Shown: piece after piece, positions 1 through 64,000 of the stretch
Position numbering within the stretch: position 1 is the stretch's first letter
Layout: each line of letters opens with the position of its first letter
Origin: a virus
Taxonomy: Duplodnaviria > Caudoviricetes
Strand: one strand, 5' to 3'
Length of the DNA: 64,000 nt
IMG/VR virus record: IMGVR_UViG_3300021400_003144
Notes under the pieces: generated by a model
The model's database searches: none
Told to the model about the DNA's origin: nothing
The model's input: only the letters and a program-made list of their open reading frames with translations
Translations under genes and position numbers: made by a program

Positions 1-51
1 GCAATAGAAAATCTATATTAGGATATATTGAAAAGTGTTTGAGGTATAGAT

Positions 52-447
52 ATGAGTAGAAAGAATAGAGAAAAAGATAAGAAGCGTGAGCAGAGAATAT
101 ATGAAGAGTACAAGAGGATAAAGAGAGTGAACAGTAAGCCTTATAGGATACTCATTAAACTAGACACACTTTTATTGAACTATTGTGATTGTGTAAGTCG
201 GTGTGGTCATAAAGATCCTTCTGGAACTTTTTTAGTTATAAACTTAATATTACTTAGTGAATATGCATTTTGTTATACTATAGTTGTGCCACAAGTTTTT
301 GGTGAATATACAGTTCTAATAGGAACTTTAGCATTTATAGTCTTTGTAGGAACACTAATAAAGTTATGCAGAATGTTTAAGGAGTGTAATAAGATAGACA
401 ATACATTTGTGTCTAAATCAGGTAAGGAGGATACAAAATCAGTATGA
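52..447 (+). CDS. hypothetical membrane protein (2 TM)
   Basis: ORF with GAGG RBS; two hydrophobic segments; overlaps next ORF by ATGA. Confidence 0.7.
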   Translation: MSRKNREKDKKREQRIYEEYKRIKRVNSKPYRILIKLDTLLLNYCDCVSRCGHKDPSGTFLVINLILLSEYAFCYTIVVPQVFGEYTVLIGTLAFIVFVGTLIKLCRMFKECNKIDNTFVSKSGKEDTKSV

Positions 448-1043
448 ATTTAAAAGAAGCTGTATTACAAAGAGATAATGTACATTATGTTAATTTATAT
501 ATTGATGAGATTCGTGACTATATTAGTTGCAACGTAGCTGATAGTAATGGTAAATACATGTATGAAAATCCTGAACTCAGTATAGATGATTTGGAAGGCA
601 TAGAGTTTAATGATGTTACAGACTTTGATTTTTCTAAATGTGACTGTGCTTTTAATGGATATCTCGTAACATTGAATGAGGAAACCATTAAAAAACATAC
701 AGATGAAAATAAAGCATATAAAGAGCTTAACAAGCTATTAATTAAAAAGTATACTAAATATGTAGAAATGTATAAACGTAGTGAAAAATTCAGTCTAGAA
801 GATTGGATACTATACCCATCAGCTATTATACCATTTGATGCATTTGTAGCATTTGAGGTACTTGATGCATTGCAGAATACACAATCAAATCAAAGAATAC
901 TTATACTGGGTGGATTAGCAGTTCTATGCATAGCATTTCATATATTTATAGTTGGATACTATTTAACAGATAGAGATGTACATAAAATATGTAAGGAATA
1001 CAGGGAAGAATATGAAAATAAATTAAAACAAACTTTAGGATAA
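444..1043 (+). CDS. hypothetical membrane protein, paralog of 21285..21971
   Basis: Shares ISCNV..GKY..ENPE motif, two C-terminal TM helices and CKE..EEY..KL tail with ORF 21285. Confidence 0.75.
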   Translation: MNLKEAVLQRDNVHYVNLYIDEIRDYISCNVADSNGKYMYENPELSIDDLEGIEFNDVTDFDFSKCDCAFNGYLVTLNEETIKKHTDENKAYKELNKLLIKKYTKYVEMYKRSEKFSLEDWILYPSAIIPFDAFVAFEVLDALQNTQSNQRILILGGLAVLCIAFHIFIVGYYLTDRDVHKICKEYREEYENKLKQTLG

Positions 1044-1070
1044 AGCGAGGACACTATGACTTTAAGTTGA

Positions 1071-1408
1071 AGTGAACCCTTGCAATAGGGATTGAATCTG
1101 TACCATACATTTCATTTACTTGCTCTATAGAGTGAACCCTTGCAATAGGGATTGAATTTTATAATAATGCTCTATGCATTCATTATAATTTAGTGAACCC
1201 TTACAATAGGGATTGAATTTATCACCGTTATCGTCGCTGTCGTAATCCTTGGAGTGAACCCTTGTAATAGGGATTGAATTGTTAGAAAACAAATTATTGA
1301 CTGTTAATTATTAAAAGTGAACCCTTGTAAATAGGGATTGGATTTATTTTCTAAGTTTTTAAATATGCTATTAGGTCTATAAGCGAATCCTTGTGATAGG
1401 GATTGAAT
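1071..1408 (+). CRISPR. orphan CRISPR array, 6 repeats / 5 spacers
   Basis: 27-nt repeat AGTGAACCCTTGCAATAGGGATTGAAT at 1071, 1131, 1192, 1253, 1316, 1382; unique spacers of 33-38 nt; CCCT/AGGG stem and ATTGAAT 3' end; repeats degenerate towards the 3' end. Confidence 0.9.
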
Positions 1409-1467
1409 AGAAAAGAACTTGAGTCTAACAGGGTATTAAAAACAATTAGTGAGGTACAAATTTAATT

Positions 1468-2235
1468 ATGCATTATAATGAGGTAGATTCAGAGAATACA
1501 GACATTCCAGAGTCTGTCAGGCAAGAAAGAAGAATACGAAAAGCAAATGAAGAAAGACCATTAAGACCTGAGGAAGTATCAGAAGCTTATGAAACTGGTA
1601 ATTTTAACAAGCTGGCTGATAGATATGAAGAGCTAGGGTATGCTAGTCTTGCAAAGCAATACAGGAACAAAAATAAAGAAGAAAGCAAAAAGAAAAGTAA
1701 TAAGCTACTAAAATTCTGTATATTATTCATAATTACATTTATAATTGCACTATTTTCAATTTATATGTATTCAGAATACAAGGTAAGTATTATAGAAATT
1801 GCAATAAGTTCATTGCTTATATCATTTGTATTATATATGTCATTTTTTTCTGAGCATGTACATATACTAATTATAATCAAGCATTGTCTTGTGTTTATTG
1901 GTTCAATACTTATTATTGGTTGCATTTTTATATCTGTTATAGCATGCTTTGTGGATATTAAAATACCTGTAAATAAGGTACAACAAGAATCAGTACAAGA
2001 GGTTACACAGGAGACAGAAGTAGAGACAGAGGCAGAACTATCAATATGGATAACTACTACACGTGTAAAAGTAAGGACTGAACCCAATGTAAATTGTACT
2101 GTACTTGGTGTATTAGATGCAGGTGTACAAGTAGATTATAAAGGAGATGCTAATGCAGATTGGATAATCATAAATTATAATGGACAAGAGGCTTATGTAG
2201 CTAAACAGTACATTGAAGTAGTAAAGGGTGATTAG
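1468..2235 (+). CDS. membrane protein with C-terminal bacterial SH3 (SH3b) domain
   Basis: Three TM segments then VKVRTEPN..VLGVL..G..V....DWIIINYNGQEAYVAKQYI SH3b pattern. Confidence 0.8.
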   Translation: MHYNEVDSENTDIPESVRQERRIRKANEERPLRPEEVSEAYETGNFNKLADRYEELGYASLAKQYRNKNKEESKKKSNKLLKFCILFIITFIIALFSIYMYSEYKVSIIEIAISSLLISFVLYMSFFSEHVHILIIIKHCLVFIGSILIIGCIFISVIACFVDIKIPVNKVQQESVQEVTQETEVETEAELSIWITTTRVKVRTEPNVNCTVLGVLDAGVQVDYKGDANADWIIINYNGQEAYVAKQYIEVVKGD

Positions 2236-2323
2236 AATAATACATGGGTATAGACATATCAAAAGAAAGAAGAGAAAATAAAAGATAATCAAATATTAAA
2301 AGCTTATTGGGGTATTTACAGGT

Positions 2324-2512
2324 ATGATTGAAACTGAGAATCATTTAAATGAAGAACATGACGAGATAATTGGTTTAGATTTATATAAAGTAGAGTTGTT
2401 ATATGAATAGGAGCATAACAAATATGCAGTTAAAAGGAATAAAGATTCTAAAGGAAACATAGTTGGATACAAAGATGAGAGAACCCTTGCAATAGGGATT
2501 GAATTTCTGTAA
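2324..2512 (+). pseudogene. gene remnant with in-frame TAG running into a CRISPR repeat
   Basis: ATG 2324, TAG 2408, frame continues with coding-like codons through the repeat at 2478 to TAA 2510. Confidence 0.4.
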
Positions 2513-2566
2513 GATATTTATAAATTTTTTCTAATGTTGAGTGAACCCTTGCAATAGGGATTGATA
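2478..2566 (+). CRISPR. mini-array (2 repeats, one 35-nt spacer) with the same repeat
   Basis: AGAGAACCCTTGCAATAGGGATTGAAT at 2478 and AGTGAACCCTTGCAATAGGGATTGA at 2540. Confidence 0.85.
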
Positions 2567-2590
2567 AAATAACAAATTTAAGGGGGGCAT

Positions 2591-3049
2591 ATGTTAAACA
2601 TAAAGGTTGTTGAAAATAAAAAGAACATTAAAAGTTTAGGACTAGACCTTATAGATGATTGTGAAGTAGGTTTTAAATATATAAATGGAATTTCAGAAAA
2701 ATCAAAAATTCTGATGAAGTTGATTGATAAAGCAGATTATGTAGATGATACAACTATTACTGACAGATTTGGAGATAAGACTTTTATAGATAATTTAAGT
2801 ACAGGATGTAAAACAGCGATATGCGTTGTAGAGTATCCAGATAAGTGGATAAATACAATGGAGTGTGGGTTAAATGCTTTAAATGCAATATTAACCACAT
2901 GTGATGAAGGTAATATAATACTACTTGATACAGGTTGGGATATTCCAAAGACATTTGGAAGTGAAATAACTGTCAGTATAAACGGAAAGATATTCAATAA
3001 AATATCTGACCTGAATGAATATATAAGGGATGGTGAATATGATGTTTAA
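2591..3049 (+). CDS. DUF4869-like protein (carries ABC-signature-like LSTGCK)
   Basis: IDKADYVD...DRFG...LSTGCKTAI...ECGLNA pattern recalled from DUF4869 proteins. Confidence 0.7.
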   Translation: MLNIKVVENKKNIKSLGLDLIDDCEVGFKYINGISEKSKILMKLIDKADYVDDTTITDRFGDKTFIDNLSTGCKTAICVVEYPDKWINTMECGLNALNAILTTCDEGNIILLDTGWDIPKTFGSEITVSINGKIFNKISDLNEYIRDGEYDV

Positions 3050-3428
3050 TGCAGGAAGAAAACTGTTTAACATAGTTATAAAGTTAAATCCAGGGATATA
3101 TACTTTTGATGATGAATCAGGTACCGGAAAAACTAGATTATACAAGGAGCTAAAAGATGATTCATCCTTATATAATAGAGTGCTAGCTGTAAATCCTTCT
3201 GATTTACGATTAGGTGTAGATGTAAATACACTGATAAAAAACGGGAAATATGAATTGATTGTGTTAGATAGATACGACAGGATGGATGGCATAGATAAGG
3301 ATATATTGATAAATGCCTCAAAGCATTCAATTATTCTGATAGATTGTAAAGACCCAAGTGATTGGGTATATGGAACCGATTTTTGCAGGATACAGATGCA
3401 TAGGAATGGGATAGAGGTTTATAAATGA
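3030..3428 (+). CDS. minimal P-loop (ABC-type) ATPase
   Basis: Walker A DESGTGKT, Walker B-like LIVLD, later IILID strand; real start probably 3039/3042. Confidence 0.7.
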   Translation: MVNMMFNAGRKLFNIVIKLNPGIYTFDDESGTGKTRLYKELKDDSSLYNRVLAVNPSDLRLGVDVNTLIKNGKYELIVLDRYDRMDGIDKDILINASKHSIILIDCKDPSDWVYGTDFCRIQMHRNGIEVYK

Positions 3429-4285
3429 TATATTTATTTGAAGATAAATACTCAGTTTTAACATCTCATTTTATTCATAAATCTTACAGTGATAAAACTA
3501 CAGTATCTTTTGATTTTGATGAATTGAGGCTTAAATCTAGAGGGGATACAGTATATTATACTTTGGTTAATGAGTTAATCAAACCAGAGTATAAAGATTT
3601 ACATAAGATAATATTCACATCTGGAAATTCTGAACTGATACCTTGTGCAAATGCAATACTAATTTCTAATGAGCTTAAGGATGAGGAGATAGCTATTTTC
3701 TTTGACCTTTCAATTAGGAATAAAGTTATTTATAAATTATATAGGGATATCACTGACTTATATAATAACAATAGTAAAAGAGTGGTACCAGTACCTATAA
3801 TATGTAGTGAGTATAATACTTTAAAAGCATTTGATAAACTTAAACTAAATAGCAAATACACTAAAGATTTGGAAACAGTACTAGAATTAGATATTTATTT
3901 TAAAACTCAACTATATGAAAAAGAGAAGGACAGAATAAAAACATTTGAAAAATTCTGTAAAAGAGTAGCTTACTATATAGAGTCTGAGCAAGCCACTGAT
4001 TCAGACAAATATAATTTTGAGATATTTTTCAGAAAAGGTGATATAGTACATGACAATATTTTCTGGTGCTGGGCAAAGAGATACCTAGAAAATTGGTATG
4101 TATTACCAGGTAGAATAAGCAATGTGATGTATAAAACTAAAGCAATAGACTTAGATTACATAAATAAGAATCATAAATTATTAGTTGAAAAATATAATGA
4201 AGCAACAATAAGATACTTGGAGTATTTAAAAGAATCTAAGCCAGAATTAGTTAATAACTATAGAGTAGTCACATCTATGATTTAA
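3425..4285 (+). CDS. putative TOPRIM-like nuclease (OLD/PARIS AriB-like)
   Basis: N-terminal IYLFED, SGNSEL loop, AIFFD strand and later CSEY motif; ATGA-coupled to the ATPase. Confidence 0.5.
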   Translation: MIYLFEDKYSVLTSHFIHKSYSDKTTVSFDFDELRLKSRGDTVYYTLVNELIKPEYKDLHKIIFTSGNSELIPCANAILISNELKDEEIAIFFDLSIRNKVIYKLYRDITDLYNNNSKRVVPVPIICSEYNTLKAFDKLKLNSKYTKDLETVLELDIYFKTQLYEKEKDRIKTFEKFCKRVAYYIESEQATDSDKYNFEIFFRKGDIVHDNIFWCWAKRYLENWYVLPGRISNVMYKTKAIDLDYINKNHKLLVEKYNEATIRYLEYLKESKPELVNNYRVVTSMI

Positions 4286-4291
4286 TATTGG

Positions 4292-4415
4292 TTAGAACCC
4301 TTGTAATGGGGATTGAATACTTAAATATTATTTTGTTGATACTTATTATCTAGAACTTATCTACTATAATAAAAACATAGATGATAAGTTAAAGAACCCT
4401 AGTTGGGGATTGTAT
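4292..4415 (+). CRISPR. degenerate mini-array (repeat, spacer-like region, eroded repeat)
   Basis: TTAGAACCCTTGTAATGGGGATTGAAT at 4292; AAAGAACCCTAGTTGGGGATTGTAT at 4391. Confidence 0.65.
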
Positions 4416-4431
4416 CAAAAAGATTAATAGT

Positions 4432-4470
4432 AAAACAGGGATGTTGGGGTCTAACAGCATCCCTGTTTTT
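4432..4470 (+). terminator. intrinsic terminator
   Basis: AAAACAGGGATG / CATCCCTGTTTT stem followed by T tract. Confidence 0.85.
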
Positions 4471-4503
4471 ATTTTTTAAATAAAAAATTTTAGATAATAA
4501 GTA

Positions 4504-4532
4504 TTGAAAAAACAAGATTTAGGTGATATAAT
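4504..4532 (+). promoter_or_regulatory. sigma-A type promoter
   Basis: TTGAAA-17 bp-TATAAT with TG extended -10. Confidence 0.75.
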
Positions 4533-4577
4533 ATATAAAGATTGTAAAGTATTGTGAAATAGATATAGGAGTTTAAT

Positions 4578-4910
4578 ATGCAGGAGTATTATTTTTATAC
4601 TCTCATCAAGAATGAGAACGGTGCTATTGTATTAGACGAAAAGTCAGTAATGCTAAAGGAAACAGATCATAGAATAACTGACCCTGACAAGAATTGTTTT
4701 CCTCATAGTTATAGATGGACAGTAGACAAGCTAATGTTAGGCGTTGTAGATACAGAATATCTTGAAGATAATTGTGTATGTAGCATTATTCTGGACGAGT
4801 GTAATAAGGATAGAGCAGCTTCTCTTATTAAGGAGTATCTTAATAAAGATATTGAGATGCTTCTTAGTCAAGTATTAACTTTAACTGAGTTAAAAGATGC
4901 TATAGATTAA
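4578..4910 (+). CDS. hypothetical protein
   Basis: ORF with AGGAG RBS downstream of promoter. Confidence 0.75.
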   Translation: MQEYYFYTLIKNENGAIVLDEKSVMLKETDHRITDPDKNCFPHSYRWTVDKLMLGVVDTEYLEDNCVCSIILDECNKDRAASLIKEYLNKDIEMLLSQVLTLTELKDAID

Positions 4911-4920
4911 GATTAGGAGT

Positions 4921-4959
4921 GGGATTTAATGTAAAGAACCCTTGTGATAGGGATTGAGT
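4921..4959 (+). repeat. solitary CRISPR repeat copy plus upstream half-repeat
   Basis: AAAGAACCCTTGTGATAGGGATTGAGT at 4933-4959; GGGATTTAAT at 4921-4930. Confidence 0.75.
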
Positions 4960-5034
4960 AAGAGATAGCTGAAGTTAATAATGAAGAAGATCTTGAGCTT
5001 CATGAGAAGTTCTGTAATGAAGGTAGTGTAGACA

Positions 5035-5793
5035 ATGAGTGATACAGTAAAGACAGTAGACAATACAGCAAAGACAAGAAGAGATAAATTAAAGAACTAT
5101 AAATTAACTGCTGTTGTACTAATTAGTTTAGCTATACCAACAATAATTGCATTTTTTATACGGTATCCAGTGTATGTTATTTTAAAACAACCACTTAGCG
5201 AGAATCTTTGGTTCTCATTCCTTTATTCAGTAGCAGCTATATTAATTGCAATGGAGTTTCATGTTAGGAATGATGCTAATGTAGATTTATATAAAAATGC
5301 TAGCAGTCTACTGATAAGTGCATTTATAGCTAGTATAGTCATTGTGATTACTATATGTGCAATTGTCAGTAGTATATTTGCTCAATTACATCCAGCTACT
5401 GATATATCTGTAAGCATAGATGGGTATGAAAGAGTGTTTAAACTTGAGGATGTACCATTGTATAATATTATGAAAGATGGTCATAAAGTAGAATATATCA
5501 TAAAGTACAAAGATGATTCAGTTGTTACAGATAATATCAATGATATTGTAGAGGATGGAGAGATAAAGTACAGATATGGTAATGATGTTAAGCTACTATC
5601 TAATGATGAAGCAGCTAGAGATGCACATGATTTAAGTGAGTTTAGAGGCATATACAGTGTATGTTGGGAGATAGGATTAAGCTTGATAATACTATGGAGA
5701 ATATACATATTTGGATTAATAGTAAAAAAGAAGCTAGATGATTCAAGAGATGCAGGTAAGCTTAAAGAGTTATCTAAAATCAAGAAAGAATAA
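5035..5793 (+). CDS. multi-pass membrane protein
   Basis: Four hydrophobic segments. Confidence 0.75.
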   Translation: MSDTVKTVDNTAKTRRDKLKNYKLTAVVLISLAIPTIIAFFIRYPVYVILKQPLSENLWFSFLYSVAAILIAMEFHVRNDANVDLYKNASSLLISAFIASIVIVITICAIVSSIFAQLHPATDISVSIDGYERVFKLEDVPLYNIMKDGHKVEYIIKYKDDSVVTDNINDIVEDGEIKYRYGNDVKLLSNDEAARDAHDLSEFRGIYSVCWEIGLSLIILWRIYIFGLIVKKKLDDSRDAGKLKELSKIKKE

Positions 5794-5814
5794 AAGATAG
5801 AAAAAAGATAGGAT

Positions 5815-5850
5815 ATGCACTGCTATTAATATGATAGCAGTGCATTTTTT
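5815..5850 (+). terminator. intrinsic terminator
   Basis: ATGCACTGCTAT / ATAGCAGTGCAT stem + T tract. Confidence 0.85.
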
Positions 5851-5937
5851 ATTAAGCTATAGATTTTATAAGTTAGGTTAAGAAGTATGGGCATTTAATA
5901 GTAAAGGTTGTAAAGTTTAATTATAAAGGAGATAGCT

Positions 5938-6597
5938 ATGGATTACTGTGTTATTTTAATGATTATAGTTTGTTTTATTGTTATAGCTCTTGCTTATTGT
6001 CTAAGTGCAGATGAAGATAAGATTGAGAAGCTTAAGACAGAGTCTGGGTATACAAAAGATGAGCTTGAAGCTAAGACAAAGGGCTTCAATGAGCTTAGTG
6101 AGAACCTCAGTGCAAAGCAGAAAGAAGCTGATGAACTTCAGAGTAAGATTGAAGATTGTGAGGGTAAGCTTACAGAGAAAGATGATAAGATACAGAGCTT
6201 AGAGCACGAGCTTGTTGAGGTTAAGAATGACCTTAGAGATAAGATTGAGAATTTAACTGATGCTGAGAATAAGCTTGAAGAGATTAAAGTATGTGCTGAT
6301 AGATTAGAAAGTAAAAACTCTGAGATGATGTCTTTAGCAGAGACTAAGGAAGCTGAGTTCAAGAAAGAAATTGATAAAGCTAATGAGGTTATAAAGAGTA
6401 TTTCAGAGAAAGCTGGAAGTTTATATAAGTTACATACTGAGATTGAAGAGTTACATAGAGGTGTAAAGACTAGACAAGCTGATGTAAAGAGATTAGCAGA
6501 TGAAACTGCTATTAAAGAAAAAGAGATTAATGAATTAAACTCTAAGATAGATAGTAAGTCACTTGAGTTTGAGAACATATATTCTGAAATGAAGTAA
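5938..6597 (+). CDS. membrane-anchored coiled-coil protein
   Basis: N-terminal TM then ~190 aa E/K-rich heptad pattern. Confidence 0.8.
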   Translation: MDYCVILMIIVCFIVIALAYCLSADEDKIEKLKTESGYTKDELEAKTKGFNELSENLSAKQKEADELQSKIEDCEGKLTEKDDKIQSLEHELVEVKNDLRDKIENLTDAENKLEEIKVCADRLESKNSEMMSLAETKEAEFKKEIDKANEVIKSISEKAGSLYKLHTEIEELHRGVKTRQADVKRLADETAIKEKEINELNSKIDSKSLEFENIYSEMK

Positions 6598-6625
6598 AAT
6601 AACATAGAATACCATATTGATTAAT

Positions 6626-6662
6626 AAAGAGACACATATTATATTGTATGTGTCTCTTTTTA
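6626..6662 (+). terminator. intrinsic terminator
   Basis: AAAGAGACACAT / ATGTGTCTCTTT stem + T tract. Confidence 0.85.
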
Positions 6663-6684
6663 TACAAAAAATTTATAGAAAGTA

Positions 6685-6713
6685 TTGACAAAATAGGTAA
6701 TAAGTAGTATAAT
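6685..6713 (+). promoter_or_regulatory. consensus sigma-A promoter
   Basis: TTGACA-17 bp-TATAAT. Confidence 0.9.
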
Positions 6714-6747
6714 TAATTAAAATTAGAGTTGATATAGGTTTATATAG

Positions 6748-7101
6748 GTGGTTGAAATGGAAGATGAAAGAATAAAAGATACAATAGCTGAGTTGAATAA
6801 GTCATTAAGAGGGTTAGATATACTCAGAAGTAAATATATTGATACAGGTTTAGCAGATGATTTGACAGATGGTATTAGAGCATTGAATCTCTGCATAAAA
6901 GGACTTGAGAATGGTGACTTAGGCTTAGATGAAGATGGTAATATCTGTAAGAAAGAGCTGACAGCTCATTGGATTAATCTTGTAGATGAATATGGTGATA
7001 TTCATGAGTCAGTATGTTCTAACTGTGATGGCAATGGGCACTATAAACATAAGTATTGTAATAACTGCGGTGCTAAGATGATACCTATACCTGAAAAGTA
7101 G
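6748..7101 (+). CDS. phage protein with C-terminal Zn ribbon
   Basis: AHWI...CSNC...YCNNCGAKM. Confidence 0.75.
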   Translation: MVEMEDERIKDTIAELNKSLRGLDILRSKYIDTGLADDLTDGIRALNLCIKGLENGDLGLDEDGNICKKELTAHWINLVDEYGDIHESVCSNCDGNGHYKHKYCNNCGAKMIPIPEK

Positions 7102-7307
7102 TAGGTATTAAATTTAAAGATATGGTGGGTGCTATGGAAAATATACATGAGATAGTTTATGTACTGAGTATTTTAGTGATGATAGTCTGTACATTCTTAG
7201 CATTTAAAGTACATAATCCTGCATATGTTGGTATAGCATGTGTAGTAATTGTAAAATTACTAGCATTGTTAGAAAAGTTCATTACTAAAGGAGCATGAGG
7301 ATAAGCT

Positions 7308-7493
7308 ATGACATTAACAGAGAGGAACACTAAGTTAGAGTGTTATATAGAGTGTTTAAAGTGTAAGGTCAGCGGAAAGGTTTGTGATGCTAATTGTCCA
7401 ACTCAATATGAAGCAGGTAACATGGGTGAGATAATTGAGAATCTTGAAGCTATATCAGAGCATCTAAGCAATGAGCTTAGTAGCAATGAGTAA
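7308..7493 (+). CDS. small Cys-rich hypothetical protein
   Basis: ORF with GAGG RBS in early-type gene cluster. Confidence 0.6.
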   Translation: MTLTERNTKLECYIECLKCKVSGKVCDANCPTQYEAGNMGEIIENLEAISEHLSNELSSNE

Positions 7494-7515
7494 ATAATAA
7501 AGTCATTAGTTTAAT

Positions 7516-7914
7516 GTGAGGTTTAAGAAAATGAGTGCAAGTAACGTGAACGAAATAATTGATAACATCTGTGTAAAGTTAGGAACTACTGTTGAGAGGA
7601 TAGTTCCTGAGTATGCAAAGTATATGATTGTTAGTAAGCTGACAACATTTATGACTGGTGTAGTGACTATGGTTATTACTATAGTATTGACAAATATGTT
7701 GTTAGCATCACTAAAAAAGAGAATTGCAGAGCACAAAGAAGAATACAATAGAAATGAATGGATATTTGAATGGTGGGCTATTGTATACATCATATTTGGT
7801 ATAATACTTGTAATTATTGGGATAATTGCATTTACAGATGTAGTGAGTGGACTTGGTTTCATACCATGGCTTATAAGTCCACAGGGAGCATTTATGGCAG
7901 AAGTATTACACTAA
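7516..7914 (+). CDS. hypothetical membrane protein
   Basis: Two TM segments; WLISPQG motif. Confidence 0.7.
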   Translation: MRFKKMSASNVNEIIDNICVKLGTTVERIVPEYAKYMIVSKLTTFMTGVVTMVITIVLTNMLLASLKKRIAEHKEEYNRNEWIFEWWAIVYIIFGIILVIIGIIAFTDVVSGLGFIPWLISPQGAFMAEVLH

Positions 7915-7961
7915 GAGTAGTAAGTGAAGAGTTTGAATAGATAGACAGAAAGGATAAGAAT

Positions 7962-8246
7962 ATGCAGATAGAAATAAGTGATGAGCAGATAAATGGTATT
8001 GTTGGTAGCATAATTGAGACTAGGGTGGATGCTTGGTTTAAGGATGGTAAGAATAAATATGTTATCAGAGAAATGGTTGCTCAGGCTGTTAATACAAAGC
8101 TTGGAACACCTGAGTACTCTAAGCTAATAAGAGAAGAGGCTGAAAATAGTGCAAAGAATCTTTGTACTAAGGATGTAGTAAAAAAGATATGTGACAGAGT
8201 GTCTTATGACATAGCTGAGGCATATGCAGATAAATATGGAGATTGA
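7962..8246 (+). CDS. hypothetical protein
   Basis: ORF with AAGGA RBS. Confidence 0.7.
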   Translation: MQIEISDEQINGIVGSIIETRVDAWFKDGKNKYVIREMVAQAVNTKLGTPEYSKLIREEAENSAKNLCTKDVVKKICDRVSYDIAEAYADKYGD

Positions 8247-8619
8247 GGATATGAGTATTAAGACTTTAGTTGAAATAGATATGGATTGGGCTAGAAAATC
8301 ACTTGCAATAGCAGGGTTCATTCCTGATTGTAAATCAGGTTCTGATGATGAAATAAAGGATTTTATATTTAAAGCTATAGGATGCTATGGCGTAAAAGAT
8401 GCAAATACAAACTTTGTTGAGCAGAAAGTTTATGATGAAGAATTTGCAGCTCGTAAGGATGCTGAGCTGGAAACATTTAAGATTGAGAAGAAGCTTAATA
8501 AGTATAAGAAGGCTGTTAGCCAGATACAGAATGAACTTGAAGAAGAGGTTAATGAAGATTATAGACAAGGTTTAAGAAGAGCTCTTCAGATTATAAATAG
8601 CTCAGTATCTGGAGATTAA
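8224..8619 (+). CDS. hypothetical protein
   Basis: ORF in co-oriented cluster; start probably near 8251. Confidence 0.7.
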   Translation: MQINMEIEDMSIKTLVEIDMDWARKSLAIAGFIPDCKSGSDDEIKDFIFKAIGCYGVKDANTNFVEQKVYDEEFAARKDAELETFKIEKKLNKYKKAVSQIQNELEEEVNEDYRQGLRRALQIINSSVSGD

Positions 8620-8637
8620 ATTGGAGGTTCATTTGAA

Positions 8638-9213
8638 GTGGAGTGGTTGCCAGAACTTTTCAGTGGACGGGGATTTATTTTTGGAGCTGCAATTCTAATA
8701 GGAGCTGTAGTAGTCTTGTTATTAATTTATACATTATCAGATTGTAACCAATTTATAACTGGTGCAGTAGCTATAATTTTTTATGTAGGTGTGTTTAATC
8801 CTTTAATGAAGCACTATGCTAATGAACTTATAAATTCATATAAATATAAGCTGTATGAACATTATGATGAATATGAGGAACATATAGAGAAAGTTACTAA
8901 TATTTCAATTAAAGATGTTAGTAAGATATATCCATATAATGAAGAGTCATGTGCACTTAAGGAAATTGAAGAAAGGGCTAAAGATGATTCATTTCTTAAA
9001 CTTATTACAGTTAATATGGATGACAAGACAAGTCAGATTATCTTATGGGATCAGTGTGCTGAGTATAAAGAAGTAACAGATGACAGTATAGAGGAAAGTT
9101 ATTATCAGTTGTATAAAGATGATGATAAACAGATTGTCATTCTTGAAAAACATATAGGCACAAATGAACAAAACAAGGAGCATAAGGAACCTAAAAAGAT
9201 ACCTCAGGGTTAA
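8638..9213 (+). CDS. hypothetical membrane protein
   Basis: GGAGG RBS, two N-terminal TM helices. Confidence 0.7.
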   Translation: MEWLPELFSGRGFIFGAAILIGAVVVLLLIYTLSDCNQFITGAVAIIFYVGVFNPLMKHYANELINSYKYKLYEHYDEYEEHIEKVTNISIKDVSKIYPYNEESCALKEIEERAKDDSFLKLITVNMDDKTSQIILWDQCAEYKEVTDDSIEESYYQLYKDDDKQIVILEKHIGTNEQNKEHKEPKKIPQG

Positions 9214-9216
9214 AGA

Positions 9217-9603
9217 TTGATACTAAAGGTGATTGAGATGAGCAATGAGTCAACGGAAGTAACAAGGAAAGATAGAATATATTGTTTAAAAGCAAGCTCT
9301 GACTATCATTCAGAACTTTGTGAGGAATGTAGGTTTTATCCTAATTGTGACCACACAATGCAGGATGATTTAACAGAAATGACGATTAAAGATTTGGAAG
9401 CATTAGAGCTAGAGTCAGAATCATGTGATGTACCAAAGATAAAGACGGCACATTGGATAAAAGTTGATAAAGACAAATGTAAATGTGATAATTGTGAGGT
9501 CATTTCTTTTATAGCCATGTATCCAAATGGGAATATAAATTATTGTCCTAACTGTGGTAGACGTATGATAGAACATAATGAAAGTGGGTTTAAACATGAA
9601 TGA
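9217..9603 (+). CDS. phage protein with Zn ribbon
   Basis: CEEC and AHWI...CDNC...YCPNCGRRM. Confidence 0.75.
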   Translation: MILKVIEMSNESTEVTRKDRIYCLKASSDYHSELCEECRFYPNCDHTMQDDLTEMTIKDLEALELESESCDVPKIKTAHWIKVDKDKCKCDNCEVISFIAMYPNGNINYCPNCGRRMIEHNESGFKHE

Positions 9604-9901
9604 TATTAAATGTCCATGTGACTTAAATAAGTTTATTTTAGGAGAGCCAAAGTTTGAAAATACATTCCCTGAAGAGGAATGTGAGCAAAGAAAACTTTAT
9701 GGAGACTGTTATCACTGTTTTTCAACTGCTATAGCAAAGAGAGATAATCAACTAAAGGCTGATAATGACAAGATAAAAGAGATTGTTGATGCATGGAGAA
9801 AAGATACATGGACAGATAGTTTTTCTCATGAGTGCATGGTTAAGATTGCTAAGCTAGTTGAATCACCTGAAAGAGAGGAAGATACAGATGACAAACGGTA
9901 G
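9578..9901 (+). CDS. hypothetical protein
   Basis: Overlapping co-oriented ORF, Cys motifs. Confidence 0.65.
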   Translation: MKVGLNMNDIKCPCDLNKFILGEPKFENTFPEEECEQRKLYGDCYHCFSTAIAKRDNQLKADNDKIKEIVDAWRKDTWTDSFSHECMVKIAKLVESPEREEDTDDKR

Positions 9902-10193
9902 AAAGACATTGGATACTTTTCCTAACACAATTACAAAACTATGCAAGAATAAAGAATTAACTTACATTGAACTTGAAAAGGATGATAAATGGATAGGAGA
10001 CATTAATCTAGAGTGGTGGAACTCAGAATATAAAGAGCAAGACTCTAAGGATGATATGATTGACAAGATAAAAGCTGAGATAGAACAGAACGCTTATCCT
10101 ATAGTACATGGAGTTAATAACCATGAAAAAGGTATGTCACTATATGGGATATTACGAGTTCTTGATAAGTTTAAGAATGAAAGTGAGAGCTAA
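9858..10193 (+). CDS. modular phage protein (TNG...WWNS + DKIKAEI modules)
   Basis: Shares modules with ORFs 13566 and 12477/12777/13005. Confidence 0.7.
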   Translation: MNHLKERKIQMTNGRKTLDTFPNTITKLCKNKELTYIELEKDDKWIGDINLEWWNSEYKEQDSKDDMIDKIKAEIEQNAYPIVHGVNNHEKGMSLYGILRVLDKFKNESES

Positions 10194-10196
10194 GGA

Positions 10197-10478
10197 ATGA
10201 AGAAGCTATTTTTGGTTACTTTTGATGGACATAATGATGAGTATGGTTCAGAAATATACCTTATAGGAATTTATTCATCACGTGAAAAAGCTGAAGAAGC
10301 TTGTAAAAAGGCTGTAGCTGAAATGGAAGCTATACATAGGGCTAATTCAAGTGATGAATATGATGCTGAAGCACATGAACCAACTATAGATGAAGTTGAA
10401 CTTGATGAGTCCAAGAGTATACATGGAGGCAAATACAAGTTTATAACAGATGTATATCTTGGAGGCTATGCTGAATAA
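10197..10478 (+). CDS. hypothetical phage protein
   Basis: LIGIYSSREKAEEA motif common in small phage proteins. Confidence 0.7.
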   Translation: MKKLFLVTFDGHNDEYGSEIYLIGIYSSREKAEEACKKAVAEMEAIHRANSSDEYDAEAHEPTIDEVELDESKSIHGGKYKFITDVYLGGYAE

Positions 10479-10653
10479 ACACTAGGTAAGAAAGAGAGAC
10501 ATAAATGGCTGATTGTATGTACTGTAAAAATATGGATAATTGTCAATACATTGTAGCACCAGATGATTGTGAAGAGTTTGAAGAAACATTTGAGCATCAT
10601 TGGGAAATGATGGATGACATTGAAAGAGAAGAGTTTAATGCAAGGAGTAAAGC

Positions 10654-10857
10654 ATGACAAAGGCAGAGCTAATGACCTACGTAGGTAAGAAAGTGCAAGT
10701 ATACTTTAAAGATGATGAAAAGGGCATATGTGGAACACTAGGATATGCAGATGAATTTTCAGAGAAGCATGATTATCGTAAACCAAACTATTTTTATATT
10801 GGTGATATATCATTTAAGGTGAGTCATGTAAGAAAGTTGATAGACAGTGAGGAATGA
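10654..10857 (+). CDS. hypothetical protein
   Basis: AGGAG RBS. Confidence 0.65.
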   Translation: MTKAELMTYVGKKVQVYFKDDEKGICGTLGYADEFSEKHDYRKPNYFYIGDISFKVSHVRKLIDSEE

Positions 10858-11038
10858 TGGCGTAACTATAATGCAAGAAATAGAATACAGAGGTTATACT
10901 ATTAAAAGAGACTCTAATAATGTAAGAGTCTATGATAAAAAAGGTAATTTCTTAAAACAGACTGCTTTTTCAAGCAAAGGTTCTGTTACAGATATGAAGG
11001 TCTATATAGATAATTTGATTAAAAGATATGGACAGTGA
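10847..11038 (+). CDS. hypothetical protein
   Basis: Overlapping co-oriented ORF. Confidence 0.55.
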   Translation: MRNDGVTIMQEIEYRGYTIKRDSNNVRVYDKKGNFLKQTAFSSKGSVTDMKVYIDNLIKRYGQ

Positions 11039-11249
11039 GGCTAAAGTAATGACAGAAGAAAGAAAAAAGGCTATACAAGAGTGGTTGGATGCTCATTGTA
11101 GAAAGTGTGTAAACAATGATGATAGAGGAACAGACTTTGTAAATTGTCAAGCTGAGTGTGAAGTACAAAAAGATGTAGGCATTGCTTGTATACATTATGA
11201 AGAAGCATTTGACATAAAGGAACCTGTTAGAGATTCAGATGGAGTTTAA
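11028..11249 (+). CDS. small Cys-rich hypothetical protein
   Basis: CxxC..C...C pattern; ends before terminator. Confidence 0.6.
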   Translation: MDSEAKVMTEERKKAIQEWLDAHCRKCVNNDDRGTDFVNCQAECEVQKDVGIACIHYEEAFDIKEPVRDSDGV

Positions 11250-11270
11250 ATTGAATAGATTGATTAATTA

Positions 11271-11303
11271 AAAGACACATATAATGTAATATGTGTCTTT
11301 TTT
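11271..11303 (+). terminator. intrinsic terminator
   Basis: AAAGACACAT / ATGTGTCTTT stem + T tract; near-copy of the 6626 terminator. Confidence 0.85.
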
Positions 11304-11316
11304 ATTTAAAAAAGTA

Positions 11317-11345
11317 TTGACAAAATAGAGAATAAGTATTATAAT
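11317..11345 (+). promoter_or_regulatory. consensus sigma-A promoter
   Basis: TTGACA-17 bp-TATAAT; spacer nearly identical to the 6685 promoter. Confidence 0.9.
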
Positions 11346-11400
11346 AGATTAAAATTAAAGGTAGTAGTGTAAAAGTTATGATAGAAAGTTGGTATAAGAA

Positions 11401-11607
11401 ATGACAGTGAAAGAATTAAGAGAGGAACTAGCTAAATTTCCAGATGGCATAGAGGTTATGCTTGAGGTTCCTATAAATGGAGTAGAGTTTAACAATTCTA
11501 TTGAAGAAGTATACGAGAGCGGAAAGCTGTATCTTCATGGTAAAGGCTCGATAATTGGTGCAGGGGATGTAAAAAGATTTTGGGGAGTAGACATAGCAGA
11601 GAAGTGA
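11401..11607 (+). CDS. hypothetical phage protein
   Basis: MTVKELREELAKFP N-terminus typical of small phage proteins. Confidence 0.7.
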   Translation: MTVKELREELAKFPDGIEVMLEVPINGVEFNNSIEEVYESGKLYLHGKGSIIGAGDVKRFWGVDIAEK

Positions 11608-11617
11608 GGACTAAAGA

Positions 11618-11821
11618 ATGGATGATATGATATGCCCTAAATGTGGAAGAGACATATATCCTGAATATGAGGAACGTCTATCATGCGGTAAAAGTAAATA
11701 TGTCAAGATTGAGAATTACCACTCTTTCTTTGATGGAGAATACTCTGGACATAGTTGGGATGTTGAGTGCATATGTCCTGAGTGTAATGAAGAGTTTAAG
11801 TTTAGTGACTCTGATATATAG
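11618..11821 (+). CDS. Zn-ribbon protein
   Basis: CPKC...CPEC. Confidence 0.7.
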   Translation: MDDMICPKCGRDIYPEYEERLSCGKSKYVKIENYHSFFDGEYSGHSWDVECICPECNEEFKFSDSDI

Positions 11822-11956
11822 GGGAGCATAGAATAATGAATATACATAGTATATTAAATATACCTGTCATAGTAAATGACCAAACTATACATGTGATTTA
11901 TAGTATAAGGCGTAAGTTATTGGCTGTATCAGAAATGCAAGCATGTTCAAAGAGTA

Positions 11957-12217
11957 TTGAACAATGTGAAAGGAGAGGTAAGAATAATGTTAATTAGCAT
12001 TTTAGAAATAATTGGAGTCATTATAGCTGTTATATGGGCAAGTGGAGTTGTATACTTACTTTCAAAGGGCAGAGTATTTAAGTGGTTCTATCATAATATA
12101 CTTGGGTGGCATTTACCAAGTGATAAACTACAGGAGTTTGATGGGTGTAGCTTTCATGCTCATTGTAAGATTTGTGGTAAGGAAATTATGCAGGACAGTC
12201 AAGGCAATTGGTTTTAA
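11957..12217 (+). CDS. TM + Zn-finger-like phage protein
   Basis: TM then GWH...C...CKICGKEIMQDSQGNWF. Confidence 0.7.
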   Translation: MNNVKGEVRIMLISILEIIGVIIAVIWASGVVYLLSKGRVFKWFYHNILGWHLPSDKLQEFDGCSFHAHCKICGKEIMQDSQGNWF

Positions 12218-12444
12218 GGGATACTGGGAGAATGAATCGCAGGCAAGTAAAAAAGCGAGAAAAGAAGCTAGCTGAGAAGCAAGCATTGGAATATCAGAAG
12301 TATCTGGATGAAACTTTTGATGAGAATGAAAAGTGGTGTATAATGAACAATTGTCCCTATTATGACCATAGTGGTAGATATGGTGGAGGCTGTGCAGACC
12401 AATTAGCACCAAAGGGATTTAGATGTAAGAATCCATATTCTTAA
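12208..12444 (+). CDS. hypothetical Cys-rich protein
   Basis: MNRRQVKKR start, Cys cluster. Confidence 0.6.
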   Translation: MVLRDTGRMNRRQVKKREKKLAEKQALEYQKYLDETFDENEKWCIMNNCPYYDHSGRYGGGCADQLAPKGFRCKNPYS

Positions 12445-12476
12445 TAAGACAGAGAGTTGAAAAGCGAGGAGCAGAT

Positions 12477-12776
12477 ATGAAATATAAAGCCATTATTGAT
12501 ACAGATGAGTTTAAAGACTTTGAGTTCTTTGAAGATGGCATTGGAAAATACGTGGTTGGCAAAGATGCAGGTGCAACACAAGATGGATGGATACCCTTAT
12601 ATTTCACTGAAGTCAAGGAAGAGTCTGAGAATGAAAATGTTCTTAACAAAGTGAGAGCTGAGATAGACAACTTAGAAGAGGGTATATCAAGTTATTATAA
12701 TGATAGACCATGGCTCTTCAAAGATGAAGTCTTAAAGATTGTAGATAAGTACATTGGAGAAAGCAAGGGGCAATAA
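12477..12776 (+). CDS. modular phage protein (KVRAEI...DKY tail)
   Basis: GAGGAG RBS; shared C-terminal module. Confidence 0.7.
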   Translation: MKYKAIIDTDEFKDFEFFEDGIGKYVVGKDAGATQDGWIPLYFTEVKEESENENVLNKVRAEIDNLEEGISSYYNDRPWLFKDEVLKIVDKYIGESKGQ

Positions 12777-13001
12777 ATGGTAATAACAGGATATAAAAGC
12801 ATGTATCAGCAGGGTTATAATGATGCTATGTGTGATTTTAGAAAAAAGCCAAAGACTGATGTACTAGACAAAGTAAGAGCTGAGATAGAGCAGTTGAGAT
12901 TACATAAAGCTCAGTTTATTACAAGTGATAATAAGGTATGTATAGATAGTCAAGAGGTACTTAATATAATTGATAAATATACTGATAAGAGCAAGGAATA
13001 A
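12777..13001 (+). CDS. modular phage protein (KVRAEI...DKY tail)
   Basis: Shared C-terminal module. Confidence 0.7.
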   Translation: MVITGYKSMYQQGYNDAMCDFRKKPKTDVLDKVRAEIEQLRLHKAQFITSDNKVCIDSQEVLNIIDKYTDKSKE

Positions 13002-13004
13002 GCA

Positions 13005-13319
13005 ATGAAAGGTGAAAGAGCTAATTTTCTAGTAACATTAGTATTTGATGAAGATTCAGGTATTAAAGAACAGGTAGACACTGAGTATTCATTTAAAAAT
13101 AAAATTATAAAAGAACTGCAAGGACTCATTAAAGACAAGGTAATTAAGCATTTCATTGTTGCTGATGATGAAGTAATAAATGATAAATTAAAAGAGCATC
13201 AAGAGCCTGTACTTGATAAAGTAAGGGCTGAAATTATCAAGGCGAAAAGCAAGAAAAACATAGGTGTTTGGGATTGTATAGACATTATTGATAAGTACAG
13301 AGCTGAGAATAAGGAGTAA
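13005..13319 (+). CDS. modular phage protein (KVRAEI...DKY tail)
   Basis: Shared C-terminal module. Confidence 0.7.
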   Translation: MKGERANFLVTLVFDEDSGIKEQVDTEYSFKNKIIKELQGLIKDKVIKHFIVADDEVINDKLKEHQEPVLDKVRAEIIKAKSKKNIGVWDCIDIIDKYRAENKE

Positions 13320-13324
13320 GCAGT

Positions 13325-13594
13325 ATGACATTATCTTTAACAGATGTAGAAGTAGAAAGATTGTTAGATGCATGTCATCAATATATAGAAATAATGGAGC
13401 AAGGTGAAGATACTCATGATTATACCTTGTACGAATTAGAGAATGGTCTAGGTTCTGCTTTGAGAAAAATAAGCAAAGGCAGAAATGGTGAGTATGTCTA
13501 TGGAAAATATAAGACAGTGAGTAAATGTCCAACATTTGAAGAATGGAAAAAGCTAAGGCAGGAGAGTGAAGATACAGATGAAGTTGATGGTTGA
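13325..13594 (+). CDS. hypothetical protein
   Basis: AAGGAG RBS. Confidence 0.7.
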   Translation: MTLSLTDVEVERLLDACHQYIEIMEQGEDTHDYTLYELENGLGSALRKISKGRNGEYVYGKYKTVSKCPTFEEWKKLRQESEDTDEVDG

Positions 13595-13892
13595 AATATC
13601 AAAAGAGGATTATGAAGCTTTAAAGAGAAAAGATAAGTTTAATGATATGTATTTAAACCATTATGAAAAACTCATTGCAGCAGGTACACCACTTTCTGAC
13701 CATATAATCACTATCCCAAAAGGAGCAACAAATGGAGAAGCAATAGAGACTGTAACTGGAGAAGATTTTAGTAGAGGAACTAATATTTACAATCATAACC
13801 TCATGTTATGTGATGGAGAAGATTATATAGCATGTTCTGTAGATTGGTGGAACTCACCATTTAAGACAGGGAGTGAAGAAGATGAAGATTAA
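13566..13892 (+). CDS. modular phage protein (TNG...WWNS module)
   Basis: Shares module with ORF 9858. Confidence 0.7.
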   Translation: MKIQMKLMVEISKEDYEALKRKDKFNDMYLNHYEKLIAAGTPLSDHIITIPKGATNGEAIETVTGEDFSRGTNIYNHNLMLCDGEDYIACSVDWWNSPFKTGSEEDED

Positions 13893-14033
13893 ATTTACTA
13901 AAGACTTTGCAATGAATTGGAAGGCAGGAGAGGTTGTTGAAGCTGAACTGTTACCTGATGGTGAGACTTTGGTTGATAATGTTGCATCTGTTGATACAGA
14001 TATGCTGATGAAACATTGTGAAGTTATTAAAGA

Positions 14034-14591
14034 ATGTGGGGAAAAGAAATGAGTGGAACACGTAATTTTAGTGGACTTATAGAACAGGTCTCAACATGTA
14101 TTGAAGCAGCATATAATAAGGGATATAAAGCAGCAAAGCAGGATATAGTTGCTATAGGTAATAAAAGTGAATATGCTAGAGGACTAAGTGATGCAGAAAG
14201 AGCAATGAGAAGATTGTGTTTAAATACAGATATGGGTGGACTATCATGTAGAGAATTAGACATAATCTTTGGAAAAGGAACAACAGCTCAAATTATTAAT
14301 TCATATTCAATGTCTGAAATTATTGAGAAAATCAGAGAGTATGATGAACATAAAGAAGAGTCTGTAAAAGATGAAAATGAAATCAATGTTGGTGATGAAG
14401 TTTACTATATTGACGAAAATAAGCAAAAGATAGTTACATGCATAGATGGAAAAAATGTAACAGTGCTGTGTTCAAGTGGCAAATCTGAGGAATTTGATAT
14501 ATCAGAACTGCATAAAACAGGCAGACATTATGATATTGCTGATCTTTTGGGAAGATTAGGTAAGGACTTAAGGAAGAGCATGAGCTATTAA
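14034..14591 (+). CDS. hypothetical phage protein
   Basis: 185-aa ORF; C-terminal VGDEV...KTGRH SH3-like fold pattern. Confidence 0.7.
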   Translation: MWGKEMSGTRNFSGLIEQVSTCIEAAYNKGYKAAKQDIVAIGNKSEYARGLSDAERAMRRLCLNTDMGGLSCRELDIIFGKGTTAQIINSYSMSEIIEKIREYDEHKEESVKDENEINVGDEVYYIDENKQKIVTCIDGKNVTVLCSSGKSEEFDISELHKTGRHYDIADLLGRLGKDLRKSMSY

Positions 14592-14630
14592 TTAGTAATA
14601 AAGGTAATTATATTAAAATGGGGGTAGACT

Positions 14631-14831
14631 ATGAATGAAGGATTTAGATTAGATGAGTTTTTGCAGGGTGCTATGATGAATTGTCCTATTACACTAGTGA
14701 CAGGTGGTGTGAACAATCCTAAGAAGATAGAGACATGTGTGAATGAAATTGACACAAAAGAATACGAAGGTAAGACATTCACATGTTGGGATATTCAGAA
14801 TGGAAAACTTGTTATATACATTGATGATTAA
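14631..14831 (+). CDS. hypothetical protein
   Basis: GGGGG RBS. Confidence 0.6.
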   Translation: MNEGFRLDEFLQGAMMNCPITLVTGGVNNPKKIETCVNEIDTKEYEGKTFTCWDIQNGKLVIYIDD

Positions 14832-14866
14832 TAAATAGCAGATAATATATTGGAGGATAGTTAAGT

Positions 14867-15139
14867 ATGGAAGATGTAAGGTCAGGATTAATAGGGTTAG
14901 CAATGGTATGTGGTGTTGCTCTATTTGCTTTAACACTGTTAAATAGTCCTGGTGTAAAAGCTGAGGCATTAGAATCAAATAGCTACTTTGTTACAATATC
15001 TGATGAAGAGTTTGGAGAAGTAGTATATGACTCTAGAACAGGTGTTGAGTATTGGAAGGCAGACACTACTTATAGTAGGGGTGTACTAACAATGTTATAT
15101 GATACTGATGGAAAACCATTAATTTATGAGGGGAAGTAA
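14867..15139 (+). CDS. DUF6440-like exported protein
   Basis: Signal/TM then D..TGVEYW...GVLTMLYD.DGKPLIY. Confidence 0.65.
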   Translation: MEDVRSGLIGLAMVCGVALFALTLLNSPGVKAEALESNSYFVTISDEEFGEVVYDSRTGVEYWKADTTYSRGVLTMLYDTDGKPLIYEGK

Positions 15140-15144
15140 GAAGC

Positions 15145-15606
15145 ATGAATATTGTTGAGAAGCAGATGAACTTATTTGCTGTATCTAAGGATAATTACTT
15201 AGTACATTGTATAAGTTCTGATTTTGCATTAGGAGCTGGAATAGCTAAGGAATTTAGAAACAGAGGCACTGCTAGACAACTTGAAATGAGATATAGTAAG
15301 AACTGGTGGATTGGACATGGGTACTGTCTAATGACAGACATACCTGGATTTAAAGGTGTTTATAACTTAGTGACAAAAGAAAGATATTTTAATAAGCCAA
15401 CATATTTCACATTGGAAGAAGCATTAATGAACCTTAAAAGAGAGCTTGGTTATCCTGGAGTAGCAGATGAGAATGGTGCTATAAACATAGCAATGCCTTA
15501 TATAGGCTGTGGACTTGATAGATTACAGTGGAATGAAGTAAAGGAAGTCATCTATAAGGTGTTAGGTGACATTGAAAACTTAAATATAACAGTGTGTTAT
15601 CTTTAA
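15145..15606 (+). CDS. macro domain ADP-ribosyl hydrolase (TARG1/Poa1p/DarG-like)
   Basis: VHCISSDFALGAGIAKEF, YNLVTK, KPTY, MPYIGCGLDRLQW motifs. Confidence 0.9.
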   Translation: MNIVEKQMNLFAVSKDNYLVHCISSDFALGAGIAKEFRNRGTARQLEMRYSKNWWIGHGYCLMTDIPGFKGVYNLVTKERYFNKPTYFTLEEALMNLKRELGYPGVADENGAINIAMPYIGCGLDRLQWNEVKEVIYKVLGDIENLNITVCYL

Positions 15607-15808
15607 TAGTTTAAGGATTAGGCTTGAATGAGAATAAAGATTATAAAATTTAATTCAGAAGAGATGGTTTATGATGCTATTTACTTTGAATTTAGAACAA
15701 ATAATGTATCAAATTGGGTAAAGGTAGTAACTAAAGAGGGAACTAATGTTATACATGATATAGCAGTATTAAAGAGTATGAAAGAAGAGTAGTTAAGAGG
15801 ATATAGGC

Positions 15809-16021
15809 ATGATAGGATATGTAATAAAGTTTGATGATGGAACTTACTATGCAGGGTATAATAAGAAACCATCTAAAGATATTATAGGAGCTAAGATATA
15901 CAGGTCATATAGAAAAGCTAATTTAACTATAAATGTAAGTGAAAGCTTTAAAAATTATTGCAGTAAGTCTTATGTAATTATGAGAGTCAAGATAGAGGAA
16001 GTTGAAACTGTAGAAGTTTAA
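15809..16021 (+). CDS. hypothetical protein
   Basis: GAGG RBS. Confidence 0.65.
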   Translation: MIGYVIKFDDGTYYAGYNKKPSKDIIGAKIYRSYRKANLTINVSESFKNYCSKSYVIMRVKIEEVETVEV

Positions 16022-16024
16022 GAG

Positions 16025-16489
16025 GTGAAAATGTATAGAAGGTCAGGAAGGCAACTTAATAGTAGAGATATTCTATTAGCAAGAGTGCTAATTACAGTAG
16101 TATGTGTAATATTGACATCAGTTGGTATTGCATGGGCTATTAAGACCAAGAGTACAATGGATAGAGCATCTGAACCTGTTAAAGCTCAGATAGTAGAATT
16201 AGATAGAGTGACAGAAACTGAGAGAATAGATGGAAGATACAGAGAAAGAACTGTAGAGTATCCTATTGTTGAGTATGAGTTTAATGGTGAGACATATAGT
16301 AAGAGATTGAGTATAGGTAGAAATGTTGGTGCTTACTATAAAGGTGAAACACTTGACATTAATATAAATCCAGATGACCCTCGTGAAGTATATGAACCAG
16401 GAAGTGTAGTATTTGTAATTCTATTTATAGTTCTTCCTATATTTGTGTGGGCTTTTATAAATGGTATATTATCAGCTATGACTCATTAA
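16025..16489 (+). CDS. DUF3592-like membrane protein
   Basis: TM - YPIVEYEFNGETY...G..I.INPDDP - TM. Confidence 0.7.
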   Translation: MKMYRRSGRQLNSRDILLARVLITVVCVILTSVGIAWAIKTKSTMDRASEPVKAQIVELDRVTETERIDGRYRERTVEYPIVEYEFNGETYSKRLSIGRNVGAYYKGETLDININPDDPREVYEPGSVVFVILFIVLPIFVWAFINGILSAMTH

Positions 16490-16508
16490 GAGTTTAAGAG
16501 GTTAACAA

Positions 16509-16772
16509 GTGATGGAAATTAAAAATAAAGAGTTTATAGAGAGTTCAGTAATAAAATATAAGAATGACATAAAAGAGCATTTAATGACACTTAAAGATGA
16601 TTATTGGATGCTGATAAAGTTGATAGATAAGTATGATGCAGCTGTTAATTATATGAATATATACAATGCAGATGAATACTTGAACGAAATAAATAAGATT
16701 AGAAAATCCTTTGAACTTATAAAGGTTGACAAGCTAAGTGAGATTGAGTGTGACAGTCTAAAGGAGAAGTAA
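16509..16772 (+). CDS. hypothetical protein
   Basis: GAGG RBS. Confidence 0.6.
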   Translation: MMEIKNKEFIESSVIKYKNDIKEHLMTLKDDYWMLIKLIDKYDAAVNYMNIYNADEYLNEINKIRKSFELIKVDKLSEIECDSLKEK

Positions 16773-16775
16773 AAC

Positions 16776-16982
16776 ATGGAAGTGTGTAACTGGATACACT
16801 ACAAATATGATAGTTTATGGAGATTACCTTGTGGAAAGACTCAAGGGATTAATGTAAGACCTAAACAAAAAACATGTTTATGTCCTAGAGATGGAAAGAG
16901 ACATCAGATAAACAGGATTGAGCTTGATGAGATGCATCCTAGTGAAAAAGAGTTTATTGAAATATGTAAGAGGTTCAGGTGA
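16776..16982 (+). CDS. hypothetical protein
   Basis: AAGGAG RBS. Confidence 0.6.
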   Translation: MEVCNWIHYKYDSLWRLPCGKTQGINVRPKQKTCLCPRDGKRHQINRIELDEMHPSEKEFIEICKRFR

Positions 16983-17803
16983 TGAAGAAGAAAATCTATT
17001 TATCAATTATAGCTGGTCTTATGATAACAAGTTTAGTAGCTTGTGGAAAAGCTAATAATACTTCAGAAAAGATAGAAGATATTAATGAGAAGATAATAGA
17101 GACTATTCAGAGTAATGGTACAGCATCTATTGGTTTCAAAGGTGATGTGATAAGTGGTAATAGTAGCATTAGTGCAGTTGCTGAGTTACCTATGAATGAG
17201 AATGAGACTCAGGCTTATACAAGTGATACACCAACTGACTCATTAAGCGAGACAAAAGTTGATAATGACTCTGATGTTATTCATTATTCATTTGCAGATT
17301 TAAAGTATAGTGATGATGGACAAACTGTTACACTTATACCGAACGGAGGTCTAACTGATAATACAGTACTTCGTAATGGTAAGACATTTGGAGAGTATGT
17401 TGATTATGTAAATAATACAGTTCTTGAAGATGGTAGAACTGTTGATAAAGAGTTCCTTAGAGGGTTGTTAGCTTGTAATTCTATAGATGAATCATTCATA
17501 TCTGAGGATAAAATGGAGTTTGATGATTTTGCAGCATTGCTAGTTCATTGTACTACAATAGCTAATACTTTACATTCTATGAATGTAACATTACATGAAC
17601 TTGTAACAGATAAATCTGATATTAATACTCAGAAACTTGTTGTAACAGCTGTTGGAGCAAATGATATATGGCATGTAGACACTGAAAATCAGAAGTTCTA
17701 TTTTAATGATGGAAAGACAGAATACAATTCTACAATGTTTGATAAGGATACAATGTTATTATGGGATTATGCAGCATATGACTTCTTTGGCGAGGAATAT
17801 TAA
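16979..17803 (+). CDS. putative lipoprotein
   Basis: Lipobox LVAC after basic/hydrophobic signal. Confidence 0.75.
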   Translation: MMKKKIYLSIIAGLMITSLVACGKANNTSEKIEDINEKIIETIQSNGTASIGFKGDVISGNSSISAVAELPMNENETQAYTSDTPTDSLSETKVDNDSDVIHYSFADLKYSDDGQTVTLIPNGGLTDNTVLRNGKTFGEYVDYVNNTVLEDGRTVDKEFLRGLLACNSIDESFISEDKMEFDDFAALLVHCTTIANTLHSMNVTLHELVTDKSDINTQKLVVTAVGANDIWHVDTENQKFYFNDGKTEYNSTMFDKDTMLLWDYAAYDFFGEEY

Positions 17804-17818
17804 AAAATATAAAAGGTA

Positions 17819-18439
17819 TTGAAAGAAGCTAAGATGGGTAAATGGGAAAGCAATAAGAAATTAGTTACTGACAGTGATATTAGAGATAATGTAAGAGTTG
17901 TTCTATTTGTATCACGTAATAAAGATAACAAGTATTTGAATGGATTTAAACAAAGAAGAGAGTCTTTTATATCCACTAAGAGTACTGAAGAGTTATCTGA
18001 GAAATTTAAAGAGTTTGTACTTAGAGGCATTGAAGGAGAAAATAGTAGATTTTATGTTTCAGTTAATTCAAGGGATATTGATAAAATCAGAGATGAATTA
18101 TTAGTTGAGATTCTAAGGTCTAAGTCAGGCAGAGGGTTATTATTTATACAATCTTTAATAGCTTCAATAGCATCTAAAAAGGAATATGCTAAGACTAAGA
18201 AATGGTTGTTAGACATTGATACAAAAGATACAGAGACATTAGAAAGTATAAAGGAATACATTAAGAATAATGAAATAAACATAGAAAAGATTGTAGAGAC
18301 TCCTAATGGATATCATATGGTACTAGAACATGGTTTTGATAGCAGAGAGTTTAAAGAGAAGTTTACTGATGTTGAGATTAAGAGAGATGATATGCTTTTG
18401 TTAGCAAGTAGTACAAAGTGTAATGGAAATGTTCAGTAA
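17819..18439 (+). CDS. AEP (primase-polymerase) superfamily-like protein
   Basis: WLLDID (motif I-like) and TPNGYH (motif II-like). Confidence 0.5.
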   Translation: MKEAKMGKWESNKKLVTDSDIRDNVRVVLFVSRNKDNKYLNGFKQRRESFISTKSTEELSEKFKEFVLRGIEGENSRFYVSVNSRDIDKIRDELLVEILRSKSGRGLLFIQSLIASIASKKEYAKTKKWLLDIDTKDTETLESIKEYIKNNEINIEKIVETPNGYHMVLEHGFDSREFKEKFTDVEIKRDDMLLLASSTKCNGNVQ

Positions 18440-18461
18440 ATATTATAAAATAGAATATGTA

Positions 18462-18490
18462 TTGACAAAATAAAGAATGTATGATATAAT
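18462..18490 (+). promoter_or_regulatory. consensus sigma-A promoter
   Basis: TTGACA-17 bp-TATAAT with TG extension. Confidence 0.9.
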
Positions 18491-18500
18491 ATAGAATATA

Positions 18501-18536
18501 AAAAGAGAACTTATAGAAATATAGGTTCTCTTTTTT
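18501..18536 (+). terminator. terminator-like hairpin immediately after the promoter
   Basis: AAAAGAGAAC / GTTCTCTTTT stem + T tract. Confidence 0.7.
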
Positions 18537-18572
18537 GTTGTATAGAGAGTTTTAAAATTTAAGGAGAATTTA

Positions 18573-19175
18573 ATGAAATTAAAGAAATTAGCAATGATAG
18601 TTGGTATGATTAGCACAATGTTAAGTATGAGTAGCATGAAAACATTTGCTAATACAGTATTTATTGGTGATAGTAGAACTGTTGGAATCTATGATACATT
18701 ACATGGAACATCTACAGCAAATAAAACTAATGTGAACATTACAGACCCTGATGGAACAACTTGGTCATGTAAAGTGAGCATGGGTTTAAAGTGGATGCAG
18801 AGTACAGGTGTTCCTCAGGTAGAAGATAAGATAACTGATGGAACTGATGTAGTCATTTTAATGGGAGTTAATGATGCAGCTGATGTAAATATGACAAGCA
18901 GATATGTAGAGTATTTGAACTCAAAGAGTATAGAATGGGCAGATAGAGGAGCAGAAGTACATTATGTAAGTGTAATGCCTTTGAGAAATGACACTAAGTA
19001 TGAGACAAATGCAGGTATAAGTATTTGGAATGAGCTGATAAAAAATGGATTATCAGATAATGTAGATTATATAGACATGAGCAAGAGTGGAATTATTTAT
19101 AATTTTAGAGATGCATGGCATTTTAAATCAAATACATCAAGAGAAATATATAACTATTTAACTATGCATGTTTAA
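18573..19175 (+). CDS. secreted SGNH/GDSL hydrolase
   Basis: Signal peptide, FIGDSRT, GVND, DAWH. Confidence 0.85.
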   Translation: MKLKKLAMIVGMISTMLSMSSMKTFANTVFIGDSRTVGIYDTLHGTSTANKTNVNITDPDGTTWSCKVSMGLKWMQSTGVPQVEDKITDGTDVVILMGVNDAADVNMTSRYVEYLNSKSIEWADRGAEVHYVSVMPLRNDTKYETNAGISIWNELIKNGLSDNVDYIDMSKSGIIYNFRDAWHFKSNTSREIYNYLTMHV

Positions 19176-19194
19176 TAGGGAATAGGAGTTTACT

Positions 19195-20127
19195 ATGGTA
19201 AGGAGACCTGAGATATGGGCTAAAGCAGCCTTTAATAAAGAGCAGATGGATGCTAAGATAGCAGCTGGGTGTGATGGGATAGAGCTACAGCTTTTGAAAG
19301 AAAGCTTTGTAGATAGACCAGGTAACAGATGGAAAAGTTTCAAGAGCGTATACGATATAGATGGTTTAAAGGACTATCCAGTTAAGGCTATACATGCACC
19401 TCTATTTAAGGGTTACGGGGATATTACCATAGAGTCTATGATGGACAATAATGATATACTTGTATTACAGGAAATGTTCAGATTGGCTGAAATGTATGCT
19501 GAAAGACAGAATATTGACTATGTTACACTTGTTATACATTCTGAACAGATTATAAACACTATGTATGATGTTGGAGGCATATATAACAAGATTAGAAATA
19601 CACTTGATTTGTTATTTGAACAGTATGACCGTGTAAGGGTGGGAATAGAGAATGTAACACCTATCAGAAATATGGATGATGGAATCATAAGTTTAAGTAA
19701 TAATTACAGATTTGATAATGTGGTGATAGCTAAGAAGTTAAGAGAAGAACTCAAGACAGATAGAGTTGGAACTATATTAGATACCTGTCATGCTATGATT
19801 AGTAAGAGATACATAGATATGTTACATAGACTATTAGAGGATATTGAAGAAGATGATCTGAGTTTAAAGAACTATTTTGAAGCTAATAAGGACACTATAT
19901 ATCATTTGCATTTCAGTGATATGAAAGGTTGTGGTTATGGAAAAGGAAAGCATGGCATTCCTTTTACTAATGAGACTAAAGATAAAGCTAAAGGAATACT
20001 TGAGTTATATAATAGATATAATTATAAATGCCCTTTATGCTTAGAAGTTGAGGAAACAGACTTTGTAAAGTGTACTGGATATAGAGAAACAAGGCAGATA
20101 ATAAATGAGATATACAGTGAGATATAG
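19195..20127 (+). CDS. TIM-barrel AP endonuclease 2 / sugar-phosphate isomerase family protein
   Basis: DGIEL, IENV, LDTCH, HLHFSD, H.IP, LEV metal ligands. Confidence 0.8.
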   Translation: MVRRPEIWAKAAFNKEQMDAKIAAGCDGIELQLLKESFVDRPGNRWKSFKSVYDIDGLKDYPVKAIHAPLFKGYGDITIESMMDNNDILVLQEMFRLAEMYAERQNIDYVTLVIHSEQIINTMYDVGGIYNKIRNTLDLLFEQYDRVRVGIENVTPIRNMDDGIISLSNNYRFDNVVIAKKLREELKTDRVGTILDTCHAMISKRYIDMLHRLLEDIEEDDLSLKNYFEANKDTIYHLHFSDMKGCGYGKGKHGIPFTNETKDKAKGILELYNRYNYKCPLCLEVEETDFVKCTGYRETRQIINEIYSEI

Positions 20128-20155
20128 TTAGATGGTTTGAGTATAAAAGCTGAGG

Positions 20156-20521
20156 GTGGTGAGGTTTATGAGGAAGAGGCTAGTGTTGATAATGTTCATT
20201 GCATTAATAATTACTTCTTGCTCACTAAATAAAAAAGACAGTTTAAAGAGTACTGATAGTACAGATTATTCTGAAGATGAAGAAACAAATGCATTGAAAA
20301 GAGAATTTTGTATAGTAGATGAAGTTAATGAAACAGGGTTTGTTTTGAAGAATACTTCAGATATATTATATAGTCTTGATAATTCATATTTAAAACAATT
20401 TAAGAAAGGTGATAAAGTTCTTTTATTATATAATGAGCGTGGAATGCTAAGTGATGGAAAGTATCATGTTGATGTATATGCTATATATCCTGATGATGAT
20501 ACACTTGATACACCTAGGTAA
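20156..20521 (+). CDS. putative lipoprotein
   Basis: Lipobox ITSC. Confidence 0.7.
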   Translation: MVRFMRKRLVLIMFIALIITSCSLNKKDSLKSTDSTDYSEDEETNALKREFCIVDEVNETGFVLKNTSDILYSLDNSYLKQFKKGDKVLLLYNERGMLSDGKYHVDVYAIYPDDDTLDTPR

Positions 20522-20563
20522 AAGAAATTGAAGCATAAAGGAAATATTAAGGAGGTTTAAGTT

Positions 20564-20896
20564 ATGACAATCAGAGTAATACCTGACAAGATGCATACAA
20601 ATATAACATATAGGCAGGCACTTGCATTAGGAATACAGCAAGGAACAGCTTATTGGTGTCCAGAGTTAAGGCATCATCTTATAATATGTACACCTTATGG
20701 TGGAGCTTTTGGCAATTTAACTAATGTTATTACTGAAGTAGAATGTAATATGTCTATAGTAAAGCAACGTATGTACTTAATGCAAGGAATGGTACCTCCA
20801 AAAGCTACTAAAATAAAAAATTTAAGAGTAAAGCCTATTGATGAAGTTGAGGCTATGAGGTTAACTAACTTTGCAGTATATACGAGTATAAATTAA
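20564..20896 (+). CDS. hypothetical protein
   Basis: AAGGAGG RBS. Confidence 0.75.
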   Translation: MTIRVIPDKMHTNITYRQALALGIQQGTAYWCPELRHHLIICTPYGGAFGNLTNVITEVECNMSIVKQRMYLMQGMVPPKATKIKNLRVKPIDEVEAMRLTNFAVYTSIN

Positions 20897-20943
20897 TATA
20901 AAAGAAAAATAGAGCAGTATTTAAGATTTTTATAAAATAATTG

Positions 20944-20972
20944 TTGACAAAATTGAGATATAGTGATAATAT
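20944..20972 (+). promoter_or_regulatory. sigma-A type promoter
   Basis: TTGACA-17 bp-TAATAT with TG extension. Confidence 0.65.
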
Positions 20973-21017
20973 ATTAATGTAAGGTTAATTAAAGTTACTT
21001 TTAAGGGAGTAAGTGTT

Positions 21018-21251
21018 GTGAGAAAGGTACTTTGTGTTTTAGCTTGTACATTAGGAATTATGACTGTAGGTTGTGGAAACAGACAGATGATAGATACATC
21101 TTTCACATTCAAATATGCTACTGTTGACGGTGTAGACTATGAAATAGCAAGTTGGAAAGACTTTGAAGGTTCTGATATGGTACAATTTAAGACTACTGAT
21201 GGTACTGTATATATGACTCATAGCAGTAAGGTTGTCTTTAGAAGTAAGTAA
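21018..21251 (+). CDS. small phage lipoprotein
   Basis: Lipobox TVGC then GN.QMIDT.FTF..A...SW.D motif. Confidence 0.7.
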   Translation: MRKVLCVLACTLGIMTVGCGNRQMIDTSFTFKYATVDGVDYEIASWKDFEGSDMVQFKTTDGTVYMTHSSKVVFRSK

Positions 21252-21284
21252 AAAGCAGTTAAAATGTAGCTGTAGTAAGGTTTA

Positions 21285-21971
21285 TTGGAGAACAATCTGA
21301 TTAAATTACTGGAGAAAATTATGAGTCTAAAAGAGTTTATTGAGTCTAATAAAAATATATTGTATGCAAGTATATGCGTTGCTGATTGCAGTTATATGCC
21401 TAAACCAAGTATTTCATGCAATGTAAATAAAATGTTAGATGGAAAATACCGTTTAGAAAATCCAGAGATTACATTAGAAGAATTAATTGACATAAATATT
21501 GAAGATGTTAAGGGCTTTAACTTTAAAAGTTTCTATGATTCAAAATATGGCAAATGTGAATATATTGTAATAGAAATTTCAGAAGATACTATATCAAATA
21601 ATTCTGATAAGGTGCTATATCAAAAACTTGGTAAAGCATTAAATAAAGACTATAAAGACCTAGCTAAGAAATATGAGACTCTTGAGAAGGAATATAAAAA
21701 GCCATTTTATTCTAATTATGGAGTATCATTTTTTAAAGAGATTTTTGTACCATTTACAATAGTTGTAACGATATTTGCTTGGAAGTTTGCTAATATATCA
21801 GAAAATAAAGAGGGAATCATTACAGCAGTAACTGCAATAACATTCCTTTTTATTGGAACAATCATATTATTTATAAAGTCATCTCTGGAAAATAAAAAAG
21901 AAGCTGAGTATTGTAAGGAAGTAAAAGAAGAATATACTAAAAAATTAAGTATTGTAGAGGGAGAGATATGA
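21285..21971 (+). CDS. membrane protein, paralog of 444..1043
   Basis: See ORF 444; real start probably MSLKE. Confidence 0.75.
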   Translation: MENNLIKLLEKIMSLKEFIESNKNILYASICVADCSYMPKPSISCNVNKMLDGKYRLENPEITLEELIDINIEDVKGFNFKSFYDSKYGKCEYIVIEISEDTISNNSDKVLYQKLGKALNKDYKDLAKKYETLEKEYKKPFYSNYGVSFFKEIFVPFTIVVTIFAWKFANISENKEGIITAVTAITFLFIGTIILFIKSSLENKKEAEYCKEVKEEYTKKLSIVEGEI

Positions 21972-22408
21972 TAAAGTTTAGTAAGACAGATAAGACTTAT
22001 GGATGCTTTAGTAATTTCTATAAGTGTCCAGTGAATTACAAGGGTTTGACATATAAGTCATCTGAAGCAGCTTGGCAGGCTCAGAAAGTACAGAATGAGT
22101 CAGAGAAAAAGCAGTTTACAGAGTTAAATCCTGGGGATGCTAAGAGATTAGGCAGAAGAGTTGAACTTAGACATGATTGGGAAGATGTTAAGTATGATTT
22201 GATGGTTGATGTGTGTCTTAAGAAGTTCGCTCAGAATCCTATGTTAGCAACTACATTACTATCAACTGGAGATGAGGAGCTTGTAGAAGATACAACAGGC
22301 TGGCATGATAATACATGGGGCAATTGTGATTGTCCTAAGTGTGCAGGAATAAAGGGTAAGAATCTGTTAGGAAAAGCTCTAATGGAAGTAAGAAAAATTC
22401 TTAAATAA
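21968..22408 (+). CDS. NADAR (YbiA-like) family hydrolase
   Basis: FSNFY, SSEAAWQAQK, AKRLGR, KFAQN, LLSTGDEELVE, D..WG, GKNLLGKALMEVR. Confidence 0.92.
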   Translation: MIKFSKTDKTYGCFSNFYKCPVNYKGLTYKSSEAAWQAQKVQNESEKKQFTELNPGDAKRLGRRVELRHDWEDVKYDLMVDVCLKKFAQNPMLATTLLSTGDEELVEDTTGWHDNTWGNCDCPKCAGIKGKNLLGKALMEVRKILK

Positions 22409-22488
22409 TAAATAAGGACTTTAAATTTACATAAAGCTATTTTATAGTAAGGTGTAAGTTTAAAGTTTTTTATTGGAGGTGATTTTGG

Positions 22489-22854
22489 GTGAACAGTATA
22501 AGAAGTTGGATAAGCGATATTAATGATGTTAAGAAGCATGAAAGAGCTGAGGCTGAGCATCTGATTGATTACTATGAGAAAACAGGAAAAAAGAGTGATG
22601 CAGCTCAGGCTGAAGAAGTTGCTGATTACAATGAAAAAACACTTAATGAGAGAATTGAGTATCTCAATAAGTTAAATGAGGTGCTTGATGTAACTAAAAT
22701 GTTAGACAACAATATGGTTGATATTGCAGCACCTAGTAAGGCTTTTGAAGCATATGGTAAATGGGTGTATTCAGTTATGAATGAAGATGAGTTATCTTTC
22801 AAGACTGGTAGATTTAAGAAAGAGCTATTTGATACAATAGGTATTGTTGATTGA
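22489..22854 (+). CDS. hypothetical protein, probable paralog of 30695..31045
   Basis: I.SWI and L.KLN..D..K motifs shared. Confidence 0.7.
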   Translation: MNSIRSWISDINDVKKHERAEAEHLIDYYEKTGKKSDAAQAEEVADYNEKTLNERIEYLNKLNEVLDVTKMLDNNMVDIAAPSKAFEAYGKWVYSVMNEDELSFKTGRFKKELFDTIGIVD

Positions 22855-23162
22855 ACATAAAGTTTAAAGAATAAAGTATAAAGTTTTTAGGGATATAGCA
22901 GGCGATAAGGATATAGTGCCTATAAAAATTATTAAGTAAGGAGAAAGAAATTTGAGTATGCACTATAAAATTGCTAGTGGAGATATTCTTAAGGCAAATG
23001 AACCTAAGAAGGGCAAGTGTGTTAAATTAAATGTAGAACTTCCAGTTGATGTATATGCTTATATAAAGCGCATGCCTTTGGATGTGTAGTCTGGTGGCAT
23101 AATGAATGAAGCCTTTAGTGGTATAAAGAAGGCTAAAGTTATAATGGGAGAGTAAGAATAAT

Positions 23163-23639
23163 ATGAGCTATAGAGTAAAAATAGATGGTCATCAGGTATT
23201 CGGAAATAATGAGAGTTATGCTCTTTGGGATGATTTTGTAGCATCACAAGGAATTACTATTGATGAAGATGATAATTATGACGGATACACTACTGATGTG
23301 GAGGGTCTGTTTAAGGTTATTGATAAGATAACAAGGGAAAATATAGCAGACAGACATAGAAAAGTACTAGCTGGTGAAAAGAAGATTGGTGACGAATGTA
23401 AGATTAGAGAGCTTGCTGATTTTACAGATAGCATCTTTCTTAAAGATGATACACCACTTCTTGAGTTTGATGAATATATAGTGAAAAATGCTTATATCTT
23501 CTTGCCTCTTCAGGTTAAGAATATACTCAAGGATAAGTTGGTTAAGGCTGATGATAGGTATAAAGACGACGTTGTAGATTGGTCTTTTACAAGTTATAAG
23601 CTTAAGGATGGAGAGAAGATACATCTTTCAGCAGGTTAA
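23163..23639 (+). CDS. hypothetical protein
   Basis: 158-aa ORF, GGAG RBS. Confidence 0.75.
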   Translation: MSYRVKIDGHQVFGNNESYALWDDFVASQGITIDEDDNYDGYTTDVEGLFKVIDKITRENIADRHRKVLAGEKKIGDECKIRELADFTDSIFLKDDTPLLEFDEYIVKNAYIFLPLQVKNILKDKLVKADDRYKDDVVDWSFTSYKLKDGEKIHLSAG

Positions 23640-23764
23640 AGAGCAGAAAGAAAAAGATATAATAAAAAATTTGTAGGATAGTACAATGAAAATAAGCTGT
23701 ATTTATAATTACTAGCTATTGTATAGTTATAGGTAATAAATATGATTTTTGGAGGATTCTAGAT

Positions 23765-24193
23765 ATGAAGATGGATGAGCTATTGATGGCTAATTTTGGT
23801 GAGTTTAATGAAACTCTTACAGTATCATTTAAGAAAACATTAATGACAGCTCCTTATGAGCCAGAGTCAGTACAGGCTGATGCTGAGGTTAAATTTACTG
23901 GTAACATGACAGCCATTGAAAGAGAGGTCATTACAAATGTACTTCTTAACACTACTGAGTACACTGTAATCTGTCATCTTTTTAAGAAGAAGATGATTTC
24001 AGAGAGTGACTTTATTCATAGACGTTCTCTTCTTGAGGATTCTACAGAAGCTATGATGAGGAAGTATGAGAAGCTTACTGGAAAAGATAGATATGAGATT
24101 ATCAATAGAGTGAATACAGCTGAGAAAGATGTAAATCTATCTGAGGAAAAGTCAGATACAGCAAATAAGACTGAAGGTCAGGCTGAGGAATGA
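23765..24193 (+). CDS. hypothetical phage protein
   Basis: GGAGG RBS, high-expression codon usage. Confidence 0.75.
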   Translation: MKMDELLMANFGEFNETLTVSFKKTLMTAPYEPESVQADAEVKFTGNMTAIEREVITNVLLNTTEYTVICHLFKKKMISESDFIHRRSLLEDSTEAMMRKYEKLTGKDRYEIINRVNTAEKDVNLSEEKSDTANKTEGQAEE

Positions 24194-24531
24194 TAACATA
24201 TATAATTCGTAAGATAGAAAACAATGACATAGTGGGTAAAATTATTAAGCACTCTGATGGTAGATATACCTCAGAGTGTTTAGTAGATGAAGATGATGGT
24301 GATTATCCAGTATTGCTATTTGGGTTAGATAAAGAGCTACCAAGAGATGATAGTGAGCATATAAGATATTGGCTTGAAGAAAGAGTAATACCTAAGACAC
24401 GTCAAGGATTAGATTGGGTGCTTGCTTCAGTTGGATTAGATCATTGGGATTTGGAAAAGTTGCTTGAGCTAAATCATGGAAGATGTTCTATAGACAGATA
24501 TTATTTGGAGATAATAAATGAAGAAGTTTAA
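24190..24531 (+). CDS. HipA N-terminal-domain-like (HipS-like) protein
   Basis: WLEERVIPKTR...LL.LNHGR...D.Y; coupled to downstream kinase. Confidence 0.6.
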   Translation: MITYIIRKIENNDIVGKIIKHSDGRYTSECLVDEDDGDYPVLLFGLDKELPRDDSEHIRYWLEERVIPKTRQGLDWVLASVGLDHWDLEKLLELNHGRCSIDRYYLEIINEEV

Positions 24532-25339
24532 AGTATCATCAAGTGAAGCAGTATTAAGCACTTCATCTAATGGTAATCTTATGAAATGGGAAGTTGTTGA
24601 AAATAATAAGACAATTTTCATTAAAACATCATCTATAGATAGACAATCACTAGCATTGAAGTGGATGTATGAAGCATATTCTGAAGTGATTTGTTCAAGG
24701 TTGTTTAAAGAACTTGGTGTTGAAAATGTAGTCCAGTATTATTTATGTGAGATAATCATAGATAATAATATAAAGACAATAGGTTGTTATAGCTATTCAT
24801 TTTTAAAAGATAATGAACAATTAGTAACATTAGCTCACTTAAATAAAATTGGAAAGCTTGCTAATTATGCTACATTAGGCTATGATGGATATGAGAGATG
24901 CATAAGAGATGTAACTAAGTTAACTGGTATAGATTATAAGACAGAGTTAGATAAGATACTAACACTTGATTTTATAGTATTAAATCAAGATAGACACTTA
25001 GGAAATATTGGATTAATATATAATAGGGCAAGTAAGAAAATCAAAAGTCAGTATATATTTGATAATGGAGATAGTCTATTTGCTACTAAGTATATTGATG
25101 ATATGCAGTATGTTAGTGGACTTGACAGTTATTTAAGAGCTAAGCCTTTTAACATTAGTCATTTAGAACAACTAAAATACACTAAGTTAGATGGATTAAA
25201 GCATATGAACTTAGATATAAGCAATACTTTAAAGTTCATAGATACACTTGAAGATAAAGGATTACCTAAAGGAAGAATTAAATTCATTAAGAGTTTATTA
25301 ATGACAAGAATTAATTATTTGAAGTCATTAAAGCTATAG
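24518..25339 (+). CDS. HipA/CtkA-like Ser/Thr kinase
   Basis: G...K, SEVICSRL, DFIVLNQDRHLGNIG, IFDNGDSL. Confidence 0.85.
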   Translation: MKKFKVSSSEAVLSTSSNGNLMKWEVVENNKTIFIKTSSIDRQSLALKWMYEAYSEVICSRLFKELGVENVVQYYLCEIIIDNNIKTIGCYSYSFLKDNEQLVTLAHLNKIGKLANYATLGYDGYERCIRDVTKLTGIDYKTELDKILTLDFIVLNQDRHLGNIGLIYNRASKKIKSQYIFDNGDSLFATKYIDDMQYVSGLDSYLRAKPFNISHLEQLKYTKLDGLKHMNLDISNTLKFIDTLEDKGLPKGRIKFIKSLLMTRINYLKSLKL

Positions 25340-25347
25340 GAGTTACT

Positions 25348-26133
25348 GTGTTAGAAGAATTAAAGAAGCGTACTGAGTTTAGAAAAGAGCTAACAGATTA
25401 TGTTGAAGTCTTAAGACAGAGGTCTGACCCAGCAATGATTGAAGAGTTCTCTAAGCTGAGAAATATAAGCATAGAAGCTGTTAAAGATGCAGGTATATTT
25501 TATATAGAAGATATGAGAAAAATGATGATACCTTCATATCTTGATAAGCTTGAGTTATTTGGGGTTATATCTCCTAACAATAATAAACCTATCTATCATG
25601 AAAGATGGGTAATTCCTATTAAGGATGTAGATGGTCTTGTACAAGGTCTTGTAGGCTATAGTAATAAAGCGGATGAAAGATATGTCTATGCTACTACTCA
25701 ATACTATATGCGTGGAGATACATTGTGGGGGCTTGAGAGATTGGAAAAAGCATATGAATTAGGATACGGTATACTACTTGAAGGTATTACTGATGCTATT
25801 CATGTTAGAAGTATAGGATATGTTCCAGTGTTTGCTAATTGTGGTACAAGACCTAGTGACATTAATATGGGTGAGTTAAACAGATGTAGGTTTGGAATAA
25901 TCAGAGTACATGATAGAGATGCAGCTGGTTATAAGACTAGAAAGCATTGGGTAACTAATAGGTACTGTACATTAGTTACACCAATAATGTATAAAGATAG
26001 TGATGAAACACTGAGAGAGTCTGAGGACAATGTGGTGTGGTTTAAGCAATATATGGATGCTTGTATAAACTGGATTAAGGAAAAAGAGCATAAAGGTCAA
26101 ATATGTGATACCGTGACGGCATGCATGTTATAA
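25348..26133 (+). CDS. DnaG-type DNA primase catalytic core
   Basis: RWVIPIKD..G.V.GLVG, TOPRIM LLEGITDA, HDRDAAG, KD.DE; no N-terminal Zn finger. Confidence 0.8.
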   Translation: MLEELKKRTEFRKELTDYVEVLRQRSDPAMIEEFSKLRNISIEAVKDAGIFYIEDMRKMMIPSYLDKLELFGVISPNNNKPIYHERWVIPIKDVDGLVQGLVGYSNKADERYVYATTQYYMRGDTLWGLERLEKAYELGYGILLEGITDAIHVRSIGYVPVFANCGTRPSDINMGELNRCRFGIIRVHDRDAAGYKTRKHWVTNRYCTLVTPIMYKDSDETLRESEDNVVWFKQYMDACINWIKEKEHKGQICDTVTACML

Positions 26134-26142
26134 AACGGATTG

Positions 26143-26350
26143 AGACTTAAAAGTTAAAAATTGACATACAGTGACTAAAAATTGAGTATCAGTAAAGCAA
26201 TTCTAGCTTTTTTAAAAATTAGAAATGAATGTGATTAGTTTTAGGTAAAAGTGAGAATGGGATATACATTTGAAAAAATTTTGGGTTGCAGTGACGAAAA
26301 ATTTTTGGTACAGTAGGGTCGAAAAAATTGGGTTGAAAATTTCCGAAAAA
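26143..26350. repeat. dispersed intergenic element, copy 1
   Basis: TAAAAGTTAAAAA, TAGCT, GATTAGTTTTAGGTAA, TACAGTAGGGT shared with 35163 and/or 61354 regions. Confidence 0.65.
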
Positions 26351-26396
26351 ATGATAAGATGATATGGAATTTGAAATTGAAAGGTGGTGAGTTTAG

Positions 26397-26603
26397 ATGT
26401 TTGAGAATGTGAATATTAATGAGTTAAGAGATGCCATTGGTTTCTATGAGGACCAGCTAAGAATTAACAATGAAACACTAGAAAAGCATGATGAATCTCT
26501 TAAGGAAATAGAGAAGCAGAGAATACAGGTTAATACCAATATTTATAGGTTATCTATTGGATATCTCAAGGAAATTGAGAAATATGTAGAGAATAAAAAA
26601 TAA
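26397..26603 (+). CDS. small coiled-coil protein
   Basis: Strong AAAGGTGGTGA RBS. Confidence 0.7.
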   Translation: MFENVNINELRDAIGFYEDQLRINNETLEKHDESLKEIEKQRIQVNTNIYRLSIGYLKEIEKYVENKK

Positions 26604-26960
26604 AGTGTTTAAGGCATAATAGTTGCTATATAAGCATTTGTATAGTAGTAGGTATAATTTAAAAAATTAATTTTAACTTGATTTTTACAGTGATTGAGAT
26701 TTTTAGATACTGTTAAATAGTTATAGTTATAAATTAAAAAATTATTAGATTAAATCTGTAATTTGGCAGATATACAGGTTCATTACCTGTTAATCTAATT
26801 ACAGTAGTAAGATACTGTAAAATAAAAATTATATGAATTAATTGAAAATGATTTAAGCATTTAGATATTAGTAAGTATAATTTAAAAAAATTATAATTTT
26901 GTTGTTTTATGCTTAGCAGATTAGAGTTTAATGCTAGGTATTTAACATAAATAATGAGTA

Positions 26961-27034
26961 TTCGGACATTGAAGGATATTCGGAACAATTAGGAAAAAAT
27001 TAGGAAATCTAGGAAGAAAAAAGGAGAAAAAATT
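26961..27034 (+). promoter_or_regulatory. 5' leader with seven ~10-nt-spaced GGA motifs
   Basis: GGA at 26964, 26974, 26982, 26992, 27003, 27012, 27023 (last is the RBS). Confidence 0.5.
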
Positions 27035-28249
27035 ATGGCAAACTCATTTTTACAGCTCGGAACTCGTGTTAACAACATCAAGTCTTATCTTGAGGGAATG
27101 TCCTCAGAGAACTCAATCAAGTACAGAGCAGAGAAGAACAAGTCTCATGTGATTTATTTCCCTACTATGCAGGTAGAGGATGAGAACGGTAATCTTGTAA
27201 ATGGTATCATTTCAAGAGCAGCTAAGATTCATGAGTGGGAGTTCGATAAGAAGTTCTATTCATCTATTTGTACTGATGGTTTCGTAATCAAGAATGAAGA
27301 TGGAACAATGTTAACAGATGGTTCTTGCCCATTCTGTGAAGCAGAGGAAAAGAGCTGGGATATTTTCAATTATAGAATTGACTATGAGAAAGCTCATTGT
27401 GGTAAGACAGGTGCTGATCTTGAGGCTCATATCAAGAAGTGTCGTTCAGATTATGCTAAGGAGCTTAAGCTTAAGCAGTCAAGAACATGTATTTACATTC
27501 TTGCAGTTCAGTTTAACATTGATGATGCAAAGAATCCTGTTCTTGGTTCAGATGGTCTTCCGACATATGAACTTAAGATTATGAGACTTTCTACAAAGCA
27601 GCTTAGTGCAATTCAGACAATCATGGATAACAACAGAATCCCTCTTGCAGGTTCTGAGGTAATCTTCACTTATGGAAATCAGGACAATCCTATGAATCTT
27701 ATTGGTGAGAGAACTGTAACAGCAGTATTTACTAATAACTACATTACAGTTCAGTATCCTGCTGTAGTTGACAAGATTAATGCTGATGTAGCTAAGTTTG
27801 ACTGGAACGGAATTGAGAAGGCATATCCAGAGTGGAAGCCTCAGTCAACAGAAGTATCAAGAAATCAGATGGCAAAGCTCTTCTCTGCTTGGGATTATTA
27901 TGTAGCTCATAAGGATGAAGGTGCTGAGTATCTTGAGTATATTGGTGCTGGTAAGGCTGTAACTAATCCATCTCTTACAGGTAATGTACAGGGTATTGGT
28001 GCAGGACTTCCTCCAATGGGAGCAATGCCTCAGATGGGTGCTATGCCAGCTCAGGCTCCTGCTCAGGGAACAGCTCCAGTTGGTGCTCTTCCTCAGATGG
28101 GTGCAGCTCCAGCTCAGGCTCCTGCTCAGGGAACAAATCAGATGGGAGCAATGCCTCAGATGGGTGCTATGCCTCAGATGGGAGCAATGCCTCAGATGGG
28201 TGCAGTTCCAACAACAGGTCTTAGTGGAAATGGTAATGTTGAAATCTAA
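27035..28249 (+). CDS. probable single-stranded DNA-binding protein (gp32-like) with PQMGA-repeat tail
   Basis: H..C....CPFC Zn ligands, strongly biased codons, next to primase; low-complexity C-terminus. Confidence 0.6.
   Translation: MANSFLQLGTRVNNIKSYLEGMSSENSIKYRAEKNKSHVIYFPTMQVEDENGNLVNGIISRAAKIHEWEFDKKFYSSICTDGFVIKNEDGTMLTDGSCPFCEAEEKSWDIFNYRIDYEKAHCGKTGADLEAHIKKCRSDYAKELKLKQSRTCIYILAVQFNIDDAKNPVLGSDGLPTYELKIMRLSTKQLSAIQTIMDNNRIPLAGSEVIFTYGNQDNPMNLIGERTVTAVFTNNYITVQYPAVVDKINADVAKFDWNGIEKAYPEWKPQSTEVSRNQMAKLFSAWDYYVAHKDEGAEYLEYIGAGKAVTNPSLTGNVQGIGAGLPPMGAMPQMGAMPAQAPAQGTAPVGALPQMGAAPAQAPAQGTNQMGAMPQMGAMPQMGAMPQMGAVPTTGLSGNGNVEI
28013..28210 (+). repeat. coding tandem repeats (CCTCAGATGGGNGCNATG; PQMGAM) and duplicated PAQAPAQGT
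   Basis: Direct repeats visible in DNA and protein. Confidence 0.85.
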
Positions 28250-28287
28250 TGAAATGAAATTAGACAGATAAAAGTAAGGTAGAGCTT

Positions 28288-28320
28288 AAATCACCTCGAG
28301 GTAACTCGGGGTGATTTTTT
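28288..28320 (+). terminator. intrinsic terminator
   Basis: AAATCACCTCGAG / CTCGGGGTGATTT + T tract. Confidence 0.9.
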
Positions 28321-28460
28321 GTTGCATAAAATAAGATGTGGGTGTTTATGTAAGTGACATATAGGTTAAAAAATTAAGGCATTAGATTGTTTAATTGTTG
28401 TAAAAAAATTAAATTTTCAGAATATTTTGCAAATAAGATGTCGTTTTTTAAAAATTTTTA

Positions 28461-28489
28461 TTGAAAAAACGAGAAATATATGTTAAAAT
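28461..28489 (+). promoter_or_regulatory. sigma-A type promoter
   Basis: TTGAAA-17 bp-TAAAAT with TG extension. Confidence 0.6.
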
Positions 28490-28550
28490 ATATAATGAAA
28501 TTTGATTTAAGGATATAATTTTTAAGTCCAAGGAAGGGAACAATCAAACA

Positions 28551-29510
28551 ATGAAGAAAAAAATCTATGACGTAATTAAGGTAACAGTATTAAGCACAGC
28601 TATTTTTTCACTAGCTTCAATTTCAACAGTATTTGCAGGAACATGGAGACAGAACGAAAGTGGCTGGTGGTATGACAACGGAGATGGTACATTTCCTAAT
28701 AACACTTGGCAGTGGATAGATGGAAACAATGATGGAGTTGCTGAGTGTTACTATTTTTATGCTAATGGTTTAATGGCTGCTAACACAGTAACACCTGATG
28801 GTTACACAGTTAATACAGATGGAGCATGGACAGTAGACGGAAAGGTTCAGGCAAAGCATTTAAGTGGTCAGACACCAAGTTCAACAGGCTCAGCAAATGC
28901 AAATCATCAAAAGACATTGCAGGAACTCTATAATGAGAACTTTGCTAATGGAACCTTTATTGATTATAGCAATGGTGCAAGCACTGGTATCACTGGCTTA
29001 GGTGACTCTGACTCAAGTTCAAGTTCAAGTGATGTAGAAGTTAAGTCTCTTGAAGAGTATTCAGAGTCAGAGCTTTATAAGATGATTACAGGCTCTTATG
29101 ACTCTAAGACAGACCCTACAAAGGGATACAGTAATGATGAAGCTATAGACGCTGTAGTATATTTGGTAAACATTCTTAGAAGCAAGAAAGGTTTAAATGA
29201 AGTAGTAGCTGACAATACCCTCATGGAAGCAGCACAGGTGAGAGCAGAAGAGGCAACTGAGAAGTTTTCACATACAAGACCTGATGGAAGTGATTGCTTT
29301 ACAGCTCTTGATGAGGCCGGATGGCCTCAGGATACACACGCTGCTGAGAACTTAGCACAGGGTCAGAAAACTGCAATGCAAGTAATGAATGCTTGGTATC
29401 ACAGTAGTGGTCATAAGCATAACATGCTTCATGAAAAGAATGGTACAATAGGTGTTGGAATTACAGGAAGTGGCTATTCTACAACATGGTCACAGTTCTT
29501 CTCAGAATAA
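28551..29510 (+). CDS. secreted cell-wall-binding repeat + CAP (SCP) domain protein
   Basis: Signal peptide, GWWY/WQWIDGN..G..CYYF repeats, FSHTRPDG...ENLA...W..S.GH..NM. Confidence 0.88.
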   Translation: MKKKIYDVIKVTVLSTAIFSLASISTVFAGTWRQNESGWWYDNGDGTFPNNTWQWIDGNNDGVAECYYFYANGLMAANTVTPDGYTVNTDGAWTVDGKVQAKHLSGQTPSSTGSANANHQKTLQELYNENFANGTFIDYSNGASTGITGLGDSDSSSSSSDVEVKSLEEYSESELYKMITGSYDSKTDPTKGYSNDEAIDAVVYLVNILRSKKGLNEVVADNTLMEAAQVRAEEATEKFSHTRPDGSDCFTALDEAGWPQDTHAAENLAQGQKTAMQVMNAWYHSSGHKHNMLHEKNGTIGVGITGSGYSTTWSQFFSE

Positions 29511-29530
29511 CTTTTAAACTATAAGTTGGT

Positions 29531-29570
29531 TGACTGGTTCTGTTAATAGAACCAGTCATAATTTTTTTTT
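29531..29570 (+). terminator. intrinsic terminator
   Basis: TGACTGGTTCT / AGAACCAGTCA + T tract. Confidence 0.75.
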
Positions 29571-29589
29571 GAAAGGTAGTTTTAAGGTT

Positions 29590-30597
29590 ATGAGAAAATT
29601 AAGTTTAGCATTAAGTACAGTAATTCTTTCAGTAGTATCAATTTCAACAGCATTTGCAGGTTCTTGGAAACAGGACACATTAGGTTGGAAATACATTAAT
29701 GATGATGGTTCAGACTTAAAGAGTCAGTGGGCTTGGATAGATGGAAACAATGACGGTATAGCAGAGTCTTATTACTTCGATGAAAGAGGCTATATGGCTG
29801 CCAACAGGGATGTAGGTGGCTATTGGGTAAATGCAGATGGACAGTGGGTTGATATGTACGGAACTGTACAGACAAAGGTTGTAAATAACAATATGCCTAT
29901 TGCTCCTGTAACTCAGACAGGAAACACCAGTACAGGCAATATTTATGACAATATGTCAATTGCGGAATTGTGTAATGTTCTTAACAATCTTCAAATGGGA
30001 ACTCAGGAATGGTTTACAGTTAATGAAATATTAAACAATAAAATAAATACAGAAAAACAAAATAAAGCAACTGAATATGATAACATGGATTATGATGATT
30101 TAAAGCAGATAGTCACAGATTCATGCATGGCAGGCACTCCTAATCTTCAAGCTATGGAAGCTTTGTCAAGAGCTGATGCAGCAGGAAAATGGAAAACAAG
30201 TAAAAAGGGTATGGCAATGAATTACAATACTGATATTAATGAAATGAGAGAATACATTCTCGATAAAATCAATGAATATCGTGCAGAAAAGGGCAGAACC
30301 TTACTTGAGCTGGATGATGAGCTAACTGATTATGCTCAGACAAGAGCAGAAGAAGCTGATATAAAATTCAGTCATACAAGACCTGATGGCTCAAACTGTC
30401 TTGACGAACTTTGGGAGATGTATCCAAATCATATTATGAATGAAAACCTTGCAACAGCATTTGCTTACAAAGATGTAGCAAAATCATGGTATAACAGCAA
30501 AGGTCATAAGAAAAATATGCTTGATAGCAGAATTGATAGATGCGGTATCGGTATATATAACGATACTTTCGCTTTTATTGGTTTACAGGATAAATAA
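29590..30597 (+). CDS. secreted cell-wall-binding repeat + CAP domain protein (paralog of 28551)
   Basis: Same architecture; ATG at 29590 gives a proper signal peptide. Confidence 0.88.
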   Translation: MRKLSLALSTVILSVVSISTAFAGSWKQDTLGWKYINDDGSDLKSQWAWIDGNNDGIAESYYFDERGYMAANRDVGGYWVNADGQWVDMYGTVQTKVVNNNMPIAPVTQTGNTSTGNIYDNMSIAELCNVLNNLQMGTQEWFTVNEILNNKINTEKQNKATEYDNMDYDDLKQIVTDSCMAGTPNLQAMEALSRADAAGKWKTSKKGMAMNYNTDINEMREYILDKINEYRAEKGRTLLELDDELTDYAQTRAEEADIKFSHTRPDGSNCLDELWEMYPNHIMNENLATAFAYKDVAKSWYNSKGHKKNMLDSRIDRCGIGIYNDTFAFIGLQDK

Positions 30598-30622
30598 TCA
30601 AATATTTTAATAATAAAGACAT

Positions 30623-30678
30623 ATAAACTTAATTTGTGCTTATTGATAGTAAATAAGTATAAATTAAGTTTATTTTTG
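30623..30678 (+). terminator. intrinsic terminator
   Basis: ATAAACTTAATTT / AAATTAAGTTTAT long stem + T tract. Confidence 0.7.
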
Positions 30679-30694
30679 TTTTGGAGGGAGAGTA

Positions 30695-31045
30695 ATGCTA
30701 TACATTACTAGTTGGATTAAAGAGTTAGAAAATAAGCATAAAGAAAATTCAGAGACATTTAAAAGACTTAAGAATAACTATAGGAGTAATGGACTGGACT
30801 CCTATAGGATTGACAAAGAATTTAAGGAAGAGGATGATGAGTTTACCACTAAGAAAGAGTTACTGACTAAGTTAAACAATATAGTAGACTTAGATAAAAA
30901 GTATTCTAATGCTGAAGAAAAGAAGCTAAGAGTAGGTGAAGATGTTAAGATGGCTTATTTTGAAGCAATTAGGGCTATCTTAAATAATGAAGATGCAGAT
31001 GATAAAATAAATAAATTTGAAAGTTTAATTAAATTAGGGGAGTAA
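30695..31045 (+). CDS. hypothetical protein
   Basis: GGAGG RBS; similar to ORF 22489. Confidence 0.7.
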   Translation: MLYITSWIKELENKHKENSETFKRLKNNYRSNGLDSYRIDKEFKEEDDEFTTKKELLTKLNNIVDLDKKYSNAEEKKLRVGEDVKMAYFEAIRAILNNEDADDKINKFESLIKLGE

Positions 31046-31050
31046 GATAA

Positions 31051-31833
31051 ATGAAGGACATTATGAAGAAGAGTTTTTATACTCTTGATAATGAAATGCG
31101 AGCATATGAGAGTGTTTTAGAACAGAAGATTTTACCTGAGATGTTCATGGTGGCTAGACTGGATGGCAGGGGATTTAGTAAGCTGACAGCTGAAACATTG
31201 AAGTTAGACAAGCCATTTGATGATAGATTCAGAGATTGGATGATAGAGGTCACAAAGAGTTTGGTAAATAACAGTGGATTTAATATAGTGTATGCATATA
31301 CTCAGAGTGATGAGATTAGTTTACTCTTTAGACTTGATGAAAATGCTTTTAATAGGAGGATTAGGAAATATAATAGTTTACTGGCTGGACTTGCAAGTGC
31401 TGAAATGAGCATGTTAATTGGAAGAGTAGTAACTTTTGATTGTAACATGACAGCATTTCCAAAGATGTCTCAAGTTACAGAGTATTTCAGATGGAGGCAG
31501 GAAGATTGTAACAGAAATACATTAAATGGATATTGCTATTGGACATTAAGAAAAGAGGGTAAGTCAGCAAGAGAAGTAACAAGGATTCTTACAGGTAAGG
31601 GTGTAGCATTTAAGAATGAGTTATTGTTTGAGCATGGTATCAACTATAATGATGTTGAAGCTTGGAAGAAACGTGGAGTAGGCATATATTTTAAGACTGA
31701 GCTAAAGGATGGATATAATCCAATCACTAAGGAAGAAGTTAAGACTCTAAGAAATAAGATGATAGTTGATTATGAGCTTCCTTATGGTGATGATTACTTA
31801 AAATTTATAATGGAGATTACTCCTGATAGATAA
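31051..31833 (+). CDS. thg1: tRNA(His) guanylyltransferase Thg1-like protein (3'-5' polymerase)
   Basis: RLDGRGFSKLT, KPFD, YTQSDEISL, FDC, YFRWRQED..RN, GINYN. Confidence 0.92.
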   Translation: MKDIMKKSFYTLDNEMRAYESVLEQKILPEMFMVARLDGRGFSKLTAETLKLDKPFDDRFRDWMIEVTKSLVNNSGFNIVYAYTQSDEISLLFRLDENAFNRRIRKYNSLLAGLASAEMSMLIGRVVTFDCNMTAFPKMSQVTEYFRWRQEDCNRNTLNGYCYWTLRKEGKSAREVTRILTGKGVAFKNELLFEHGINYNDVEAWKKRGVGIYFKTELKDGYNPITKEEVKTLRNKMIVDYELPYGDDYLKFIMEITPDR

Positions 31834-31847
31834 GAGGTGCAAGTAGT

Positions 31848-32057
31848 ATGAATAAGAAGTATTATGTAGAAGTTTATGAGGACAATCAGAATATAGGGTT
31901 ATTACAGCAGTCAAGTGTATATTATCATAAGATAACATGGACAAACAAATTAGAAGATGCTAGAGCATTTGATGATGAAAGTAGAGCTAAGAGTACAGCT
32001 AACTTGGTAGAAATGTTGAGCGGTAAGAAGTATAAAGGTAAAGTTGTTTATATGTGA
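31848..32057 (+). CDS. hypothetical protein
   Basis: GAGGTG RBS. Confidence 0.65.
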   Translation: MNKKYYVEVYEDNQNIGLLQQSSVYYHKITWTNKLEDARAFDDESRAKSTANLVEMLSGKKYKGKVVYM

Positions 32058-32095
32058 GTACCTTGGATTTGGTTTGTTAGGACAGGAGGTTTAAT

Positions 32096-32917
32096 ATGGA
32101 AGGACGTGACATACTTAAAATTGCTTCTGGTGTTTTCTTAGGAGCAGTTATAGTTATAGGTTGTAAAGAGGGCATGCTTAAAGATGTTCAGGACACAAGA
32201 TATGTGAAGATAGAAGATGCATCTGATAAAACTGATAACATTATATCAACTGATGGTGAAGCAAGTATAAAGGTTGTTCCAGATATGTTTGACCTTGAGT
32301 TTGGAGTTAAGTACTTTGGTGAAGATGGTGCAATAGCTCAGGATAAAGTTAATACAAATGTGAATACTATTATAGCATCTTTAAAAGAGCTTGGTGTTGA
32401 TGAGAAGAGCATTAAGGTTGAGGATGTTATACTTAATCCTGAGTATTATAGTCCTAGATATGGAACTGATGAATACAAAGAGCCTGAGTTAAAAGGATAT
32501 TGGGCTACAGTTAATGTTAGCTTAGACGGAGTTGATTTAGATAAGTCAAGTGAAGTTATTAGTAAGTGCGTTGAGAATGGTGCTGATAACTTAAATGGAC
32601 TCAATTATAGATATAGTGAATATGATAAGGTGTATAATGAAGCTCTTAAAGAAGCATCTAAGCAGGCTAAGGATAAAGCAAGTGCTGTAGCTGAAGCTCT
32701 TGGTGTTAGTATTGATGATGTTAAGACAGTTAATACAGAATATGATGGTAATGATAGAGTTTATGTAGATACATATTCTTTAAAGGCTATGAACAATACT
32801 AATGATGCTGGAGCAGTTACAGAATTGACAAATGAGCCTGGTGAGATTGAAGTAACAGCTAGAGTTCATGCTGAGTTTACTACAAAACCTGAGAAAAGAA
32901 TATATGAGCAGGGTTGA
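32096..32917 (+). CDS. SIMPL (DUF541) domain protein
   Basis: I.TDGEASIKVVPD...GV, GY.AT..V, GAD.L.GL.Y, AL.EA...AK.KA...A..LGV, PGEIEVTARV. Confidence 0.88.
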   Translation: MEGRDILKIASGVFLGAVIVIGCKEGMLKDVQDTRYVKIEDASDKTDNIISTDGEASIKVVPDMFDLEFGVKYFGEDGAIAQDKVNTNVNTIIASLKELGVDEKSIKVEDVILNPEYYSPRYGTDEYKEPELKGYWATVNVSLDGVDLDKSSEVISKCVENGADNLNGLNYRYSEYDKVYNEALKEASKQAKDKASAVAEALGVSIDDVKTVNTEYDGNDRVYVDTYSLKAMNNTNDAGAVTELTNEPGEIEVTARVHAEFTTKPEKRIYEQG

Positions 32918-33599
32918 TAGAATTGAGGGCAAAGGTATGTTTGAGAGTGACAGATATAAAAACTATAGAAATCCTGCTTATAGAAATATAGCTGGTACGA
33001 GAAGAAATGGTCATGTAATAGATAACTTTCAGTTTAATGCTAATAATGTAGTACATTATGATGAAAGTGATATACATGGAGATTTACTTTATAATAGGAA
33101 TTTAGACTGGGTTGGAAATTCAACTATACTAGGAGTTTATGATTACATAGGTAAGAAAGCACCTTATATGGTATTAGACATTAAGAGTGCAAGCAAGGAG
33201 TTACTTAATAGTTACTTTGATAGTAGATATAGAGCTATGAATAGTGTATGGTGTCATTCACCTGGTATCATTGCTGATTGTGAGAATAACAAAGTAATTA
33301 AGATTAAGGCTTTGATAGGATTTGTACCTATTGAAAATATTAATGATGAACTGTTAGGAGAGTACATATTTAATTATCTATCAGACATAAGAAATGTGTG
33401 TACTCATTTCAGATTAAATGTAAATTTTAAGTTGTATCTTAAGAAAACCGATGGTAAGAAGTATACAGAAGTTGGTGTGACAGAGTTTATATCAGAAGTA
33501 CCATTGAAGTATAACGGAAAGTACAGTGAAGCTGAAGTGAGATACAAAGTTAATGAAAATGAGAAACTATTAATGCACATAGGTTCTATTGAGAGCTAA
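32868..33599 (+). CDS. hypothetical protein
   Basis: 243-aa ORF; start probably near 32904. Confidence 0.7.
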   Translation: MLSLLQNLRKEYMSRVDRIEGKGMFESDRYKNYRNPAYRNIAGTRRNGHVIDNFQFNANNVVHYDESDIHGDLLYNRNLDWVGNSTILGVYDYIGKKAPYMVLDIKSASKELLNSYFDSRYRAMNSVWCHSPGIIADCENNKVIKIKALIGFVPIENINDELLGEYIFNYLSDIRNVCTHFRLNVNFKLYLKKTDGKKYTEVGVTEFISEVPLKYNGKYSEAEVRYKVNENEKLLMHIGSIES

Positions 33600-33610
33600 G
33601 ATTAGAGAAT

Positions 33611-33643
33611 AAAGAGCATCTGAAAAGGTGCTCTTTAATTTTT
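33611..33643 (+). terminator. intrinsic terminator
   Basis: AAAGAGCATC / GGTGCTCTTT stem + T-rich tract. Confidence 0.75.
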
Positions 33644-33658
33644 ATTTATAAAAATATA

Positions 33659-33687
33659 TTGACAAAACTAAAATTAAGTTATATAAT
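33659..33687 (+). promoter_or_regulatory. consensus sigma-A promoter
   Basis: TTGACA-17 bp-TATAAT. Confidence 0.9.
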
Positions 33688-33704
33688 ATAAAAAGTTAAT
33701 AAGA

Positions 33705-34412
33705 TTGAGAGGAACAAATATAATGAATAAGTTTATGAGGTCAAGAAAAGTAAAGTCTTTTGTAATTATAGGAATGATACTTTGCATGGTTTTAACAGGC
33801 ATCTGTAGTATGACAAGTTTAGCAGCTGAAAGAGTTAAGATTGCTTGTGTTGGTGATAGCAATACATATGGAAAAGGAGTAAGTAACAAAGGAGTTGACT
33901 CATATCCAGCTCAGTTACAGAGTATGCTTGGAGATATGTATGAGGTTAAAAACTTTGGTTTAAGTAATGCATCAGTTGAAACTGGTTCGACACTGTGTTA
34001 TACAGAGAGTGACAAGTATATTGATGCTGTAGAATACAATGCCGATAAGTATATACTTATGTTTGGAACAAATGATGCAAAGCTTGTAAACTATAAGGGC
34101 AAAGATAAGTTTAAGAGTGACTATAAGAATATGATAGAGAAGTTTGGAAAAGATAAGGTTATTCTTATGGAAATTGCTCCAGTCAATTATAGTAAAGATG
34201 TTGTCTTTGATAAAGAGTGGACTACTCCAGAGATGGTTGATGAAATTAATGGTTTAATTAGAGAGATTGCAGCTGAGGAAGGAGTTAAGCTCGTAAGAAA
34301 TTATGATGAACTTAATAAGATTAAACCAGTAGTCATTGTCGAAGATGGAGTACATATGAATAAAACTGGATTAGCAATGGTTGCAAATAATGTGTATGAA
34401 GAGTTAGTCTAA
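33705..34412 (+). CDS. secreted GDSL/SGNH esterase
   Basis: IACVGDSNTYG, NFG.S, FGTND, DGVH. Confidence 0.9.
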   Translation: MRGTNIMNKFMRSRKVKSFVIIGMILCMVLTGICSMTSLAAERVKIACVGDSNTYGKGVSNKGVDSYPAQLQSMLGDMYEVKNFGLSNASVETGSTLCYTESDKYIDAVEYNADKYILMFGTNDAKLVNYKGKDKFKSDYKNMIEKFGKDKVILMEIAPVNYSKDVVFDKEWTTPEMVDEINGLIREIAAEEGVKLVRNYDELNKIKPVVIVEDGVHMNKTGLAMVANNVYEELV

Positions 34413-34430
34413 GAGGATAGTGGGTTTGAT

Positions 34431-35039
34431 ATGTATACAGATAATGATATAAATAAAGCTATAGAAATAATAGCTAAAAACAGTAATATTGATATGTATA
34501 CATATCAAGGATTAAATAATCAAATAGATGATTTAGAGAAGCTTAAGAATTTAGAGATAAATCTTAAGCTTAATGAAGTATATGGCAGGAGTGAATTAAG
34601 AGAAGCTATAGAGATATATAAAAGTGCATATGGAGAGGATAAGTTAGTTCAGATAATAAACAAATTAAACATAGATAAGATTAAAGATGGGCTAAAGATA
34701 ATAAATAAGTTATATAAAGAGTACATTAAGGATAAAAATAGTGACTGTTGTAAAATAGAGAGAAATGCTTTTACACCAGTTTTGAGCATATTGGATATAG
34801 ATAATATACATGATATAGTTACCTATGTATCAGAAGATGATTTGTATAAGTCATATGGTTGTTTTGAGAATATCATTGCTGTTAGATATGTAGAAGGTAA
34901 GTTTAAGTTAGAACATCTGTATATAAATAAGGATAGGCAGATAGAAGAGATATATAGTTCAGTAGATATAGATGGAGAGAGTTTATTTGAGATTAGAGCT
35001 TTTAAATTTTATGTAGATAGCTTTGTAGCAAATTATTAG
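34431..35039 (+). CDS. hypothetical protein
   Basis: 202-aa ORF. Confidence 0.7.
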   Translation: MYTDNDINKAIEIIAKNSNIDMYTYQGLNNQIDDLEKLKNLEINLKLNEVYGRSELREAIEIYKSAYGEDKLVQIINKLNIDKIKDGLKIINKLYKEYIKDKNSDCCKIERNAFTPVLSILDIDNIHDIVTYVSEDDLYKSYGCFENIIAVRYVEGKFKLEHLYINKDRQIEEIYSSVDIDGESLFEIRAFKFYVDSFVANY

Positions 35040-35162
35040 GAGCAGTAGTAAAACAAAACAAATGTTTGGGATTAGAAAAAATAAAACAAATGTTTTGGTA
35101 TAAAAAAGTTGAGTAAAAAAGAAGTGCTTATGGACATATGGAAAATGATATACAGTGTAAAT

Positions 35163-35335
35163 AGACATAAAAGTTAAAAATGAGGGGCAGTCACGGAGCA
35201 GTGAATTGATTTTAGCTATTTTAAAAAATAAATATGGTTGACGATTAGTTTTAGGTAAGATTGAATTATAAATTAATCATATGAATGAAATGGTATGCAG
35301 TTGGAATAGAATTAGAGAGTTTGAGAGAGTGACTT
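35163..35335. repeat. dispersed intergenic element, copy 2
   Basis: TAAAAGTTAAAAA (35168), GATTAGTTTTAGGTAA (35243), TTGAGAGAGTGA (35321). Confidence 0.65.
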
Positions 35336-35398
35336 GGAAAATTAAAGGATGAGCATGTTGAAATAGGCATAAAATTAAAGGTTTGGACATATAAGGTA

Positions 35399-35439
35399 TA
35401 GGAAGTCAGTTGAGAAAACTAAGCTGACTTCCTATTTTT
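35399..35439 (+). terminator. intrinsic terminator
   Basis: TAGGAAGTCAG / CTGACTTCCTA + T tract. Confidence 0.85.
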
Positions 35440-35581
35440 GTAAGTATCTAATATTAGTAATTAGTGTAGGCTTTGAAATAGTATTTGGTATATTTAAGAA
35501 TTAATTTTAATTGTTTGAATATAATGCAGTTGAAAGATTGATGTGCAGTAAGCAATTAAAGTAAATACATAAGGAGATATT

Positions 35582-36874
35582 ATGTACAGCAAGATTAAAA
35601 ATATCAGGATAAAGAATTTTAAGAACCTTGGTGAAGTGACTGTAGACTTCACAAAATCACCTATAGTAACATTATTAGGTGAGAATGAATCAGGTAAATC
35701 TTCTATTATCAAGGCTTTTGCAGTGCTTGGGGCAAATGCTTATAGTGCTAAGCATAATAAGTATGTGAGAAATGGCACTAATGGTTTTGGAATTGCTTGT
35801 GAATTAGAGGATGGTACAGTAATAACAAGAATTAGAAAGCCAGGATATAATGGGTTTACTATAAGAGATAAAGACGGTAATTTATTGAGTGAGCCTGCTG
35901 ATAAGATTGATAGAGGCTCTGGTATTCCAGTTGAGATAGAGAAGTATATGGGTATTATACTTGAGCCAGAGACTAAGGAACTTCTTCAGATTAGGACTTA
36001 TGCTGACCAGCTTCTGTTTGTACTTACTAAGGGTAGTGAAAACTATAAGGTTATGTACAATGCACTTAAGGTTAAGAATATTACAAAGGCGATTAACATT
36101 GGTAATCAGAAAGCCAATGAGTGTAGAAGAGTAATAACTAATGATGAAGTTGCAGTTTCTACAATTAAAGGTGTAATCAATAATATTAAAATTATTGACA
36201 TTGATAATGCTGTTAGGGTAAAGTCAATTATAAAGGATAAGCTGGCTATAATTGAAAAGCTTGAGAGAGTTAAGGAACTGATAGATAGAAATGAAGCAAT
36301 AAAGCATAATATTGGGGTTTATGCTGAACTTAGTGAGGCATCTGAGATAAATGAGGGTATCTCCTATAAAATTAATAGAATAGGACAACTTCTTGAAGAT
36401 GCAGCTAGGATTAGTGAGAAATCAAGTAGATTTACAGAATTACCAAGTATTAGTGAAATAGACTTGAGTGCAACTAGTAAGTTGAGTAGACTGGTATCTC
36501 TAACAGATGATGTAAAGACTAAGGAGATTACTGGTAAGTCCTATATTGATTTAGTAAATATAAGTGAAATACACTTTGATTCAGATAAGTTTGAGAATAT
36601 TATAAATAGATTAAGGACAGTTGGGGATTTAACAAGTACATTAGGAAAATATTCGGAATTATTGGATAAGTTTGACGAAATTAATATTGGTAATGTTACA
36701 ACAGAAGAGAGTATCATTACATATATAAATAAGAACACTGAGCTTCAGAATGAATACAACAGATTTAATGAAGAGGCAGCAAATTATTACGAGGAGATTA
36801 AAAAGTCTGGGGCTATAGTTACAAACTGTCCTAATTGCGGTGAGACAGTTGTAGTAGACCCTAGTCTAAACTAA
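35582..36874 (+). CDS. SbcC/Rad50-like ATPase, N-terminal half ending at the Zn hook
   Basis: I.IKNFKN, Walker A GENESGKS, helical repeats, terminal CPNC; no Walker B. Confidence 0.85.
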   Translation: MYSKIKNIRIKNFKNLGEVTVDFTKSPIVTLLGENESGKSSIIKAFAVLGANAYSAKHNKYVRNGTNGFGIACELEDGTVITRIRKPGYNGFTIRDKDGNLLSEPADKIDRGSGIPVEIEKYMGIILEPETKELLQIRTYADQLLFVLTKGSENYKVMYNALKVKNITKAINIGNQKANECRRVITNDEVAVSTIKGVINNIKIIDIDNAVRVKSIIKDKLAIIEKLERVKELIDRNEAIKHNIGVYAELSEASEINEGISYKINRIGQLLEDAARISEKSSRFTELPSISEIDLSATSKLSRLVSLTDDVKTKEITGKSYIDLVNISEIHFDSDKFENIINRLRTVGDLTSTLGKYSELLDKFDEINIGNVTTEESIITYINKNTELQNEYNRFNEEAANYYEEIKKSGAIVTNCPNCGETVVVDPSLN

Positions 36875-36892
36875 AGTAGGTAGGGTAAATAT

Positions 36893-37186
36893 ATGAGTAA
36901 AGGTAAGTTAGAGATTACAAATGTTAGAGTACATATTCTTGAGAAGAGAGGCAGAGCTAAGACACTTGCTACAGCTAGTATAACAATTGATGATAGTTTT
37001 GTTATACATGGTATTAAAATAGTAGAAGGTAAGGGAGGTTTATTTGTAGCTATGCCTAGAAAGAAGTCAGCTACAAGAGAAGCTACAGACATTGTTCATC
37101 CAACTAAGACAGAAGTAAGAAGAGAAATATCAAAAGTTGTATTAGATGAGTACTACAAAATTGTGAATAAAGATAGTAACATGTGA
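36893..37186 (+). CDS. spoVG: SpoVG family nucleic-acid-binding protein
   Basis: EITNVRV...A.ASITIDDSFVIHGIKIVEG..GLFVAMP......DIVHP....R..I...VL.EY. Confidence 0.92.
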   Translation: MSKGKLEITNVRVHILEKRGRAKTLATASITIDDSFVIHGIKIVEGKGGLFVAMPRKKSATREATDIVHPTKTEVRREISKVVLDEYYKIVNKDSNM

Positions 37187-37342
37187 TACATTTAAAAGGC
37201 AATTATTAAATTACTATATATTTTGTTGAAAATTTAAGGATTATTGACTAAATATAGTATAAATGTACTTATATAGAGCCAATATATTGTGTATTGGTGT
37301 ATAAGTAAAATTTTCTAGATGAAAGTGAGGGAACAGATAAAA

Positions 37343-38647
37343 ATGTCGAATAGCAATAAGATTTCAGACGAACTTGAGTACAATTTACATGGATGTGTGG
37401 TTAAGAAAGATGGTACACTTGAACCTTTTGATATGCATAAGGTAATAGCAGCTATTAACAAGTCAGCAGACAGAGTTATGGTTCATTTTGATGATAATGA
37501 GCTTAACACATTTTGTAAGGAGGTTGCTGATAAAGTTAGAAAGCTATTCAAAACAAGTGATAACAAGGTCAAAATTAGTGACATGCATAAGATTGTTGAG
37601 AGTAGTCTTGAAAGCATAAATGATAATGTAGCTCAGAGTTATAGGGAGTACAGAAATTATAAGATAAACTTTGTTGGAATGATGGACAGAGTTTATAGAG
37701 AAGCTAATAACATCATGTATTTGGGAGATAGGAACAATGCAAATACAGATGCTACACTGGTAAGTACAAAGAGAAGCTTAACATATAGTGCCTTGAACAA
37801 GGAATTATATAAAAAGTTTTTCTTAAATGTTGATGAGCTTCAGGCAATTAATGACGGGTACATTTATATTCATGACATGAGTGCTAGGAGAGACACCTTT
37901 AACTGTTGCATTGCAGATATAGCCAGTATCCTTGATGGTGGATTTGAAATGGCAAATCAGTGGTACAATGAACCTAAGAGCTTGGATACAGCCTTTGATG
38001 TTATTGGTGACATTGTATTAAGTGCAGCTAGTCAGCAGTATGGTGGGTTTACAATTCCTGAGGTTGATAAGATACTTTGTAAGTATGCTAAGCTGTCTTA
38101 TAAAAAATATGAGGAAGAGTTTAAGGCTGATGGAAATAGACAGTTAGATAAGACAATAGCTGTTATGAAAGCATCTGGAGTTGATGATGATACAATTTCT
38201 GATGTTAGAGATAAGATGATTAAGAAGATAAACTCTGAAGCTAAAAAGAAAGCAACTGAGAAAGTTAGAAGATGCTTCCAGCAAGGTTTTCAGGGTTGGG
38301 AATATAAATTCAATACAGTAGGAAGCAGTAGAGGAGACTATCCATTTATAGCTTGTACATTTGGATTAGGAACAGATAAATTTGAACAGATGGCAAGCAT
38401 AGAAATGTGTAGGGTACGTGCTGGTGGTCAAGGTAAAGAAGGGTTTAAGAGATTGGTTCTGTTCCCTAAGCTGATATTCTTGTATGATAGCAAGCTGCAT
38501 GGTGAAGGCAAGAAGAACAGAGAAGTTTATTTAGAGGGTATCAAGTGTTCAAGTAAGGCTATGTATCCAGACTGGTTAAGTCTTGAACCTGGTAGTTATG
38601 TTGGAGACATGTATCAGAAATACGGAACTCCAATCAGTCCTATGGGT
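37343..38647 (+). CDS. nrdD: anaerobic (class III) ribonucleotide reductase, exon 1
   Basis: ATP cone, YIHD, FNCC, QQYGG, FPKL, ends ISPMG at the intron 5' splice site. Confidence 0.93.
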
Positions 38648-38955
38648 AAGTGTAAATGCAGCCCATGTAAAACGTTTCGAACTCTTGTAGCTTAAGAGGT
38701 GTGCATAATTTAAGTTATGTGCTAACGGATAGGTCTTAGACAAATCCTTGAGAGAGGTTGCGAAAGCTGAAGTTTAAGATGAGTTCCGTGCTAAGTTAAT
38801 CTATATATCATATAGATTATAAAGGTGTACAGACTAGCCGTGATGAGTGTAGCGGCGTAGGGGTGGGATAAGCTCCATCTCCAAGCGGAACGCCCTGTGA
38901 AGGTGTGGACGACCAGAGGGAACATATAGCCGGTGTGAATAGCGATATTCAGACG
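38648..38955 (+). ncRNA. group I self-splicing intron (IA-like, no ORF), 308 nt
   Basis: P1 AUGGGU/GCCCAU with U.G at the 5' site; terminal G 38955; P3 CGUUUCG/CGGAACG; P7 CAGACUA/UAGCCG; P7.1/P7.2 hairpins; removal restores ISPMG-CRAFL. Confidence 0.92.
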
Positions 38956-39921
38956 TGTAGAGCATTTCTTTCACCATATTACGAGCGTGGTGGATTCAAG
39001 CCAGCAGATGAGAATGATAAGCCAGTCTTTGTTGGTAGATTTAATTTAGGCGTAATTAGTTTAAATCTTCCTATGATTTTAGCTAAGTCACGTAGAGAAA
39101 ATAAGGATTTCTATAGTGTATTAGATTATTACCTTAATATGATTAAAGGTTTACTTAAGAGAACATATGATTACATTGGTGAAATGAAAGCATCAAATAA
39201 TCCTTTAATGTTCTGTCAAGGTGGAGCATATGGTGGACATCTTAATCCAGAAGATAAGATTAGACCACTTCTTAAGTATACAACAAGTACATTTGGATAT
39301 ACAGCATTAAATGAGCTTCAGGAATTATATAATGGAAAGAGCATTTATGAAGATGGTAAGTTTGCTCATGAAGTTCTTGAGTACATTAATGATTATATAG
39401 TTGAGAATAAAAAGAAAGATGGAATCAACTACGCAATATATGGAACTCCTGCTGAGAGTTTATGTGGTACTCAGGTTAAACAGTTCCGTTCTCAGTTTGG
39501 AATTGTTCCTAACGTATCTGATAGAGAGTATTTCACTAATAGTTTTCATTGTCATGTAACAGAGGATATAACTCCTACTCAGAAGCAGGATAGTGAAAAG
39601 AGGTTCTGGGATTTATCTAATGGTGGTAAAATTCAGTACGTTAGATACAGAAGTGATAAAAACCTTGAGGCTATAGATGCTTTAGTACAGAGAGCAATGA
39701 AACTTGGTTTCTATGAGGGTGTAAACTTTGATAAGGACTATTGTGAAGATTGTGGACATCAGGGTATAGATTTTGAGAATCATAAGTGTCCAATTTGTGG
39801 TTCAGAGAACATAGTTGAAGTGAACAGAGTTTGTGGATACCTTGGATACACAAAGGTTCATGGTAAGAGCAGAGTAAATGATGCTAAGTTAGCTGAAGAA
39901 GCTGATAGAGTAAGCATGTAA
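38956..39921 (+). CDS. nrdD: anaerobic ribonucleotide reductase, exon 2
   Basis: CRAFL, GRFNLGVISLNLP, TPAESL, NSFH, CEDC/CPIC, glycyl-radical RVCGYLG. Confidence 0.93.
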   Translation, partial: CRAFLSPYYERGGFKPADENDKPVFVGRFNLGVISLNLPMILAKSRRENKDFYSVLDYYLNMIKGLLKRTYDYIGEMKASNNPLMFCQGGAYGGHLNPEDKIRPLLKYTTSTFGYTALNELQELYNGKSIYEDGKFAHEVLEYINDYIVENKKKDGINYAIYGTPAESLCGTQVKQFRSQFGIVPNVSDREYFTNSFHCHVTEDITPTQKQDSEKRFWDLSNGGKIQYVRYRSDKNLEAIDALVQRAMKLGFYEGVNFDKDYCEDCGHQGIDFENHKCPICGSENIVEVNRVCGYLGYTKVHGKSRVNDAKLAEEADRVSM

Positions 39922-39926
39922 GGTTT

Positions 39927-39972
39927 AAAGATAGATTGAGTAACATTAAAGTTATTCAATCTATCTTTATTT
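39927..39972 (+). terminator. intrinsic terminator
   Basis: AAAGATAGATTGA / TCAATCTATCTTT stem. Confidence 0.8.
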
Positions 39973-40109
39973 ATTTCATTGCAATCAGAAAAGAAAATAA
40001 GGAATAACTATATGCATAAAGCTATATTACAATAGACTAAAAGATTATATATAAATCTAAAAAATAGTAGTGGGTATATAAAAATATAATTTTGGGAGGA
40101 TACCTATGA

Positions 40110-40514
40110 ATGAATAAGGACATTGATAAAGCTTTAGAATTTACTAAGACGGTAACACCGAAAATTTTATTTGTAGATATAGTAGTTTTGTTAGCATCTG
40201 AAGATATAATGACAGTACCATGGATAATATTGACAGCAGCTGTGATTTCAAGTATGATATTTACACCTATTATAGATGTAACATATTGCAATAATTATAC
40301 TTTAATAATTATTACAGCACTGATATTATTAATATACTCACAAATAGCAACTATTCTAATAGATATGACTAGTGAATATAAAATATTGCTTAATAGGACA
40401 TTCATGTTGGGTGGGTTATTTATCACACTATTAAATTTAGTACTTGGTGGAATGGCTACAGTGAAAATTATGAAGCTGAAGAAGAAAAATACTGAAGATA
40501 AGGGTAAAGGATAA
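40110..40514 (+). CDS. small multi-pass membrane protein
   Basis: About 4 TM; GGAGG RBS. Confidence 0.7.
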   Translation: MNKDIDKALEFTKTVTPKILFVDIVVLLASEDIMTVPWIILTAAVISSMIFTPIIDVTYCNNYTLIIITALILLIYSQIATILIDMTSEYKILLNRTFMLGGLFITLLNLVLGGMATVKIMKLKKKNTEDKGKG

Positions 40515-40566
40515 TAAACAGTGAGCAAATTTAAAACATTATTTGAATGGAGAGTAAAAGAAGATA

Positions 40567-40932
40567 ATGGACAAAGAGTTAGATGAAGTACTTAGGAGGT
40601 TTAAGAGTAAGCTAATAGGATTTGGAATAATAACTCCATTATTCTTAATATTATTCAGTAATGAGCTAGGAATGGACTGGGCATTAGTAGTAATAGCTCT
40701 TATGATATTTAATTTAGCAATGCCATTTATAGAATTAGAGTATAAGAATTTTGTACTGGGGCTTGTTATTGGAACAGGTACAGTATTCTTAGCATCTAGT
40801 GTTGTTGGTGAACCATTAGCTGGTACTGTAATAAGAATAGGATACATTTTCTTAAGTATAGTAAGTTTAATGTTGGGTGTAGTTTCTTATATTAAGAGAC
40901 TCAATAAAATTAAGAATAAACAAGGTGAGTAA
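40567..40932 (+). CDS. small multi-pass membrane protein
   Basis: About 4 TM, same size and topology as neighbours. Confidence 0.7.
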   Translation: MDKELDEVLRRFKSKLIGFGIITPLFLILFSNELGMDWALVVIALMIFNLAMPFIELEYKNFVLGLVIGTGTVFLASSVVGEPLAGTVIRIGYIFLSIVSLMLGVVSYIKRLNKIKNKQGE

Positions 40933-41287
40933 GAAGATGAAAAAGTTGGATGAAGATGATCTATGGTTAATAGTTTCGATACTGGTGGGTGGAGTAATAC
41001 TTAGTTGTGATAATGCAGACTTAAAGGCAGTTGGTGTTACATTTCATATGTTATTTGTATTTGCTAACATCTTTTTACCTCAAGTGAAAAATAATTGGAT
41101 AGATTTACTAAGACTAATGGTATCAGTATTAATACCAGCTGTAATCATAGGAAGTTTTATTTCATACATTAGTGGTTTTGATAAAAACATAATTGATTTT
41201 GTACTGATGATGTATGCATGCATGGTAGCTACAGTATTCATAATTACAAGATTGATTAGCATTAAATATAATACAACAGAGATTTAA
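40925..41287 (+). CDS. small multi-pass membrane protein
   Basis: About 4 TM. Confidence 0.7.
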   Translation: MSKKMKKLDEDDLWLIVSILVGGVILSCDNADLKAVGVTFHMLFVFANIFLPQVKNNWIDLLRLMVSVLIPAVIIGSFISYISGFDKNIIDFVLMMYACMVATVFIITRLISIKYNTTEI

Positions 41288-41302
41288 AGGAGATATAATA
41301 TT

Positions 41303-41809
41303 ATGATTGAAACTATAGTAGGTTCAGCAATAGGAATCAAACTGATAAACGGAAAGTTCAGACCAAAGTTTGGTATAGGTGCAGTTTTTGCTATGATATT
41401 CTTTGTACTATTATTAATAGCATGCATTGGCATGTTTGTTGTAGGTTTACTGAGTTTTAATAGTCATCTACTGATTGTATCTGTGATTGGGATATTCTCA
41501 GTAGGATATATTTTAGCAATAACTCCATATACTCAGAATCCAAATAATTTTTACATTGAGTTTCCGAATGAGAACTCTTTAGCAGGTTTTCAGTTAAGCT
41601 ATAAAGGAAAACAGGTAGCTGTTAAATATGCTGTTGATAACAATGGTAAAATTGCATTTGCTGACAATAATCACAAATTAGACTGTATATCATATGCTGA
41701 TGGTACAAATATGAGTAATTTAACAAAGTGTAAAATCATTAATTATTTTACTAAATGGTTATATGAAAATAACTTGTTATCAACAAATGTAACAACAGTA
41801 TTTGAGTAA
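41303..41809 (+). CDS. membrane protein
   Basis: Two TM plus soluble domain; AAGGAG RBS. Confidence 0.75.
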   Translation: MIETIVGSAIGIKLINGKFRPKFGIGAVFAMIFFVLLLIACIGMFVVGLLSFNSHLLIVSVIGIFSVGYILAITPYTQNPNNFYIEFPNENSLAGFQLSYKGKQVAVKYAVDNNGKIAFADNNHKLDCISYADGTNMSNLTKCKIINYFTKWLYENNLLSTNVTTVFE

Positions 41810-41952
41810 TGCATTTGAGTTTAATTAAGATGTACCTTTATAATTTTAATGTGCATCTTTTCTATTGATTAAACCTTTAGATAAATAGATTTAAGTATAT
41901 TGATGCTTAGTATTGAGTATTAATATACTTATTTTTTATTTAAAGGGGGATA

Positions 41953-42513
41953 TTGGTTTTGGATAGATTAAATGAATACTTTTTAGATTATGTTGAGCAA
42001 TTTCCAAGCAAGTGCTGTAGTAATGCACCTAGAACATTGTATAAGCAAGAAAGAGACTGGACTTGTAGTATAGCATGCATAAGAACATTATTATCAGCAG
42101 TGCAAGATGAAGTAGAATCTGAAGATGAATTTATAGAAAAATATAAATTTGAGATAGGACCTCATTATTCAAAAGATATACAGGATAAGAGTGTCTTTTC
42201 AGAGTGTTTAAGTGTTATTTATGGATGTAATTGTAAGAATACATCAATAAAACAGCTATTTTCTTATATGGAAGATGGATATTACATAATGGTTGAAAGT
42301 ATGTACAATTATGCTCATTGGTATGCTGTATTAGGTTATTATGTAATAGGAGATGATCCAGAGAAGCATAAAATATCAATATATGACCCATATTACGATG
42401 AAGTAAGGCTTTTAAATGCAGATGAATTTAGTGGTATGTGGCTTGATGGTGACCATGAGAAAACAGGAGTTTATAGAGATTTCATAGCAATTAAAAAAGA
42501 AGCTAAGGAGTAA
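41953..42513 (+). CDS. papain-like (C39-type) cysteine peptidase
   Basis: Q....TCSIAC, HWY.V.GY, IYDPY. Confidence 0.8.
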   Translation: MVLDRLNEYFLDYVEQFPSKCCSNAPRTLYKQERDWTCSIACIRTLLSAVQDEVESEDEFIEKYKFEIGPHYSKDIQDKSVFSECLSVIYGCNCKNTSIKQLFSYMEDGYYIMVESMYNYAHWYAVLGYYVIGDDPEKHKISIYDPYYDEVRLLNADEFSGMWLDGDHEKTGVYRDFIAIKKEAKE

Positions 42514-42523
42514 AAGTGTTAAT

Positions 42524-42557
42524 AAAAGTGGCTGGCTTAGTGCTAGCCACTTTTTTG
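42524..42557 (+). terminator. intrinsic terminator
   Basis: AAAAGTGGCT / AGCCACTTTT. Confidence 0.85.
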
Positions 42558-42601
42558 ATATAAATGTAAATATATTTTTATTTAGTTGGAGGTACACTGC
42601 T

Positions 42602-42907
42602 ATGATGCATATGATAATTCAGATATCTGGTAAAGTTATAGATAGTAGTATTGATATAAAGAATACAAGTGAATTTTATTTAAAAGAGGGAACTAAGAGA
42701 GAAATGTTTACTGAGCTGAGTAAATTACTTAAAGCTGCATCAAGAGCAGGTTTTATTATTCAGGACGAAGAGATAGAGAGAATGGCTAAAGAGGCTGTAA
42801 TGAAAATATTGAGTTCAGACTTTAGAGAGCCTGGAGCACGTCATAAAATAGTTTCAAGAGGTTTAGTTCACATGGGATATATAAAGATATATGCTTTACA
42901 TAAGTAA
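42602..42907 (+). CDS. hypothetical protein
   Basis: GGAGGT RBS. Confidence 0.7.
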   Translation: MMHMIIQISGKVIDSSIDIKNTSEFYLKEGTKREMFTELSKLLKAASRAGFIIQDEEIERMAKEAVMKILSSDFREPGARHKIVSRGLVHMGYIKIYALHK

Positions 42908-42962
42908 ATATGACAGTAAAATAATAGAGTGTAAATAAAATATAATTTTGTAGGTTTGATTT

Positions 42963-44282
42963 ATGAAGAAAGTATTGGGGATGTTAGTTTATACCACATT
43001 AGCATTAGGGGTACTAGGTGGTGTGTTAGGGTATAGTTATAGTAATAGGTTTCTGCCTGGAACTACAATTAATGGTACTGATGTATCTAATTTGGACTTA
43101 GATACAGCTAAAGATTTATCTAATAGAGAGTTCAGTAACAGTTATTATTTAAACATTAAGTTTATAGATAATGTATCAGAGAGAATTAATGGTTCAGATA
43201 TAGATTTGAGTTTAGACTTTAGTAATAATGAAGTAGTACCTCAAGGAATATTAAGTTACATTAATGGTAAAGCTCAAATGAATTTTGATGCAGGCTATAA
43301 ATATAATGAAGATAAGCTGAGAGAAAAGGTTAAATCATTAAAGGAATTTGATGAAGAACTGATGATAAAACCTGTAGATGCCTATATAGCTGATTATGAT
43401 GGTACAGATTATAAAATAGTTCCTGAAACAAAGGGAGATATGTTATATATTGATAAGGCTTGTGATAAAATAGTACAAGCTGTAGATAAACTTGATGAAG
43501 AAGTAAGTTTAATTGATTGTTATAAAGAGGCAGAAGTGAAACAGCAAGATTTAGTTGAGAACAGAGATAAATTGAATAATATGCTTAAAGCAAGCATAAC
43601 ATATACTTTTGATGATGGAAGTAAAGTCATTATAAATAAAGATAGAATAAATAATTGGTTGGATAAAGATACAGCTACTGTTAGAGAGGATAGGGTTAGG
43701 AAGTTCCTTGATACAATAAGAGACCAATATGATACACAGTATAAAAATCAGGCTTTTGTAACTACACGTGGTAGTTTAATAAGAGTGTCAGGTCCTTATG
43801 GATATGTTCTTACAAAAGATGATGAATGTGCTGAGTTAATTAAGAATATAAATGAGGGTGTAACAATAACAAGAGAGCCTATCTGGATAAGAAAAGGTAA
43901 TGACCTTATAAATAAAAGTTACATTGAGGTTAGTTTAAAGGAGCAACATGTTTGGATGTATGTTAATGGAGAGCTAGTTGTAGAAACAGATTGTGTTACT
44001 GGTACAGACAGTAGTGCAGATAGAAGAACAACTCCTGGAATATATCCTATAACATATAAACAATCTCCAGCTACATTAAAGGGTGCAGGATATAGTAGCG
44101 ATGTATCCTATTGGATGCCTTTTAATATGGGTCAGGGTTTGCATGATGCTACATGGAGGTCAAGTTTTGGTGGTAATATATACAAAACAAGTGGTTCACA
44201 TGGCTGTGTAAATTTGCCATTAGACAAAGCAAAAATAATTTATGAACATGCTTGGAAAGGGATGCCAGTAGTAGTTTATTAA
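42963..44282 (+). CDS. L,D-transpeptidase (YkuD) with peptidoglycan-binding domains
   Basis: N-terminal TM, F.PGT.ING.DVS, YIEVSL..QH, T.PG, YWMPF, GLHDA.WR, GSHGCVN. Confidence 0.92.
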   Translation: MKKVLGMLVYTTLALGVLGGVLGYSYSNRFLPGTTINGTDVSNLDLDTAKDLSNREFSNSYYLNIKFIDNVSERINGSDIDLSLDFSNNEVVPQGILSYINGKAQMNFDAGYKYNEDKLREKVKSLKEFDEELMIKPVDAYIADYDGTDYKIVPETKGDMLYIDKACDKIVQAVDKLDEEVSLIDCYKEAEVKQQDLVENRDKLNNMLKASITYTFDDGSKVIINKDRINNWLDKDTATVREDRVRKFLDTIRDQYDTQYKNQAFVTTRGSLIRVSGPYGYVLTKDDECAELIKNINEGVTITREPIWIRKGNDLINKSYIEVSLKEQHVWMYVNGELVVETDCVTGTDSSADRRTTPGIYPITYKQSPATLKGAGYSSDVSYWMPFNMGQGLHDATWRSSFGGNIYKTSGSHGCVNLPLDKAKIIYEHAWKGMPVVVY

Positions 44283-44295
44283 AGGAGGAAAGATT

Positions 44296-44697
44296 ATGAG
44301 TGTAGATACCAGTAGTTATGATTTTATGATGCAGCAGTTAATAGTTCATGTACTATTATTTTTATTTATGAGTTTGCATGTTTGGTTAATCAGAACAGAC
44401 AAGGGTTTGAAGAATTATAAAGAAGGCATTGCATTTTATATTATGTCTGGCGTTTGGTCAATAATTACATTAATTAGAACTGGTTTTGGAATTGCATTAT
44501 ATGATAATGGAAATCCAGTTGCTATTAATGGAATAAGCTTAGAGAAATATATGAGTAATCCAACATTTAAGTATTCTTGGGCAGTTATAATTGGACTATT
44601 TGTATTAACAGAAATGTGTTTAATTAAAGATTCAAAGATTAAAGAAGATAATGATAAGAACAAGAAATTAGATTTAGATACAGAGGCTGGAAGATAA
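44296..44697 (+). CDS. membrane protein
   Basis: Three TM; AAGGAGG RBS. Confidence 0.75.
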   Translation: MSVDTSSYDFMMQQLIVHVLLFLFMSLHVWLIRTDKGLKNYKEGIAFYIMSGVWSIITLIRTGFGIALYDNGNPVAINGISLEKYMSNPTFKYSWAVIIGLFVLTEMCLIKDSKIKEDNDKNKKLDLDTEAGR

Positions 44698-44739
44698 GAG
44701 ACAGATTAAAGATAGATTGAGTTGAGTTTAAACGAGATT

Positions 44740-44788
44740 AAATGAGGTTAATTACATTCTTGTGAGGTTGTAATTAACCTCATTTTTT
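44740..44788 (+). terminator. intrinsic terminator
   Basis: AAATGAGGTTAATTAC / GTAATTAACCTCATTT. Confidence 0.85.
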
Positions 44789-44858
44789 ATTGAAATAAAT
44801 CACTAAAGTAATATTTGATAAATTAAAAGTTTTATTTTGTTTATTTTAAGAGGTTATC

Positions 44859-46766
44859 ATGGGTAGAGAGTTAAATAGGCTACTGAATAAAAAGCTAAGA
44901 CGTGGAACTTTAGATAAAGATGCATATAAAATGATGGGTAAGGCTAAATATGGTATAATGACTAAAGTAATAGCCAAAGAGGTTGGTAAGGATAAGATAA
45001 AGATTTTAAACAAAGAGTATGATATAGATGGGTTTATGCAGGTGAAAGTTGATGATAGCATTGACTATAGTATAAATGCATTTCCATTTGTAATGAATTT
45101 GTTTATTAATACATTGGATTTAATATTTACATATGATGCAAGCTTGCAGAGTAAATTAGGAATAACATTAAATGATTTGCATAAAGACATCAATAAATAT
45201 GTTAGGTTATATTTTGATAGTTGGAAAGATCATAAGGTGCCAAGTGTACTGATAAAGTATCCTATTTACTTTATTATGCCTAATATATACAATAGATTAA
45301 CTCTTGGAGTAGATGAGGATGTAAATGAGGAAAAGCTGTTACAGTTTATGATGCCTCAGCTAGTGGAAGGAAAAGAGAATGTAATAGTAGCAAGCTATTT
45401 GAATTTGTTGATAGACAAGAATATTAATGATAGTGACTTATATAAGACAGAAGAGTCTGCTAGGAAAGAAGCTGAACACCATTATAAATTTAGTAAGGAT
45501 GCTGATGATTTATCAGGGTTACAAACTGCATTGATATTTAAGTGGTCAGCTAAGGCAATAAGAACAATATATAGTGCAGATGAGATTAATAAGAATGTCA
45601 GAATGAAGAACTATCTGCTTTCAGCTGATATAATATCAAGCAGAATAAAGAATTTATTCAGAAGAGGTTCAGTTTTAAAGAAGTTTATGACTGGTAAGAT
45701 AGACCTAGAGGAAACTATCAATTTATATCATAAATCATATAAAACCAGACCTTCAGACTATTTTTATAATTTATATGCAGCTTATAGACTTAGTTATGCA
45801 GATATGGAAAATAGTAATGAAAGTAAAAGCAAGAGCAGACTTAAGGTAATTGATATTACAGTCAATGATACTATTTTAAATAACTGTAATAAGATTTGTG
45901 AATATTATACTAACTCATCTTCAACTTTTTATAAACTGTTGATTAAATGTGATTCAGTTAGGGAGTGTGTTAAGGAGTTTATAGGTAGTAACATAAAGGA
46001 AGAGGTTGAGTCTCTAAAGAATGGATTAGAGTCAAAAAGTAAGACTATTAACAAGCTTAATGAACAGAGTATAAGCTATAATAATAGAATAAGGAGTTTA
46101 GAGAAAGAAAATAGAGAATTAAATAAGTCAATTAAGAAAGTAAATGATTCTGTAGAGTCAGCAAATAAGCTAAAAGATAAAGTAAATACATTAAATTCAA
46201 CTTTGTCAGGCAAGGATAAAGAAATAAAGAGGCTGAACTATGAAAATAAAGAAGCTCATGATGAAATAAATAATTTAAAGAGTGAGATTGATAAGTTAAA
46301 GAAGATTATAGAAGGCTATGAGAGTAAAGAAGATAGTCTCAAAGGAAAAAATGATAATCTCAAAGGAGTTAAAAATGAGTATGAAAAGAGTGAAATAAAT
46401 GAAGAGTGTTTAAGGGCATTAGATGAAGAAGTAACAGATGATAAAGAAGATAGTATCAAAGAAAAGGTTGAACATATCTCAAAGTATAAAATATTAATCT
46501 GTGGTGGATTTGATATAATCAAAAAGAATTTTGAAAGTAAGTATGGATTAAAAGTACTACAAATGACATTTGATAATTGGTTAGATGCAAATAAGAAATT
46601 TGATTATGCTGTAATATTATCAACCACTTGTTCACATAAACAAGTGTTTAATGTTGAAAAGGCTGCTGAAAGAAATAGAGCGAGCGTTTTAATTAGTGGT
46701 AGTACTAATTTGGAGTATATAATAGATTTAATTTATAATAAAATTTTGTTGGAGGAAAAACAATGA
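44859..46766 (+). CDS. coiled-coil protein with C-terminal DUF2325-like domain
   Basis: Long heptad region then KILICGG...DYAVIL.T.CSH......K.A. Confidence 0.7.
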   Translation: MGRELNRLLNKKLRRGTLDKDAYKMMGKAKYGIMTKVIAKEVGKDKIKILNKEYDIDGFMQVKVDDSIDYSINAFPFVMNLFINTLDLIFTYDASLQSKLGITLNDLHKDINKYVRLYFDSWKDHKVPSVLIKYPIYFIMPNIYNRLTLGVDEDVNEEKLLQFMMPQLVEGKENVIVASYLNLLIDKNINDSDLYKTEESARKEAEHHYKFSKDADDLSGLQTALIFKWSAKAIRTIYSADEINKNVRMKNYLLSADIISSRIKNLFRRGSVLKKFMTGKIDLEETINLYHKSYKTRPSDYFYNLYAAYRLSYADMENSNESKSKSRLKVIDITVNDTILNNCNKICEYYTNSSSTFYKLLIKCDSVRECVKEFIGSNIKEEVESLKNGLESKSKTINKLNEQSISYNNRIRSLEKENRELNKSIKKVNDSVESANKLKDKVNTLNSTLSGKDKEIKRLNYENKEAHDEINNLKSEIDKLKKIIEGYESKEDSLKGKNDNLKGVKNEYEKSEINEECLRALDEEVTDDKEDSIKEKVEHISKYKILICGGFDIIKKNFESKYGLKVLQMTFDNWLDANKKFDYAVILSTTCSHKQVFNVEKAAERNRASVLISGSTNLEYIIDLIYNKILLEEKQ

Positions 46767-47275
46767 GATACTTTACAATAGAAGATGAATCAATGGTAAA
46801 TGGACCTGGACTTAGAGAAGTTTTGTGGGTGTCAGGTTGTGAACACCATTGTAAAGAGTGTCATAACCCTGAGACTTGGGATAAAGATGCTGAGGATAGC
46901 AAGGAGTTTGACAATAAGGCAAAGAAAGAGCTGATGGATAAGCTTGATAGAGATTTTATTGATGGTGTGACAATCAGTGGTGGTGACCCATTGGCTCCAT
47001 ATAATAGGGAAGAAGTTGGCAAGATAATAAAGAGTATCAGAAAGAAATTTAAAGATACTAAGACGATTTGGATTTATACAGGATATAAATTTGATGAAAT
47101 TAAGGATTTGGACTTTATTAAACTAGTAGACGTTGTAGTTGATGAAGAGTTTGAGATTGATAAGAAAGATACAAATTTACTTTGGAAAGGGTCAAGTAAT
47201 CAACATCTTGTAAATGTTGCTGAGAGTTTAAAGGCTGGTAAGATTGTTGAGTATAAGCATCTTGGAGTAAAGTAA
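46763..47275 (+). CDS. nrdG: anaerobic RNR activating protein (radical SAM)
   Basis: NGPGLR.VLWVSGCEHHCKECHNPETW, SGGDPL, IWIYTGY, GSSNQ. Confidence 0.95.
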   Translation: MRYFTIEDESMVNGPGLREVLWVSGCEHHCKECHNPETWDKDAEDSKEFDNKAKKELMDKLDRDFIDGVTISGGDPLAPYNREEVGKIIKSIRKKFKDTKTIWIYTGYKFDEIKDLDFIKLVDVVVDEEFEIDKKDTNLLWKGSSNQHLVNVAESLKAGKIVEYKHLGVK

Positions 47276-47350
47276 GATTATAAAATATTATCTCTGATTG
47301 TAAATATATTGGTTTTAAAAAATTTTATAATTAGGAGATAATAAAATAAA

Positions 47351-48151
47351 ATGAAGCACCTTAAATTATTGTTACTGACATTTGGTTTTGTAGTTAATGG
47401 AGTTTTTAGTTCTTTTGCAACAGACTCAACTTTTACTTATGATAGGGTTGTAGGTTTAGAGTTGTTTAATAGTCTTGATGAGAATACTAAGGCAGACTTT
47501 GATAAAAATATATACAATCTACCTAATAGTATGGTAGACCTTCATAAGAGAAAGGGTGGTACACTATATTTTATAGATGGTCAGATTCCGAACTATAATG
47601 ATGGAGCAAGCAGCAGTACATTTGATGATAATGTAATGGGAGTTTGTTATCAGGGTGGTGCACATGACAATGATATTTACATTAGAATTGATAAAGATTT
47701 AGCTAACACAAGTTATTATAGTCATTATTGGAGAACTATTTCTCATGAATATGGACATTTTGCATATAATAATACACTTGATGATTGGACACCTGACATG
47801 AGAAATAAATTGAGTGATGAGTTTAATAGAGTTAAGGATTTAGATTACAAATGTTATAATGAATCTGAGACTTTTGCTCATGAGTATAGCAAGTATGTTG
47901 AAAGTGAGAGTCTTGTATCAGAGGATATGGCTAACTTATTTAGAAAAGTAGAGAACATGATAGCTGAAGAAGATAGTAGTATAACAAAAGCATACAATAT
48001 AGATGAGGCTAGGGTTGAAAATATAGTAGACCATAATGATGATATGATTAGCAATATGTTTGGTAATCAGAGCAACATAAATAGTGAAGAAGATTTAGAT
48101 GATATTATTATATCTATCTTTGGTGATTATCAAACTAACGATGTAAAGTAA
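47351..48151 (+). CDS. secreted zinc metallopeptidase (HExxH)
   Basis: Signal peptide, HEYGH, downstream E.FA. Confidence 0.75.
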   Translation: MKHLKLLLLTFGFVVNGVFSSFATDSTFTYDRVVGLELFNSLDENTKADFDKNIYNLPNSMVDLHKRKGGTLYFIDGQIPNYNDGASSSTFDDNVMGVCYQGGAHDNDIYIRIDKDLANTSYYSHYWRTISHEYGHFAYNNTLDDWTPDMRNKLSDEFNRVKDLDYKCYNESETFAHEYSKYVESESLVSEDMANLFRKVENMIAEEDSSITKAYNIDEARVENIVDHNDDMISNMFGNQSNINSEEDLDDIIISIFGDYQTNDVK

Positions 48152-48179
48152 GGTTAAGGAATTAGGGAGACAGAAGGTA

Positions 48180-48962
48180 ATGAATGAGCAAGAGTTAATA
48201 AAAGTATTTGAAGATACAAGAAAGGCTTCAATTATAACATTTGGTGATGATACTGAACAGTTAGTTAATAGCACTGAAGTAATTGAAGAGCCTTTAGAAT
48301 TTGAGTGTGAACCTAATAGAGATGATTGTGATATAGAAGTAATAGAGTCTGATACAATTAGTGCTATTATTAAATATAGTAGTCTTGGATACAATGTATG
48401 TGCACTTAATTTTGCAGATGGTATGCAGCCTGGTGGATTAGTTAGATATGGAGCTAGAACTCAAGAAGAATGTCTATGCAGATGTAGTAATTTATATCAA
48501 TCATTAACTAGTGAAGAGTGCTTAAATAAGTATTATAATTACAATAGAAGTATATACAGTTCTAGGGGAATGACATTCTCAGATAGAATTATATATTCAC
48601 CAAGAGTAAATGTGTTTAAAGATGCACAGTACAACATTATAAATTCAGTACATTGTGATATATTAAGTTGTCCTGCACCTGTTAATAAGGGTCAGGAAAA
48701 TTATTATGAGATAGTTGAGAATAGAATAATGGGCATACTAAAAGTAATGTCATATAAATGTAATGATGTTATTATACTCGGTGCTTGGGGTTGCGGAGCT
48801 TATGGTGGTAATCCTACAACAGTAGGAAGTGCTTTTGCTAAAGTATTAAGTGAAATACATAGCTTTAAGAAAGTGATATTTGCAATTCCTGGAAATGGAG
48901 ATAACTTATATAAGTTTAGGGAAGTATTTAAGAAAGTTTTAGATGAAGATTTGAAAGATTAA
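48180..48962 (+). CDS. bacterial-type PARG / TIGR02452 (DUF2263) macro domain
   Basis: LNFA...PGG....GA.TQEE.LCR.S.LY, IYSP.V, ILGAWGCGAYG. Confidence 0.9.
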   Translation: MNEQELIKVFEDTRKASIITFGDDTEQLVNSTEVIEEPLEFECEPNRDDCDIEVIESDTISAIIKYSSLGYNVCALNFADGMQPGGLVRYGARTQEECLCRCSNLYQSLTSEECLNKYYNYNRSIYSSRGMTFSDRIIYSPRVNVFKDAQYNIINSVHCDILSCPAPVNKGQENYYEIVENRIMGILKVMSYKCNDVIILGAWGCGAYGGNPTTVGSAFAKVLSEIHSFKKVIFAIPGNGDNLYKFREVFKKVLDEDLKD

Positions 48963-49020
48963 AAAGACATTTGATAAATTAAAGAGACATTTGGAAAATT
49001 AGAGAGGGGCAGATGATATA

Positions 49021-49974
49021 ATGGAAATAGCTAGAGTATTAGTTGAGGGGGATGCACATCTTTGTTCTAAGAACAGAGGGGCACATAGAGATTATCCTAA
49101 GGAAAGTTTAGATTACTTTAATTATGTAACGGAACTTGCTAAGAATTATGGTTGTACTCATATAGTAAATCTTGGAGACCTTACATATGGAAGATTTGGT
49201 ACATTAGAGTATAGAAAGCTTGTTGATGAGGCTTTTGAGAATAGAAATAAGGCTTGTAATAATAATTTTTATGTACTAAAGGGAAATCATGATTCAGCTA
49301 CATATGGACAGACAGAGTATGAATACTACTTGCAGAAGGGTGTGTTTAAGGGAGCTGAGAATTTAGTTATTGGAAAAGTTAACTTAAATATGATTAACTT
49401 TGGAGAGGAAGCTAATGCAGTTGTAAATATTGATGATGAGCATACAAATATATTGTTAGCTCATGGTTATTACAAGTTTAAAAGTACAGACCTTCCTCCT
49501 TATGGTGAGCCAATTATACTAGATGAGTTTGAAAAGTGGTTTGGACTTAATTATTTAATTTGTGGGCATATTCATAAGGAACATGCTTTTAAGGGTAACA
49601 TAATTAAAGGTGATAGAGCTATTGAGTGTAGTGTACATTATATTCCTTGCTTATCAAGACCTTCATATGAAGGGGATGATACACCTACAGTTGGTTCTGT
49701 TGATATTATAAGAATATTTGATGATACAGAACCTGAGGTTATGAGAGTTGAAGTTCCTTTACTTCCTATTGAACAGAGTTTTAATCTCGAACAGAAAAAA
49801 GCTGAGCAGGAGCATAAAGAGAGGGTATCTGTTGATGTTTCAGATATAGTAAAGGAATTAAGTGAGTTTGAGAGAGTAGCTGGTGAGCCTGATAATGTTA
49901 TTCGTAACATGGAAGAGGTTGATATAAGATATAGAAATAAAGCATTAGAATTGTTAAAGGAAGCTGAGGCATAA
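49021..49974 (+). CDS. SbcD/Mre11-like metallophosphoesterase nuclease
   Basis: GDAH, LGDL, GNHD, LAHG, GHIH motifs. Confidence 0.88.
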   Translation: MEIARVLVEGDAHLCSKNRGAHRDYPKESLDYFNYVTELAKNYGCTHIVNLGDLTYGRFGTLEYRKLVDEAFENRNKACNNNFYVLKGNHDSATYGQTEYEYYLQKGVFKGAENLVIGKVNLNMINFGEEANAVVNIDDEHTNILLAHGYYKFKSTDLPPYGEPIILDEFEKWFGLNYLICGHIHKEHAFKGNIIKGDRAIECSVHYIPCLSRPSYEGDDTPTVGSVDIIRIFDDTEPEVMRVEVPLLPIEQSFNLEQKKAEQEHKERVSVDVSDIVKELSEFERVAGEPDNVIRNMEEVDIRYRNKALELLKEAEA

Positions 49975-49979
49975 AGGTT

Positions 49980-50366
49980 ATGGCATATCATAAAACAGTT
50001 AAAGGTCAGTATAACAATCAGATAAAGGTTATGGCTATATTGCTATTAGGGTTAATGCTAATTGCTTTATATTGGATTAACTTTGGCAAAGAAAATTATG
50101 TTAAGACAGAGTTAGTTGAAGTCACTATACAGACAATTGATGTTGAAAAGGCTACAGGTTATGTAGAGAAGTGGGGAGAAAGAGAAGGTGTTACAGTAGA
50201 TTTAGCTGGTGGTGACTTAATGTATTCGCCAGCTAAGCTGAAGTTCAGAGAAGGTGCTAGGATAAAGGTCTATAAGAGTAGTAAAGGATACACTTTATAT
50301 GAACCTAACACTAGAAAATATGATGAAAAGTATTATAGTAGTAATTTAGATTCATTAGGTAAATAA
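49980..50366 (+). CDS. membrane-anchored hypothetical protein
   Basis: Single TM. Confidence 0.7.
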   Translation: MAYHKTVKGQYNNQIKVMAILLLGLMLIALYWINFGKENYVKTELVEVTIQTIDVEKATGYVEKWGEREGVTVDLAGGDLMYSPAKLKFREGARIKVYKSSKGYTLYEPNTRKYDEKYYSSNLDSLGK

Positions 50367-50428
50367 TTGATGCTTTAATATAGTAGTTGATATATTAATT
50401 AAAATTTTATTTTGAAAGGTGTTTAAAT

Positions 50429-51013
50429 ATGATTGACGTTGAGAGAATTAAAAAGTTCAATGCAGGTTATAAAGAGGCTCAGCAAAAAGCAGCTACTATC
50501 AAGGCTGAACTTGATATGAATAATAGAGAAATAGATAGACTTTGTGCAGAGCTTAGTAATGATTTAGGAGTTTCAGTTACAAGAGAAAATGTAGCAGAGA
50601 TTTATAAGTCAAATGTTGATGAGATTAATAAGAAGCTTGAGCTTGGTGAGAGTATTCTTAATAGAATTAATAATGAGACACAAGGTGTTGCAGTAGGACA
50701 GCAGGTTGGAAATGTTGGAGTGCAGCAGGTAAGTGGTGTAGGACAACAAATCGGAGCACAACAGGTTGGAGTACAGCAGGTTGGAAATGTAGGCAAGGCA
50801 GGAATGAATATGATGCCTAATATGGGAATGGGTCAGCAGATGGGAAATGTTGGTCAAGTTGGAAATGGTGTTGGACAGCAGGTTGGAAATCAGGTTGGAC
50901 AGCAAGTAGGAAATGTAGGGATGAGTCAGGCACCAGTACAAAATGGTAATGCTGTTCCTGATAGTGTATTTGGTACTGGACTTGGAGCTATGAATATGTT
51001 TGATAGCATTTAA
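50429..51013 (+). CDS. short coiled-coil protein with QQVG/GN low-complexity tail
   Basis: About 80-aa helical N-terminus, then G/Q/V/N/M-rich repeats. Confidence 0.75.
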   Translation: MIDVERIKKFNAGYKEAQQKAATIKAELDMNNREIDRLCAELSNDLGVSVTRENVAEIYKSNVDEINKKLELGESILNRINNETQGVAVGQQVGNVGVQQVSGVGQQIGAQQVGVQQVGNVGKAGMNMMPNMGMGQQMGNVGQVGNGVGQQVGNQVGQQVGNVGMSQAPVQNGNAVPDSVFGTGLGAMNMFDSI

Positions 51014-51068
51014 GTATTATTAGAAAATAATAAAAGTATAGATTTTAAATTTAAAGGAGCTTGATAAA

Positions 51069-52424
51069 ATGAAAATAAGATTTGATGAGTTTAAGAGTGC
51101 ATTTGAAATGGCTGTTAGTTTCAGTAGTAATACACCTATTGGTGTAATGCTTGCTCAGAGAGATGGTAAGACAGCACTTGTTTATGCTGATAACAGACAG
51201 GCATTCTATAAAGAGATTGAGGCAGATGCTTCTGATGAAGAAAAGGCTCTTGGAGATATTATTTTTGACTACAAGTATTTAACAGATGCTATTAGTAAGG
51301 TAACTACTTCAGGTCAGGTTAGAGTAGATGATATTGAGTTTGATTTTAGTAACATTGAGAATAGACTTGTTACAGTTAAGGCTGATAAGTATATTATTCT
51401 TTCAGATGGTGAGAATAATTACAAGCAGACAACAACTCATATTGAGTCAAAGGTTAGAGGTTTTCAGTCATCTGACCCTGATGCAGGTAATAAGTATAAG
51501 ACAACTGCTAGATTTGATTATGGCAAGTACATGTTTACTTATGACACCTATGATACATGGGATGCTAAGGCATTAAGTAATGTACTTAAGAGAATTGGAA
51601 GTGGTGAAGATAGTAGAGGTTGTTATCTTCTTAAGAAAGATAAGGCAGGCTTCATTGTAAATAGAAGTTCAGTATTCTATACAAAGATACCTGAGTATCT
51701 TGATAAGGTAAGCATTTCAATTACTTGTAAGACAGCTAAGAGTGTAGTAAATATTCTTAACAAGATTGGAATTGACCTTGTTAATGTATTTAATATCATA
51801 AGTACAGAGCAGAGTTTCTGTTCTATTGTAGATCAGGATCATACATTTGGTTTATGGTTTGCAATGGCTGATTATAGTAAGCAGCAGACAGCTGAGTTAG
51901 TTCAGTATAAGAGAACAACAGAAGATGTAAATGTTGAAAGAAAATATGATGATGTATCAATTCTTTTAAATAAGGATGCTATCATTGACCTTATTAAGTC
52001 ATACAAGGTTAATAATAAGAAAGATACAACTACAATAAAGTTTGACTTTAATGATAGTGAGATTAATTCAACTACTAAGAAGCTTGTAGATAATGATGAT
52101 GGTTCAGTAAGTGAAGAGGATATTGCATCTCAGGCAAGTGTAGCAATCATTATTGGTGATAGCAATACTGATAAGGTTAAGTATTTTGCTCCAGCTAGAA
52201 GAAAAGATGCTGAGGGAGATTCAGATTTGACATTGGTAATGTCATTCCCAGTTTGGGAAGAGATTTTAGGAGTCTGCGAGTCAAGTAATGTAAGACTTGG
52301 AGTTTGTAAGGTTAATGATACAGTTAATTATCTGAGGTTTGATGACCTTAGCTCAGAACTTGGTGATGATGGCAAGCCACTTGTTACTACAGAGCTTTAT
52401 ACAGTTGCTACTAACAGAGAGTAA
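51069..52424 (+). CDS. possible sliding-clamp (beta-clamp-like) protein
   Basis: Acidic, repeating helix-strand pattern, replication-gene context; no diagnostic motif. Confidence 0.4.
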   Translation: MKIRFDEFKSAFEMAVSFSSNTPIGVMLAQRDGKTALVYADNRQAFYKEIEADASDEEKALGDIIFDYKYLTDAISKVTTSGQVRVDDIEFDFSNIENRLVTVKADKYIILSDGENNYKQTTTHIESKVRGFQSSDPDAGNKYKTTARFDYGKYMFTYDTYDTWDAKALSNVLKRIGSGEDSRGCYLLKKDKAGFIVNRSSVFYTKIPEYLDKVSISITCKTAKSVVNILNKIGIDLVNVFNIISTEQSFCSIVDQDHTFGLWFAMADYSKQQTAELVQYKRTTEDVNVERKYDDVSILLNKDAIIDLIKSYKVNNKKDTTTIKFDFNDSEINSTTKKLVDNDDGSVSEEDIASQASVAIIIGDSNTDKVKYFAPARRKDAEGDSDLTLVMSFPVWEEILGVCESSNVRLGVCKVNDTVNYLRFDDLSSELGDDGKPLVTTELYTVATNRE

Positions 52425-52435
52425 AAGAGAAAGAA

Positions 52436-53128
52436 ATGATTTTAGATAGAGCAAAAAGATTTATAGAGTCTGTTGATAAACTTGAGGTTGCTCAGCAGAC
52501 TCAAGTTGCTCAGAAAGAGCAATTAGAGAAGCAAATAGAAGTATATAATGAGGACTTAAGAAAGAAATCTATTGAGCTTGATGAAGTTACAAATGCTGTT
52601 AACTTGTTAAGAATAGTATCTGATGATGTGGTAAAGACAAATTACAAGTTTATTGAGCAGGAAGTAAATGCTACATTAGCTAAGATATTTGAGAAGTCAG
52701 AGAGAAAGATAATTCTAAAAGAGTCAACTTTTAGAGGTCAATATCCTCAGTTAGAGATTGAGTTACATGTAGAAAATGGTACTGTAATCAGTCTTGAAGA
52801 AAGTGGGCATGGACTTGAGCAGATAGTAAGTTTATTATGTACCTTATGTTTAATAATGATTACAGGTGGAAGAAGATTGTTAATCATTGATGAGGTATTA
52901 AGCGGACTAAGTGCTAAGAGTAGAATGGCAATCTGTGAAGTATTAAATCAATTTACAGCAGTTGGATTTCAATTTGTAGTATGTGAGCATGGTTTGATAC
53001 CTAAGGGTTCAAATGTAATTCATCTTGGTGTTGAAAATGGCGTTTCAAGTATTAAGGATGAATATATTGCAGAAGAGGGTACATATCTTGATAATAAGAT
53101 ACTTGAAAATCAGGTAAATGTAGAGTAA
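52436..53128 (+). CDS. SbcC/Rad50-like ATPase, C-terminal half
   Basis: Coiled coil, signature-like ESGHG, Walker B LLIIDE, D-loop-like LSGLS, H-loop CEH; no Walker A. Confidence 0.85.
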   Translation: MILDRAKRFIESVDKLEVAQQTQVAQKEQLEKQIEVYNEDLRKKSIELDEVTNAVNLLRIVSDDVVKTNYKFIEQEVNATLAKIFEKSERKIILKESTFRGQYPQLEIELHVENGTVISLEESGHGLEQIVSLLCTLCLIMITGGRRLLIIDEVLSGLSAKSRMAICEVLNQFTAVGFQFVVCEHGLIPKGSNVIHLGVENGVSSIKDEYIAEEGTYLDNKILENQVNVE

Positions 53129-53136
53129 CTAGTAAG

Positions 53137-53185
53137 AAAAATAGTTGGGCAGTTCAGTAACATGGGCTTGACCAACTATTTTTTT
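53137..53185 (+). terminator. intrinsic terminator
   Basis: AAAAATAGTTGG / CCAACTATTTTT. Confidence 0.8.
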
Positions 53186-53250
53186 GTAACAAAAAATAAG
53201 CTATTTGATGTTAAGCTTATATAATTTGAAAAGGAGTTTATATTGTTGAT

Positions 53251-54468
53251 ATGAGTGAAATAAGTTCAATTAATCTTAGAGATAGAATTAAATCAGCCTG
53301 TCATTATCCTAATGCTTTAGGACAAATGTGTTATCCTTTATATAAAAGAGCTACATCTACAGTGAGTGGTGGTGAGGCTGATGAAGCTGAATATGGTACA
53401 TTAGCTAGAGCAAATTCTGACCCTGAATGGGCGGCTAAAGTTGTAAATAATTATGGTTCTCCTAGAAATATAAAGAGAATTTTTATTGGAGTTAATAGAG
53501 CTATAGTACATTTTTGGGTACCTATAGTTAAGAATGGTAATAAATCAGATGGTCTTATAGCTAAGATTAATTTCAATACAAATAAGATAGAAGATTCTGA
53601 GTTGTTTCCTATACTAGAAAAAGGGGAAAGTGATAAGCATAAGGTATCTAATAGTAGAATTGGTATAGGTACAATTAAAGAGTGGGCTTTATCAAATGTA
53701 GAGGAAATATACTTCGATTGGACAGCTTTAGCTAGCAAGAATATGAATGTAGTATACGGGCCTGGAGAAAAGGCAGTTGGTGGAAATGGTATGACTGCTA
53801 AAGGTATAGTTAGTATGGTTTATGGCAAGCATTTACAAATGGAGGATAATGCTCAATTTAAAACATTTGTATCTAATATTATTGTTAAGAACAGGTCATT
53901 AGAAGTTGAGTATCCTAGATTAAAGAGAGTGATGATGATAGAAAATTTGGACAGTTTGTTAGATTCTACAGCATACACTGGTAAAGGTGAGGATACAGTA
54001 GATAAGATGGCTGCTGACTGGTTGGATGCCTTGGATTTAAAGAGTAGTGGCTTAGGATACATTGGATTTAAGGGTAGTAACTATCATAAATTAAGTGGAA
54101 AGTTTAGATGTACAAGTAATACATATGAGTTAGATAGATTATATCTGATAGATAAGTTCAGAGACTTATCAAGGGATATAAATAGGTTTGAGGAATCTAA
54201 TAAGGCATCTAGATTAGATAAAAATGCTGAAGTAAGTAATGAAGGTACAACTAAGAATGAATTAGATATATACTTGAATAAATTATATGATAAAGTGTTG
54301 AGTTTATCTGATAAGCAGAGTGCTAATAGGTATATTGCTGATACGGTTGGAGTATTAGCTAATCTTAATAAGGAGTATGTATTAAGTAGTGTAGCTGGAT
54401 TTGGTAATGATACACTGAGTAAGATGGGTGGACCTATACAGAAAGTATTAGAGAGTATTGGAGAATAA
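53251..54468 (+). CDS. hypothetical protein
   Basis: 405-aa ORF; AAGGAG RBS; overlaps ATPase gene. Confidence 0.8.
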   Translation: MSEISSINLRDRIKSACHYPNALGQMCYPLYKRATSTVSGGEADEAEYGTLARANSDPEWAAKVVNNYGSPRNIKRIFIGVNRAIVHFWVPIVKNGNKSDGLIAKINFNTNKIEDSELFPILEKGESDKHKVSNSRIGIGTIKEWALSNVEEIYFDWTALASKNMNVVYGPGEKAVGGNGMTAKGIVSMVYGKHLQMEDNAQFKTFVSNIIVKNRSLEVEYPRLKRVMMIENLDSLLDSTAYTGKGEDTVDKMAADWLDALDLKSSGLGYIGFKGSNYHKLSGKFRCTSNTYELDRLYLIDKFRDLSRDINRFEESNKASRLDKNAEVSNEGTTKNELDIYLNKLYDKVLSLSDKQSANRYIADTVGVLANLNKEYVLSSVAGFGNDTLSKMGGPIQKVLESIGE

Positions 54469-57400
54469 AGAGGCAATTAGTATTATGAATAATGATTTGA
54501 ATATACAGTTATTTAAAGATTGGGCTTATAATGTTATAGATGATAATAAGAGTAATGTAATAGCTGGATTAGTTAGTATGTTAGCTTATGCGGCTGTAGG
54601 TAATAGCTCAAGTGATGAAAATGTAAATAAGTTTATTGAGATTACACATGATGAATTTAAAGTTTTACAGTGTGAAGAATTAAGATATGCTCTTAGTAAT
54701 ATGTTGAGTAACAGTGTATTAGGAAAAGGGTATAATGAAATATTTAAAAAGATTTATGGTTCATCATACAGTCAGAATTTATTTGAGGGTATTGAAAGTA
54801 ATATAAGTAGTATCACTGGAAGTAATTCATCATCTGGAATAAATTTTGAAGTAGCAGAGAATTTAGTAAATAGTTTCAATAGTAAGATAGAAGAGTTTAA
54901 GAAGAGTGCAGAAAGTGAAAATAAGGATGAGACTCTGGAAGAGCAGGCTCAACGTGAGGAAGAAGATTTCATAGCTCAGATGGAAAAAGATAATAATTTT
55001 GGCACTGAAGCAGGTGAGGGTGATGATGAAGATTGTCCTGACCCTGATGATGTTAAGCCTGGAACTGGTGATGATTATGATGGTGACGGTGATAATGATG
55101 GTGAACCAGATAGCAAACCTGCAAGTGAACCTGCAAGTGAACCTGCAAGTGAACCAGAGCAGAAAGAAGAGGCTAATGGGAATGAAGAAAGTGAGCATAC
55201 AGATAATAAAGAGTCAGATAAGTTAAGTGATGAGGAAAGAGAAAAGATTAAGGCTGATATAAAGAAAGTATTTGGTGGTAATATTGACAGTGTTAAAAAG
55301 AGTATTAAATCAAAGTTAAGTTCTTTATACAGAGTAGGTTTTGAAGGACTTGGTACTGGTGGAGTTTATGTAAATGTGGGAAATAAGAACTCTTCTCCTA
55401 TTGTATATATAGGTACATCAGGAACTGATACTCAGTACACTATAAGAAGAAAGAATGATGAGGGTACATATTATGACATAAAGGTGTTTGATGCTTTAAG
55501 TAAGATTGTACCTGATGTATGCAGTTGTTATAGTGGAGATTTTATACCAAGCTATAGGGAATTTATTGAGGGCGCAGCAGATCAAGTATGGTTTAAATTA
55601 CAGCTGGCTTTCCAATCAGCTAATATACAATATTGTACAGGTGATATTTCCATAAGACATTGGATTACTACTACACAGCTTAAAAATGAGAGTAATGTTG
55701 ATGAGTGGCTAGAGAAGAATAACAGCGGTGGAAAAACTAAATTACATAAATTTAGTGATGTAGTCAAGTGGTATGATTGGTGTATAGATAAAATTATATA
55801 TAACTATTTAATAGAGGCTGGTGTACGAGGATTTGAACAGTCAGAATTATTAGATGGTATAATGCAAAAGTTATTTAATGCACTTACTAGAGTTGCATTA
55901 TCAACGCTAAGAAGTTTTAAGAATATAGAAGGACAGCCAGTTCTAATTAAGGAAGAGATGAGTATATCTTCCTTAGGAGCAAATAGTGAGTCTTTAAAGG
56001 ATAAGCTAAGTCAATCCCTTAATTTAGCAGGGTCAGATACTATTGGTGTAGAAGCTATTAATGATAACAATGTATGTAAGATTAAGATTATATACAATAA
56101 GGAAGAAGCTAATAAGAATGTATTATTTGCAGGTGATATCATTGATGATATTATAAAGTCTGGTAATGCACCTTCATGGAATCACGCATTGTTAGGTCAG
56201 AAGCCTAATGGGGAGTTGTTTTTCTGGGATAGGTTTATGGGTGCACCTGGTTCTGAAGCAGTAAGCGATTTTGCATATGCATTATATGCTGGTTCAGGTT
56301 CTGGTAAGGGTATTATGACATCAACTATAGTAGCAAGTGCATTATGTGGTGGACTTAATATCTTTTATACTGATGGTAAACCTGAGAATGGTGCAGCTTT
56401 AGGAAGAATAGCTTGGAAAAATGGGAAGGAAGCATATGTATTTGATGGTAAATCAAATGGTGCAGTTCCATTTGATGGAGAAATGGAGAGATTCTCTAAT
56501 GGAGTAAGGCATGACCATACATTTGAAGGTGGCAATGAAATTTATAGTTATGTAGATTCATTACCTAATGCATTATTTGAGGGTAAAAAGGGAAGTTCCA
56601 ATATATTTTCAAATAAAGCTCAGATGAATTTCTTAGGATACATGAGGTATGTTAAATCTTTGAGATTATATCTTAAATTAGTTCTTGATAGAGCTGAGGG
56701 TAGGTTAAAGGCAGATGATTGGCAGTTATGGATATTTGATGAAATGACATCAATGGCTGTAATTGAATCTGATATACGTAAGAATTTCCTTAAGTATATA
56801 TTAAGTAAGGGAGTAACTAAGGTTACTCAGTCTAAAACTAAAATGTTCTTATCACTATCATCTACAGATAAAAAGACTCAGGAGTTAGTGAACTCTGGAG
56901 ATGAGGGTATCCTTTTTATAAATGAGTGGTGTGAATTTATGGAGAAGTTAGCTGCAGACACCTTAGATGTGTTGAAGATACACCTAAGAAAATCTAAGAC
57001 TAACGTATTATTTATATTCCAAAACGCATCTTGGCTGAACTCTGATGAGAGTACTAAAGATACATCATTGGCTTGTATAGCTAGAAATTTTGGAGAGAGT
57101 TGTTTAAAGATTATTGGTAAGGATGGATTAGCAGACAATCAAAAACATTTTGGTACAGCTGATACCAGAAAAAAGGAATGGTACAGTACAAATGTGCAGC
57201 AGAATAAATGTTTTGCTATATCAAATACAGCAGATTTAAGAACTGATAGCACAGCATTTCCTTTTAAACCTTATAATTTGTTTACTATTAAGATTGATAG
57301 TGAGAAAAAGATTACAGAACAGCCTGCTCCTAATGATGATGATTATACTAAGTATATAGATGGATACTGCACTAAGTTGTTAAATGCATTTGGTAAGGAT

Positions 57401-57928
57401 CCTAGTGAAATATTAAATAATGCCTATGAATATGCTAATTATGCAGTACAAACACTTGGTTGGGCATCTAATATAAAAGAGTATATTTATGATGGAAGTA
57501 AGTTTATATCTTCTAATGAGAATAATAGTCTTTCAAATCTTAAAGGCAGAACAATATTTGAAGCTCAGAGAAATGATGAAGATGATGAGTCATCTGAGGG
57601 TAATGGAGCAAGTAATGAAAGTTTTAATGGTATAGCTGATATACCATTAAGTGGTGATGATACATATAGTGGTAGTAGTGATGAAGCAAGTGGGAATAGC
57701 GATGGAGCATCTGTAAGAGGTAGAGGATTATCAGTAGCAGAACAAATAAAAAGTAGATTTAATATAGGTGGAAATAGTAAAAGCAATGAGAGTAGAGCTA
57801 TTAATTACAATGCTCTAGCTCTTAGAATAGTGCATGGGCTTGAGGAAAGATTTCATTATAAGTTGAATGATTCTCAGATGAGAGGGTTTCTACCTTTAGT
57901 AATTCAGTACATAAAGGATAACTATTAA
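54458..57928 (+). CDS. large FtsK/HerA/VirB4-superfamily P-loop ATPase
   Basis: YAGSGSGKG Walker A, FYTDGK, WIFDE Walker B, LFIFQ sensor; acidic linker. Confidence 0.7.
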   Translation: MENKEAISIMNNDLNIQLFKDWAYNVIDDNKSNVIAGLVSMLAYAAVGNSSSDENVNKFIEITHDEFKVLQCEELRYALSNMLSNSVLGKGYNEIFKKIYGSSYSQNLFEGIESNISSITGSNSSSGINFEVAENLVNSFNSKIEEFKKSAESENKDETLEEQAQREEEDFIAQMEKDNNFGTEAGEGDDEDCPDPDDVKPGTGDDYDGDGDNDGEPDSKPASEPASEPASEPEQKEEANGNEESEHTDNKESDKLSDEEREKIKADIKKVFGGNIDSVKKSIKSKLSSLYRVGFEGLGTGGVYVNVGNKNSSPIVYIGTSGTDTQYTIRRKNDEGTYYDIKVFDALSKIVPDVCSCYSGDFIPSYREFIEGAADQVWFKLQLAFQSANIQYCTGDISIRHWITTTQLKNESNVDEWLEKNNSGGKTKLHKFSDVVKWYDWCIDKIIYNYLIEAGVRGFEQSELLDGIMQKLFNALTRVALSTLRSFKNIEGQPVLIKEEMSISSLGANSESLKDKLSQSLNLAGSDTIGVEAINDNNVCKIKIIYNKEEANKNVLFAGDIIDDIIKSGNAPSWNHALLGQKPNGELFFWDRFMGAPGSEAVSDFAYALYAGSGSGKGIMTSTIVASALCGGLNIFYTDGKPENGAALGRIAWKNGKEAYVFDGKSNGAVPFDGEMERFSNGVRHDHTFEGGNEIYSYVDSLPNALFEGKKGSSNIFSNKAQMNFLGYMRYVKSLRLYLKLVLDRAEGRLKADDWQLWIFDEMTSMAVIESDIRKNFLKYILSKGVTKVTQSKTKMFLSLSSTDKKTQELVNSGDEGILFINEWCEFMEKLAADTLDVLKIHLRKSKTNVLFIFQNASWLNSDESTKDTSLACIARNFGESCLKIIGKDGLADNQKHFGTADTRKKEWYSTNVQQNKCFAISNTADLRTDSTAFPFKPYNLFTIKIDSEKKITEQPAPNDDDYTKYIDGYCTKLLNAFGKDPSEILNNAYEYANYAVQTLGWASNIKEYIYDGSKFISSNENNSLSNLKGRTIFEAQRNDEDDESSEGNGASNESFNGIADIPLSGDDTYSGSSDEASGNSDGASVRGRGLSVAEQIKSRFNIGGNSKSNESRAINYNALALRIVHGLEERFHYKLNDSQMRGFLPLVIQYIKDNY
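55118..55153 (+). repeat. 3x 12-bp coding repeat CCTGCAAGTGAA (PASE)
   Basis: Perfect tandem repeat. Confidence 0.9.
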
Positions 57929-57964
57929 GCAATCAGAAGTTAATTTAGAGCTGTGAGGTAAAAG

Positions 57965-59455
57965 ATGAGTAAAGTTACTAAAGAAGATTTAGTTAGAGAG
58001 TTTCAGAGGCTAAAGAATGAAGCTGAAGGTACTAAAGAGAATAATAACAATACAGAGGAAGAAGATGATTCTTCCTCTAGTGAAAAAGGTGGTCTAAGTG
58101 AAGATGAAATAAATAGCATAGTAGATGATTTAAGTGATGTGTTTAAGTCTGTAGCTGGCATTGAAGATACTAAAGTCACTAAGATAAAAACTGATAGAGA
58201 TTTTGATATTGAGGATGATGAAGATGAAGATACATCTGATGTAGAGATTAAGACACCTAAGATAAATATAAATGCAAATGATATTAGGGTAGATAATAGT
58301 AATAGAAAGAGTATCTTAGACGAGGAAAATGAGAAGCTACAGGAAGAGTTAAGGATTAAAAAAGAGTTAAGTAAGTCTATAGAAAAGTATGAAGTTACTC
58401 CTGAAATGTATAATAGGGGTCAGAGATTACTAGCTCAAGAGAGTGGAGTGGCTAAAACCAAAGAGAAGTTTAATCCTGATGATTATGTAGTAGCTGCTAT
58501 GATTAAGCAGAATAAAGGTAGGAAACCAGATTTAATTCCTGACCCTAGAAATAAGTGGGTACAGTTAGATTCCTTTAATAAAGTTAATGGAAGTAAGAGT
58601 ATACTTAATGAGAAAAACTCTATAAACTGTAGTGATTTAAGTAGGTCTAAGTTATTATCTAATATACCTGATTGGGTTATAAAGAGTCCAGCTGCGGCTG
58701 TGATGTATAAGAAAAAGGTATTTGGTAAATTATTAAAGACTGTAAAGAGAGATTTAGGTACAGATATTCAGAGATTGATAATCTCAAATAATACCTTTAT
58801 AGCTAATGGTAAGTTAGTTAATTTCAATGGAGTATTTGGTGGAGACACTACATTAGATATATGTGACATTGTTGATTTTGGAACAATATTAAAAGAGTGT
58901 CCTAAGTTATTAATGTTAGACATTGATAATGAGGTGTTTGAGGTTTTATGTAATGAATATACAATAGATTTAGATATTATAGAAGTTGCTAGGCTGTTGT
59001 TTGGTAATTTTAATCTATTAACTGAATTTACTGTAAATAATGACAAGTTTACAAGAACAATGATGAACTCTATTGAAAGAGATAATAGAATTAGAGAATT
59101 AAAGGAGCTTCTACATGAGTCTAAGAATAGAAATGAGTTTGATGCAGAATTAAAGAGTAGACTTACAAGAGTTGGTAGAAAGTCATTTAAGGATAGGTTA
59201 AAGGACTCTAATAGATTAAATCTAGCAGGTACTACTGAAAAGAAGTTAATTACAAAAGGTGGATTAGCCAGAGGAGTTGGAGCTGGTGTAGTTACAGCTA
59301 GTGCGTTTGTATTATTTGGTTTATTTAATATTACAGATGCAGCATTTAAGGGTCATTTAAGAAAAGGATTAAATAATACAAAGCAGGCTTTTTCAAATAC
59401 AGCTAGTGGAGCAGCAAAAGCTGGTAATTTTGTAAGGAACTTTGGAAAGAAATAA
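57965..59455 (+). CDS. hypothetical protein with acidic N-terminus and C-terminal hydrophobic segment
   Basis: 496-aa ORF, GAGGT RBS. Confidence 0.8.
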   Translation: MSKVTKEDLVREFQRLKNEAEGTKENNNNTEEEDDSSSSEKGGLSEDEINSIVDDLSDVFKSVAGIEDTKVTKIKTDRDFDIEDDEDEDTSDVEIKTPKININANDIRVDNSNRKSILDEENEKLQEELRIKKELSKSIEKYEVTPEMYNRGQRLLAQESGVAKTKEKFNPDDYVVAAMIKQNKGRKPDLIPDPRNKWVQLDSFNKVNGSKSILNEKNSINCSDLSRSKLLSNIPDWVIKSPAAAVMYKKKVFGKLLKTVKRDLGTDIQRLIISNNTFIANGKLVNFNGVFGGDTTLDICDIVDFGTILKECPKLLMLDIDNEVFEVLCNEYTIDLDIIEVARLLFGNFNLLTEFTVNNDKFTRTMMNSIERDNRIRELKELLHESKNRNEFDAELKSRLTRVGRKSFKDRLKDSNRLNLAGTTEKKLITKGGLARGVGAGVVTASAFVLFGLFNITDAAFKGHLRKGLNNTKQAFSNTASGAAKAGNFVRNFGKK

Positions 59456-59586
59456 GGGTTTAAAATAAGGACATGGGAATTTAAAATAAGAGAGTTTAAA
59501 GGTAGCTTAATTTAGTAAAAAGGTGAATTTTAAGTTAATTAATTATATCTTGTGAATAAAATAATAGTTTTTGGAGTGTAGAGTAA

Positions 59587-60579
59587 ATGGCTAGATTAAG
59601 TGAGATTAATGTAAAGAGTTTTTTAAATGATACATTTGAAGCTACCTTTATGGTCAAAGAAGTTAAGAGTGGTAAGCAGAAGAATGGTTATATGTTCTTG
59701 TCTATTATTATGAAGGACAAGGATGTTGAGATAGAAGCTAAGTATTTTAATGCTACTCAGGTTATAATAGATTATATACAGCCTGGAAAGATTATTTGTG
59801 GTACAATAAAAGTTCAGGAGTATGATAAGGGAAAGGATGGAATCAGTTGTATTATAGAGTCTGTAGCTGATGATGTTAATGGATACAGTGTAGCTGATTT
59901 TATTGATATTGTTGAAGGATATGATGCATACTTAGAGAAATTTAAGAGTTTATTAAATTTCTGTAGTGATACAGTATATGGTCAGATAGCTTATCACATA
60001 CTTAATAAACATTGGAGTAAATATTGTATTTGGGTTGCAGGTAAAAGTCAGCATCATAACGCTATGGGTGGTTTATTGATGCATAGTGTATGTGTAGCAG
60101 AGGGCTGTAAGAAATTAGGAGAGTTTTATAATAGTGTTTATGGAACTGAGTTTTGTAATTTAAAATTGTTGGTATCTGTAGCATTGGTACATGATGTAAT
60201 GAAAACGACTGAGTTAGATTATAAAACGACTGATGGTTTGGTTGAATATAATCAGAATAATTTAAGTAGTCATATAGTTGATGCAGCTTTTGAAATTGAA
60301 AGAGCAGCTAATGAATTAAATATACAGGATAAATATTTAATTGATGAAATGAAACATTGTATATTAGCACATCATGGAAGAATGGAGTGGGGAAGTCCAG
60401 TTACACCTTATTTCACTGAAGCATTTATATTATCTCGTGTAGATGAGATAGATGCAGAGTGTTGGAAGTATAATAAGAAGTTTAAAGGAATGAATGAGCA
60501 TGAGAAAAAAGTGGACTGGGTAGGTGGTGAGTGTAAGATTTATTATAAGCCTACTATATACAGTGACACTGAAATTTAG
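59587..60579 (+). CDS. yhaM: YhaM/Cbf1-like 3'-5' exoribonuclease (OB fold + HD domain)
   Basis: OB fold, HH...GGL..H, VHD..K, HCILAHHG..EWGSPV.P...EA. Confidence 0.88.
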   Translation: MARLSEINVKSFLNDTFEATFMVKEVKSGKQKNGYMFLSIIMKDKDVEIEAKYFNATQVIIDYIQPGKIICGTIKVQEYDKGKDGISCIIESVADDVNGYSVADFIDIVEGYDAYLEKFKSLLNFCSDTVYGQIAYHILNKHWSKYCIWVAGKSQHHNAMGGLLMHSVCVAEGCKKLGEFYNSVYGTEFCNLKLLVSVALVHDVMKTTELDYKTTDGLVEYNQNNLSSHIVDAAFEIERAANELNIQDKYLIDEMKHCILAHHGRMEWGSPVTPYFTEAFILSRVDEIDAECWKYNKKFKGMNEHEKKVDWVGGECKIYYKPTIYSDTEI

Positions 60580-60636
60580 CTTTTATATAATATTAGGTAT
60601 AAAATATAAAAGTTTTTGGAGATAAACAAATAGGTC

Positions 60637-61221
60637 ATGGATGTTAAGAAGGCATTAGAATTATTTGGATATGGGAGTTTAAAGGAAATATCTGAATCTG
60701 ATATAAAAAGAAGATACAGGAAATTAATTAAAATGTGTCATCCAGATTCTGGTATAAAAAATATTGGATTCAGTGTTGATGATGTTAAGAATGGTAAGAG
60801 AGTTTTAGAGAGAGTTTTTAGAGTTTGTAGTGTACAGAGTGCTGTTAGAGAGATAGTTTTTATAGATATAAATACATTGATAAATATTTATAAAGATGGA
60901 AGAGCATCCTACAATAATAGAATAATCTCTAAGAATGATTTAAAGACTAAGGATATATTTTTAGATTTCAGTTATGTTATTAAAGTGGATGATATAACTA
61001 CAGATAATAGCAATGTATATGTAAGATATAATTATAAAGATAATTATAGTGTAGACATTGATGTTGAAATGAGTCCTATGAATAAAGATATTGATATCAA
61101 TATAAATGGTATTAATAAGAAGATTTCTCCTAAAGGAAATTGTGTTGAGCTTAATTTTGATTTTGGGTACAACATAAATTTAAAATGTACATTGTACAAG
61201 AAGAATAGAATTGAGGATTAA
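60637..61221 (+). CDS. J-domain (DnaJ-like) protein
   Basis: AL.LFG......DIKRRYRKL.K.CHPD. Confidence 0.8.
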   Translation: MDVKKALELFGYGSLKEISESDIKRRYRKLIKMCHPDSGIKNIGFSVDDVKNGKRVLERVFRVCSVQSAVREIVFIDINTLINIYKDGRASYNNRIISKNDLKTKDIFLDFSYVIKVDDITTDNSNVYVRYNYKDNYSVDIDVEMSPMNKDIDININGINKKISPKGNCVELNFDFGYNINLKCTLYKKNRIED

Positions 61222-61243
61222 AGAAAAGATAACACTGGTATTT

Positions 61244-61286
61244 AATAGGTAGGCATTAGTGAATATACTAGTGGCTACCTATTTTT
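61244..61286 (+). terminator. intrinsic terminator
   Basis: AATAGGTAG / CTACCTATT + T tract. Confidence 0.75.
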
Positions 61287-61353
61287 GTAATAAGAGTGAT
61301 TTGATGAGAGAGTTTAATATAAAAATGATAATACAGTTAAGAAAAATGTGATG

Positions 61354-61615
61354 GACTATATAAATTAAAAAGTGAGATACAGTAGGGTAAAAAATTGGGT
61401 ACAGTAAGGTGATTTTTAGCTTAAATAAAAGAAAAATTTTATTGAGATTAGTTTAGGGTTAGATAGAAAAATTTTTGGAGACAAATTTTAAAATTTGGGA
61501 GTTTTGAGGTTGAGAGAGTGAGCAGTGATGATGAAAATGGGGGTACAGTGGTGTTAAAATTGGGGGTGCAGTGGTGTTAAAAATTATTGAGAAAAATTGA
61601 AGAAAAATTTTTGGA
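61354..61615. repeat. dispersed intergenic element, copy 3, with internal AAAATTGGG.T(A/G)CAGT units
   Basis: TACAGTAGGGT (61378), TTTTAGCT, GATTAGTTTAGGG (61446), tandem GGGGT(A/G)CAGTGGTGTTAAAA. Confidence 0.65.
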
Positions 61616-61721
61616 GTGAAAGATTTAAGGGGTATGAAGAAGATTAAAAATTGAATATTTTATATAAAATTTAATTATAGTAAAAATATTATAAAAATAT
61701 ATAAAGGTATAGGTAAAAGTT

Positions 61722-62423
61722 ATGATTAATATACAGTATGGTGTAAAAGGTATACATAAGGTAATTGATGGTAAGAAGATATTATTTATAGATAGAGACA
61801 TTTATGAATATGAAGATAATAGTGATGTTTTAAAGCATGTACTCTTTGATGAAAATGGGTCAATATTATCTTGTAATAGTATCTTTACAGGTGATAAGAA
61901 ATATAAGATTGATGATAATGTAAATCTTGAAGATTATTATGATACAAGTGATTTAATTTATAAGGTGTTTGAGGATTACGGATATGACTGTGTTTATTTG
62001 AATGGTAATGTAATAGATGAGTATACAGGTGAAATTGAGGATGAAGCACTTAGAGCTATTGTAGATGTTGGGGCAGTTTTATTATTGCCTGAGTACACAC
62101 ATAATAGAGATAGTGGTACATATGAAATAAATATTAGTACTACTGATAAGAGTAAGAGAGATATTTATTATTATAGGGATATTCATAATATCCTACATAA
62201 TAGCAAATATGCTAATATAATTAATTGTAATATGCAGTTAAAGAGTGTAGAAGAGGCTAAGGAATTTGTAAGAGACAGATATAATTTAGATAAAGCAATT
62301 GGTGATGTTGATTCAAGAAGATTTAATATAAAGTTTGAAGAAACTGTATTTAATAAGATATCAGTAAGTGGTGGATTATCTGAAAAAGAAGTATCTGATA
62401 TATTTAATAAGATGCGTAAGTAA
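61722..62423 (+). CDS. hypothetical protein
   Basis: 233-aa ORF. Confidence 0.7.
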   Translation: MINIQYGVKGIHKVIDGKKILFIDRDIYEYEDNSDVLKHVLFDENGSILSCNSIFTGDKKYKIDDNVNLEDYYDTSDLIYKVFEDYGYDCVYLNGNVIDEYTGEIEDEALRAIVDVGAVLLLPEYTHNRDSGTYEINISTTDKSKRDIYYYRDIHNILHNSKYANIINCNMQLKSVEEAKEFVRDRYNLDKAIGDVDSRRFNIKFEETVFNKISVSGGLSEKEVSDIFNKMRK

Positions 62424-62786
62424 AAAGATGGATTAAGTTGAATTTGAGGCAAAGTAGCTAAGGGTAAGTGTGATAGAGTAAGGGTAAAGTAAGTAGAGTG
62501 GGAATAAAGTAAGTAGTATCTGTATATGTGAAATAGGTACAGATATTAAAATATTAAATATATAAGAAAGGAGTGTGAAAGGTTTATGAATATTAATGTT
62601 GATATTGATAGGTACATTAATGTTGATTGTGTTTGTGTTTAAGAAAGGTGGTGATCTTATGAAATTTATCTAGAAAGGAGATGATGGATTAAGGTAGCTT
62701 ACTAAAATTGAATACAGACATTATATAGGAGTAGAGAAAAAGAATAAAATAGTGAAGATACACTAAGAGAAAAAGTAATTTAAGGT

Positions 62787-62833
62787 ATAGAGGGTTATAT
62801 GACATTTAGAGTGTTGTATAACCCTCTATTTTT
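62787..62833 (+). terminator. intrinsic terminator
   Basis: ATAGAGGGTTATAT / GTATAACCCTCTAT + T tract. Confidence 0.85.
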
Positions 62834-63194
62834 ATGTTGAATAAAGTATGAAAAATTAGTTAGAATTTAAGTAATAAAGGTGAGTGATTTAAAGATTTTG
62901 AGTATAGACATTTAGATTTAAAATATATTTTAAATGATTTTGGTGCATACAGTTAAGAGATGAAAGTAGATATTTGAAGATAAGAGTATGGAATTTGAAA
63001 TATTTTAGATATAGCCATTTAGTTATGGAGTATATTTAAGTAATTTTGATACATGCAGATGAAAATAAGTTAAAAATTGGGAATTTTGAATATATTCATT
63101 TAGTTTTAAAGCATATATTAAGTATATTTTTAATATGCAGTTATAATTTAATGAATAGAAATTGATATAATTATACACTATAAATTTATAAGAG

Positions 63195-63819
63195 AAAGTA
63201 AGTTTAATTTGAGGATAAAGACAAAGTGAAAAATGAGAAAAGTAAGTTGATAGATACATATAAGATTAAGAAAGTAAGTTTAGTAATAATTAGTTGATAC
63301 ATATAGGATTATAGATATAAGTTTGATGATGTTGTTAGATACATACAAAGATAGAAAAGTAAATTAATATAAGTTTAGACATTATAAATTTGATAGAGAA
63401 AAGTAAGTTTGATTTTGGGATTAAGACAAAGTGAAAAATGAGAAAAGAAAGTTAGTTAGTGCATCAAAGATTGAGAAAGTAAGTTGATAAGATTAATAGT
63501 GGGCATATGAAATTAATAAAGTAAGTTAATGATATTAATAGATGACATATAAGATTGAGGAAGTAAGTTTAATAAGATTGGTAGATACATATAGAATAGT
63601 TTGAGGATTAATTTAATTATAATAAGTACAGTTATTAATTTTGTATAGTCATCATAATGTTATGGGAGTTTTGATTTTTAGAAAAGTAAGTTTGATTAAA
63701 GAATAAAGGAATGTTGAAAATGGAGAAAAGTAAGTTCATAGATACATATAAAATTAAGAAAGTAAGTTGTATATTATAGAAGTATCTTTAAGAAATTTGA
63801 AGTAGTTAGAAAGTAAGTT
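63195..63819. repeat. iteron-like array of AAAGTAAGTT (candidate replication origin or protein-binding array)
   Basis: 10 exact + 3 one-mismatch copies in non-coding AT-rich DNA. Confidence 0.75.
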
Positions 63820-64000
63820 TATACATGCATATGATTAATTTAAGATATTATTTGAGATTTAGAATAGGCTGTTGTATTTTAGGTATAGAGTATAGAAAGT
63901 TAAGTGTAAGGTTTAATTATATATTGATATGCTATATTTAATAATTAATAGTATAGTTGATTAAGTTTAGAAATTGATTTTAATATGTTGATACAGATAA

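Follow-up and report, generated by a model that had tools for sequence, protein, structure and literature searches.

Dispersed CRISPR repeat blocks accompany a compact type III-like system in a giant phage-like element

CRISPR arrays carried by huge phages were described by Al-Shayeb et al. (2020) and have a median of six repeats per array; the words "type III" and "Cas10" are absent from the main text of that report (PMC7162821). Known viral solitary repeats and mini-arrays copy the repeat of the host and borrow host Cas proteins (PMC11656645). Mini-arrays near type III loci were judged by Shmakov et al. (2023) to be mostly degraded remnants, and no targets were found for them; the regulatory mini-arrays of the same study serve mostly DNA-binding type I and V-A effectors and regulate cas or cargo genes inside cas loci (PMC10120712). 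Type IV-C complexes, finally, take their crRNAs from arrays at other genomic sites (PMC13676074).

The DNA described here is a stretch of 64,000 nt (the window) within scaffold_29 of ENA ERZ28612966, a 282,865-bp sheep-rumen metagenome contig that belongs to a giant phage-like element. Coordinates follow window numbering, with negative values denoting positions upstream of the window on the same contig, which we followed for 36 kb in that direction so that ~100 kb (100.6 kb) was examined in all. A 27-nt hairpin repeat (consensus AGTGAACCCTTGYAATAGGGATTGAAT) occurs 45 times in these 100.6 kb (nhmmer), always on the + strand and in at least nine co-oriented blocks spread over 35 kb, which in order hold 16, 6, 7, 3, 2, 6, 2, 2 and 1 repeats. 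None of the 36 spacers in these nine blocks occurs twice. The window contains the four distal blocks, F, G, H and I, with + strand copies at 1071-1408 (six), 2478 and 2540, 4292 and 4389, and 4933; none lies between 5000 and 64000. Six window sites match a 26-nt consensus with three or fewer mismatches, compared with none in 100 shuffles, and nine match the core pattern, against a shuffle mean of 0.48. The original prediction had placed repeats at all of these positions and is borne out there, the exception being a half copy at 4921, whose nhmmer E value of 670 makes it indistinguishable from chance.

As had also been proposed, variation is concentrated in the loop while the CCCT/AGGG stem is kept. 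A hairpin can form in 43-44 of the 45 copies, solitary ones included, and stem changes are of the G-U or compensatory kind only when read on the + strand; they include intermediates with G-U pairs and, in E1, a complete compensatory change to CCCC/GGGG. Loops and tails are unusually heterogeneous.

The proposal that no cas gene is present holds inside the window only, and the premise that processing would fall to a host Cas6 is wrong for the replicon as a whole: genes for a Cas6e-like protein and for a compact type III-like effector lie upstream on the element itself. A five-gene operon at -23496..-19129, 19-23 kb upstream of the window, encodes Cas10, Csm2, Csm3, Csm4 and the Cas6e-like protein and is flanked on both sides by arrays of the same repeat, block B ending 123 nt before cas10 and block C starting 43 nt past the cas6e stop. 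The arrays and their cognate cas genes are on the same replicon. The Cas10/Csm1 protein matches TIGR02578 (E = 3.9e-19) and contains an HD domain (PF01966, E = 5.9e-8) whose motif is kept in five family members. The GGDD/GGDE cyclase motif is absent from all five, and the called genes include neither csm6 nor a CARF gene, a combination that fits a III-F-like or IV-C-like reduction. Csm3 scores 182 bits on TIGR02582 (cut-off 90), Csm2 scores 31.7 bits (cut-off 30.6) and also matches PF03750, and Csm4 reaches 47 bits on TIGR01903, below the cut-off of 55. From these profiles and motifs, the products are predicted to supply HD Cas10, Csm3/Cas7, Csm4/Cas5 and Csm2/Cas11 subunits of a type III (III-A- or III-F-like) effector. 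The fifth protein matches PF08798 (E = 7e-15) and scores 34.8 bits on TIGR01907, below the cut-off of 45.2; it has a catalytic histidine (His33) and a C-terminal glycine-rich loop (G-x-G...G-F-G), both invariant in 18 relatives, and is a putative endoribonuclease of the Cas6e family. Like III-F and IV-C effectors (PMC13676074), this one is ordered Cas10-Cas11-Cas7-Cas5, and its Cas10 has the HD motif but lacks GGDD, a likeness in gene order and motifs; unlike them, it has a Cas7 that is clearly a Csm3, an attached Cas6e-like gene with arrays, and a giant mobile carrier.

A large phage-like carrier, effector genes of its own, compact arrays and no cas1, cas2 or cas4 seen are features that the element shares with huge-phage CRISPR-Cas systems (PMC7162821). 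It differs from them in its GGDD-less type III-like complex with a Cas6e-like enzyme, and in having at least nine blocks inside operons.

In block F (1071..1408, + strand), six 27-nt repeats alternate with five spacers, each unique and 33-38 nt long. Its repeats start at 1071, 1131, 1192, 1253, 1316/7 and 1382 (period 60-66 nt), and with regular direct repeats and unique spacers of similar length it is a CRISPR array in its own right. F1 and F2 are identical in sequence, and the 3' end is degenerate (a 1-nt insertion in F5, two changes in F6). Between F and G, the gene at 1468..2235 (+ strand) encodes a membrane protein of 255 aa whose C terminus has a bacterial SH3 domain (PF08239, E = 1.6e-10). 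Block G (2478..2566, + strand) is a mini-array of two repeats around a single 35-nt spacer; its loop variant, TTGCAAT, is that of F1 and F2. F1-F4, G1 and G2 are near-perfect repeat copies, G2 having an altered tail, ATTGATA. Between G and H, three overlapping + strand genes (2591..4285) encode proteins of 152, 132 and 286 aa, of which the first has just a weak DUF4869 match, the second a P-loop motif spotted by eye, and the third no detectable relatives in the collections searched; the nuclease label once given to this operon finds no support in them. A 110-aa protein without a family match is encoded between H and I (4578..4910, + strand). Block I is a solitary repeat (I1, 4933..4959, + strand) that lies 22 nt past a stop and 75 nt ahead of the next ATG and has the TTGTGAT loop of F6 and the tail ATTGAGT. 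Taken alone, block I, with its single repeat, and block H, with a 70-nt spacer, fall short of the spacing of an array.

The bracketing of genes by repeats without a leader, a central element of the original prediction, is evident, and its distances are correct: block F begins 27 nt past a stop (1043), the ATG at 2591 follows G2 by 24 nt, and the stop at 4285 precedes H1 by 6 nt. Across the repertoire, blocks start 6-75 nt after the upstream stop, compared with a median of 32.5 nt for intergenic gaps across the genome, and so occupy ordinary tight intergenic slots in long operons of one strand; none has an AT-rich leader with a promoter. Consensus scans predict no promoter-like site just ahead of any window block (F, G, H or I) and no + strand terminator between -10528 and 4466, so that the terminator proposed at 4432 (4432-4469) is indeed the first one predicted on this strand downstream of about -10.5 kb. 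Block B, like block H, has a predicted terminator directly behind it.

In block H, repeat H1 (4292..4318, + strand) has a CCCT/GGGG stem with a G-U closing pair and the tail ATTGAAT. The guide-like segment that begins at the first base after this tag (4319..4354, + strand) is complementary to + strand positions 4489-4524, with 29/37 Watson-Crick pairs, 5 G-U pairs and 14 consecutive matches, a degree of complementarity equalled by 0/200 shuffles. Its complement is the upstream and -35 part of a predicted promoter, P4504 (4489..4532, + strand; TTGAAA-17-TATAAT with TG), which belongs to the element's promoter family. A local hairpin (4354..4390, + strand) takes up the second half of the 70-nt "spacer", followed by the eroded repeat H2 (4389..4415, + strand; 4-nt loop, tail ATTGTAT, nhmmer E = 0.66) and by an intrinsic terminator-like hairpin with 15 pairs and a T tract, predicted by consensus scan at about 4432..4478 (+ strand). 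With an intact proximal repeat, a degenerate distal one and partial complementarity between its spacer and a nearby promoter, block H resembles the regulatory mini-arrays and cr-like RNAs of Shmakov et al. (PMC10120712); unlike those cases, it would serve a type III-like effector and be directed at the promoter of a gene that is unrelated and lies 24 kb from the operon. Judging by this partial pairing, at least one guide (H1) may be regulatory, acting on the adjacent promoter region or on read-through RNA across it.

Three distant relatives of the cas family (L007, L008 and L028) have the same operon and then, immediately after cas6e, a single contiguous array of 27-nt hairpin repeats, which indicates that the scattered arrangement is derived. 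The stems covary among relatives (CCCT/AGGG, CCCC/GGGG, CTCT/AGAG), the ATTGAAT tail is common to L008 and L028, and repeats of this type accompany the Cas6e-like family to which the element's enzyme belongs. We found no close relatives of the element in the collections searched. Two exact-pattern scans of 185,579 species genomes detected single chance copies and no host array with the 27-nt repeat. An identical repeat is present in a two-repeat block on a second large contig from the same sample, and the same repeat occurs in another metagenome. GenBank phages and fetched loci yielded no outside targets for the F, G and H spacers; the only partial spacer matches are those of H1, to the element's own promoter, and of E1, to methyltransferase paralogues (24-26/35), a gene family of related elements to which E1 is antisense. 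Short blocks (one to three repeats) carried by a mobile element and a spacer antisense to a gene family of related elements recall viral mini-arrays (PMC11656645), from which the element is set apart by a repeat that matches no host genome searched and by bringing its own Cas6e-like enzyme and effector.

We consider it fairly probable that blocks F-I are distal blocks of the element's own compact CRISPR-Cas system, which would operate without adaptation genes, through read-through transcription and cutting by its own Cas6e-like enzyme, and whose scatter would stem from gene insertion or recombination. Since array blocks are wedged between ordinary genes, guides and messenger RNAs probably come from the same transcripts. 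Read-through of the blocks with neighboring genes, followed by cutting by the element's own enzyme, is the likeliest route: the enzyme would cleave at the 3' base of each CCCT/AGGG hairpin, leave a 7-8 nt 5' tag of the AUUGAAU type and free guide RNAs for use by the Csm-like complex; the same cuts would, as a by-product, sever the polycistronic mRNA at gene borders. The guides would be used in conflict with related elements, one or more of them possibly having a regulatory role. A shared transcript cut by Cas6 was among the options first offered, and it fits best once the enzyme is taken to be the element's own and not the host's. Another option, that arrays had taken up gene-bearing spacers or recombined at their repeats, survives in part. 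The scatter most likely arose from gene insertion into arrays or recombination at arrays rather than from spacer adaptation, the former backed by one repeat-variant match (C7 and D1-D3, on either side of a 708-nt gene, have the same TTTTAT loop); uptake of kb-sized spacers through adaptation is unsupported, because no cas1 or cas2 was seen in the ~100 kb examined of the 282,865-bp contig.

Alternatively, only the array beside cas6e (block C, perhaps B) might be in use, with F-I decaying leftovers split by insertions and deletions and the solitary copies without a role. The heterogeneity of loops and tails is the pattern expected of decaying arrays; H2 is eroded and the tails of G2 and I1 are altered, and the missing cas1 and cas2, the missing outside targets and the contiguous arrays retained by relatives would all be in keeping. 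Shmakov et al. (PMC10120712) hold this view of type III mini-arrays. We nevertheless regard it as unlikely here, given hairpins that nearly every copy can form with changes tolerated on the + strand only, the transcription orientation kept by 45/45 copies, the near-perfect repeats F1-F4, G1 and G2, the identical repeat in a two-repeat block on a second contig, and an H1 match to the neighboring promoter far above chance. A quite improbable alternative is that repeats outside the main arrays have been co-opted, cleavage at G2, H1 and I1 setting the mRNA ends, stability and expression of the flanked genes. Enzymes of the Cas6 family stay on the 3' hairpin, and Csy4 sites have been engineered to insulate genes inside operons; a bound hairpin and a 5'-OH end would alter mRNA stability. 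The close fit of H1 and I1 behind stops, of G2 before an ATG with a ribosome-binding site between, and the ~15 kb without predicted terminators speak for such a role, whereas tight spacing is ordinary in this genome and the DNA seen from relatives with this cas family gives no sign of such use.

The repeats might instead be integron-like recombination sites for cassette exchange, or the genes might have been captured as giant spacers. Direct repeats tightly bracket genes at C7/D1 and G2/H1, and the occurrence of the same repeat on the second contig and in another metagenome would make homology available for exchange. Against this, the called genes of the 100 kb examined include no integrase, recombinase, cas1 or cas2, the 286-aa gene has no alternative context in any assembly searched, the cassette proteins are without detectable relatives, and flanking repeat variants differ at F6/G1, G2/H1 and H2/I1; we hold this to be very improbable. 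Least credible of all is the suggestion that solitary repeats are RNA anti-CRISPRs (Racrs) soaking up Cas proteins of the host or of a rival element. H2 and I1 do lack a downstream partner, and viral solitary repeat units are known to act in this way (Koonin and Makarova 2024, PMC11656645). Yet the scans of 185,579 species genomes gave no host array with a near-identical repeat; no separate promoters are predicted for the solitary repeats; and since the repeat type accompanies the Cas6e-like family that the element itself encodes, any such unit would titrate the element's own system. Decoys against a host, as first proposed, are accordingly disfavored.

We also speculate, doubtful as the idea is, that the element has wired CRISPR parts into its own expression, border hairpins cutting transcripts into mRNAs while freeing guides, and H1 directing the GGDD-less HD effector to P4504 or to read-through RNA. 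If true, a type III-like system would here serve as a self-regulatory switch or a terminator enforcer. Spacer orientation is weakly antisense-biased (22 versus 14, by a classifier that is 70% accurate), a loose fit to an RNA-targeting system.

The window carries the distal part of a leaderless, fragmented CRISPR repertoire, which our analysis assigns to the element's own compact system of type III-like genes and a Cas6e-like enzyme. The 27-nt repeat unit (consensus AGTGAACCCTTGYAATAGGGATTGAAT) forms a run of six copies at 1071-1408, with a period of 60-66 nt and five spacers, each unique and 33-38 nt long, and recurs at 2478, 2540, 4292, 4389-4415 (eroded) and 4933. Every full or eroded copy listed in the original prediction is present; the additional half copy placed at 4921 is indistinguishable from chance (nhmmer E=670). 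Using exact-protein look-ups, we traced the window to the end of scaffold_29 (ENA ERZ28612966, 282,865 bp); its DNA is also present in Logan SRR873599 and NCBI GCA_001684375.1. Where other assemblies break the contig near 2803-2825, the pieces simply overlap, and the breaks do not represent alternative structures. An upstream walk in four steps by the same look-ups reached window -36602 (negative coordinates lie upstream on the same contig), for ~100 kb examined overall. Shuffled sequence yields no comparable matches to the repeat. A profile scan detected 45 repeats in nine co-oriented blocks, with no copies in window 5000-64000. All lie on the + strand: block A (-29679..-28751, 16 repeats), B (-23963..-23620, six), C (-19085..-18698, seven), D (-17947..-17796, three), E (-8091..-8009, two), F (1071..1408, six), G (2478..2566, two), H (4292..4415, two) and I (4933..4959, one); copies are numbered within their block.

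The distances from repeats to stop and start codons that had suggested punctuation of gene cassettes are correct. Blocks begin 6-75 nt after the upstream stop codon, except for block G (242 nt), and end 6-162 nt before the next start codon. Since the median intergenic gap genome-wide is 32.5 nt, this tightness is what any non-coding insert shows in such a compact genome. The 242 nt between the SH3b gene and block G (2236-2477) contain no + strand ORF of at least 40 aa and no detectable ghost repeat. The SH3b assignment of the gene between blocks F and G (1468-2235) holds; of the "ATPase/nuclease" label given to the three-gene operon (2591-4285), a P-loop motif recognized by eye is the basis for the ATPase, and the nuclease is unsupported. 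PADLOC, PHROGs, NCBIfam, a PDB sequence search and the ESM Atlas returned nothing usable for the cassette proteins.

Upstream of the window, at -23496..-19129, we identified a five-gene cas operon encoding a Cas10/Csm1-like protein (625 aa, with an N-terminal HD motif), Csm2 (PF03750), Csm3 (182 bits on TIGR02582), Csm4 and a 208-aa Cas6e-like protein (PF08798, TIGR01907). Block B ends 123 nt before cas10, block C begins 43 nt after the cas6e stop codon, and csm5, csm6, cas1 and cas2 are absent from the genes called across the 100 kb. The GGDD motif is absent from the element's Cas10-like protein (L005:4157-6034, on an upstream piece of its contig). Together with the four homologues fetched from metagenomic relatives (L007:6149-8011, L008:6272-8134, L028:5458-7347 and L029:6181-8118), all five proteins lack GGDD/GGDE, retain the N-terminal HD motif and conserve the block LGNTTTSL(Y/F)DH. 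Judging from these motifs, the family appears to be a cyclase-dead lineage with the gene order Cas10-Cas11-Cas7-Cas5-Cas6e, carried on contigs of 12 to 283 kb. The element's gene order and predicted cyclase-dead Cas10 recall both subtype III-F and type IV-C (PMC13676074), and on four or more other metagenomic contigs a type III-like effector of this kind is likewise combined with a processing enzyme in the style of type I-E.

An exhaustive HMMER search recovered ~20 relatives of the Cas6e-like protein at 30-49% identity. Three of their contigs (L007, 187 kb; L008, 112 kb; L028, 14.8 kb) have this five-gene operon with a single contiguous array behind it and no scattered repeat copies in the sequence available, and scatter is therefore the derived state of our element. 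The sequence of L029 stops just after cas6e, and the genes flanking the relatives' operons are unrelated to those of the element. Close relatives of the element itself were absent from the collections searched (GenBank phages, IMG/VR, and protein and assembly searches). Nucleotide searches of GenBank phages gave no match to the region or to block F; in IMG/VR, an exact-pattern scan did not find the repeat, and there was no match for the Cas10-like protein, the 286-aa protein of the three-gene operon or the Cas6e-family alignment. Word-index protein searches with the Cas6e-like, 286-aa and 670-aa proteins returned self or nothing. A metagenome scan placed the repeat in two contigs, one of 1.7 kb with five or more copies and one of 167 kb. 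The former (OCTW011347643.1, another metagenome record) ends in an array, L009:1371-1706, that is near-identical to the element's (GAACCCTTGTAATAGGGATTGCAT) and follows an unrelated 332-aa ORF. The latter is ENA ERZ28612966 scaffold_118 (167,290 bp), from the same sample and of near-identical base composition to scaffold_29. Its two-repeat block (L026:12303-12384, also L016:6085-6166) begins 11 nt after the stop codon of a 72-aa gene; an Eco57I-like methyltransferase lies upstream of that gene, and a terminator-like hairpin comes after the block. Scaffold_118 may belong to the genome of scaffold_29 or represent a sibling element.

Three explanations had been offered for the dispersed repeats: processing of a shared mRNA by host Cas6, gene-bearing spacers or cassette recombination within an array, and Racr-type decoys. 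The first comes closest. Across the 45 copies, the CCC/GGG stem core of the repeat hairpin is nearly invariant and the fourth pair is T-A in 39, C-G in three and T-G in three, the G-U intermediates being able to pair in + strand RNA only. The stem also covaries in relatives (CCCCG/CGGGG in L008; CCCCAC/GTGGGG and CCCTAC/GTAGGG in L007; CTCT/AGAG in L028). The 3' tail of the repeat, ATTGAAT, resembles the usual 8-nt AUUGAAA-type crRNA tag. Consensus scans for promoters and terminators predicted terminator/promoter pairs at ~-30545/-30512 and, right after block B and before cas10, at ~-23587/-23568, and terminators at -11405 and -10528. The first + strand terminator in the window, reported at 4432, lies at 4432-4469. 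Because no + strand terminator is predicted from -10528 to 4466, where one directly follows block H, blocks E to H probably share transcripts with neighboring genes; beyond it come promoter P4504, the 110-aa gene (4578-4910), repeat I1, the next gene and a terminator at 5845. The part of this explanation that fails is the host enzyme: the element encodes its own Cas6e-like protein, and no array with its repeat was found among 185,579 species genomes.

Insertion of genes into arrays is all that survives of the second explanation. The loop variant of C7, TTTTAT, is that of D1-D3 and not of C1-C6, so the 708-nt gene between C7 and D1 sits inside a homogeneous sub-array, which fits its insertion into an array. 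The TTGCAAT loop variant is common to G1, G2, F1 and F2; duplication of block F into G-I is not supported, the similarity of spacers F1 and G1 not being significant (rank 98/595). Block-specific variants (GTTAT in B, TTTTAT in D) indicate that the blocks have been separate for some time. Cassette recombination and gene-bearing spacers found no support in the ~100 kb examined, and decoys of the Racr type are not supported.

Block H, within the putative shared transcript, has an unusual composition. Its 70-nt "spacer" comprises a 36-nt segment at 4319-4354, whose first base directly follows the tag, and a local hairpin at 4354-4390. This H1 guide segment is complementary to + strand 4489-4524 at 29/37 Watson-Crick positions, 14 of them consecutive, with five additional G-U-compatible positions, a level reached by 0/200 shuffles. 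The target spans the upstream and -35 part of P4504, one of a strong sigma-70-like promoter family with an extended -35 region (gtaTTGACAaaat), a 17-nt spacer and TATAAT (window 4504, 6685, 11317, 18462, 28461 and 33659; also -23568 and -30512), which is probably the element's own promoter class. The guide matches other family members much more poorly (22-23/36). The segments following all 45 repeats were screened for + strand partners on the element, and just two, E1 and H1, exceeded chance; the screen also returned a terminator palindrome after B6. The predicted RNA fold of 4286-4540 (z=-7.2) holds the long helix, the inner hairpin, H2 and the terminator. The layout of block H, whose proximal repeat is intact and distal repeat degenerate and whose guide is partly complementary to a promoter close by, resembles that of regulatory mini-arrays (PMC10120712); that study reports no such promoter targets for type III. 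A MITE-like reading of the inverted repeat 4318-4354/4489-4525 was set aside because its right arm belongs to the element's promoter family. The 30 nt after I1 (4960-4989) match + strand -691..-662, inside the 670-aa gene, at 24/30 positions (shuffle maximum 22), a borderline similarity that is probably due to chance. Rfam gave one sub-threshold rli40 match only, on a terminator.

All spacers are unique, with no outside matches in GenBank phages or the loci fetched. Their GC skew is -0.01 versus +0.37 for the genome, a composition intermediate between sense and antisense, and a codon-based classifier (70% accurate) assigned 22 to the antisense and 14 to the sense orientation, a weak bias. The E1 spacer (block E, L001:1466-1549, window -8091..-8009) lies antisense to the sequence encoding IFTD.ELY.KY, a conserved C-terminal motif in Eco57I-like methyltransferases. 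Its matches to the two resident copies cover 24/35 and 26/35 positions, and its target is therefore probably a third allele elsewhere.

Published work describes CRISPR systems lacking adaptation genes on huge phages (PMC7162821), as well as mini-arrays and single repeat units in viruses (PMC11656645). Three features are new here: how widely the repeats are scattered within operons, the combination of Cas6e with a type III-like effector predicted to be cyclase-dead, and the unit directed at a promoter. How guides are maintained and deployed is poorly understood for mobile-element systems that lack adaptation genes; here, leaderless guides scattered through operons probably mean that guides and mRNAs are made from common transcripts. 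A unit resembling a regulatory mini-array and aimed at a neighboring promoter has not been reported for type III-like systems in the literature cited. If processing at the repeats is real, the element would represent a natural case of Cas6-dependent operon punctuation and provide a compact set of RNA-processing and effector components to investigate.

The sample label SHIW14-1_SAMN02144230 presumably refers to a 2014 sheep-rumen study, for which metatranscriptomes were reportedly also generated. Across the 100 kb covered, no capsid or terminase genes were seen. Blocks A and B have a serpin gene between them, and just after block D is the gene for a 745-aa enzyme of the RNA-repair type (L005:10001-12238, window -17652..-15415), which combines a T4 RNA-ligase domain with AAA_33 kinase and metallophosphatase domains. 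Cell-wall-directed genes, namely two tandem paralogues with choline-binding repeats and a CAP (cysteine-rich secretory protein) domain (28551-29510 and 29530-30597) and an L,D-transpeptidase with peptidoglycan-binding domains (42963-44282), hint at a Gram-positive host. The anaerobic ribonucleotide reductase NrdD is encoded by two ORFs ~209 nt apart (37319-38695 and 38905-39921) that match profile positions 6-393 (N-terminal half) and 392-711 (C-terminal half); the division could reflect a truly split gene, an intron or the remnant of an intein.
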